DNA from: a virus
Taxonomy: Duplodnaviria > Heunggongvirae > Uroviricota > Caudoviricetes
Reading direction: 5' to 3' (one strand)
Virus record (IMG/VR): IMGVR_UViG_3300023487_000022
DNA length: 11,441 bases
This document shows, in pieces, positions 1-11,441 of the stretch. A model generated the notes under the pieces. It saw nothing but the letters and a program-made list of their open reading frames with translations. It did no database searches and was not told where the DNA came from. Numbering within the stretch: the first letter of the stretch is position 1; each line of letters begins with the position of its first letter. The position numbers were made by a program, and so were the translations under genes.

Positions 1-40
1 TGATGTCACGCTGAAAATGCCGGCCTTTGAATGGGTTCAT
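1..40 (-). CDS. tnpA: IS26 transposase, first 13 codons only (cut by window edge)
   Basis: ATG at 40..38 on the minus strand, reading MNPFKGRHFQRDI, 38 bp inside the terminal IR. Confidence 0.85.
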   Translation of the reverse strand, partial: MNPFKGRHFQRDI

Positions 41-103
41 GTGCAGCTCCATCAGTAAAAGGGGATGATAAGTTTATCACCACCGACTATTTGCAACAGT
101 GCC
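1..103 (-). mobile_element. IS26 (IS6 family) terminal 103 bp; the element continues beyond the window start
   Basis: Reverse complement of 90-103 is GGCACTGTTGCAAA, the IS26 terminal inverted repeat. Reverse complement of 1-40 is ATGAACCCATTCAAAGGCCGGCATTTTCAGCGTGACATCA, the start of the IS26 transposase gene. Recognised from memory of the IS26 sequence, not from a search. Confidence 0.88.
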
Positions 104-152
104 CTTTTCTCTCCTGGCCTTCAGCAAGACCCAGCACCAATGAAGTATTCAT
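104..152 (-). pseudogene. 5' fragment of a gene truncated by the IS26 insertion
   Basis: Minus-strand ATG at 152..150 preceded by GGAG 5 nt upstream. It reads MNTSLVLGLAEGQERK and runs straight into the IS26 IR at 103. It sits directly downstream of a copy of the Y-type upstream module, as the intact ORF at 313-642 does. Confidence 0.4.
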
Positions 153-159
153 CACCACT

Positions 160-226
160 CCGTAAACAAATTGTTTTCTCAATGGCGTAAATAATACCAG
201 TGTAAAAACGGCTACAAAGCATATTG
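160..226 (-). promoter_or_regulatory. Y-type conserved upstream module, copy 1, with AAACAAATTGTTTT dyad at 164-177
   Basis: About 80% identical by eye over about 67 bp to 651-717; both copies lie immediately upstream (minus strand) of a start codon. Confidence 0.55.
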
Positions 227-312
227 CTCAGGCACATGAATTATCTAAAGGTGGTTCTTCCCTGCGGCTACAGAGAAGTTAAGCCAGCAGGCGGTGCTGG
301 CTTTGGTTGGGC

Positions 313-642
313 TTACGCGAATAACTCAAGGAATTCCTGCACGTCCCAATGCTGGACAAGGTGAAGATAGAGCTTAGAAATCACGTCATTCTCGCTATCG
401 CATGTGAAGTAGTACTTCTGGCTGCGGTTGTATGTGTCCACACAAAATTCGCTCATATCCATAAAGTCAGCATCTTCACCCATGTCGCAAATAATCAAAG
501 CAGGAGCATCATCACGAGTCATCAGCTCAAGCACCCAGCGCGAATTGATCAGCGTGGAAGACCAACCTTCTAACTCATAAAACTGGTCAAACTCTTTTTG
601 AGTCATTTTCTTGATTTGGTTGATGTCGATATTTGCAAACAT
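313..642 (-). CDS. Hypothetical small acidic protein (109 aa)
   Basis: ORF-track frame 313..708; start chosen at the internal ATG at 642 because AAGGA lies 7 nt upstream. Product MFANIDINQIKK...; by hand count about 21 D/E versus 8 K/R. No family recognised. Confidence 0.65.
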   Translation of the reverse strand: MFANIDINQIKKMTQKEFDQFYELEGWSSTLINSRWVLELMTRDDAPALIICDMGEDADFMDMSEFCVDTYNRSQKYYFTCDSENDVISKLYLHLVQHWDVQEFLELFA

Positions 643-650
643 AAAGCAAT

Positions 651-717
651 CCTTAAACATGTTGTTTTCTGAATTTCGTAAACAATACCAGTAAGAAAAC
701 GGCCACAAAGTATATCG
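651..717 (-). promoter_or_regulatory. Y-type conserved upstream module, copy 2, with AAACATGTTGTTTT dyad at 655-668
   Basis: Direct repeat of 160-226; abuts the RBS and ATG of the 313-642 CDS. Confidence 0.55.
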
Positions 718-781
718 TTACGGTGCTGCGCTGCCCCGGAGGTTAATAGCGACAAAAGCCACCGTGCTGGTGGTCTCACTC

Positions 782-1000
782 TTAATCTTCGTCGTCCGGG
801 AACTCGCTGTGTACCGCGTCCACCAGCTCCCGCTTTTCATCTTCACTAAGCAGGTGCCAGATATCCTTCCCTTTGGGCGATTCCCCTTCTACCGGGACGA
901 ACGACCACAACTTGCGGTACAACTCCGGCCCCACTGCATCCAGACACTCAGCCAGGGAATCCACACCCCACACCTCAACCGTCACAGGCATCTTAATCAT
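782..1000 (-). CDS. Hypothetical small acidic protein (72 aa)
   Basis: ATG at 1000 with GAGGA 7 nt upstream. Product MIKMPVTVEVWGVDSLAECLD...EFPDDED; about 18 D/E versus 7 K/R by hand count. Confidence 0.7.
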   Translation of the reverse strand: MIKMPVTVEVWGVDSLAECLDAVGPELYRKLWSFVPVEGESPKGKDIWHLLSEDEKRELVDAVHSEFPDDED

Positions 1001-1032
1001 CTCTTCATCCTCACTTCGTTTATATAACGTCT

Positions 1033-1088
1033 AAACATGTTGTTTACTTATTGGTGTTATTGTCGCAATAAGACAAAGGAGAAAAAGG
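1033..1088 (-). promoter_or_regulatory. X-type conserved upstream module, copy 1 (AAACATGTTGTTTA dyad 1033-1046; TTATTG-TCG-CAATAA dyad 1057-1071)
   Basis: About 80% identical by eye to 3801-3856; both lie immediately upstream of minus-strand start codons (1000 and 3788). Confidence 0.55.
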
Positions 1089-1387
1089 ATTTTATGTCGT
1101 GAAAGCCAGGCTGGGCAGTGAATATCCGGGAACGACACGGGAACCAGTATTTACGATATTCTGCTCTACGCGCGCCGCAGGGCTGGTGGGCAGAATTTTC
1201 TTCTCCCCGAAAACCTACTGAAATCGCTTGAGACCCGAGGATGGTCTGGCAGAATGGAGTTCAGCAGCTGCACGAGAGGGAACGACACTCCCTCGCGATT
1301 TTCAGGCGAGCGAAGAGCAAGGCGCACTCCCGAAGATTTCCCGCACTGCTCCCGCAGTCGTCCCTCGCTCTGTACCGGGATGTACCC

Positions 1388-1513
1388 GTTTCCCGACCGG
1401 CAGCCAGCCTTTTCCCGGTTCGTATAGCGGGATTCCCACCGTTTCCCTGAAAAACCTCCAGCCTTTTCCCTGCGGCGACGTTCCCGTTCCTGAAAAGGGA
1501 CATGGCTTTTCCC
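1388..1513. repeat. Array of about 7 degenerate direct repeats with TTTCCC core, roughly 21 bp period
   Basis: TTCCC cores at about 1390, 1412, 1433, 1443, 1466, 1481 and 1509. Three copies share AGCCTTTTCCC-G (1407-1418, 1460-1471, 1504-1516). Confidence 0.5.
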
Positions 1514-2588
1514 TGGATGGCTCGAAGGCTGACCGAAGGGGTGGATAGGGACGTTACGGGGGATGAAAACTATGGCTTGAATTTATACGAAGAAAGTGGC
1601 GATACCCCTCCTTCCCTTCCCACTTATACCTCCCACGAATTTTCTCTCTTATGTGGGCATAAACCTTCTCTCTGATAACGCTCAATACGGCGACTATTCC
1701 TGTGGGTGAAATGGGTGGTTTGTTCTTTCTACCGGCATATGTGGTTTCGTTCTTCTTGAGGTGGTTCTTCTCTGTGTTTTCGTCAGGGTTGTTCTCGTTG
1801 TTTTGGTGATTGTTCTTCTCTGTGTATGGAGTAATGGCAGGTGGGCGATTCCTTTCGTTATTGTATTTGAGTTGTTTGTCTTGAGAGCGTGAAAGGCTTT
1901 TGTGGTTATTTGTGTATTGAGTAATGGCGTTTCCCCGCGAATGTTCTGTTTCGTGTCTTTGGGGATTGAGGGAGTCCTTGCGGTAACAGGCTTCGTTAGA
2001 GTTTCAGTGGTTCTGGTGTTTATTCGCTGTTTGGGGAATGGCGTGTAGTGGGTATCGCATGTATGAATGTTTCGAGTTGCCTGTGAAAGTTAGGTTGGTT
2101 GTCCGGTAGCCTGGGAAGAAGAGGTGGGTCTTTTCAGTAGCCTGCCATAAAGAGGTTGGTTGTTTTTGGGAATGTGGGTAATGGCGTCTCTGGGTTTCCT
2201 GTGGGTGTGGTTAGCTTGTTTTCTTGTGTCTGAAAACAACTTGTTTAGATGTCCAATATAACGCAACGGGAGCGCTTCTGAGCGTGTCTGTTTTTGGGTG
2301 GTATCACGAGTCGTTTTTGACGTTTTGGTCGCAGGGAGATGGATTCTGGTACGCTGGATTTGGGTATAAGAGATGGCGTGCGAAAACATCAACTTTTTAG
2401 ACCAAATCAGGGGAAAGCGTTGACTTTACGTTGATGTGTTATTTATTTGTTTTCTTATGGGTGTAATTGGCTTAAATGCCTTGTCACGCCTGGGATTGAG
2501 TGGGGTAGGGTGGTGGGGAAAGTGGCGATCAACGGACTCTTATAGAAATCCTCAATTTGTGACCGCCAATATCAACGAGCTGCAGCCG

Positions 2589-3158
2589 TTAGTTGTTCAG
2601 ATAGGCATCCGGAACGCGCACATAAAAGTTTCTTTCGCCGGTCAGTTCCAGAGTAACGTTTATGTCGTTGCCGTTATCCAGCGTAGCCGTCGCTTTATAG
2701 AACTTGTCCGTCACCTTGTCCTGAATTGTCACCTTCATACATTTCGGCGCTGTGGTTCCGTTATTCTCTTTCAGAATGGTCGTTACGAGAGGACAAGCCG
2801 CTTCTTCAAGAGCAACCTCTTCCTGGTGTGGGATACCGATGAAGATGTTACCAGCAAGCAACGCGACGATTACGATAAAAGGAAGTCGACTGCCTTTTGT
2901 AACGGTGGCACGTTTCCAGAGATAGACCGGAAGGAGAAATACTCCCCACAGGATGGCCGGTGGTTCATACCCTGCATCAGACAATGCCATTCTGTCAGCC
3001 ACCAGAAAGCCGAGTCCAGCGACTCCACCTATCACTATTGCATAATTCAAATACTCATCTGGCGGTGCTCCAAAGAAGAGAGGCAGTAAAGCTAGAAGCC
3101 ACGCATAAGCATTATTCAGAGGTTTTGTTTGTTGGTTCTGGGTTTCCATCACATCCAT
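2589..3158 (-). CDS. Hypothetical membrane protein (189 aa), hydrophobic N-terminal half and soluble C-terminal domain
   Basis: ORF track; hydrophobic stretches (WLLALLPLFF, AIVIGGVAGLGFLV, ILWGVFLLPVYLW, FIVIVALLAGNIFIGI). Start uncertain between ATG 3158 and ATG 3149; RBS weak. The overlapping plus-strand ORF 2436-3089 has a non-protein-like composition. Confidence 0.65.
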   Translation of the reverse strand: MDVMETQNQQTKPLNNAYAWLLALLPLFFGAPPDEYLNYAIVIGGVAGLGFLVADRMALSDAGYEPPAILWGVFLLPVYLWKRATVTKGSRLPFIVIVALLAGNIFIGIPHQEEVALEEAACPLVTTILKENNGTTAPKCMKVTIQDKVTDKFYKATATLDNGNDINVTLELTGERNFYVRVPDAYLNN

Positions 3159-3234
3159 TCCATCAGATTAAAAAGCGGTACTATGTTACCAATTTTCTTC
3201 GCTTATATGACATGATTACTCAACGAGTGGGCGA

Positions 3235-3555
3235 TCACCATTCCCATGCAGGTAGCCCATCCACCAGCTCGGCGTCGCAATCGAAGTGAACCACGTCAAA
3301 GCCGTCATCCAGTATGGTCTGTATGTTGGAGATCGCCTCTTGGGAAATGCCGTACTCACGCAGTTCTTCCTTCCAGTCATTCCCTCGCATTCCAGCACGA
3401 ACAATCCAGCCGTACTGTGTACCGTGTACCCAATTCAACCCGCGATCAGTAAGTGGGTCGAAGCAGGCAATGGGTAGCCGTTCTGAATCCGCTGCCGTTA
3501 CGTGGGCGGTGCTGATCACCGCCGTCTTATACGATTCGGTGATTTTCAGCATCAT
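3235..3555 (-). CDS. Hypothetical acidic protein (106 aa), translationally coupled to the upstream gene
   Basis: ATG at 3555 overlaps the TGA of the 3552-3788 CDS (ATGA overlap); AAGGAG upstream. About 18 D/E versus 8 K/R by hand count. Confidence 0.72.
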   Translation of the reverse strand: MMLKITESYKTAVISTAHVTAADSERLPIACFDPLTDRGLNWVHGTQYGWIVRAGMRGNDWKEELREYGISQEAISNIQTILDDGFDVVHFDCDAELVDGLPAWEW

Positions 3556-3788
3556 GCCTTCTCCTTTGGAAACAGAATGTTGGCCGTGTCAGAAATGACA
3601 TCCCAATTCACGCCGACGCTGGTGTCATGGCACTCTTTGATTTTTCGCAAAACCTGAACGCACTGTTCGTCAGTCAGGTCTGGTCGCACTTCACCTACAT
3701 CTTCCTTGTGCCACATCACCATCAGCAGCGGCTCGTCTTCTGGGTAGTTCTCCAGCTTTTCGATGATGTCTTTTGCGGTTCCGAACAT
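3552..3788 (-). CDS. Hypothetical small acidic protein (78 aa)
   Basis: ATG at 3788 with AAGGAG 6 nt upstream; the track start at 3806 is a TTG that contains this SD. Product MFGTAKDIIEKLENYPEDEPLL... Confidence 0.72.
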   Translation of the reverse strand: MFGTAKDIIEKLENYPEDEPLLMVMWHKEDVGEVRPDLTDEQCVQVLRKIKECHDTSVGVNWDVISDTANILFPKEKA

Positions 3789-3800
3789 GATCAACTCCTT

Positions 3801-3856
3801 AAACAATTTATTTTCTTATTTGTGTTATTATCTCAAATAACAAAAGGTAGAAAACA
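3801..3856 (-). promoter_or_regulatory. X-type conserved upstream module, copy 2 (GTTATT-N6-AATAAC dyad 3824-3841; AAACA/TGTTT-like dyads at 3801-3814 and 3851-3865)
   Basis: Homologous to 1033-1088; lies between the 3874-4140 and 3552-3788 genes. Confidence 0.55.
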
Positions 3857-3873
3857 AAATGTTTAAGGGATGA

Positions 3874-4140
3874 CTAGGTGAGTTTGAAGTCGTCTATGTC
3901 ATCAACAAACTCCATATACCTGGCTTCGACACTCGACAATCTGATCAGATACGCAAGCCCGTAACTTAGTGAAGTGGGTTGCTCCAGCACAAATTCGAAC
4001 CCATCCTCATGCGTTTTACCAAGCCAGAACCCCCCACCGTATTCTTTTTCACGTTGGAAGAAAACGAACTGTCCGGGTATTAGGTGCTTGAGTGCTTCGC
4101 CCCTATAGACGATCACATATTTAGAATTCTTGCTGCCCAT
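3874..4140 (-). CDS. Hypothetical protein (88 aa)
   Basis: ORF-track frame 3874..4197; start chosen at ATG 4140 because GAGG lies 6 nt upstream, while the ATG at 4197 has no SD. Confidence 0.6.
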   Translation of the reverse strand: MGSKNSKYVIVYRGEALKHLIPGQFVFFQREKEYGGGFWLGKTHEDGFEFVLEQPTSLSYGLAYLIRLSSVEARYMEFVDDIDDFKLT

Positions 4141-4228
4141 TGCTCGCCTCGCAATACTGTACATATAAACAGTATTATTTATTACGGTACTGGTCAACTT
4201 TACGGGTTAATTGAATAACAAGATGGTG

Positions 4229-4243
4229 AAAACAATTTGTTTT
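4229..4243. promoter_or_regulatory. Perfect 15 bp palindrome AAAACAATTTGTTTT in a divergent promoter region; candidate operator
   Basis: Seven-base arms around a central T, between the minus-strand start at 4140 and the plus-strand start at 4328; the strongest copy of the recurring AAACA-N-TGTTT dyad. Confidence 0.5.
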
Positions 4244-4327
4244 GGCACTTGAGATTTTGCAAATCGCACCTACATGGAAAACGGCAATTTTTGAAACCTG
4301 ATTTGACCCATGTGAAAGGAGGAAACG

Positions 4328-4531
4328 ATGAAGACCTATGATCGCAACCGTAACGCTATCACTACCGGCAGCCGAGTGATGGTGGCAACGAATGGTGCAA
4401 CGGGAGTCATCAAGGAAATCTGCGGAGAAGGCAAATCAGAAGAACAATTACGCCGCTCTGACTGCGTGTCTATCGAAGGTGTGGAAGGTCTATTCTGCCC
4501 AATGGATTTGGTTCGCCTGGGGTTCCATTAA
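4328..4531 (+). CDS. Hypothetical small protein (67 aa); candidate regulator
   Basis: ATG at 4328 with AGGAGG SD 5 nt upstream. It is the only plus-strand gene in the island and is transcribed divergently from the palindrome at 4229-4243. Confidence 0.72.
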   Translation: MKTYDRNRNAITTGSRVMVATNGATGVIKEICGEGKSEEQLRRSDCVSIEGVEGLFCPMDLVRLGFH

Positions 4532-4558
4532 TTTCACCATCTATAAAACAAATTGTTT

Positions 4559-4579
4559 AAGGCCACAACTAGTGGCCTT
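4559..4579. terminator. GC-rich inverted repeat AAGGCCAC-AACTA-GTGGCCTT between convergent genes; possible bidirectional terminator
   Basis: 8 bp stem, 5 nt loop. The T-rich tract on the minus-strand side is offset by about 6 nt, so terminator function is uncertain. Confidence 0.4.
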
Positions 4580-4586
4580 ATCTGGC

Positions 4587-5285
4587 TTACGGAACAGCGG
4601 TAATCAGATCGCAAATGCCTGTTTTAGTTAAATCACTATTCAGCTTCTGAAAATTGGCATTCAGCATTGCGGTATGTATTCGATTCTCAAGTTCAAAGAA
4701 GAGACCGATCTTGCCCTCTTTGGCTGCCACCTTCTTCCAAATATTCACCTGGTCATCTGCGATACGACTTGCGCAGGTGAACAAGAACGAACTCCCTCTG
4801 GGAAGGGATGTCGTGCTGTAGTATTCACCGTCAACTTCAATATACTTAGCTCGGAATGACTCCAGAGTTAGCTTTTTACCGCTCTCAGCCTGCTTTGTGT
4901 CTGCCTTGCTTGTCTTTTCCTGAACTTCAGGCTGTTTCTGCACAGGCTTTGGTGTCTCATTGACCACCGCAGTGCTGGCCGAACCATCCAAACTCTTGAG
5001 GCCATTAATTTGGATTAGATAAGCCAACTCCAGAGCCTTATCACCAGTGAGTTTTCCACGCATACTTACCCATTGACGCTGAACCGTCTTTAAGGCGTCT
5101 GCGTCCCCCGGGTTTGCTTTGAGTGCGTTGGAATAGGTAGAGCTAAGTTGTTCGTCTAATTTTGACAGGCGTTCGTTATCGCAGATTTTGTGTTCGATTT
5201 CTGCCGAAGCCTTTTGGCAGTCAAAGCTGGCTGCAAATACAGCCGGCGATGCCACCAACAATGATGCCAGTAGGATATTTTTCAT
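4587..5285 (-). CDS. Secreted protein with DUF1311 (LprI-like) N-terminal domain (232 aa)
   Basis: ATG at 5285 with GGAG upstream. Signal peptide MKNILLASLLVASPAVFA with an AXA-type cleavage site, followed by the Cys/Leu pattern FDCQKASAEIEHKICDNERLSKLDEQLSSTYSNALKA...QRQWVSMRG, which matches DUF1311 from memory. C-terminal domain unassigned. Confidence 0.78.
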   Translation of the reverse strand: MKNILLASLLVASPAVFAASFDCQKASAEIEHKICDNERLSKLDEQLSSTYSNALKANPGDADALKTVQRQWVSMRGKLTGDKALELAYLIQINGLKSLDGSASTAVVNETPKPVQKQPEVQEKTSKADTKQAESGKKLTLESFRAKYIEVDGEYYSTTSLPRGSSFLFTCASRIADDQVNIWKKVAAKEGKIGLFFELENRIHTAMLNANFQKLNSDLTKTGICDLITAVP

Positions 5286-5323
5286 ATTCACTCCATAAAT
5301 ATAAAAGCGCCTGACTATAGCAC

Positions 5324-5539
5324 TTAACCAATTGCTTCTCTCATCTGATTGTGAAGCTCTTTCAGCCCATCACGTACCGCGTTCATGATACGTTCCAGGG
5401 ATTGGTATCTGGGGTTTGGCACTGTTGGCCAACCGGCATACCACGGATCGTCACCAAACAGACTCAGCAGTTCGTTACCGACACCGAAACAGCAGCAACT
5501 TTCTTTTACGTCATCAGCGTTTTCTGCCTCGTCCCACAT
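5324..5539 (-). CDS. Hypothetical protein (71 aa), possibly the C-terminal remnant of a longer disrupted gene
   Basis: ORF track; in the same frame as 5774-6505 but separated from it by stops. The frame is open upstream of the ATG as far as 5626. Confidence 0.4.
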   Translation of the reverse strand: MWDEAENADDVKESCCCFGVGNELLSLFGDDPWYAGWPTVPNPRYQSLERIMNAVRDGLKELHNQMREAIG

Positions 5540-5773
5540 ATTGCGGGCCTGCTCTGCGTCGATTTCTCTCTCTCCCTGCGCAACTTTATGATTTCGGATT
5601 TGACGAAAAGCAGGTTTGCGTCGTTGTCATCGTCGACCGTACTGAAGTGGCACACTGAATTTGGCCGTCTGTAATGGGCAGATCCGGCAACTGTTTAAAA
5701 ACATCCATCTGCTCATGGATACGCAGAAACCACCTTGCCAGCTCCATCTGCTCACCGCGGGTGAGGAGATTAT

Positions 5774-6505
5774 TCAGCGGGGACTTAACAAAAGCGGAGA
5801 CTCGCTCGACAAGCCGGCCAGTGAACCAACATCCCCCCAATTCTGGTGTGTCAGCGCCCCGATACTTACCACTCCAGGCAGCACTTCTTTGTGGTTGTGG
5901 TAGTGCCCGGACAACAATAAACGGAAGCCGATATCTTTCAGTTCCTGTGCGTCGATGCCGACATCGGGCATGGTGGGGATCGCTTTGTTGATTGAGGTAT
6001 GTACAACAACATCATGGTTGTCACCATCCAGCCCGGAACGCAGCGTTTTGAGATCGCTGATAAGTTCTGCGTAGTTATTACGCCAGCTAATCAGATGGAC
6101 GGTTACGTCGCCCATTTTGATGGAATGAGGACGTTTGCCGCAGACGATTTCCACACCGATTGAGCGCAGAGAGGCTGCTGCATTGGCGCTGTATACGGAA
6201 TCGTTGGTTTCGAGGTCGTGGTTGCCAGCCAGCATTACCACCTTGAGACCCAACTCTTTGATGATCCACTCGTAAGTTTCGGTCACGAAATGCAGAACGG
6301 AAGGTGATATAGCACCGCGAACATGGAAGGTATCACCAGCTACCAGCATGTTCTTACAGCCAGCAGCTTTCATCGCTTTGGCCGCCTCCTTCGTAGCGTC
6401 CAGTTGGATCTCCAGCCGAGAGTTAAGCCCGTCAGCGTTTGTTGTCGCAAAAGCATCCCAACGATGATAATGGGGATCTGATATTACCCCGTATGGCAAT
6501 GTCAT
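5774..6505 (-). CDS. Calcineurin-like metallophosphoesterase (243 aa)
   Basis: ATG at 6505 with AAGGA upstream. Ordered motifs ISDPHYH, GDTFHVRG, GNHD and GHYHNH match the metallophosphatase signature (D-x-H, GD-x-x-D/H-R-G, GNH[DE], GH-x-H). Confidence 0.75.
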   Translation of the reverse strand: MTLPYGVISDPHYHRWDAFATTNADGLNSRLEIQLDATKEAAKAMKAAGCKNMLVAGDTFHVRGAISPSVLHFVTETYEWIIKELGLKVVMLAGNHDLETNDSVYSANAAASLRSIGVEIVCGKRPHSIKMGDVTVHLISWRNNYAELISDLKTLRSGLDGDNHDVVVHTSINKAIPTMPDVGIDAQELKDIGFRLLLSGHYHNHKEVLPGVVSIGALTHQNWGDVGSLAGLSSESPLLLSPR

Positions 6506-6848
6506 GTGTCTTTTCCTTTGTGGTTATTTTGATACAAATTCTAAGCGTGCATAAGAGGCGTACAACCCAGACAACACGGCACACAAAAGAATATAAAGGC
6601 ACATGATAATAACAAAAAAATAAGTAAGTAAATACCTATCAGATAGGGCAGCAACGATTTCTAAACGTCACAAGCAATTTTATGAGAGCAGTCATTTACT
6701 GATGACAAGAAATGAAAAAGGAGAACGGACGGTGAAGTTGTGAGATGACATTTACGGCGTTTGCGTGCGTCGTCTTCAAACGCATCCGTCGGCCACAGTT
6801 TCTGCTCTTGAATAAAATTCACTCATGCATTAATCCCTAAAGCTCTCA

Positions 6849-6875
6849 GTGTCTTTCTAAGACACCATATTTTAT
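6849..6875 (+). terminator. Hairpin GTGTCTT-TCT-AAGACAC followed by CATATTTTAT; candidate plus-strand rho-independent terminator
   Basis: Perfect 7 bp stem, 3 nt loop, T-rich tail on the plus strand only; lies just after a 31-codon plus-strand ORF (6745-6840). Confidence 0.45.
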
Positions 6876-6901
6876 GCCCGGTAAAAAGCATGAGTTTGCC
6901 T

Positions 6902-7546
6902 TTAAAACGTCTCTGAGGGCTTCTGACGCGCTCTGCTAATGTCTATTACCCCAGCTTTTGGACGAGGGTCTACAAGATTCAACTCTTCAGCACTGTGATA
7001 CTCCGTGTCGAACTCCCGATCGACATGGCGAATGTAAATGGCTGTCAGAAGGCTGTTATCATTCAGAAAGTGTCCGTAAGATTTGCGAATTACTTCGCCA
7101 ACCTTCTCAATCTTCTCTCCGCCCATGCAGAGATGGTTAAATCGGCTGTGTTTCCGCAGCATTTCATCCACCGGGCCTGAGTAGACCTTATCAACTCTCC
7201 CGAACCGGATGATATTTCCGGTATCAGCTTCAACCAGACAAACGAGTTTGCCAGGTTCGACACGATCTCGCCAAGTGACACCAGAGCGCAGTGTGTTGAA
7301 GTAGGGAGCATCCAATCCGATGATCGGTTTACGAAATGCTAGTAGTGGCACGTAACGTATGCAGCTGTTTAGGTGGAAATGCGCACCGGCGTCGTGGAGT
7401 TTAAGCCGGGTTTCGTTAATCGGGCATTTCGAAGCAATGCCGCAAAGGTCGCAGAGCAACTTCTGTTTGTTCAGACTAGTGTTTGATTCAATGGTGTAGG
7501 AGCCATCTTCAAGACGGCGAACCCAGCGCGTGCGTTTAAGATCCAT
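6902..7546 (-). CDS. Hypothetical protein (214 aa) with a CDLCGIASKC Cys cluster
   Basis: ORF track, ATG at 7546, weak RBS. No family recognised. Confidence 0.6.
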   Translation of the reverse strand: MDLKRTRWVRRLEDGSYTIESNTSLNKQKLLCDLCGIASKCPINETRLKLHDAGAHFHLNSCIRYVPLLAFRKPIIGLDAPYFNTLRSGVTWRDRVEPGKLVCLVEADTGNIIRFGRVDKVYSGPVDEMLRKHSRFNHLCMGGEKIEKVGEVIRKSYGHFLNDNSLLTAIYIRHVDREFDTEYHSAEELNLVDPRPKAGVIDISRARQKPSETF

Positions 7547-7645
7547 AATTCTTGTTCAAATAATTTTGTCCGGGGCAACGATAACGGATAAGGCGCACCG
7601 GAGTTTGCAAATGCCTGTTTACTTATTCACTTTATTCACAGGCCC

Positions 7646-7703
7646 GATCCAATATTTAGATCCCCAGAGAGATCCTACAGAAGATCAAAAGAGATCCCCG
7701 ATC
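7646..7703. promoter_or_regulatory. GATC (Dam site) cluster, 6 sites in 58 bp; origin-like element
   Basis: GATC at 7646, 7659, 7671, 7683, 7693 and 7700, next to an AT-rich segment and just upstream of iteron cluster 1; this resembles the arrangement at P1-type origins. Confidence 0.5.
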
Positions 7704-7744
7704 GTCTCCAGCGCTTGCGGTTACTGGCTTGAGAAGGGGTTACT

Positions 7745-7846
7745 ATCCACTATAGGGAGCAAAATAACCACTGTAGAGAGCATAATAACCGCTATGAAGA
7801 GCAAAACAACCTCTCTGGAGAGTAGTCGGTATCCACTGTAGTGAGT
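7745..7846 (+). repeat. Iteron cluster 1: 5 direct repeats, about 21 bp spacing, core A(A/T)CCACT(A/G)TAG(A/T)GAG
   Basis: Copies at 7745-7760, 7766-7781, 7787-7802, 7808-7823 (degenerate) and 7831-7846. Confidence 0.8.
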
Positions 7847-8127
7847 AGGAGACAATGTTTTAACTGGATAACTCCGAGCCTGTTTTTCTGCGGCAGATGG
7901 CTGATATTCTTGGAAATATTGTAAATTTTGCGTTGCGGCGTGTTTATTTCGATCACACATTATCCCCAGAAGGGGAGTGATGCCTGATTTTGTAATTATC
8001 TGATTTTTATACACAGGCCCGATCCAGTAATTCAGATCCCTGTTAGAACCAAAGAGAACCACAAAGACCCAAAGAGATCCCCGGCCCTTGCAAACCGTTG
8101 TGCCACATGGCTTTAGAGGTTATCGAT

Positions 8128-8249
8128 ATCCACTATAGTGAGAAGAACAACCACTATAGAGAGTAAATCAACCACTATGGAGAGTAGAAAAACCGCTGTA
8201 GGCGGTAGGATAACCACTGTGATGGGTGCTACTATCCACTGTAATCAGT
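8128..8249 (+). repeat. Iteron cluster 2: 6 direct repeats at 21-22 bp spacing, immediately upstream of repA
   Basis: Copies at 8128-8143, 8149-8164, 8170-8185, 8191-8206, 8212-8227 and 8234-8249. Confidence 0.82.
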
Positions 8250-8288
8250 AAAGGCACCCAAGCCGTCGAATAAAAAGAGACATTTGGA

Positions 8289-9344
8289 ATGAGCGTAAAC
8301 GACAATAAAAACATTGCGATAAGCGAAGCATTTTCCGAAACAGACAAAAAGACCGGCGAAGTTGTTACGTTAGTTCCTAACACCAACAACACAGTTCAGC
8401 CTGTTGCTCTGATGCGTCTTGGTCTCTTCGTTCCGACGCTGAAATCGACATCCAGGGGTAGAAAGGGGCAAATGGTCTCTATGGACGCCTCCGCTGAACT
8501 CAAACAGCTGTCTCTGGCCAAAGCCGAAGGGTACGAGGATATAAGGATTGCTGGTCTTCGTCTTGATATGGATAACGATTTCAAAACATGGGTGGGCATC
8601 ATCCACGCGTTCGCCAAGCACAAGGTTGTTGGTGACACCGTCACGTTGCCGTTCGTCGAGTTCGTCAGACTTTGTGGCATACCAACAGCCAGATCGTCCG
8701 CGAAGTTACGTAAGCGCCTGGACAGCTCTCTAAGTCGTATCGCCACAAACACCATCTCATTCCGCAGCAAAGGCTCTGAAGAGTATTACGTTACGCACCT
8801 TGTGCAGACGGCAAAGTACAGTACCAAGAATGACACGGTCGAACTGAAGGCCGATCCTAAGATTTTCGAACTTTACCAGTTCGACAAAAAGGTGCTTTTG
8901 CAACTTCGGGCCATCAACGAACTCTCCAGAAAGGAATCCGCGCAGGCGCTCTACACCTTCATTGAAAGTTTGCCACCAGACCCGGCGCCAATCTCATTGG
9001 CTCGCTTACGCGCCAGACTTAACTTAACCAGCCGCACCATTACCCAGAATGCGACAGTCAGGAAGGCGATGGAGCAGCTGCGAGAGATCGGCTATCTCGA
9101 TTACACTGAAGTGAAACGCGGCAGCTCGGTCTACTTCGTCATCCACTATAGACGGCCGAAGTTACGTTCGGCACTGCCGCCATCTATGGCTACGCCTGAA
9201 GAGCCAGAAGATATCTTGCCAGGTGATGATCCGGAGGACATTATCGATGTTGCCCCTGAAGAAAAAGACGGGGAAATGGTCATGTTGAGCAAGGAAGAAC
9301 TGGCGATTCTCGAAGAGCTGCGCAAGGCAAAGGCTCGCAAATAG
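8289..9344 (+). CDS. repA: Iteron-binding replication initiator RepA, RepFIB/P1 RepA family (351 aa)
   Basis: Product contains [57 protein letters not shown] and [10 protein letters not shown], which I recognise as conserved in P1 RepA and RepFIB RepA. Flanked on both sides by iterons. Confidence 0.9.
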
Positions 9345-9347
9345 CCC

Positions 9348-9947
9348 AACCACTGTAGAGAGTAAAAAGGCTCACTATCTACTGTAGTGAGCCTTTTTGT
9401 TTATCGGAAATGCAATATCCACTGTAGTGAGTAAAAGAAACCGAAGAATAACCACTGTAGGCAGTGCGCACAAATCGCGAAGTAAATGTTAGTGGTTGCA
9501 AACATAGATAAAACAAGGGCTGAGAGGTTAGCGGTCACTGGGTATCTCTGTTAAGTCTACTCTCTACAGCGGTTATCGTCGCTCTCCTCATTGTTGACTA
9601 TCCACTGTGAAGAGCAGAATTGGCTGACTTGACCTCTATCCACTGTAGTGAGTGGATATCCGTTTAAAACAGCGAAGATTTACTCTCCATAGTGGATATC
9701 CGCTGGAGGGGGCATTCCATCACTCTCTATAGTGGTTGTTTGTAGTCAGTGAACGCCTGTTTACTCACTACAGTGTATAGCGACCCCGATAATCACCAAT
9801 TTACTCACTACAGTGGATAGTTGATATCGTGGCAGAGGGTTTGCTCACTACAGTGGTTGGGGTGCATACCTGAAGGGTGTTCTACTCGCTACAGTGGTTA
9901 TGAGCCGGATTCACACGCGGTGAGCTGGCTACTCACCGCAGTGGATA
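9348..9947. repeat. Downstream iteron array, about 14 copies in both orientations (incA-like)
   Basis: Direct copies at 9348-9363, 9378-9393, 9417-9432, 9450-9465, 9598-9615 and 9638-9653; inverted copies at 9559-9576, 9682-9701, 9721-9738, 9763-9780, 9803-9820, 9843-9860, 9884-9901 and 9930-9947. Confidence 0.8.
9369..9402 (+). terminator. repA rho-independent terminator: GGCTCACTA-TCTACTG-TAGTGAGCC then TTTTTGTTT
   Basis: 9 bp stem beginning 25 nt after the repA stop, followed by a T-run; the stem is built from iteron-like sequence. Confidence 0.6.
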
Positions 9948-9953
9948 GTGTTA

Positions 9954-10166
9954 TCAGTGGATTTTCTTCAGCAGACCCCAGAGTGTCCCGGCCTTCGTTG
10001 CGAGCTTACCTGTTTCCGGATCGTACATGTGCCATTCACGTCGCTGGTGGACAATATACCCATCTTCACGTTCCAGTCGTTCCAGTACGCCGGACTGCTT
10101 GAACCCTTTGGCACGCCAGTAGCCGCTTGTTTTTTCGATTTCCAGACCTGTCAGTGTAACCGCCAT
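9954..10166 (-). CDS. Hypothetical small protein (70 aa), translationally coupled
   Basis: ATG at 10166..10164 overlaps the TGA of the upstream gene (TGATG); the track start at 10169 is a TTG. Product MAVTLTGLEIEKTSGYWRAKGF... Confidence 0.62.
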   Translation of the reverse strand: MAVTLTGLEIEKTSGYWRAKGFKQSGVLERLEREDGYIVHQRREWHMYDPETGKLATKAGTLWGLLKKIH

Positions 10167-10501
10167 CAACTAATCTCCTTGCAGTCATCGAAAAGGTAGC
10201 TGTCGTTCTTCGCGTGAACGCCGTATACATCACCCGATTTGTTGTAAACGAATCTATCTTTACCTACGCCAGATAGTTCGCCGTTACGTTTAGTGAGAAA
10301 CGGGGAAGACAGGACGCGATCATCGCGTACCACATAAAACTGTTCGCCACGGTCCACAACCATCGCGCCGTAATTAGCTTTAACGACGTTGCGGATCAGG
10401 CCGTTTTTCGCTTCGACCACAAACATTTCGCACTCATAGACATGTGTGTCCGCAAAGACGGGGAGAGTGAGCAGCGCCAGTACCAGGGCTGTTTTCTTCA
10501 T
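10166..10501 (-). CDS. Hypothetical exported protein with Sec signal peptide (111 aa)
   Basis: MKKTALVLALLTLPVFA then DTHVYEC, consistent with an AXA cleavage site. ATG at 10501 overlaps the stop of the upstream small ORF (ATGA). Confidence 0.65.
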   Translation of the reverse strand: MKKTALVLALLTLPVFADTHVYECEMFVVEAKNGLIRNVVKANYGAMVVDRGEQFYVVRDDRVLSSPFLTKRNGELSGVGKDRFVYNKSGDVYGVHAKNDSYLFDDCKEIS

Positions 10502-10677
10502 GCCACGACTCCTTTGAAAACGCCTAATGCTGAGTCGAAGACCAGTACTACGGCCAGCGCATTGATCATCACATCATTAACAGGCGCCAGCGCTTTACGG
10601 ATTGCCCCTGTGAAGATGCAGTCGAGCACAAAGGCTATCGAGATAATAAGTAACGTGATATCTAATAAAATTTTCAT
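10498..10677 (-). CDS. Candidate small hydrophobic peptide (59 aa), not in the supplied ORF track
   Basis: ATG at 10677, reading MKILLDITLLIISIAFVLDCIFTGAIRKALAPVNDVMINALAVVLVFDSALGVFKGVVA. Its stop overlaps the start of the 111 aa gene. RBS is weak, and a plus-strand ORF (10442-10693) overlaps it. Confidence 0.4.
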   Translation of the reverse strand: MKILLDITLLIISIAFVLDCIFTGAIRKALAPVNDVMINALAVVLVFDSALGVFKGVVA

Positions 10678-10716
10678 GATAGGTAAATGCTAACTTATAT
10701 ATTTTTGCTGTAAATA

Positions 10717-10992
10717 TCACTCAAAAGTGCTGATACCCAAAATGCGCTCAAGATGGGCCGCGTCTTCATCGCTTACCAGCATTGTGTCGTCGACGTACCA
10801 GCAGCTACCGTTGTGCCAACAAACACCGTCATCATCGATATAAATAGAATCCGCATCCATTCCTGTGTATTCAACTAGATTGCGTTCAATTGCCGCTTGA
10901 ATTTCTTCATCGTTCAGCCCGTCGCACTTGATCATGAACAACGGGTAAACGTCATAGTCGGTACTAGATGAAATGCGAACCAAAGTCTTCAT
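10717..10992 (-). CDS. Hypothetical small, very acidic protein (91 aa)
   Basis: ORF-track frame 10717..11055; start chosen at ATG 10992 with AAGGAG 7 nt upstream. About 20 D/E versus 5 K/R by hand count. Confidence 0.62.
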   Translation of the reverse strand: MKTLVRISSSTDYDVYPLFMIKCDGLNDEEIQAAIERNLVEYTGMDADSIYIDDDGVCWHNGSCWYVDDTMLVSDEDAAHLERILGISTFE

Positions 10993-11172
10993 GTGCTTTC
11001 TCCTTGTTGGTAAGTACTTATCTATCTTAATGCGCGCTATAAGGCGCACAATCATTGTGTTCAGGCTGGTGGAAAGAACTTCTCCAGCGTGTGGTTGATA
11101 GCCTTATCAATGTGCATCAGGTGCCAGACGACCATATCTTTGCTTCCAATGCCGCGAGTGTAGATGAAGTGG

Positions 11173-11389
11173 TCAACAAAAACTGGCCACCGAGTTAGAT
11201 TTTTTCCAGTATCGATTTTCCGATTCATTTGGGGGTAATCCACCGTTATATTCGTGCGGTCTTAGTGCGCTGTAATATCCAACGATATAGTCCGTTATGG
11301 CGTGAGCTGCCTCGCTGAAGCTTACGTAACCCACCACCGGCATCCATTCGTTCTTCAGACTCCTGAAGAAGCGTTCCATTGGGCTGTTG
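11173..11389 (-). pseudogene. C-terminal fragment of an IS3-family transposase (OrfB tail), truncated upstream
   Basis: Reads ...SVNSPMERFFRSLKNEW...YYSALRPHEYNGGLPPNESE, resembling the conserved IS3-family DDE-domain tail (DNAxxESFFxxLKxE ... RxHxxLGxxxPxEFE). An in-frame stop at 11390-11392 sits just upstream of the conserved motif, and no other frame continues the homology. Confidence 0.55.
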
Positions 11390-11441
11390 ACGCTCCTATG
11401 TCAAGAGCGGGCGATTGGCATATGTGAGATCTGATAAAATC

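What the first reader, a model, noticed from the sequence alone, without database searches (positions are those of the whole stretch)
6902..7546. Unassigned 214 aa Cys-containing protein encoded immediately upstream of the replication origin
The gene ends 100 bp from the first origin-like module and is transcribed away from it. It contains a CDLCGIASKC motif, suggesting metal binding, and I recognise no family. Genes adjacent to iteron origins often act in replication control, partition or resolution.
Basis: inference. Interest (0 to 1): 0.35.

Follow-up and report, generated by a model that had tools for sequence, protein, structure and literature searches.

The report
Cys4–ASCH phage gene beside plasmid origin
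The gene next to the plasmid origin is a real, strongly conserved phage gene for a metal-binding protein with an ASCH (PUA-like) nucleic-acid/base-binding fold; it belongs to the phage's recombination gene block, and the origin was inserted beside it, so it is probably not a plasmid-maintenance gene.

Summary
The ORF at 6902-7546 (-), 214 aa, and its CDLCGIASKC motif are real. The window comes from an SSU5/pHCM2/pMT1-type phage-plasmid. The gene is SSU5 gp070 (98.6% identical) and is under strong purifying selection (dN/dS 0.025).

No sequence-profile library names the protein. A confident AlphaFold model (pLDDT 89) matches only ASCH-domain proteins, such as YqfB, ZmASCH and EF3133. The protein has three parts:
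- an N-terminal Cys4 module (C32, C35, C41, C62), invariant in 118 full-length relatives;
- a divergent ASCH barrel with invariant T85, R87 and H138;
- a roughly 40-aa tail.

In 28 of 28 related viral loci the gene lies between recA and sbcD-sbcC, and none of them has a RepA. More than 5000 RepFIB/P1-type plasmids, and phage P1 itself, lack the gene. The repA-origin cassette therefore appears to have been inserted next to it in the phage-plasmid clade.

A plasmid-maintenance role is not supported, but it is not excluded. Within that clade the adjacency is conserved, the tail is clade-specific, and the Cyrano homologue is transcribed in the plasmid state.

The most likely function is a nucleic-acid-binding protein with a base pocket, possibly a hydrolase, working in phage recombination or repair.

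This is a new variant of a known fold and of modest interest.

The parts
6902..7546 (-). Complete gene, 214 codons plus stop; orthologue of SSU5 gp070 and Cyrano CYRAN_64
   Evidence: ORF list. 98.6% identical to SSU5 gp070. phrog_2105 matches the full length, E 1e-136. dN/dS 0.025 against SSU5.
7349..7546 (-). N-terminal module, residues 1-66, with four invariant Cys (C32, C35, C41, C62). It is a predicted metal site; Zn or Fe-S is undetermined.
   Evidence: All four Cys are 118/118 in alignment A3. pLDDT is 90-94 except for residues 21-30. The module has no structural match of its own. About 6 of 28 viral homologues lack it.
7424..7453 (-). CDLCGIASKC motif (C32-x2-C35-x5-C41)
   Evidence: Read directly from the sequence. 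Invariant in A3.
7022..7348 (-). Divergent ASCH (PUA-like beta-barrel) domain, residues 67-175
   Evidence: AF2 model with pLDDT 96-98 over this stretch. The top 16 PDB fold matches are all ASCH proteins; YqfB 9kyf_B has TM 0.79 and rmsd 2.6 A over 110 columns. Viral ASCH proteins match in BFVD.
7271..7300 (-). Family signature F83-N84-T85-x-R87-x-G89-x-x-W92 on strand beta-2. This is the position of the ASCH GxKxx[ET]xR motif.
   Evidence: T85 and R87 are 118/118, N84 is 115/118 and W92 is 110/118. HMMER aligns T85 with YqfB T24 and R87 with YqfB R26.
7133..7150 (-). H133-x3-N137-H138 motif, aligned with YqfB H70...E74-N75
   Evidence: H138 is 118/118, N137 is 117/118 and H133 is 100/118. Alignments.
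6905..7021 (-). C-terminal tail, residues 176-214, found only in the RepA-linked phage-plasmid clade
   Evidence: The tail is 37-48 aa in the window, L033, L034 and L035. It is 3-18 aa in 21 of the 23 viral loci measured; the other two carry unrelated tails of about 30 aa. D180, Y183, H184, E188, D193 and R207 are invariant in A1. dN/dS 0.08.
7631..7849 (.). Origin-like module 1: DnaA-box-like TTATTCACA (7632-7640), six GATC (7646-7703), five 21-bp iterons (7743-7849). This is context, not part of the gene.
   Evidence: The GATC/DnaA-box block is conserved upstream of the gene in Cyrano, SSU5, L033 and L034.
8006..8252 (.). Origin-like module 2: TTATACACA, three GATC, six iterons just upstream of repA
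8289..9344 (+). repA, a Rep3/RepFIB-P1-type initiator, divergent from the gene
   Evidence: Pfam Rep3_N, E 2.4e-11. Annotated repA in NZ_CP086388. 46% identical to P1 RepA.
5774..6505 (-). Truncated sbcD-like gene, the conserved downstream neighbour of the family
   Evidence: 96% identical to SSU5 gp073 over residues 1-231, then diverges; 243 aa against 361 aa. phrog_100 SbcD-like.

Best explanation
The ORF encodes a two-module protein. An N-terminal Cys4 metal-binding module is packed onto a divergent ASCH (PUA-like) beta-barrel. The phage-plasmid clade adds a tail of about 40 residues. The gene is a lineage-wide core gene of the DNA replication, recombination and repair block of SSU5/nickie-like siphoviruses of about 100-112 kb. 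The order of that block is 5'-3' exonuclease, RecA, this gene, SbcD, SbcC, RuvC, Nrd.

Shown:
- the gene, the fold, the conserved residues, the synteny and the distribution.

Inferred:
- Like other ASCH/PUA-like proteins, it binds nucleic acid and takes a nucleobase or nucleotide into the barrel pocket. The pocket is lined by N84, T85, R87, H133, N137, H138 and Y157.
- The YqfB nucleophile Thr, oxyanion Arg, His70 and Tyr89 equivalents are kept, but the catalytic Lys and Glu are not. An invariant His (H138) sits next to the Glu position. It may therefore be a hydrolase with an altered Thr/His-type site acting on a modified or damaged base. If not, it is a non-catalytic reader.
- It acts during phage DNA recombination or repair alongside RecA and SbcCD.
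- It lies beside the iteron origin because a RepFIB/P1-type repA-ori cassette was inserted between recA and this gene in the ancestor of the phage-plasmid clade. The protein is not a component of the iteron replicon.
For: Fold:
- The AF2 model built on 118 sequences has pLDDT 89.2 and pTM 0.80.
- The top 16 PDB matches are all ASCH proteins, in two independent models. BFVD returns viral ASCH proteins.
- One family member hits Pfam ASCH at E 1e-4. Phage Cyrano's curators annotated the homologue as ASCH.

Pocket:
- T85, R87 and H138 are 118/118. N84, N137, W92, R95 and G158 are at least 90% conserved.
- The best, though non-significant, PDB sequence match of the family profile is YqfB. It aligns T85=T24, R87=R26, H133=H70, N137=E74 and Y157=Y89.
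- These YqfB residues are catalytic or substrate-binding (PMC6972931).

Synteny:
- A degenerate-motif scan of IMG/VR gave 28 loci, all true homologues.
- RecA lies upstream in 25 and SbcD downstream in 22, which is every locus with enough flank bar one (L023, no sbcD hit in about 1.4 kb downstream). SSU5-type RepA is found in 0 of 28.
- Nickie shows the same order.

Not a replicon part:
- RepA-family plasmids number at least 5000, against 839 plasmids with this gene.
- P1/P7 have RepA but no homologue of this gene, and nickie-like phages have the reverse.
- In L035, RepA is 2.2 kb away with three genes in between.

Selection:
- dN/dS is 0.025.
Against: - No biochemical or genetic data exist for any family member.
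- Sequence-level similarity to ASCH is weak: there is no Pfam hit for this protein, and hhalign against YqfB gives probability 19%.
- The residue equivalences at T85 and R87 rest on one non-significant HMMER alignment plus strand register. hhalign shifts them by two positions. I could not inspect model coordinates.
- The canonical ASCH Lys is not conserved (position 82 is variable), so catalysis is uncertain.
- Within the phage-plasmid clade, three observations fit a plasmid-state role better than a purely lytic one: RepA adjacency is conserved down to 42% identity; the tail is clade-specific and selected; and CYRAN_64 is transcribed in lysogeny at 31.5 normalised counts, against 7.5 for sbcD and 133 for repA.
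- In this window sbcD is truncated and sbcC is gone, yet the gene is intact.
Confidence: 0.55

Rival explanations
1. Co-opted plasmid-state factor. In the phage-plasmid clade the protein, through its clade-specific C-terminal tail, has acquired a role at or near the origin. Possible roles are copy-number modulation, origin handling, or the switch between plasmid and lytic replication.
For: - RepA is divergent and 320-740 bp upstream in the window, SSU5, Cyrano, L033 (57% identity) and L034 (42% identity).
- The origin's DnaA box and GATC block lie 85-170 bp upstream of the start codon in all of these.
- The tail of about 40 aa occurs only in this clade and has invariant residues; its dN/dS is 0.08.
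- CYRAN_64 is among roughly the top 20% of Cyrano genes in lysogenic culture. In four other conditions it lies within 0.3-1.4 log2 units of repA (about 2 in LB), while sbcD and sbcC stay at background.
- The gene remains intact next to a truncated sbcD in this window.
Against: - Thousands of RepFIB/P1-type replicons, including P1, work without the gene.
- In L035 the gene is 2.2 kb from RepA.
- Adjacency and intactness can be explained by a single ancestral insertion plus hitch-hiking with repA.
- Lysogenic transcription can be a by-product of sitting outside repressor-controlled operons.
- The fold has no precedent in replication control, partition or resolution.
Confidence: 0.17
2. RNA- or nucleotide-directed ASCH enzyme. 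Like characterised ASCH proteins, it would deacetylate N4-acetylcytidine (free or in tRNA) or cleave single-stranded RNA. It would serve nucleotide salvage, host takeover or counter-defence rather than DNA recombination.
For: - All biochemically characterised close structural matches act on ac4C or RNA. YqfB is an ac4C amidohydrolase (PMC6972931). Nineteen ASCH proteins erase tRNA ac4C (bioRxiv 10.64898/2026.02.27.708502). ZmASCH is an ssRNA RNase (cited).
- The Thr, Arg, His and Tyr equivalents of the YqfB site are conserved.
- SSU5 itself encodes a GNAT acetyltransferase immediately downstream.
- The phage carries a large nucleotide-metabolism block.
Against: - The Lys that is essential in every tested ASCH deacetylase is not conserved here, and the Glu/Thr-Lys dyad is incomplete.
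- The gene's conserved neighbours are DNA recombination enzymes, not RNA or nucleotide-salvage genes.
- The GNAT is absent from this window, from Cyrano and from the viral loci.
Confidence: 0.15
3. What matters to the origin is transcription of the gene, not its protein. A promoter firing away from the DnaA-box/GATC side of the origin would add negative supercoiling behind RNA polymerase and help origin opening. Established precedents are gidA at oriC and pR at ori-lambda.
For: - The gene starts 86 bp from the DnaA-box-like site and reads away from it.
- This geometry is conserved in four lineages.
- The Cyrano homologue is transcribed in the plasmid state while the next gene downstream is not.
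Against: - No convincing sigma-70 promoter was found between the DnaA box and the ATG.
- P1 and RepFIB origins do not need such a gene.
- Strong purifying selection on the protein shows that the product itself matters.
- This idea explains only the position, not the gene.
Confidence: 0.06

Closest known systems
E. coli YqfB, N4-acetylcytidine amidohydrolase (minimal ASCH domain; PDB 9KYF/9KYH, 1TE7)
   Same: - It is the best structural superposition: TM 0.79 normalised to YqfB, rmsd 2.6 A over 110 columns.
- The order of strands and helices is the same.
- The aligned equivalents of Thr24, Arg26, His70 and Tyr89 are conserved in this family (T85, R87, H133, Y157).
   Different: - Sequence identity is only 12-13%. 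The protein has no Pfam ASCH hit.
- The YqfB catalytic Lys21 position is variable and Glu74 is Asn here, with an invariant His next to it.
- This family adds an N-terminal Cys4 module and, in this clade, a C-terminal tail.
- Its genomic context is phage recombination genes, not a stand-alone cellular gene.
ZmASCH (Zymomonas mobilis ASCH ribonuclease, PDB 5GUQ/5Y6B) and EF3133/DUF984 (1T62)
   Same: These are the top Foldseek E-values for the high-confidence model, 1.1e-3 to 3.5e-3 with probability 1.00. They share the ASCH barrel and a nucleic-acid-binding cleft.
   Different: TM scores are lower (0.42-0.48) and identity is 11-14%. No Cys4 module is reported for them.
BapA, a 5-hydroxymethylcytosine DNA glycosylase with ASCH-like barrels (bioRxiv 10.64898/2026.02.25.707755)
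   Same: It is a precedent for an ASCH-type barrel acting on a flipped DNA base. That is the kind of activity proposed here for a gene in a DNA-repair/recombination block.
   Different: BapA is a bacterial anti-phage defence protein with two barrels and a catalytic Asp. No invariant acidic residue exists in this family. No direct comparison was made.
P1 oriR-repA and RepFIB iteron replicons
   Same: The neighbouring repA (46% identical to P1 RepA) and the origin anatomy (DnaA box, GATC cluster, 21-bp iterons) are of this type.
   Different: Those replicons have no ASCH-like gene. The gene studied here is not part of that system.

Membership tests
ASCH superfamily (Pfam PF04266 / PUA-like clan) | [quoted passage not shown] | tested here: met
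   AF2 model with pLDDT 96-98 over residues 67-175. The top 16 PDB hits are all ASCH proteins in two models. More distant hits are other PUA-like domains: the McrB N-terminal domain, SRA and EOLA1.
ASCH superfamily (Pfam PF04266 / PUA-like clan) | Significant match to the Pfam ASCH profile | tested here: not met
   No Pfam family at E <= 0.1 for this protein. Only 1 of 118 relatives hits PF04266, at E 1e-4. hhalign against a YqfB alignment gives probability 19%.
ASCH superfamily (Pfam PF04266 / PUA-like clan) | Signature GxKxx[E/T]xR motif on strand beta-2 | tested here: inconclusive
   The [E/T] and R positions are kept and invariant (T85, R87). The K position (82) and the G position (80) are variable. 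The register comes from a non-significant HMMER alignment and from strand length.
YqfB-type N4-acetylcytidine amidohydrolases | Thr-Lys-Glu catalytic triad plus Arg oxyanion hole (PMC6972931) | tested here: not met
   Thr and Arg equivalents are present. The Lys equivalent is not conserved and the Glu equivalent is Asn137. The protein should not be filed as a YqfB-type enzyme.
YqfB-type N4-acetylcytidine amidohydrolases | Hydrolysis of N4-acyl-cytosine or cytidine | not testable with these tools
   This needs an enzyme assay.
Iteron-plasmid maintenance proteins (Rep, copy-control, Par, resolvase) | Homology to a known Rep, ParA/ParB, HTH/RHH regulator or site-specific recombinase family | tested here: not met
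   No hit in Pfam, NCBIfam, PADLOC or PDB sequences. The fold matches are ASCH only.
Iteron-plasmid maintenance proteins (Rep, copy-control, Par, resolvase) | Co-distribution with the replicon across plasmids | tested here: not met
   The RepA family is in at least 5000 plasmids, against 839 for this gene. 28 of 28 viral loci have the gene without RepA. P1/P7 have RepA without the gene.
Iteron-plasmid maintenance proteins (Rep, copy-control, Par, resolvase) | Copy-number or stability phenotype on deletion | not testable with these tools
   No published experiment was found. The one possibly relevant preprint (10.64898/2026.08.19.745698) could not be opened.
Cys4 metal-binding modules (zinc finger or [4Fe-4S]) | Four conserved Cys ligands | tested here: met
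   C32, C35, C41 and C62 are 118/118 in full-length relatives. The motif is also present in nickie. Clustering of the four thiols in 3D and the identity of the metal could not be checked, because no coordinates were available.

The most novel reading that the evidence does not exclude
In the SSU5/pHCM2/pMT1 phage-plasmid clade, an ancestral phage recombination protein with a PUA-like modified-base pocket has been recruited to the plasmid origin through a new C-terminal tail. There it would read or process bases in the Dam-methylated GATC cluster that begins 100 bp upstream of its own start codon. It would thereby tune initiation or the switch between plasmid and lytic replication, acting as a SeqA-like or anti-SeqA function built on an ASCH fold.
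Probability: 0.06. Interest if true: 0.75.

Novelty: new variant of a known kind. Interest (0 to 1): 0.3.

Why it matters
The gene is present and intact in at least 839 sequenced plasmids of Klebsiella, E. coli, Enterobacter, Salmonella and Yersinia pestis (pMT1). It is annotated almost everywhere as 'hypothetical protein'. Placing it in the ASCH fold gives it a testable biochemical identity, with a defined Cys4 site and a defined Thr/Arg/His pocket. Its fixed position between recA and sbcCD in a whole lineage of ~100-kb siphoviruses points to an unrecognised accessory of phage recombination or repair. The result also shows that a gene touching an iteron origin need not belong to the replicon. 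If the ASCH pocket proves catalytic without the canonical Lys, it would extend the chemistry known for this superfamily.

Tried and rejected
- Sequence libraries gave nothing usable. Pfam, NCBIfam and PADLOC returned no hit. PHROGs returned only unknown-function families. PDB sequence searches with the protein, with A1 and with A3 returned only non-significant hits.
- The first AF2 run, on 18 close homologues, was poor (pLDDT 55). It was replaced by a run on 118 diverse sequences.
I used TTCAAYACN4MGN4GGN4GCNTGG-gap-AAYCAY instead. This pre-selects the FNTxRxGxAW/NH motifs, so residue conservation was judged only on the unbiased profile search.
- hhalign against YqfB, as a single sequence and as a low-diversity alignment, gave only 14-19% probability. 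The homologous-protein search with YqfB returned only relatives that were at least 83% identical.
- Promoter search upstream of the gene was inconclusive.
- The terminator-like hairpin at 6849-6865 has its T-run on the wrong strand.
- Considered and rejected as identities:
  - UvsY-like mediator or SSB, because Cyrano already annotates both elsewhere;
  - a defence-system component (no PADLOC hit);
  - a non-coding RNA or tRNA in the region, since Rfam and ARAGORN found none.
- The heteroresistance preprint on repA and copy number could not be opened.
- Model coordinates are not exposed, so the geometry of the pocket and of the Cys cluster was not checked.

Full report
**1. Observation**

The ORF at 6902-7546 on the minus strand (ATG start, 214 aa) is in the mechanical ORF list. 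Its translation contains LLCDLCGIASKCPI. The codons for C32 and C41 lie at 7451-7453 and 7424-7426.

The start codon faces an origin-like region. That region has a DnaA-box-like TTATTCACA at 7632-7640, six GATC sites at 7646-7703, and five 21-bp iterons at 7743-7849. A second, similar module follows at 8006-8252 (TTATACACA, three GATC, six iterons). Then comes repA at 8289-9344. RepA carries Rep3_N and Rep3_C domains.

**2. Source element**

The 1.7 kb around the gene is 100% identical to E. coli plasmid p1585m1_B. It matches 484 mostly non-mobilizable plasmids of about 105-120 kb from Escherichia, Enterobacter, Yersinia, Salmonella and Citrobacter.

The protein is 98.6% identical to gp070 of Salmonella phage SSU5 and 85% identical to CYRAN_64 of phage-plasmid Cyrano. 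The window is therefore a piece of an SSU5/pHCM2/pMT1-type phage-plasmid.

It is a degraded piece. The downstream sbcD is truncated after residue 231 of 361, and sbcC, ruvC and nrd are missing. The left half of the window carries genes that are not part of the SSU5 backbone, and an IS3-family fragment closes the window.

**3. Is it a real gene?**

Yes.
- The identical protein heads a cluster of 537 sequences.
- tblastn finds it in 839 plasmid records. Of these, 823 cover at least 80% of the protein, and they include 63 Y. pestis pMT1 records at 97.7% identity.
- An exhaustive profile search finds 310 clusters at 50% identity.
- dN/dS against SSU5 is 0.025 at dS 0.36. It is low in all three parts of the protein.

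**4. What the protein is**

Pfam, NCBIfam, PADLOC and PDB sequence searches give nothing. PHROGs gives only unknown-function families.

An AlphaFold model built on 18 close homologues was poor (pLDDT 55). Even so, its top 16 PDB fold matches were all ASCH-domain proteins. A second model, built on 118 diverse relatives, is confident: pLDDT 89.2, pTM 0.80, and 96-98 over residues 61-150. Its top 16 PDB matches are again all ASCH proteins:
- ZmASCH;
- EF3133/DUF984;
- PH0355;
- AF2351;
- YqfB, with TM 0.79 and rmsd 2.6 A over 110 columns;
- a Lactobacillus ASCH protein;
- PF0455.

More distant PUA-like domains follow (PF0470 falls just below McrB-N). BFVD returns viral ASCH proteins. One relative hits Pfam ASCH at E 1e-4, and the Cyrano curators had already called the homologue 'ASCH RNA-binding domain'. 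Residues about 67-175 are therefore a divergent ASCH barrel.

Residues 1-66 are confidently modelled but match nothing. They contain four Cys (C32, C35, C41, C62) that are invariant in all 118 full-length relatives. The motif is also present in phage nickie as CxxCx5Cx9C. Whether the metal is Zn or an Fe-S cluster cannot be told. From memory, the Cx2Cx5C spacing equals that of the last three Cys of the EndoIII/MutY 4Fe-4S loop. That is a lead, not a test. About 6 of 28 viral homologues lack this module altogether, so the core function lies in the barrel.

**5. The pocket**

T85, R87 and H138 are invariant across the 118 sequences. N84, N137, W92, R95, G89, G158 and F71 are at least 90% conserved. 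H133, Y157 and Y171 are 82-85% conserved.

The family profile's best PDB sequence match is YqfB. The match is not significant (E 0.46), but it aligns T85=T24, R87=R26, H133=H70, N137=E74 and H138=N75. hhalign confirms the H133, N137 and Y157=Y89 equivalences at low probability.

In YqfB:
- Thr24 is the nucleophile;
- Lys21 is the base;
- Glu74 is the acid;
- Arg26 forms the oxyanion hole;
- His70 and Tyr89 help bind the substrate (PMC6972931).

The Lys is essential in every ASCH deacetylase tested (bioRxiv 10.64898/2026.02.27.708502). In this family the Lys position (82) is variable and the Glu is replaced by Asn, with an invariant His beside it. The substrate-pocket residues look retained, but the catalytic machinery is altered. 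My inference is that the protein is either a hydrolase with a Thr/His-type site or a non-catalytic base reader. It is not a YqfB-type enzyme.

**6. Genomic context beyond this plasmid**

In Pseudomonas phage nickie the homologue lies in the order exonuclease, RecA, a hypothetical gene, the homologue, SbcD-like, SbcC-like, RuvC, NrdA. There is no RepA.

A degenerate DNA pattern for the family motifs found 28 IMG/VR loci, mostly from contigs of 90-112 kb. All 28 contain true homologues. tblastn with SSU5 and nickie neighbours shows the same order everywhere. RecA lies upstream in 25 loci and SbcD downstream in 22, which is every locus with enough flank bar one (L023 shows no sbcD hit in about 1.4 kb downstream). 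The gap to sbcD is often only 75-260 bp. A RepA profile hits none of the 28.

The two gene families barely overlap in distribution:
- RepA homologues occur in at least 5000 plasmids, mostly conjugative IncFIB, and in P1/P7 phages, none of which carry this gene.
- The nickie-like phages carry this gene and no RepA.

The simplest reading is that the gene is an ancestral member of the phage recombination/repair block. A repA-ori cassette, with a few small genes, was inserted between recA and this gene in the phage-plasmid ancestor.

**7. Evidence that keeps the plasmid idea alive**

- Adjacency within the clade. RepA is divergent and adjacent in the window, SSU5, Cyrano, a Klebsiella lineage (57% identity, 320-bp gap) and a metagenomic lineage (42% identity, 328-bp gap). 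In a fourth lineage (46% identity) RepA is 2.2 kb away. In the adjacent cases the origin's GATC/DnaA-box block lies 85-170 bp upstream of the start codon.
- The tail. The C-terminal tail of about 40 aa, with invariant D180, Y183, H184, E188, D193 and R207, occurs only in these RepA-linked lineages. It is under purifying selection.
- Expression. In published RNA-seq of the LF82 lysogen, CYRAN_64 averages 31.5 normalised counts. RepA averages 133, sbcD 7.5 and sbcC 11.8, and most lytic genes fall between 5 and 12. In four other conditions its log2 values are 6.5-7.3, against 7.4-8.3 for repA and 3.3-4.8 for sbcD (PMC9928086, supplementary table).

The gene is therefore transcribed in the plasmid state. 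This could reflect co-option. It could reflect a gidA-like transcriptional effect on the origin. It could also simply reflect a weak constitutive promoter. No convincing sigma-70 promoter was identified.

**8. Verdict**

The metal-site inference is supported. The 'no family' statement is replaced by 'divergent ASCH fold with a Cys4 module'. The plasmid-maintenance inference is not supported by fold, co-distribution or synteny, although clade-specific features leave about a one-in-six chance of a plasmid-state role.

The most likely mechanism is a nucleic-acid-binding protein with a base pocket, possibly hydrolytic, acting with RecA and SbcCD in phage recombination or repair (confidence about 0.55). 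The fold, synteny and conservation are shown. The substrate and the activity are inferred.

The family is an uncharacterised variant of a known superfamily. It is of modest general interest, but it is worth a proper annotation because it is widespread in clinically relevant phage-plasmids.

Noticed in passing
window 7631-7849 and 8006-8252: There are two tandem origin-like modules upstream of repA. Each has a DnaA-box-like 9-mer, a GATC cluster (6 and 3 sites) and 21-bp iterons (5 and 6 copies; consensus ATAACCACTnTAGnGAGTAnA). The roughly 375-bp duplication also includes a 27-nt block (7631-7657 and 8006-8032, 89% identical). The Klebsiella and L034 lineages have only about 320 bp between repA and the gene, so the duplication seems specific to the SSU5/Cyrano branch.
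   Followed up: partly
window 5774-6505 (-): The sbcD-like gene is truncated. It is 96% identical to SSU5 gp073 through residue 231 and then diverges (243 aa against 361 aa). sbcC, ruvC and nrd are absent downstream. This plasmid is therefore a degraded phage-plasmid whose recombination module is broken, while the ASCH-like gene stays intact.
   Followed up: partly
window about 1700-2400: This is a strongly strand-asymmetric stretch, G/T-rich on the + strand (GC skew up to +0.43, AT skew down to -0.47). It has no convincing ORF, no Rfam hit and no tRNA. Its nature is unknown.
   Followed up: no
window 11173-11379 (-): This 68-aa ORF matches the C-terminal integrase-core domains rve_2 and rve_3 (E 1e-5). 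It is the end of an IS3-family transposase running off the window. The closest plasmid also has IS3 and IS26 copies nearby.
   Followed up: partly
L002 (SSU5) 9721-10215: SSU5 encodes a GNAT acetyltransferase immediately downstream of the ASCH-like gene. It is absent here and in Cyrano. GNAT plus ASCH pairings are described in other prokaryotic systems (PMC7641849), and ASCH proteins are deacetylases of ac4C, so the pairing may be meaningful in SSU5.
   Followed up: no
L007, L009, L010, L019, L023, L030 (IMG/VR loci): These homologues occupy the same recA-[gene]-sbcD position but lack the N-terminal Cys4 module (ORFs of 127-181 aa that match the profile only from position 61 onward). The metal module is therefore an accessory to the ASCH core.
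   Followed up: partly
window 2589-5291: The left half of the window is not SSU5 backbone. It carries a DUF5983 protein (3235-3555), a DUF1380-type neighbour (per the NZ_CP086388 annotation), YdfZ (4328-4531, + strand) and an LprI-like lipoprotein (4587-5291).
   Followed up: no
L020, L026 and L018 (IMG/VR loci); Cyrano CYRAN_55: The recA genes upstream of the homologue are split into two tblastn pieces about 1 kb apart, or are unusually long (2340 bp in Cyrano; a LAGLIDADG homing endonuclease is annotated in NZ_CP086388). This suggests inteins or homing endonucleases inserted in recA in several lineages.
   Followed up: no

What the first reader, a model, noticed from the sequence alone, without database searches (positions are those of the whole stretch)
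7600..8260. Tandemly duplicated origin module upstream of repA
Two consecutive units each contain an AT-rich stretch, the shared block CACAGGCCCGATCCA (7637-7651 and 8012-8026), the shared AAAGAGATCCCCG, GATC sites (six in the first unit, three in the second) and then an iteron cluster (5 and 6 copies). Known RepFIB/P1-type replicons have a single upstream iteron cluster forming the origin; a duplicated origin unit would raise the number of RepA-binding sites and might alter copy-number control.
Basis: partly seen in the sequence, partly recalled or inferred. Interest (0 to 1): 0.5.

Follow-up and report, generated by a model that had tools for sequence, protein, structure and literature searches.

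The report
Two tandem P1-type origin modules
The DNA in front of this phage-plasmid's replication gene really does hold two head-to-tail copies of a P1-type replication origin, but this is an old, conserved layout shared by a whole clade of plasmids (including Yersinia pestis pMT1), not a recent oddity of this one.

Summary
The window comes from an SSU5/pMT1-type phage-plasmid with an IncFIB-typed replicon. The 742-bp gap before repA (8289-9344) holds two co-oriented modules, U1 (about 7610-7849) and U2 (about 7980-8252). Each has a DnaA box, an array of GATC repeats, a GC-rich spacer and phased 21-bp RepA iterons (5 in U1, 6 in U2). Both left halves are homologous to the P1 oriR core.

The duplication is old. 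The two left halves are no closer to each other (71%) than to P1 (68-72%).

The two-module layout is the norm in 333 PLSDB plasmids. It also occurs in Cronobacter pCTU1 and in Rahnella and Pantoea plasmids (RepA about 69-100% identical). Classical RepFIB (pO157), IncFIB(K), P1 and SSU5-like phages with another Rep have one module.

In all sampled two-module replicons, the distal module keeps 5-6 GATC sites. The repA-proximal module has lost interior sites, and in pCTU1 it has lost the whole array.

My best reading, which is inferred, is that U1 is the main Dam/DnaA-dependent origin. U2 would then be mainly the repA operator and an auxiliary RepA-binding site. Function is untested. Interest is moderate.

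The parts
6902..7546 (-). Divergent upstream gene. It is a hypothetical protein, annotated as ASCH-domain in phage Cyrano, and marks the left border of the intergenic region.
   Evidence: ORF list. Annotation of the identical plasmid and of SSU5 and Cyrano. No Pfam hit.
7623..7640 (+). U1: two contiguous DnaA-box-like 9-mers, TTATTCACT (1 mismatch) and TTATTCACA (perfect TTATNCACA). The tandem arrangement matches P1 oriR.
   Evidence: Alignment to P1 oriR.
7646..7703 (+). U1: array of six GATC (Dam) sites spaced 13, 12, 12, 10 and 7 bp apart. It is homologous to the GATC repeat array of the P1 oriR core.
7704..7742 (+). U1: GC-rich spacer. About 50 bp separates the last array GATC from the first iteron.
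   Evidence: I derived the distance from the GATC positions and unit lengths.
7743..7849 (+). U1: five 21-bp RepA iterons starting at 7743, 7764, 7785, 7806 and 7829.
   Evidence: Weight-matrix scan, repeat families, TRF.
7850..7979 (.). Inter-unit spacer. It is the least conserved segment (62% identity to Cyrano). It contains a DnaA-like box, TTATCCCCA, at 7960-7968.
8007..8015 (+). U2: a single perfect DnaA box, TTATACACA. The second box of the tandem pair is deleted relative to U1.
8021..8079 (+). U2: a partly decayed GATC array. GATC remains at 8021, 8035 and 8076. The interior slots read AGAACC (8045, 8055) and AGACCC (8065), with one extra roughly 10-bp repeat.
8080..8125 (+). U2: GC-rich spacer, again about 50 bp from the last GATC to the first iteron.
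   Evidence: I derived the distance from the GATC positions and unit lengths.
8126..8252 (+). U2: six 21-bp RepA iterons starting at 8126, 8147, 8168, 8189, 8210 and 8232. By analogy with P1 PrepA, the repA promoter is expected inside this cluster. Candidate -10 hexamers are TATAGT 8134-8139 (tool scan) and TGTAAT 8240-8245 (read by eye; the surrounding stretch is near-invariant in SSU5 and Cyrano).
   Evidence: P1 promoter layout. The promoter assignment is inferred, not shown.
8289..9344 (+). repA, a Rep_3-family initiator of 351 aa.
   Evidence: Pfam PF01051, E = 2.4e-11. 95% aa identity to SSU5 and pMT1 RepA, 62% to pO157 RepFIB and 47% to P1 RepA.
9360..9402 (+). Hairpin followed by a T-run directly after the repA stop codon. 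It is probably the repA terminator, and it embeds the iteron at 9375.
   Evidence: Fold of -22.1 kcal/mol, z = -7.5.
9346..9948 (.). Downstream incA-like control array of about 15 iterons: 7 on the + strand (one of them weak) and 8 on the - strand.
   Evidence: The number of units varies among near-identical plasmids.

Best explanation
This is the plasmid-prophage replicon of an SSU5/pMT1-type phage-plasmid. It is a P1/RepFIB-type iteron replicon whose origin core exists as two old paralogous copies in tandem. The core consists of DnaA box(es), a GATC repeat array, a GC-rich spacer of fixed length and five phased iterons.

Shown:
- Both copies are homologous to the P1 oriR core.
- Both carry iterons of the same type as the downstream control array.
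- Both are more conserved than the spacer between them.
- The pair travels as one cassette with repA in very different plasmid backbones.

Inferred:
- RepA binds both clusters.
- The distal copy, U1, keeps the full P1-like equipment (tandem DnaA boxes and 5-6 Dam sites, one per helical turn). It is the main site of DnaA/RepA-dependent, methylation-controlled opening.
- The repA-proximal copy, U2, has lost interior Dam sites and one DnaA box but keeps its iterons. It serves mainly as the autoregulated repA promoter/operator and as an extra RepA-binding, pairing (handcuffing) partner. It may retain residual origin activity.
- In P1, one iteron cluster does both jobs. Here the two jobs appear to be split between two paralogues.
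- Together with about 15 downstream iterons, the 11 upstream sites would hold copy number low by titration and handcuffing.
For: Architecture and homology to P1 oriR.

U1/U2 similarity far above chance.

Perfect DnaA boxes only at the two unit edges.

GATC slot table:
- All single-origin relatives (P1, pO157, IncFIB(K), pJN2-26, PhiR41_1) keep 5-6 GATC at 7-14 bp spacing.
- All distal units (window, SSU5, pMT1, Cyrano, Rahnella, Pantoea, pCTU1) do the same.
- All proximal units have only 3-4, with interior slots changed to GAAC, GACC or GTTC.
- The pCTU1 proximal region has 1 GATC, no array and irregular iteron spacing of 20/20/42/40 bp. In pCTU1 the distal unit is therefore the only complete origin module.

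Constraint on both units: window versus Cyrano is 75-83% in U1 and 73-86% across U2's three segments (83-86% in its GATC array and iterons), against 62% in the spacer. Window versus SSU5 is 95-96% in U1's GATC array and iterons (89% in its short spacer), higher than in repA itself at 91.5%.

The cassette occurs with unrelated flanks: an ASCH-like gene in the phage-plasmids, parA in pCTU1 and a TetR gene in Rahnella.

Lineage-specific iteron variants appear in both clusters. For example, Pantoea has ...CGAG in both U1 and U2 (read from the sequence).

In P1 the repA promoter lies inside the repA-proximal iterons.
Against: There are no functional data. I found no experimental dissection of this replicon type in the searchable literature.

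U2 keeps origin-like geometry:
- The DnaA box to first GATC distance is identical to U1.
- The distance from the last GATC to the first iteron is about 50 bp, as in U1 and P1.
- Its extra length of 8-11 bp over the other units is close to one helical turn (positions).
- Its decayed repeats are themselves conserved among four lineages.
U2 may therefore still fire.

In P1 and RepFIB the origin is the repA-adjacent cluster, which is the position U2 occupies.

The repA promoter could not be pinned down. The tool's only + strand hit in U2 (8112-8139) has a -10 hexamer that is not conserved in SSU5, pMT1 or Cyrano.
Confidence: 0.5

Rival explanations
1. U2 is the working origin and operator, exactly as incC is in P1 and BCDD'D'' in RepFIB. 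U1 is an auxiliary RepA-binding control locus, effectively a second incA on the other side, which lowers copy number by titration and handcuffing.
For: U2 occupies the repA-adjacent position of the P1 and RepFIB origin. In the comparison with Cyrano, U2's GATC array and iterons (83-86%) are slightly more conserved than the matching U1 segments (75-83%). U2 preserves spacer length and phasing. Extra upstream iterons that look like control sites exist in IncFIB(K).
Against: A pure control locus needs only iterons. Yet U1 keeps tandem DnaA boxes and a full GATC array in every sampled replicon, while U2 is the copy that loses them. In pCTU1 the proximal region has no GATC array at all.
Confidence: 0.25
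2. Both modules are active origins served by one initiator. They could be redundant or used under different conditions, for example one Dam-rich and sequestrable, the other Dam-poor.
For: Both have a perfect DnaA box, an array of GATC-type repeats (three intact GATC in U2), a spacer of fixed length and phased iterons. Both are under constraint.
Against: pCTU1 lacks the proximal GATC array. The interior Dam sites of U2 are lost in all sampled lineages. From my own knowledge of the P1 literature (Brendler, Abeles and Austin 1991), which I could not re-read here, these repeats are critical for P1 origin function.
Confidence: 0.15
3. U1 is an inert relic, either a decaying duplicate or the leftover origin of a replicon displaced when the rep cassette was swapped in the SSU5-like backbone.
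For: SSU5-like phages with a different Rep (pJN2-26, PhiR41_1) have one module at the same place next to the ASCH-like gene. Its left half resembles U1 at 71-77% identity.
Against: The U1 iterons are of the current RepA type, not the TATGCTGTCAGCGGT type. U1 is more conserved than the neighbouring spacer. The U1-U2 pair also occurs in non-phage plasmids with unrelated flanks.
Confidence: 0.03

Closest known systems
Bacteriophage P1 plasmid replicon (oriR/incC - repA - incA)
   Same: The parts come in the same order: tandem DnaA boxes, a GATC repeat array, a GC-rich spacer, five iterons at 21-22 bp spacing, repA, then a downstream control iteron array. The left half of each unit is 68-72% identical to the P1 oriR core. 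The initiator is a Rep_3-family protein, 47% identical over aligned columns.
   Different: P1 has one module and this replicon has two. The iteron sequence differs. P1 incA has 9 iterons in one orientation, whereas here there are about 15 in both orientations.
Classical RepFIB of P307/F/pO157
   Same: repA is flanked by upstream origin-associated iterons and downstream control iterons (PMC11983097). The pO157 origin left half is homologous, with 5 GATC sites. RepA is 62% identical.
   Different: pO157 has a single upstream module and no second cluster in the 660 bp further upstream. Its iteron sequence is different.
pMT1 (Yersinia pestis) / SSU5 / Cyrano replicon (typed IncFIB)
   Same: The same two-module layout, with 5 + 6 iterons, the same GATC pattern and the same downstream array. 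Nucleotide identity is 89-90% to SSU5 and pMT1 and 77-80% to Cyrano. RepA is 91-95% identical. The window is a member of this group.
   Different: Only point differences, plus copy-number variation in the downstream array. The left edge of Cyrano's U1 is more P1-like.
Cronobacter pCTU1, Rahnella aceris p1 and Pantoea agglomerans plasmid replicons
   Same: Each has a distal complete module plus a repA-proximal iteron cluster. RepA is 81%, 77% and about 69% identical respectively. The proximal unit has lost interior GATC sites.
   Different: The pCTU1 proximal unit has lost the whole GATC array and its regular phasing. The Rahnella and Pantoea proximal units have 5 iterons, not 6. The flanking genes are different.
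IncFIB(K) Klebsiella replicon
   Same: It has a homologous single origin module with 6 GATC sites. It also has additional iterons further upstream.
   Different: The extra upstream iterons come without a second DnaA-box and GATC module. RepA is 53% identical.

Membership tests
P1/RepFIB-type iteron replicon | Rep_3-family (winged-helix WH1/WH2) initiator gene | tested here: met
   PF01051 Rep3_N, E = 2.4e-11, 44.6 bits against a cut-off of 22.4. Rep3_C falls just below its cut-off. The protein aligns with P1, pO157 and IncFIB(K) Rep proteins.
P1/RepFIB-type iteron replicon | Upstream origin core: DnaA box(es), a GATC-containing repeat array, a GC-rich spacer and about five iterons at 21-22 bp phasing | tested here: met
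   Present twice. Homologous to the annotated P1 oriR.
P1/RepFIB-type iteron replicon | Downstream iteron array acting as the copy-control/incompatibility locus (incA in P1, E-K in RepFIB) | tested here: met
   The sequence feature is present: about 15 iterons at 9346-9948. Its control function was not tested.
P1/RepFIB-type iteron replicon | repA promoter inside the origin iterons, with autorepression by RepA | tested here: inconclusive
   Only weak or non-conserved sigma-70 matches lie inside the U2 iterons. This needs transcript mapping.
P1/RepFIB-type iteron replicon | Dependence of initiation on DnaA and on Dam methylation / SeqA sequestration | not testable with these tools
   Only the binding-site sequences can be seen.
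SSU5/pMT1-type IncFIB phage-plasmid replicon | Close nucleotide identity across ori-repA-incA, and synteny with the ASCH-like gene upstream and the cra-like gene downstream | tested here: met
   100% identity to E. coli plasmid p1585m1_B, 89% to SSU5 and 89.5% to pMT1 (the pMT1 figure is over the 742-bp intergenic region), with the same neighbouring genes where annotated.
Classical RepFIB (P307/F/pO157) | A single upstream iteron cluster (BCDD'D'') adjoining one origin region | tested here: not met
   There are two modules here and one in pO157. RepA is only 62% identical. This is a related lineage, not a member.
Recent tandem duplication | The two copies are much more similar to each other than to orthologues elsewhere | tested here: not met
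   Left halves: U1-U2 71%, U1-P1 72%, U2-P1 68%. Units of one genome never cluster together in a neighbour-joining tree (bootstrap 0.12 and 0.01). U2 units of SSU5-type and Rahnella replicons cluster together (0.6).

The most novel reading that the evidence does not exclude
One initiator serves two differently wired paralogous origin modules. The distal module is Dam-rich and fully sequestrable. The repA-proximal module is Dam-poor, having shed its interior methylation sites in every sampled two-module replicon. This would be a case of subfunctionalisation of a replication origin: origin firing is uncoupled from initiator autoregulation, or a second origin exists that escapes methylation control. 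It is conserved from Pantoea megaplasmids to Y. pestis pMT1 and SSU5-like phage-plasmids.
Probability: 0.3. Interest if true: 0.55.

Novelty: new variant of a known kind. Interest (0 to 1): 0.38.

Why it matters
This replicon type maintains Y. pestis pMT1, the SSU5-like phage-plasmids of E. coli, Salmonella and Enterobacter, and related Pantoea, Rahnella and Cronobacter plasmids. It is usually typed simply as 'IncFIB'.

Its origin region is a conserved pair of paralogous modules with different Dam-site content. That gives a concrete and easily testable model for how origin firing, initiator autoregulation and copy-number control are divided in cis. It also bears on incompatibility and plasmid-curing designs that target FIB iterons, and on interpreting copy-number changes in phage-plasmids.

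It does not change the general picture of iteron replicons.

Tried and rejected
- Literature: seven full-text searches for a description of the pMT1/pHCM2/SSU5 origin or of duplicated iteron origins found nothing relevant.
- Papers not held: the 1998 pMT1 sequence papers, the RepFIB paper of Spiers et al. 1993 and a 2026 preprint on phage-plasmid heteroresistance. I therefore cannot exclude that the two clusters were noted descriptively in 1998.
- A 'duplicated origin' hit in a Burkholderia paper was irrelevant.
- Rfam found no RNA family anywhere in the window.
- No IHF consensus site lies in 7500-8300.
- Promoter scan: the minus-strand hit in the inter-unit spacer (7946-7918) is not conserved in SSU5 and is probably chance. 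The repA promoter remains unassigned.
- The idea that U1 is the leftover origin of a displaced rep cassette was rejected, because its iterons are of the current type and the pair occurs in unrelated backbones.
- Technical note: only the first newly fetched locus reached the Python sandbox, so sequences were carried over through alignments or typed in.

Full report
**What the window is.** The region 7550-9900 is 100% identical to E. coli plasmid p1585m1_B, which is 113 kb, non-mobilizable and typed IncFIB. It is 89% identical to Salmonella phage SSU5 and about 80% identical to phage Cyrano. 338 PLSDB records match it, mostly non-mobilizable plasmids from Escherichia, Enterobacter, Yersinia, Salmonella and Citrobacter; those listed are about 95-190 kb. 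repA (8289-9344) encodes a Rep_3-family initiator. It is 95% identical to SSU5 and Y. pestis pMT1 RepA, 62% to pO157 RepFIB and 47% to P1 RepA. The window is therefore the plasmid-maintenance replicon of an SSU5/pMT1-type phage-plasmid.

**Checking the observation.**
- A weight-matrix scan finds five iterons at 7743-7849 and six at 8126-8252. All are co-oriented at 21-23 bp spacing, with essentially no hits elsewhere in the window outside the replicon.
- TRF reports the two 21-bp arrays independently.
- The two units align at 80% identity overall. Their non-iteron halves align at 105/128, about 24 standard deviations above shuffled controls.
- Six GATC in 58 bp has P about 1e-7 at the window's own density.
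- The only two perfect DnaA boxes in 11.4 kb sit at the same relative position in each unit.

**What each unit is.** I aligned both units with the annotated P1 oriR and with the single origins of two SSU5-like phages that use a different Rep (pJN2-26 and PhiR41_1). Both units are homologues of the P1 origin core. The shared order is tandem DnaA boxes, a GATC-containing repeat array with about one site per helical turn, a GC-rich spacer, then five phased iterons. U1 retains the tandem DnaA boxes and six GATC sites. U2 has one perfect box plus a one-mismatch box 47 bp upstream. It has three GATC sites, three decayed repeats (AGAACC, AGAACC, AGACCC), one extra repeat and a sixth iteron.

**How old and how widespread the layout is.**
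- SSU5, Cyrano and pMT1 all have the 5 + 6 layout. 333 PLSDB records carry the whole 742-bp intergenic region at 80% coverage or more.
- More distant relatives also have two clusters. These are the Rahnella aceris p1 plasmid (RepA 77%), a Pantoea agglomerans plasmid (about 69%) and Cronobacter pCTU1 (81% over aligned columns).
- One module is found in pO157 RepFIB, IncFIB(K), PhiR41_1, pJN2-26 and P1. That agrees with the published description of FIB replicons as one upstream and one downstream iteron set (PMC11983097).
- The left halves of U1 and U2 are 71% identical to each other, and 72% and 68% identical to P1.
- In a neighbour-joining tree, units of the same genome never pair, while the U2 units of SSU5-type and Rahnella replicons group together with bootstrap 0.6.

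The duplication therefore predates the divergence of these lineages. It is the normal state for this sub-family.

**Evidence that both units are functional.** Against Cyrano, the inter-unit spacer is 62% identical. U1 is 75-83% identical, and U2's GATC array and iterons are 83-86% (its short spacer is 73%). Against SSU5, U1's GATC array and iterons are 95-96% identical, which is higher than repA itself. The U1 iterons match the current RepA-type consensus rather than that of neighbouring SSU5-like lineages. The pair also travels with repA into unrelated backbones.

**Evidence for specialisation.** The GATC slot table is the most informative result.
- Every single-origin relative and every distal unit keeps 5-6 GATC sites at 7-14 bp spacing.
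- Every proximal unit has lost interior sites. SSU5-type replicons and Rahnella carry GAAC and GACC at the same slots, and Pantoea carries GTTC at one.
- The pCTU1 proximal region has no array and irregular iteron spacing. In pCTU1 the distal unit is the only complete origin.

I therefore favour U1 as the principal Dam/DnaA-dependent origin. U2 would mainly be the repA operator/promoter and an extra RepA-binding, handcuffing partner. That would split two roles that P1 incC combines.

There are counter-points. U2 keeps the distance from the DnaA box to the first GATC, the roughly 50-bp distance from the last GATC to the first iteron, and iteron phasing. It is 8-11 bp longer than the other units, close to one helical turn (positions). 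Its decayed repeats are themselves conserved. U2 may therefore still fire, or it may even be the origin with U1 as a control locus. The promoter could not be fixed from sequence. All functional statements here are inference.

**Novelty.** The replicon family is long known and many identical sequences are in GenBank. What I could not find described is the paired-origin architecture, its phylogenetic spread and the systematic loss of Dam sites in the proximal copy. I rate this a new variant of a known kind, of moderate interest to plasmid-replication specialists.

**Other observations.**
- The downstream control array gains or loses 40-41 bp iteron units among plasmids that are 99% identical or more, while the upstream pair keeps its length.
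- A strong terminator-like hairpin after repA embeds an iteron.
- An iteron-like site lies inside repA in all lineages that share this iteron type.

Noticed in passing
window 9346-9948; L014 and L015: Among plasmids 99% identical or more, the downstream incA-like iteron array varies in unit number. pGS04EC-1 lacks one 40-bp unit (the iteron at 9760). The CT01 plasmid has 83 extra bp, two more units, near 9840. The upstream two-module region keeps its length. This natural variation could shift copy number.
   Followed up: partly
window 9360-9402: A strong hairpin (-22.1 kcal/mol, z = -7.5) followed by a T-run lies directly after the repA stop codon. It is probably the repA terminator. Its stem contains the iteron at 9375, so RepA binding and termination might interact. 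The simple terminator scan did not list it.
   Followed up: partly
window 9139-9159: An iteron-like sequence, TCATCCACTATAGACGGCCGA, lies inside the repA coding region, where it encodes the conserved IHYRRP motif. It is present in SSU5, Cyrano, pMT1 and pCTU1. It is unclear whether it is a RepA site or just a consequence of protein conservation.
   Followed up: no
L011 (Klebsiella IncFIB(K)) 1451-1702: The IncFIB(K) replicon has extra iterons, in both orientations, 90-350 bp upstream of its single origin module. They lack a second DnaA-box and GATC array. This is a different way of adding upstream RepA sites.
   Followed up: partly
L004 (Cyrano) 160-200 versus window 7623-7660: In Cyrano the left edge of U1 reads TTATCCACTGGATAGATCC, as in P1 and close to PhiR41_1. 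In the window, SSU5 and (with one base changed) pMT1, the U1 block CACAGGCCCGATCC matches U2. This suggests local gene conversion between the two units, or recombination with a relative.
   Followed up: partly
window about 4759-5972, and just left of the window: The identical plasmid is annotated with an IS3-family transposase at this position and an IS26 copy just upstream of the window. SSU5 instead has a GNAT acetyltransferase gene next to the ASCH-like gene. The region left of the replicon is therefore rearranged by insertion sequences.
   Followed up: no
window 7806-7826: The fourth U1 iteron, ACAACCTCTCTGGAGAGTAGT, departs from the consensus in the same way (…CTGG.GAG) in SSU5, pMT1, Cyrano, Rahnella and Pantoea (pCTU1's fourth iteron is also weak but reads differently). 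It is a position-specific conserved variant of unknown role.
   Followed up: no

What the first reader, a model, noticed from the sequence alone, without database searches (positions are those of the whole stretch)
9348..9947. Long downstream iteron array in mixed orientation, one iteron forming the repA terminator stem
About 14 iteron copies follow repA: the first block in direct orientation with irregular 30-40 bp spacing, then a block of about eight copies inverted relative to the origin iterons. The repA terminator hairpin (9369-9393) is itself made of iteron-like sequence, so RepA binding and transcription termination may be physically coupled. The array runs to within 7 bp of the stop of a convergent operon.
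Basis: partly seen in the sequence, partly recalled or inferred. Interest (0 to 1): 0.45.

Follow-up and report, generated by a model that had tools for sequence, protein, structure and literature searches.

The report
Copy-control iteron array after repA
The 600 bp after repA hold a real, conserved array of 14 initiator-binding repeats, the counterpart of the copy-number-control arrays of phage P1 and IncFIB plasmids, here in an SSU5/pMT1-type phage-plasmid, so it is an ordinary kind of element with a few new details.

Summary
A weight matrix built only from the 11 upstream origin iterons finds 14 copies in 9347-9947. Thirteen score 21-28 bits and one, inside the terminator hairpin, scores 12; the best shuffle reached 12.4. 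A consensus search gives 24 hits in the window against 0.23 expected.

The orientation order is + + + + - + + - - - - - - -, so one inverted copy (9557) sits inside the "direct" block. The array ends 6 bp before the stop of the convergent gene.

The window is an SSU5/pMT1/pHCM2-type phage-plasmid replicon. RepA is a Rep_3 initiator, 49% identical to P1 RepA and about 60% to RepFIB RepA.

P1 incA has the same layout (3 direct, then 6 inverted). RepFIB EFGHIJ also has both orientations.

The array lacks DnaA boxes, GATC sites and an AT-rich stretch. Its iteron cores are far better conserved than its spacers. It is therefore most likely an incA/EFGHIJ-type negative control locus that works by RepA handcuffing and titration.

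The repA terminator hairpin does contain an iteron. Related replicons build similar hairpins from convergent iteron pairs. Coupling of RepA binding to termination is untested.

New details are one 41-bp unit that varies from 1 to 5 copies among near-identical plasmids, a second iteron-derived hairpin at the far end, and a conserved non-iteron block.

The parts
8289..9344 (+). repA, the iteron-binding initiator (351 aa)
   Evidence: ORF. Pfam Rep3_N (E 2.4e-11) and Rep3_C. 49% identical to P1 RepA and about 60-64% to RepFIB-type Rep proteins.
9347..9365 (+). downstream iteron 1, direct, starting 3 bp after the repA stop
   Evidence: PWM 28.1. Present at +3 in all 12 relatives.
9369..9393 (.). 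repA terminator hairpin, flanked by an A-run (9364-9368) and a T-run (9394-9402), so bidirectional in form
   Evidence: -22.4 kcal/mol, z -6.2 on the + strand and -19.2, z -5.5 on the - strand. All 9 pairs are kept in 7 distinct relatives, with one compensatory A-U to G-C change and one wobble.
9376..9394 (+). downstream iteron 2, embedded in the hairpin (loop plus 3' arm); degenerate in this window (TATCTACTG)
   Evidence: PWM 12.0 here and 14-19 in relatives, most of which have TATCCACTG.
9416..9434 (+). downstream iteron 3, direct
   Evidence: PWM 27.8.
9449..9467 (+). downstream iteron 4, direct
   Evidence: PWM 21.0.
9486..9548 (.). conserved non-iteron block containing two 5'-half-iteron motifs (TTAGTGGTT and TTAGCGGTC, the reverse complement of ACCACTAA) about 39 bp apart
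   Evidence: 80-92% identity to relatives, against 60-81% for spacers. No Rfam hit. Only a weak consensus fold.
9557..9575 (-). downstream iteron 5, inverted and intercalated in the direct block
   Evidence: PWM 27.7. Conserved position and orientation.
9599..9617 (+). downstream iteron 6, direct
   Evidence: PWM 25.5. Absent in the pLF82/Cyrano lineage.
9637..9655 (+). downstream iteron 7, direct; forms a convergent pair with iteron 8
   Evidence: PWM 25.2. Inverted repeat I12. The pair folds at -25 kcal/mol, z -4.3.
9680..9698 (-). downstream iteron 8, the first of the contiguous inverted run
   Evidence: PWM 27.5.
9720..9738 (-). downstream iteron 9, inverted
   Evidence: PWM 25.0.
9761..9779 (-). 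downstream iteron 10, inverted; its unit is deleted in CP057431
   Evidence: PWM 21.3. Unit missing in L004.
9801..9819 (-). downstream iteron 11, inverted
   Evidence: PWM 27.8.
9841..9881 (-). iteron 12 (9841-9859) plus its spacer: the 41-bp unit that varies from 1 to 5 copies among near-identical plasmids
   Evidence: PWM 26.7. The unit is present once, twice, 3, 4 and 5 times in the window, L003, L002, L019 and L018. Length classes 661 to 865 bp.
9882..9900 (-). downstream iteron 13, inverted
   Evidence: PWM 24.2.
9917..9939 (.). second iteron-derived hairpin (GCGGTGAG / CTCACCGC) at the 3' end of the convergent gene, with no U-tract
   Evidence: -21.2 kcal/mol, z -2.7 on minus-strand RNA. 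The stem is unchanged in 7 of the 8 aligned sequences (one base differs in L006), while the loop varies.
9929..9947 (-). downstream iteron 14, inverted, ending 6 bp before the convergent stop codon
   Evidence: PWM 21.2. The 6-bp gap is the same in all 13 loci.
9954..10169 (-). convergent 71-aa gene, last gene of a minus-strand cluster of small conserved phage genes
   Evidence: ORF. phrog_804, E 5e-34, unknown function. Annotated 'putative Cre-associated protein' in SSU5 and 'P1 Cra protein' in Cyrano.
8006..8251 (+). proximal origin-like module: DnaA box 8007, 3 GATC sites and 6 iterons at 21-bp spacing. This is one likely partner of the downstream array.
   Evidence: A promoter-like site at 8112-8139 overlaps the first iteron.
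7631..7848 (+). distal origin-like module: DnaA boxes 7623 and 7632, 6 GATC sites and 5 iterons at 21-bp spacing
   Evidence: Present in every relative that has upstream flank.

Best explanation
The region 9347-9947 is the negative copy-number-control and incompatibility locus of a RepFIB/P1-type iteron replicon carried by an SSU5/pMT1/pHCM2-family phage-plasmid. It is the counterpart of P1 incA and RepFIB EFGHIJ.

RepA made from the adjacent gene binds these 14 sites. RepA bound here pairs ('handcuffs') with RepA bound at the upstream origin iterons, in cis by looping and in trans between plasmid copies. This blocks origin firing as copy number rises. The sites also soak up RepA.

The hairpin at 9369-9393 is the intrinsic terminator of repA. 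It is bidirectional in form, so it should also stop antisense transcripts coming from the convergent operon. It most likely descends from a convergent iteron pair like those seen right after rep in related replicons.

Shown here: sequence identity of the repeats to the origin iterons, their conservation, the shared layout with P1 and RepFIB, the absence of origin features, and the hairpin. Inferred, not shown: RepA binding, handcuffing, the effect on copy number, and termination.
For: Repeats: the copies match a PWM built only from the upstream iterons, at 21-28 bits against a shuffle maximum of 12.4. A consensus search gives 24 hits against 0.23 expected.

Initiator: RepA carries Rep3_N and Rep3_C. 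It is 49% identical to P1 RepA and about 60-64% identical to RepFIB-type Rep proteins.

Shared layout: P1 incA, as annotated in AF234172, has 3 direct then 6 inverted iterons starting at the repA stop. Classical RepFIB has a direct iteron at +2 followed by mostly inverted copies. Pantoea pAR5_B has 1 direct and 12 inverted copies.

Not an origin: the array has no GATC, no DnaA box within one mismatch except a poor match at 9428, and no AT-rich stretch. Both upstream modules have perfect DnaA boxes and GATC clusters.

Selection: position and orientation are conserved in 12 relatives from Escherichia, Salmonella, Enterobacter and Yersinia. Iteron cores are 86-95% identical against 60-81% for spacers, Fisher p = 2e-5 to 1e-10.

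Experimental precedent: in the FIB replicon the downstream EFGHIJ block alone displaces a resident FIB plasmid, while the upstream block does not. The authors' model is handcuffing (PMC11983097, read).

Terminator.
Against: There is no direct evidence of RepA binding or of any copy-number effect in this family. The literature searches for this family turned up no paper describing its iterons, and the one directly relevant preprint could not be opened.

The array is larger (14 sites) than in the characterised systems (9 in P1, 6 in RepFIB), and it sits opposite two origin-like modules, so which one it pairs with is unknown.

The distal run is not helically phased at 10.5 bp per turn.

The simple terminator scan did not list the 9369-9393 hairpin. 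This is probably because its A-run and T-run pair and extend the stem, which is my inference.

In the pLF82/Cyrano lineage the U-tract is degenerate (TTACTTATAT).
Confidence: 0.8

Rival explanations
1. The array mainly acts as a transcriptional insulator between two convergent units. RepA-bound iterons serve as roadblocks, and iteron-derived hairpins at both ends stop or stabilise transcripts. Copy control would be secondary.
For: The hairpin at 9369-9393 is bidirectional in form. A second stable hairpin lies 14 nt past the convergent stop and its stem is almost invariant in relatives. No canonical minus-strand terminator with a U-tract lies between 9953 and 9394, so transcripts of the convergent operon probably enter the array.
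Against: Two hairpins would be enough for insulation. That does not explain 14 conserved initiator sites, or the same layout in P1, where the neighbouring gene (parA) is co-directional. In the FIB replicon the downstream block acts in trans on replication (PMC11983097).
Confidence: 0.07
2. The downstream array is a second replication origin or part of a bipartite origin.
For: It holds more iterons than either upstream module. Some iteron plasmids have several origins; R6K is the example I recall, from general knowledge.
Against: It has no GATC sites, no good DnaA box and no AT-rich unwinding stretch. Spacing is 40-41 bp rather than the 21-bp tandem spacing of the origin sets, and orientations are mixed. 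The homologous blocks in P1 and FIB are control loci, not origins.
Confidence: 0.03
3. The regular 40-41-bp distal run is a partition centromere or plasmid-pairing site, comparable to the 43-bp repeats of F sopC.
For: The period of about 41 bp and the variable unit number resemble centromere repeat arrays. The sopC comparison is from memory.
Against: The repeated motif is the Rep iteron itself. Spacers are unrelated, and TRF does not call an array. No par genes flank it.
Confidence: 0.03
4. Most downstream copies are neutral leftovers of duplication with no current function.
For: One 41-bp unit expands and contracts freely among near-identical plasmids.
Against: Iteron cores are conserved much more strongly than spacers across lineages that are 60-80% identical in the spacers. 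Position and orientation are also fixed.
Confidence: 0.03

Closest known systems
P1 incA (nine RepA iterons downstream of repA in the phage P1 plasmid replicon)
   Same: Both lie immediately after a homologous repA (49% identity). In both, the first iteron sits at the stop codon. Both have a direct block next to repA and an inverted block further out (+++------). Spacing is 30-41 bp, against 21 bp in the origin set. Both belong to a phage-plasmid.
   Different: The window has 14 sites, not 9. The iteron sequence is unrelated (TAWCCACTRTAGWGAGYAA against GATGTGTGCTGGAGGGAAA). One inverted copy is intercalated in the direct block. P1 shows no significant hairpin after repA (z +0.75). P1 has one origin module, where this window has two. 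In P1 the downstream neighbour is co-directional parA, not a convergent operon.
RepFIB downstream iterons EFGHIJ (P307, F and pO157 FIB replicons)
   Same: This is the closest Rep protein, at about 60-64% identity. The iteron shares the 3' half CTGTAGTGAGTAA. A direct copy lies at the stop codon, followed by mostly inverted copies. An iteron-built hairpin lies right after rep, formed by the E/F pair (-29.1 kcal/mol, z -5.9). PlasmidFinder-style typing calls these phage-plasmids IncFIB. EFGHIJ is shown experimentally to be the controlling, incompatibility-exerting block (PMC11983097).
   Different: RepFIB has 6 sites over about 260 bp, against 14 over 600 bp here. The 5' half of the iteron differs (TATAAG against TAWCCA). 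The RepFIB hairpin uses two full convergent iterons, while here it uses one iteron plus an inverted copy of its 3' half. A tyrosine recombinase gene follows in RepFIB, not a phage gene cluster.
Pantoea agglomerans pAR5_B replicon (uncharacterised plasmid; Rep 70% identical)
   Same: The iteron consensus is the same. A convergent iteron pair forms a very stable hairpin after rep (-45.8 kcal/mol). A long, almost entirely inverted downstream array follows, with 12 inverted copies.
   Different: The copies are spread irregularly over 1.1 kb. It is a 173-kb plasmid, not a phage-plasmid. Nothing about it is experimentally known.
Mini-F incC (five RepE iterons downstream of repE)
   Same: It has the same logic: a control set of iterons downstream of a Rep_3 initiator gene that handcuffs with the origin set (cited in PMC11983097 as Uga et al. 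1999).
   Different: It is a different Rep subfamily with a different iteron, and has 5 sites. I did not examine its sequence here.

Membership tests
incA / EFGHIJ-type control iteron array of P1/RepFIB replicons | The repeats share the consensus of the origin iterons of the same replicon | tested here: met
   A PWM from upstream copies only scores 13 downstream copies at 21-28 bits, against a shuffle maximum of 12.4. A consensus search gives 24 hits against 0.23 expected.
incA / EFGHIJ-type control iteron array of P1/RepFIB replicons | Lies directly downstream of the cognate initiator gene, which is homologous to P1 RepA and RepFIB RepA | tested here: met
   The first iteron starts 3 bp after the stop. 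RepA carries Rep3_N and Rep3_C, is 49% identical to P1 RepA and about 60-64% to FIB Rep.
incA / EFGHIJ-type control iteron array of P1/RepFIB replicons | Lacks origin elements (DnaA boxes, Dam-site cluster, AT-rich stretch), which are found with the other iteron set | tested here: met
   There are 0 GATC sites and no good DnaA box in 9348-9947. Perfect DnaA boxes lie at 7632 and 8007, with 6 and 3 GATC sites upstream.
incA / EFGHIJ-type control iteron array of P1/RepFIB replicons | Wider and less regular spacing than the 21-bp origin set, and both orientations present (direct next to rep, inverted further out) | tested here: met
   The window order is ++++-++------- with spacing of 29-47 bp plus one 108-bp gap. 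P1 is +++------ with spacing of 30-41 bp. RepFIB is +,-,(+),-,-,-.
incA / EFGHIJ-type control iteron array of P1/RepFIB replicons | Bound by the initiator protein | not testable with these tools
   Needs a footprint, EMSA or ChIP with RepA.
incA / EFGHIJ-type control iteron array of P1/RepFIB replicons | Dispensable for replication; deletion raises copy number; exerts incompatibility when cloned in trans | not testable with these tools
   Shown for FIB EFGHIJ in PMC11983097. Not known for this family.
Intrinsic (Rho-independent) terminator | A GC-rich stem-loop followed at once by a U-tract, located just after a stop codon | tested here: met
   The 9-bp stem starts with GGC/GCC and is followed by TTTTTGTTT, 25 nt after the repA stop. 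It folds at -22.4 kcal/mol, z -6.2. The simple scan did not list it.
Intrinsic (Rho-independent) terminator | Structure maintained in relatives | tested here: met
   100% of cells are paired in 7 distinct sequences, with 1 compensatory pair and 1 wobble. Statistical support is weak, since 75 of 500 shuffles do as well. The U-tract is degenerate in the pLF82/Cyrano lineage.
Intrinsic (Rho-independent) terminator | Terminates transcription | not testable with these tools
   Needs Term-seq, 3'-RACE or a reporter read-through assay.
Replication origin (iteron type) | Iterons adjacent to DnaA box(es) and an AT-rich or Dam-methylated unwinding region | tested here: not met
Partition centromere (sopC / parS type) | Repeats bound by a ParB-type protein and adjacent to par genes | tested here: not met
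   The repeated motif is the Rep iteron. No par genes are in the window. Binding itself is not testable.

The most novel reading that the evidence does not exclude
The distal inverted block may be a fast-evolving copy-number dial. Gain or loss of a single 41-bp iteron unit would reset how strongly RepA handcuffs the origin, and so reset copy number, incompatibility and the dosage of cargo genes in SSU5-type phage-plasmids. This unit ranges from 1 to 5 copies among plasmids at least 98.7% identical in this region.

In addition, the convergent phage operon has no U-tract terminator and probably transcribes into the array. Its activity could strip RepA from the control sites and raise copy number on demand. 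This would resemble rctA transcription relieving the inhibitory 39-mer on Vibrio cholerae chromosome II (PMC6090056).
Probability: 0.2. Interest if true: 0.5.

Novelty: new member of a known kind. Interest (0 to 1): 0.25.

Why it matters
SSU5/pMT1/pHCM2-type phage-plasmids are common in Escherichia, Salmonella, Enterobacter and Yersinia. This replicon matched 340 records in the plasmid collection. Some of them carry resistance genes.

Knowing which DNA segment sets their copy number and incompatibility gives a direct handle for curing cassettes. The downstream iterons alone work for FIB replicons (PMC11983097). It also helps to read copy-number-driven phenotypes.

The natural variation in unit number offers a ready-made allelic series for testing how iteron dosage sets copy number. 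Conceptually, nothing here departs from the established incA/handcuffing model.

Tried and rejected
- **Rfam.** A permissive scan of 7500-10200 gave only a sub-threshold Thr_leader hit (24 bits against a gathering score of 55) lying on the terminator hairpin. I treat it as a chance or terminator-shape match.
- **RNA structure for the conserved block 9486-9548.** The consensus fold is weak (-9.8 and -2.1 kcal/mol) with one covarying pair. It is not convincing.
- **A 22-codon ORF (9486-9554) over that block.** The stop position is not conserved, the frame runs on into iterons in most relatives, and substitutions are not biased towards synonymous sites. Rejected as a gene.
- **Helical phasing of the downstream copies.** Not supported at 10.4-10.6 bp per turn; the 40-41-bp units drift in phase.
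- **Tandem Repeats Finder.** It does not call the distal run, because the spacers are unrelated in this window.
- **Host-factor sites.** No IHF or DnaA consensus sites worth noting lie in the array.
- **Similarity of the conserved block to P1, RepFIB or Pantoea loci.** None found.
- **Literature.** The original pMT1 papers and Spiers et al. 1993 are not held. A 2026 preprint on heteroresistance driven by phage-plasmid copy number mentions RepA 41 times and 'iteron' not at all. It was listed by the search but could not be opened. I therefore cannot say whether this array has already been described for pMT1 or pHCM2.

Full report
**What the window is.** The stretch 7550-10000 is 100% identical to E. 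coli plasmid p1585m1_B and 99-100% identical to many non-mobilizable E. coli plasmids of about 95-190 kb typed IncFIB. Matches of about 80-90% occur in Salmonella, Enterobacter, Citrobacter and Yersinia pestis (pMT1), 340 records in all. It is 89% identical to Salmonella phage SSU5 and 79% to Escherichia phage Cyrano. The window is therefore the plasmid-maintenance replicon of an SSU5/pMT1/pHCM2-family phage-plasmid. It is not identical to p1585m1_B outside this stretch, because that record carries an extra IS3-family insertion.

The ORF 8289-9344 encodes a 351-aa RepA with Pfam Rep3_N (WH1) and Rep3_C (WH2). It is 49% identical to P1 RepA and about 60-64% identical to the Rep protein of classical IncFIB plasmids.

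**Checking the observation.** I built a position weight matrix from only the 11 upstream repeats that lie at 21-bp spacing (7744-7848 and 8127-8251) and scanned both strands of the whole window.
- Thirteen sites in 9347-9947 score 21-28 bits, the same range as the training copies.
- One more site, 9376-9394, scores 12.0.
- The best score in 20 shuffles averaged 8.3, with a maximum of 12.4.
- An independent consensus search (AWCCACTRTAGWGAGYA, up to 3 mismatches) gives 24 hits in the window against 0.23 expected. No shuffle out of 200 reaches 24, and all 14 downstream copies are among the hits.

The orientation map is + 9347, + 9376, + 9416, + 9449, - 9557, + 9599, + 9637, - 9680, - 9720, - 9761, - 9801, - 9841, - 9882, - 9929. 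However, one inverted copy is intercalated among the direct ones, and the contiguous inverted run has seven copies, spaced 40, 41, 40, 40, 41 and 47 bp. The last copy ends at 9947. The stop codon of the convergent ORF (9954-10169, minus strand) occupies 9954-9956, so the gap is 6 bp.

**The terminator.** The sequence 9364-9402 reads AAAAA-GGCTCACTA-TCTACTG-TAGTGAGCC-TTTTTGTTT. As RNA it folds at -22.4 kcal/mol (z = -6.2). The complementary strand folds at -19.2 kcal/mol (z = -5.5) and is also followed by a U-run, so the element is bidirectional in form.

The iteron-like sequence TATCTACTGTAGTGAGCCT (9376-9394) supplies the loop and the entire 3' arm. The 5' arm is an inverted copy of the 3' half of the iteron.

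Across seven distinct relatives all nine stem pairs are kept. There is one compensatory A-U to G-C change (a Salmonella plasmid, L013) and one U-A to U-G change (pMT1). With so little variation the statistical support is weak.

In this window the embedded iteron has T where all eleven origin iterons, and all twelve relatives at this site, have C. Relatives score 14-19 here. The simple terminator scan did not list this hairpin. I attribute that to the A-run pairing with the T-run, which is an inference.

**Conservation.** I mapped the iterons in twelve related loci: SSU5, Cyrano, pMT1, pHCM2, a pLF82-like plasmid, Enterobacter and Salmonella plasmids, and close E. coli relatives.
- The part next to repA (++++-++ followed by the first inverted copy) keeps its positions and orientations.
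- The last copy always ends 6 bp before the convergent stop.
- Total site number ranges from 12 to 17 through clean 40/41-bp unit gains and losses.
- In a MAFFT alignment of eight distinct sequences, the 16-nt iteron cores are 86-95% identical to the window. Spacers are 60-81% identical. Fisher p is 2e-5 for pMT1, 2e-7 for the pLF82-like plasmid and 1e-10 for the most distant Salmonella plasmid.

The repeats are under purifying selection as repeats.

**Comparison with known systems.**
- *P1.* In the fully annotated P1 record, incA consists of nine RepA iterons starting at the last base of repA. Reading their sequences shows three in the origin orientation followed by six inverted, spaced 30-41 bp.
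- *Classical IncFIB.* The iteron is TATAAGCTGTAGTSAGTAA, which shares the 3' half with the window's iteron. A direct copy at +2 after the stop is followed by mostly inverted copies. This corresponds to EFGHIJ.
- *Pantoea pAR5_B.* Its Rep is 70% identical and it uses the same iteron as the window. One direct and twelve inverted copies are spread over 1.1 kb downstream.

Mixed orientation, with direct copies next to rep and inverted copies further out, is therefore a trait of the whole family.

The iteron-built hairpin after rep also recurs. The E/F pair of RepFIB folds at -29.1 kcal/mol (z -5.9) and the Pantoea pair at -45.8 kcal/mol (z -7.6), while P1 has nothing significant. The window's terminator looks like a trimmed version of such a convergent pair.

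**What the array is not.** It contains no GATC site, no acceptable DnaA box and no AT-rich stretch. Each of the two upstream modules has a perfect DnaA box (7632, 8007) and a GATC cluster, with six and three sites. No par genes are nearby, and the flanking minus-strand genes are small conserved phage proteins of unknown function. TRF does not detect the distal run, because only the iterons repeat and not the spacers.

**Mechanism.** The best-supported reading is that this is the incA/EFGHIJ-type control locus. RepA bound here pairs with RepA bound at the origin iterons, in cis and in trans, and also titrates RepA, which limits initiation as copy number rises.

The experimental basis comes from relatives. 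For the FIB replicon, the downstream EFGHIJ block cloned alone displaces a resident FIB plasmid, while the upstream block does not. The authors interpret this as handcuffing between downstream and upstream iterons (PMC11983097). The P1 annotation assigns incA the same role.

For this family, RepA binding, handcuffing and the copy-number effect are all inferences. It is also weakened in this particular window by the C-to-T change in the embedded site.

**Things not in the original finding.**
(a) *A variable unit.* Among the 50 closest plasmid records (at least 98.7% identical in this region), the region 9300-10000 comes in length classes of about 661 bp (14 records), 701 (22), 742 (6), 783 (5), 824 (2) and 865 (1). 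In the five loci I read, the expansions are all the same 41-bp unit, iteron 9841-9859 plus its spacer, present 1 to 5 times. One contraction, in CP057431, removes the 9761 unit.
(b) *A second hairpin.* It lies at 9917-9939 (GCGGTGAG / CTCACCGC), and its 3' arm lies inside the last iteron. It folds at -21.2 kcal/mol on the minus-strand RNA, 14 nt past the convergent stop. Its stem is almost invariant in relatives and it has no U-tract. Both ends of the array are thus capped by a hairpin made of an iteron plus an inverted copy of its 3' half.
(c) *A conserved block.* The 108-bp gap between copies 9449 and 9557 holds a block (9486-9548) that is 80-92% conserved. It contains two 5'-half-iteron motifs in inverted orientation, about 39 bp apart. 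Rfam, consensus folding and a mini-ORF reading gave no convincing alternative explanation.
(d) *No clear terminator for the convergent operon.* No canonical minus-strand terminator lies between 9953 and the bidirectional hairpin, so the convergent operon probably transcribes into the array. On Vibrio cholerae chromosome II, transcription across an inhibitory initiator site relieves inhibition (PMC6090056). That is a precedent for, not evidence of, a similar effect here.

**Verdict.** The element is a larger member of a well-known class, the downstream control iterons of P1/RepFIB-type replicons. I could not open the original pMT1 and pHCM2 papers, so I cannot say whether it has been described there. 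Interest is modest. The unit-number polymorphism and the paired iteron-derived hairpins are the only parts that might repay an experiment.

Noticed in passing
window 7631-7848 and 8006-8251: There are two origin-like modules upstream of repA. Each starts with TTTATWCACAGGCCCGATCC, which contains a DnaA box, followed by GATC-bearing short repeats and then 5 or 6 iterons at 21-bp spacing. The distal module has 6 GATC sites. The proximal one has only 3, the others having decayed to GAACC or GACCC (TRF reports a 10-bp repeat AGAACCAAAG at 8045-8077). Both modules are present in every relative that has upstream flank. Which one is the working origin and which is only the repA operator is unknown.
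   Followed up: partly
window 9841-9881 (and L002, L003, L018, L019): A single 41-bp iteron-plus-spacer unit is present 1 to 5 times among plasmids at least 98.7% identical in this region. 28 of the 50 closest records differ from the window in array length. The two loci I read with 4 and 5 copies of the unit (L019, L018) are co-integrates that also carry an IncHI1B replicon.
   Followed up: partly
window 9917-9939: A second stable hairpin is built from the last iteron plus an inverted copy of its 3' half, 14 nt past the stop of the convergent gene. It has no U-tract. Its stem is unchanged in 7 of the 8 aligned sequences while the loop varies.
   Followed up: partly
window 9486-9548: A non-iteron block in the largest spacer is more conserved than the other spacers (80-92% against 60-81%). 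It contains two half-iteron motifs (reverse complement of ACCACTAA) and the invariant strings CAAGGGCTG and GGTCACTGGGTA. Its function is unexplained.
   Followed up: partly
window 9140-9158 (inside repA): An iteron-like half-match, CATCCACTATAGACGGCCG (PWM 16), lies in the 3' part of repA at the same position in all 13 loci examined (scores 14-17). It could be a real RepA site or simply a by-product of the conserved coding sequence.
   Followed up: no
window 9380: The hairpin-embedded iteron has T where all 12 relatives examined, and all 11 origin iterons, have C. This is a change private to this lineage that should weaken RepA binding without affecting the RNA stem, since it lies in the loop.
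   Followed up: partly
window about 6025-6029, against L001 6168-7475: The otherwise near-identical plasmid p1585m1_B carries an IS3-family element inserted here that the window lacks. The two alignment blocks overlap by 5 bp in the window, which would fit a target-site duplication.
   Followed up: no
window 9637-9698: Iterons 7 (+) and 8 (-) form a convergent pair with a conserved spacer (GGATATCCGCTGAAAACAG...). It folds at -25 kcal/mol (z -4.3) on the plus strand and includes extra TATCCGCTG half-sites at about 9654 and 9697.
   Followed up: no

What the first reader, a model, noticed from the sequence alone, without database searches (positions are those of the whole stretch)
9954..10992. 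Coupled operon of acidic protein, small hydrophobic peptide, exported protein and small protein, abutting the iteron array
Four minus-strand genes lie within 1.04 kb, and the last three are joined by overlapping stop/start codons (at 10498-10501 and 10164-10168). The products are a 91 aa very acidic protein, a 59 aa hydrophobic peptide, a 111 aa protein with a Sec signal peptide, and a 70 aa soluble protein. Mixed compartments with tight coupling are typical of toxin-immunity, exclusion or envelope-targeting modules. None is recognisable to me. The hydrophobic peptide is below the 60 aa threshold of the ORF track and rests only on coupling geometry.
Basis: partly seen in the sequence, partly recalled or inferred. 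Interest (0 to 1): 0.6.

Follow-up and report, generated by a model that had tools for sequence, protein, structure and literature searches.

The report
Conserved phage-plasmid envelope gene cassette
Four real small genes sit beside the replication origin of an SSU5/pHCM2/pMT1-type phage-plasmid; three of them form a coupled unit (membrane peptide, exported beta-barrel, P1 Cra-like protein) whose function is unknown and whose relatives in E. coli LF82 are silent in broth and switched on inside macrophages.

Summary
All four genes, including the 59-codon one, are under purifying selection.

The window is an SSU5/pHCM2/pMT1-type phage-plasmid. About 790 PLSDB plasmids carry the block.

It is not one four-gene operon. 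g1 (the acidic protein) is separated from g2 by a 39-nt, nearly invariant spacer holding a promoter-like site and a dyad motif that recurs upstream of many genes in these phages. g2-g3-g4 form the coupled unit. In published RNA-seq of the relative Cyrano, g2-g4 are at the floor in LB and rise about 36-78-fold in macrophages, while g1 rises about 3-fold.

- g2 is a two-helix membrane hairpin.
- g3 is a Sec-exported, two-cysteine beta-barrel (AF2 pLDDT 87). It resembles periplasmic inhibitors such as PhiA, PliC and MliC in fold only, not in sequence.
- g4 is a homologue of P1 Cra, which has no known function and also occurs without g2/g3.

S. Typhi pHCM2 carries an in-frame g2::g3 deletion, so the pair is dispensable for plasmid maintenance. 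A toxin-immunity role is disfavoured. An envelope-acting accessory role (exclusion or protection) is the best guess but is unproven.

The parts
10717..10992 (-). g1: 91-aa acidic cytoplasmic protein (phrog_2209). It has its own AAGGAG Shine-Dalgarno sequence. It is absent from most Klebsiella-lineage relatives.
11006..11025 (-). Dyad motif (ATAGATAAGTACTTACCAAC) upstream of g1. It is one copy of a motif that recurs in the intergenic regions of these phage-plasmids.
10678..10716 (-). Near-invariant g1-g2 spacer. It holds a sigma-70-like TTTACA (10709-10714) - 16 nt - TAGCAT (10687-10692), which ends 9 nt before the g2 ATG, and the motif ATAAGTT-N6-TACCTATC (10678-10698).
10498..10677 (-). g2: 59-aa membrane hairpin with two hydrophobic segments joined by a basic R/K-K-A-[LF]-x-P loop (phrog_2535). 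It has no Shine-Dalgarno sequence, and its stop codon overlaps the g3 start (ATGA).
10166..10501 (-). g3: 111-aa exported protein. Its signal peptide covers residues 1-17 (10451-10501). The mature domain is an all-beta barrel of about 94 aa with invariant Cys24 and Cys107 (phrog_2077).
9954..10166 (-). g4: 70-aa basic protein and homologue of phage P1 Cra (phrog_804), with the invariant motif GYWRAKGF. Its start codon overlaps the g3 stop (TGATG).
9917..9939 (-). Conserved GC-rich hairpin 14 nt after the g4 stop. It is formed by the last iteron and a partial inverted copy of it. dG is -17 to -21 kcal/mol and no U tract follows.
9347..9948 (.). Iteron array downstream of repA, lying between the convergent repA and g4.
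8289..9344 (+). repA (Rep3-type initiator), convergent with g4.

Best explanation
**What is shown.** The locus is a conserved accessory block of SSU5/pHCM2/pMT1-type phage-plasmids, lying between the recombination/SPFH gene cluster and the replicon. It consists of g1 plus a separately regulated, translationally coupled unit g2-g3-g4. All four genes are under purifying selection. In the relative Cyrano, the g2-g4 homologues are co-regulated: they are off in stationary LB and among the most strongly induced plasmid genes inside macrophages. g3 is predicted with high confidence to be a small all-beta barrel behind a signal peptide. g4 belongs to the P1 Cra family.

**What is inferred.**
- Transcription of g2-g4 starts at the promoter-like site in the g1-g2 spacer. 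The leader would be only a few nucleotides long, which would explain why g2 lacks a Shine-Dalgarno sequence.
- The dyad motif in the spacer, shared with many other genes of the phage, is where a phage regulator keeps the unit silent during quiet lysogeny.
- g2 inserts in the inner membrane as a helical hairpin with a cytoplasmic basic loop.
- g3 is exported by Sec, closed by a Cys24-Cys107 disulfide, and acts in the periplasm together with g2. It would work as a binding or inhibitor protein: blocking an incoming phage's entry machinery, or a cell-wall-degrading enzyme. That makes the pair an exclusion or envelope-protection function switched on under stress or induction.
- g4 (Cra) is a separable cytoplasmic small basic protein whose role is unknown. 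It is found next to plasmid-maintenance sites both here (iterons) and in P1 (lox-cre).
For: **Family and conservation**
- The block is present in 787 PLSDB plasmids and 12 phage records, all SSU5-like.
- The order g1/g2/g3/g4/iterons/rep is retained in a distant lineage where g3 is only about 33% identical, and the ATGA overlap is retained too.
- Of 78 IMG/VR loci, 72 have g2, g3 and g4 together.

**Coding status**
- dN/dS values.

**Separate unit**
- The spacer is nearly invariant across lineages whose coding DNA is 68-75% identical.
- A promoter-like site lies in the spacer.
- g2 lacks a Shine-Dalgarno sequence.
- Cyrano RNA-seq, log2(fpkm+5), LB against 6 h in macrophages: g2 2.3 to 8.6, g3 2.5 to 8.4, g4 3.7 to 8.9, but g1 3.2 to 5.0. 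repA stays flat. These genes rank 2nd, about 5th and about 9th of 123 (PMC9928086 S1 Table).

**Dyad motif**
- 35 matches against 4.2 expected by chance in a 36-kb stretch of Cyrano.
- All 11 distinct sites are intergenic, although only 17% of that DNA is intergenic.
- In the window there are 9 matches against 1.2 expected.

**g3**
- AF2 pLDDT 86.9, about 93 for the mature part.
- BFVD finds uncharacterised secreted or lipoproteins of other phages.
- The two cysteines are invariant in all family members down to 26% identity.
- In an unrelated phage group, a g3-like gene is coupled to a different 39-aa transmembrane peptide.

**g4**
- phrog_804 at 1e-33; 41% identity to P1 Cra.
Against: - No experiment bears on function.
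- A profile-profile comparison with MliC/PliC is negative (probability 0.3%).
- Classical exclusion genes are expressed in the lysogen, whereas this unit is silent in LB-grown Cyrano lysogens.
- The expression data come from a homologue that is 66-90% identical at the protein level, not from this plasmid. They also rest on one dataset, in which toxin-antitoxin and SOS-type genes rise too.
- The promoter geometry is not kept in the distant lineage: the spacer there is 14 nt, and a leader with GGAG is present.
- S. Typhi pHCM2 has lost functional g2 and g3.
- The g4 model is poor (pLDDT 62) and matches nothing.
Confidence: 0.35

Rival explanations
1. Early lytic (induction) genes. On this reading g2-g4 belong to the phage's repressor-controlled early regulon. 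They act during the lytic cycle, for example by conditioning the envelope or timing lysis (a holin/antiholin-like membrane peptide with a periplasmic partner), and do not benefit the lysogen.
For: - The same dyad motif precedes many early-region genes and the holin gene.
- The unit is silent in LB and rises in macrophages, described in the paper as a genotoxic environment for LF82, together with the gene next to the repressor, CYRAN_46.
- Cyrano is inducible by ciprofloxacin.
- g2 has the size and two-segment layout of small holins.
Against: - The recognised lysis cassette (holin, endolysin, Rz/Rz1) lies elsewhere.
- Replication and structural genes stay low in macrophages, and no virions were produced there.
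- Y. pestis pMT1 keeps the block intact.
Confidence: 0.25
2. Replicon-linked function. Here transcription of g2-g4 runs into the iteron array, or the basic Cra-like g4 protein binds at or near it. Either would modulate RepA handcuffing and so plasmid copy number under stress.
For: - g4 ends 5 nt from the last iteron, with no canonical terminator; only a hairpin without a U tract follows.
- The position next to rep is kept in all lineages.
- In P1, cra also sits next to a maintenance site, lox-cre.
- A 3.8-kb g1-g4 + iterons + repA segment occurs as a unit in an E. coli chromosome.
Against: - SSU5-like genomes are collinear throughout, so adjacency may be only inherited synteny.
- repA mRNA is flat while g2-g4 vary about 36-78-fold.
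- This reading does not explain the membrane and periplasmic location of g2 and g3.
- pHCM2 replicates with g2::g3 deleted and with a 3-aa deletion in g4.
- No DNA-binding fold was detected in g4.
Confidence: 0.12
3. Toxin-immunity or addiction module. On this reading g2 is a small membrane-damaging toxin, like type I toxins or small bacteriocin/holin-like peptides, and g3 and/or g4 neutralise it.
For: - g2 is a small hydrophobic peptide.
- Its translation is tightly coupled to the downstream genes.
- The block lies on a low-copy plasmid that carries several toxin-antitoxin systems.
Against: - PADLOC gave only one weak hit (g2 to typeIV_Cas5, E 0.0013), and Pfam and NCBIfam gave none.
- No antisense-RNA family was found.
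- Known toxin-antitoxin pairs of Cyrano are highly expressed in LB, whereas this unit is at the floor.
- A periplasmic protein is an odd antidote for a cytoplasmically inserted peptide.
- g2 evolves faster than g3 and g4, but all are constrained.
Confidence: 0.08
4. Unrelated genes. The four genes would then be small phage genes that happen to be packed together, with compact coupling typical of phage genomes, and would not form a functional module.
For: - g4 occurs alone in P1-like phages and in a Pantoea contig.
- g1 is missing from most Klebsiella-lineage elements.
- g3-like genes occur without g4.
- Overlapping stop/start codons are common in phages (general knowledge).
Against: - g2 and g3 always travel together in SSU5-like elements.
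- The overlap is kept at 33% protein identity.
- The three genes are co-regulated in Cyrano.
- A g3-like gene is again coupled to a tiny transmembrane peptide in a different phage group.
Confidence: 0.2

Closest known systems
Phage P1 Cra ('cre-associated' ORF between loxP and cre; phrog_804)
   Same: g4 is a sequence homologue. It has the same length (70 against 73 aa), 41% identity, the shared invariant motif GYWRAKGF and a shared C-terminal LLKxI. Both are basic, and both are encoded next to a plasmid-maintenance site.
   Different: There is no cre or lox here. g4 is the last gene of a coupled unit with a membrane peptide and an exported protein. P1 Cra itself has no demonstrated function, so the homology transfers a name and no mechanism.
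Periplasmic proteinaceous inhibitors of cell-wall hydrolases (PliC/MliC, Brucella PhiA, Neisseria ACP)
   Different: No sequence relationship was found: hhalign probability is 0.3%, there is no Pfam MliC hit, and the SxSGAxY and YxxxTKG loops are absent. The same barrel is also used by unrelated ligand binders (Cap15, YceI). g3 is not a lipoprotein. Inhibition has not been tested.
Phage superinfection-exclusion pairs acting at the envelope (T4 Imm + Sp; P1 Sim) - comparison from general knowledge
   Same: Both combine a small inner-membrane protein with a signal-peptide-bearing periplasmic protein, encoded by a phage and dispensable for its maintenance.
   Different: There is no sequence or fold similarity. 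The genes here are translationally coupled and linked to a Cra-like gene. The Cyrano homologues are not expressed in LB-grown lysogens.
SSU5 genes SSU5_065-068, Cyrano CYRAN_59-62 and the homologous genes of Y. pestis pMT1
   Same: These are direct orthologues (59-100% protein identity) in the same order and the same position next to repA.
   Different: In this window the upstream genes (the SSU5_063/064 homologues) have been replaced by an IS remnant. In the 99.9% identical plasmid NZ_CP067400 a type I restriction-modification island lies further upstream.

Membership tests
P1 Cra family (phrog_804) | Significant sequence similarity over the whole length of about 70 aa | tested here: met
   phrog_804 E 9.7e-34 over residues 1-70. 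tblastn to P1, P7, SJ46 and RCS47 cra gives 40-41% identity over 68 aa, E about 1e-4. The alignment has invariant GYWRAKGF.
P1 Cra family (phrog_804) | Location between lox and cre ('cre-associated') | tested here: not met
   No recombinase gene or lox site is adjacent. g4 is followed by the iterons and repA. In a Pantoea contig a Cra-like gene lies next to umuDC.
MliC/PliC lysozyme inhibitors | Small periplasmic 8-stranded beta-barrel | tested here: met
MliC/PliC lysozyme inhibitors | Family sequence signature (Pfam MliC; loops SxSGAxY and YxxxTKG) | tested here: not met
   No Pfam hit at E <= 0.1. hhalign of the g3 alignment against an MliC/PliC alignment gives probability 0.3%. The motifs are absent from the invariant columns.
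MliC/PliC lysozyme inhibitors | Inhibits lysozyme | not testable with these tools
   This needs purified g3 and an enzyme assay.
Toxin-antitoxin or known defence systems | A component matching a known toxin, antitoxin or defence profile, or an antisense RNA | tested here: not met
   PADLOC gave only one weak hit (g2 to typeIV_Cas5, E 0.0013). Pfam and NCBIfam gave none. Rfam gave nothing relevant.
Phage lysis cassette (holin / antiholin) | Small protein with two or more transmembrane segments, encoded next to an endolysin and spanins | tested here: not met
   g2 has two hydrophobic segments. The holin, endolysin and Rz/Rz1 genes of the family lie about 30 kb away (CYRAN_22-25).
Superinfection-exclusion genes | Expressed in the lysogen | tested here: inconclusive
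   The Cyrano homologues are at the detection floor in stationary LB, low in cell-culture medium and high in macrophages. There are no data for this plasmid or for exponential growth.
Superinfection-exclusion genes | Blocks infection by incoming phage | not testable with these tools
   This needs plating assays on strains with and without g2-g3.
SSU5/pHCM2/pMT1-type phage-plasmid backbone | Collinear DNA homology, including repA with flanking iterons and the neighbouring genes | tested here: met
   Window 5811-11165 is 89-91% identical to SSU5. 307 plasmids were found by megablast and 787 by blastn, nearly all 100-120 kb, non-mobilizable and typed IncFIB.

The most novel reading that the evidence does not exclude
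g2-g3 would be a new, stress-induced envelope-protection system carried by phage-plasmids of enteric pathogens. A membrane-peptide-assisted periplasmic barrel, unrelated in sequence to PliC/MliC, would neutralise host lysozyme or another muralytic or entry enzyme. It would be switched on inside macrophages from a phage-wide operator-controlled promoter. Cra would be its co-expressed cytoplasmic partner, giving the long-unexplained P1 Cra family its first functional context.
Probability: 0.12. Interest if true: 0.7.

Novelty: new variant of a known kind. Interest (0 to 1): 0.4.

Why it matters
The cassette is present in roughly 800 sequenced plasmids of Escherichia, Klebsiella, Enterobacter, Salmonella, Citrobacter, Cronobacter and Yersinia pestis (pMT1). 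Every gene in it is annotated 'hypothetical'.

If the g2/g3 pair acts on the envelope, it would be a new protein family for phage exclusion or for resistance to wall-degrading enzymes. Its strong induction inside macrophages in an adherent-invasive E. coli would link a phage-plasmid to intracellular survival.

The work also gives a concrete handle on two open points. One is what P1 Cra-type proteins do. The other is how SSU5-type phage-plasmids regulate their early genes, through the recurrent dyad motif. If it turns out to be just another set of small early phage genes, the finding is ordinary.

Tried and rejected
**Profile and sequence searches**
- Pfam and NCBIfam profile scans of all four proteins gave no hit; PADLOC gave only one weak hit, g2 to typeIV_Cas5 at E 0.0013.
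- Sequence-profile searches of the PDB for g1, g3 and g4 gave nothing significant.
- Word-indexed homologue searches returned only SSU5-like relatives.
- A full HMMER profile search for g3 found only 25 clusters at E <= 1e-3 (21 at E <= 1e-5) among 1.84 billion representatives, and none is annotated.

**The idea that g3 is a diverged MliC/PliC**
- The profile-profile comparison rejected it at sequence level.

**Structure**
- The AFDB Foldseek library was unavailable.

**Collection scans**
- Scanning IMG/VR for the 14-mer of the spacer motif returned mostly chance matches and was not informative.
- The broad g3 alignment was too divergent for the search for related loci, and P0066 found no viral locus.
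- The Cra-alignment scan returned only close relatives in its top 80.

**RNA and terminators**
- Rfam gave no relevant RNA family.
- No canonical intrinsic terminator lies after g4.

**Literature**
- No function is reported for P1 cra.
- Nothing was found on these SSU5 genes or on guessed pMT1 locus tags.
- A 2026 preprint on phage-plasmid copy number could not be opened.

**Data treated as unreliable**
- The frameshifted E. albertii copy (L007) may reflect assembly errors, so I did not use it as evidence.
Full report
**1. What is in the sequence**

| Gene | Coordinates | Length | Properties |
|---|---|---|---|
| g1 | 10717-10992 | 91 aa | pI 4.05; 20 acidic against 5 basic residues |
| g2 | 10498-10677 | 59 aa | GRAVY 1.64; two hydrophobic stretches around a basic loop |
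| g3 | 10166-10501 | 111 aa | MKK + hydrophobic core + VFA|DT |
| g4 | 9954-10166 | 70 aa | pI 9.4 |

- g2/g3 overlap as ATGA at 10498-10501, and g3/g4 as TGATG at 10164-10168.
- g1, g3 and g4 each have a good Shine-Dalgarno sequence. g2 has none.
- The iteron array downstream of repA (8289-9344, + strand) ends at 9928-9948, 5 nt from the g4 stop codon.

**2. Where the window comes from**

The region is 99.9% identical to E. coli plasmids such as NZ_CP067400 and 89% identical to Salmonella phage SSU5. Homologous blocks occur in 307 (megablast) to 787 (blastn) PLSDB plasmids. Nearly all are about 100-120 kb, non-mobilizable and typed IncFIB. They come from Klebsiella, Escherichia, Enterobacter, Yersinia pestis (pMT1), Salmonella (pHCM2), Citrobacter and Cronobacter.

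So this is the well-known SSU5-type phage-plasmid family. The four genes are SSU5_065-068 and CYRAN_59-62.

Homology to SSU5 stops at window position 11165. Beyond that lies an IS3-family transposase remnant. In the identical plasmid a type I restriction-modification island lies further upstream.

**3. Are the genes real?**

- Across nine to ten lineages, Nei-Gojobori dN/dS against the window is 0.07-0.09 (g1), 0.23-0.43 (g2), 0.15-0.32 (g3) and 0.04-0.15 (g4).
- Variable alignment columns fall mostly on third codon positions. For g2 the counts are 32, 23 and 50 for positions 1, 2 and 3.
- g2 is a 59-codon ORF with the ATGA overlap in all ten close lineages examined.
- In a much more distant lineage, g2 is a 49-codon hairpin with the same K-K-A-[LF]-x-P loop and the same ATGA overlap.
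- All four match PHROG families labelled 'unknown function': 2209, 2535, 2077 and 804, with E from 1e-33 to 1e-63.

The 59-aa gene therefore no longer rests on geometry alone. Its translation has still not been shown.

**4. Not a four-gene operon**

The 39-nt g1-g2 spacer is almost invariant (TTTACA-N16/17-TAG[C/T]AT-N9-ATG) in lineages whose coding DNA is only 68-75% identical. The consensus scan calls it a sigma-70-like promoter. Its -10 element ends 9 nt before the g2 ATG. A transcript starting there would therefore have almost no leader, which fits the missing Shine-Dalgarno sequence. That last step is inference.

Independent support comes from published RNA-seq of E. coli LF82, which carries the SSU5-like phage-plasmid Cyrano (PMC9928086, S1 Table). 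Values are log2(fpkm+5), two replicates each.

| Gene | Stationary LB | THP-1 macrophages, 6 h |
|---|---|---|
| g1 homologue | 2.85 / 3.5 | 4.84 / 5.07 |
| g2 homologue | 2.32 / 2.32 (floor) | 8.77 / 8.44 |
| g3 homologue | 2.77 / 2.32 | 8.28 / 8.6 |
| g4 homologue | 3.76 / 3.72 | 8.83 / 9.02 |
| repA | about 7 | about 8.3 |

- The three coupled genes move together and step up relative to g1.
- They rank about 2nd, 5th and 9th of 123 plasmid genes for induction in macrophages.
- Most replication and structural genes stay low.
- The authors did not discuss these genes.

**5. A phage-wide regulatory motif**

The conserved part of the spacer is one copy of a dyad motif, ATAAGTA-N(0-6)-TACTTAT(C).

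- In 36 kb of Cyrano, a loose pattern gives 35 matches against 4.2 +/- 2.8 in shuffles.
- These collapse to 11 sites. All 11 are intergenic, although only 17% of the DNA is intergenic. Each lies 9-145 nt upstream of a gene, except one just after the end of CYRAN_39 (next gene on that strand 1231 nt away). The genes include the homologues of g1 and g2.
- The window has three sites: 6620-6639, 10679-10698 and 11006-11025. That is 9 matches against 1.2 expected.

I read this as the binding site of a phage regulator, analogous to the scattered C1 operators of P1. That reading comes from my own knowledge and is untested. It would explain silence in LB and release under stress.

**6. The proteins**

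*g3*
- The family is very small. A full HMMER profile search of 1.84 billion representative proteins found 25 clusters at E <= 1e-3.
- All full-length members are about 111-119 aa (one is annotated at 155 aa from an upstream start), with a signal peptide and invariant Cys24, Phe55, Ser66-Pro67 and Cys107.
- AlphaFold2 gives a confident all-beta model: mean pLDDT 86.9, about 93 for the mature part.
- BFVD finds uncharacterised secreted or lipoproteins of other phages (E down to 2.5e-6, TM about 0.75).
- A profile-profile test against MliC/PliC is negative (probability 0.3%).
- So g3 has an inhibitor-like or binder-like fold, but it is not a member of that family.

*g4*
- It is homologous to P1 Cra.
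- Cra is only an ORF between loxP and cre, with no assigned function.
- The g4 model is poor and matches nothing.

*g1*
- It has no detectable relatives outside SSU5-like elements and no match among solved structures.

**7. Co-occurrence**

- In 78 IMG/VR contigs with a close g4 and enough flanking DNA, 55 carry all four genes, 17 lack g1 only and 6 show other patterns.
- A distant lineage keeps the order g1/g2/g3/g4/iterons/rep. It comprises IMG/VR contigs of about 80-110 kb and the Enterobacter sp. CP102 plasmid, and its g3 is about 33% identical.
- g4-type genes occur without g2/g3 in P1, P7 and relatives, and next to umuDC in a Pantoea contig.
- A g3-like gene in a different phage group has no Cra. 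There it is followed, with overlap, by an unrelated 39-aa transmembrane peptide.

The stable functional pair therefore seems to be 'barrel plus tiny membrane peptide'. Cra is a separable companion.

**8. Dispensability**

S. Typhi pHCM2 carries an in-frame deletion that fuses g2 residues 1-38 to g3 residues 48-111, through a shared GAMV coding stretch. This removes the second membrane segment, the signal peptide and Cys24. The same plasmid has a 3-aa deletion in g4. The fused protein is recorded on at least 1000 contigs. The pair is therefore not needed for plasmid replication or maintenance.

**9. Interpretation**

The best-supported reading is an accessory, envelope-directed unit of the phage-plasmid. 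Its parts would be a membrane hairpin and a disulfide-closed periplasmic barrel acting together, probably by binding and blocking something in the periplasm, co-expressed with a Cra-family protein. The unit would be held silent in quiet lysogeny and switched on under stress. I put this at about 0.35.

Rivals and their approximate weights:
- an early lytic function: 0.25;
- unrelated small genes packed together: 0.2;
- modulation of the adjacent replicon, by read-through or by Cra binding: 0.12;
- a toxin-immunity module: 0.08.

The toxin-immunity idea has no profile support and does not fit the expression pattern of the known toxin-antitoxin pairs on the same plasmid.

**10. Novelty and value**

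The genes are already in the databases as hypothetical proteins, and g4 is already labelled Cra-like, so the discovery of the ORFs is not new. Four things appear not to have been described:
- the split into g1 plus a regulated g2-g4 unit;
- the phage-wide dyad motif;
- the barrel fold of g3;
- the macrophage induction of the unit.

This is a moderately interesting lead in a widespread element of enteric pathogens. It is not a demonstrated new system.

Noticed in passing
window 6620-6639, 10679-10698, 11006-11025; L144 (Cyrano 26000-62000), 11 sites: A dyad motif, ATAAGTA-N(0-6)-TACTTAT(C), recurs in SSU5-type phage-plasmids. In Cyrano it gives 35 matches against 4.2 expected, and all 11 distinct sites are intergenic and lie upstream of genes. 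It is a candidate operator of a phage regulator. I found no description of it in the papers searched.
   Followed up: partly
window 9917-9939 (minus strand): A conserved GC-rich hairpin lies directly after the g4 stop codon. It is made of the last iteron plus a partial inverted copy, with dG of -17 to -21 kcal/mol. One Citrobacter lineage keeps the hairpin with a different pairing register. No U tract follows. It could be an unconventional terminator shielding the iterons, or a RepA-dimer site.
   Followed up: partly
L010 3423-3728 (S. Typhi pHCM2): pHCM2 carries an in-frame g2::g3 fusion (101 aa). It arose by deletion between two short stretches that both encode GAMV. The product is recorded on at least 1000 contigs. 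g4 in the same plasmid has a 3-aa deletion.
   Followed up: yes
L148 3018-6800 (E. coli chromosome CP043541, near purH and an rrn leader): A 3.8-kb segment comprising g1-g4, both iteron arrays and repA is 97% identical to Cyrano and sits in a 5.57-Mb E. coli chromosome record. It could be a real integration of the mini-replicon, an engineered strain or a misassembly.
   Followed up: partly
window 11166-11441: Homology to SSU5 ends at 11165. An IS3-family transposase C-terminal fragment (11173-11379, minus strand) replaces the upstream SSU5_063/064 genes. In the 99.9% identical plasmid NZ_CP067400, a type I restriction-modification system lies just beyond it.
   Followed up: partly
window 4587-5291 (minus strand): A second exported protein of 234 aa has a Pfam LprI ('lysozyme inhibitor LprI') N-terminal domain (E 2.7e-5). 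A phage RB49 protein with the same N-terminal domain was among the structural matches of g3 (BFVD, TM 0.48).
   Followed up: no
L245 526-747 (Candidatus Pantoea borealis contig): A third kind of Cra-like gene (73 aa, 39-46% identical to g4 and to P1 Cra) stands alone. It is divergent from a umuD-umuC pair.
   Followed up: partly
L230 (Catenulispora yoronensis, 704-bp contig); L233 (Acinetobacter idrijaensis, 399-bp contig): Tiny contigs in genome assemblies of unrelated bacteria carry enterobacterial g3-g4 (58% and 79% identical to the window) or P1 cra (96% identical). These are most likely contamination in those assemblies.
   Followed up: no
L020-L023 4001-4476: In an unrelated group of viral contigs, a distant g3 homologue is followed, with an overlapping stop/start, by a 39-aa glycine-zipper-like transmembrane peptide. 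In SSU5-like elements the membrane hairpin precedes g3 instead.
   Followed up: partly
PLSDB record NZ_CP155713 67963-68298 (Klebsiella pneumoniae plasmid): A very distant g3-like ORF (22% identity, E 6e-4) lies at a different position in a 110-kb plasmid. It may be a paralogue or another lineage.
   Followed up: no
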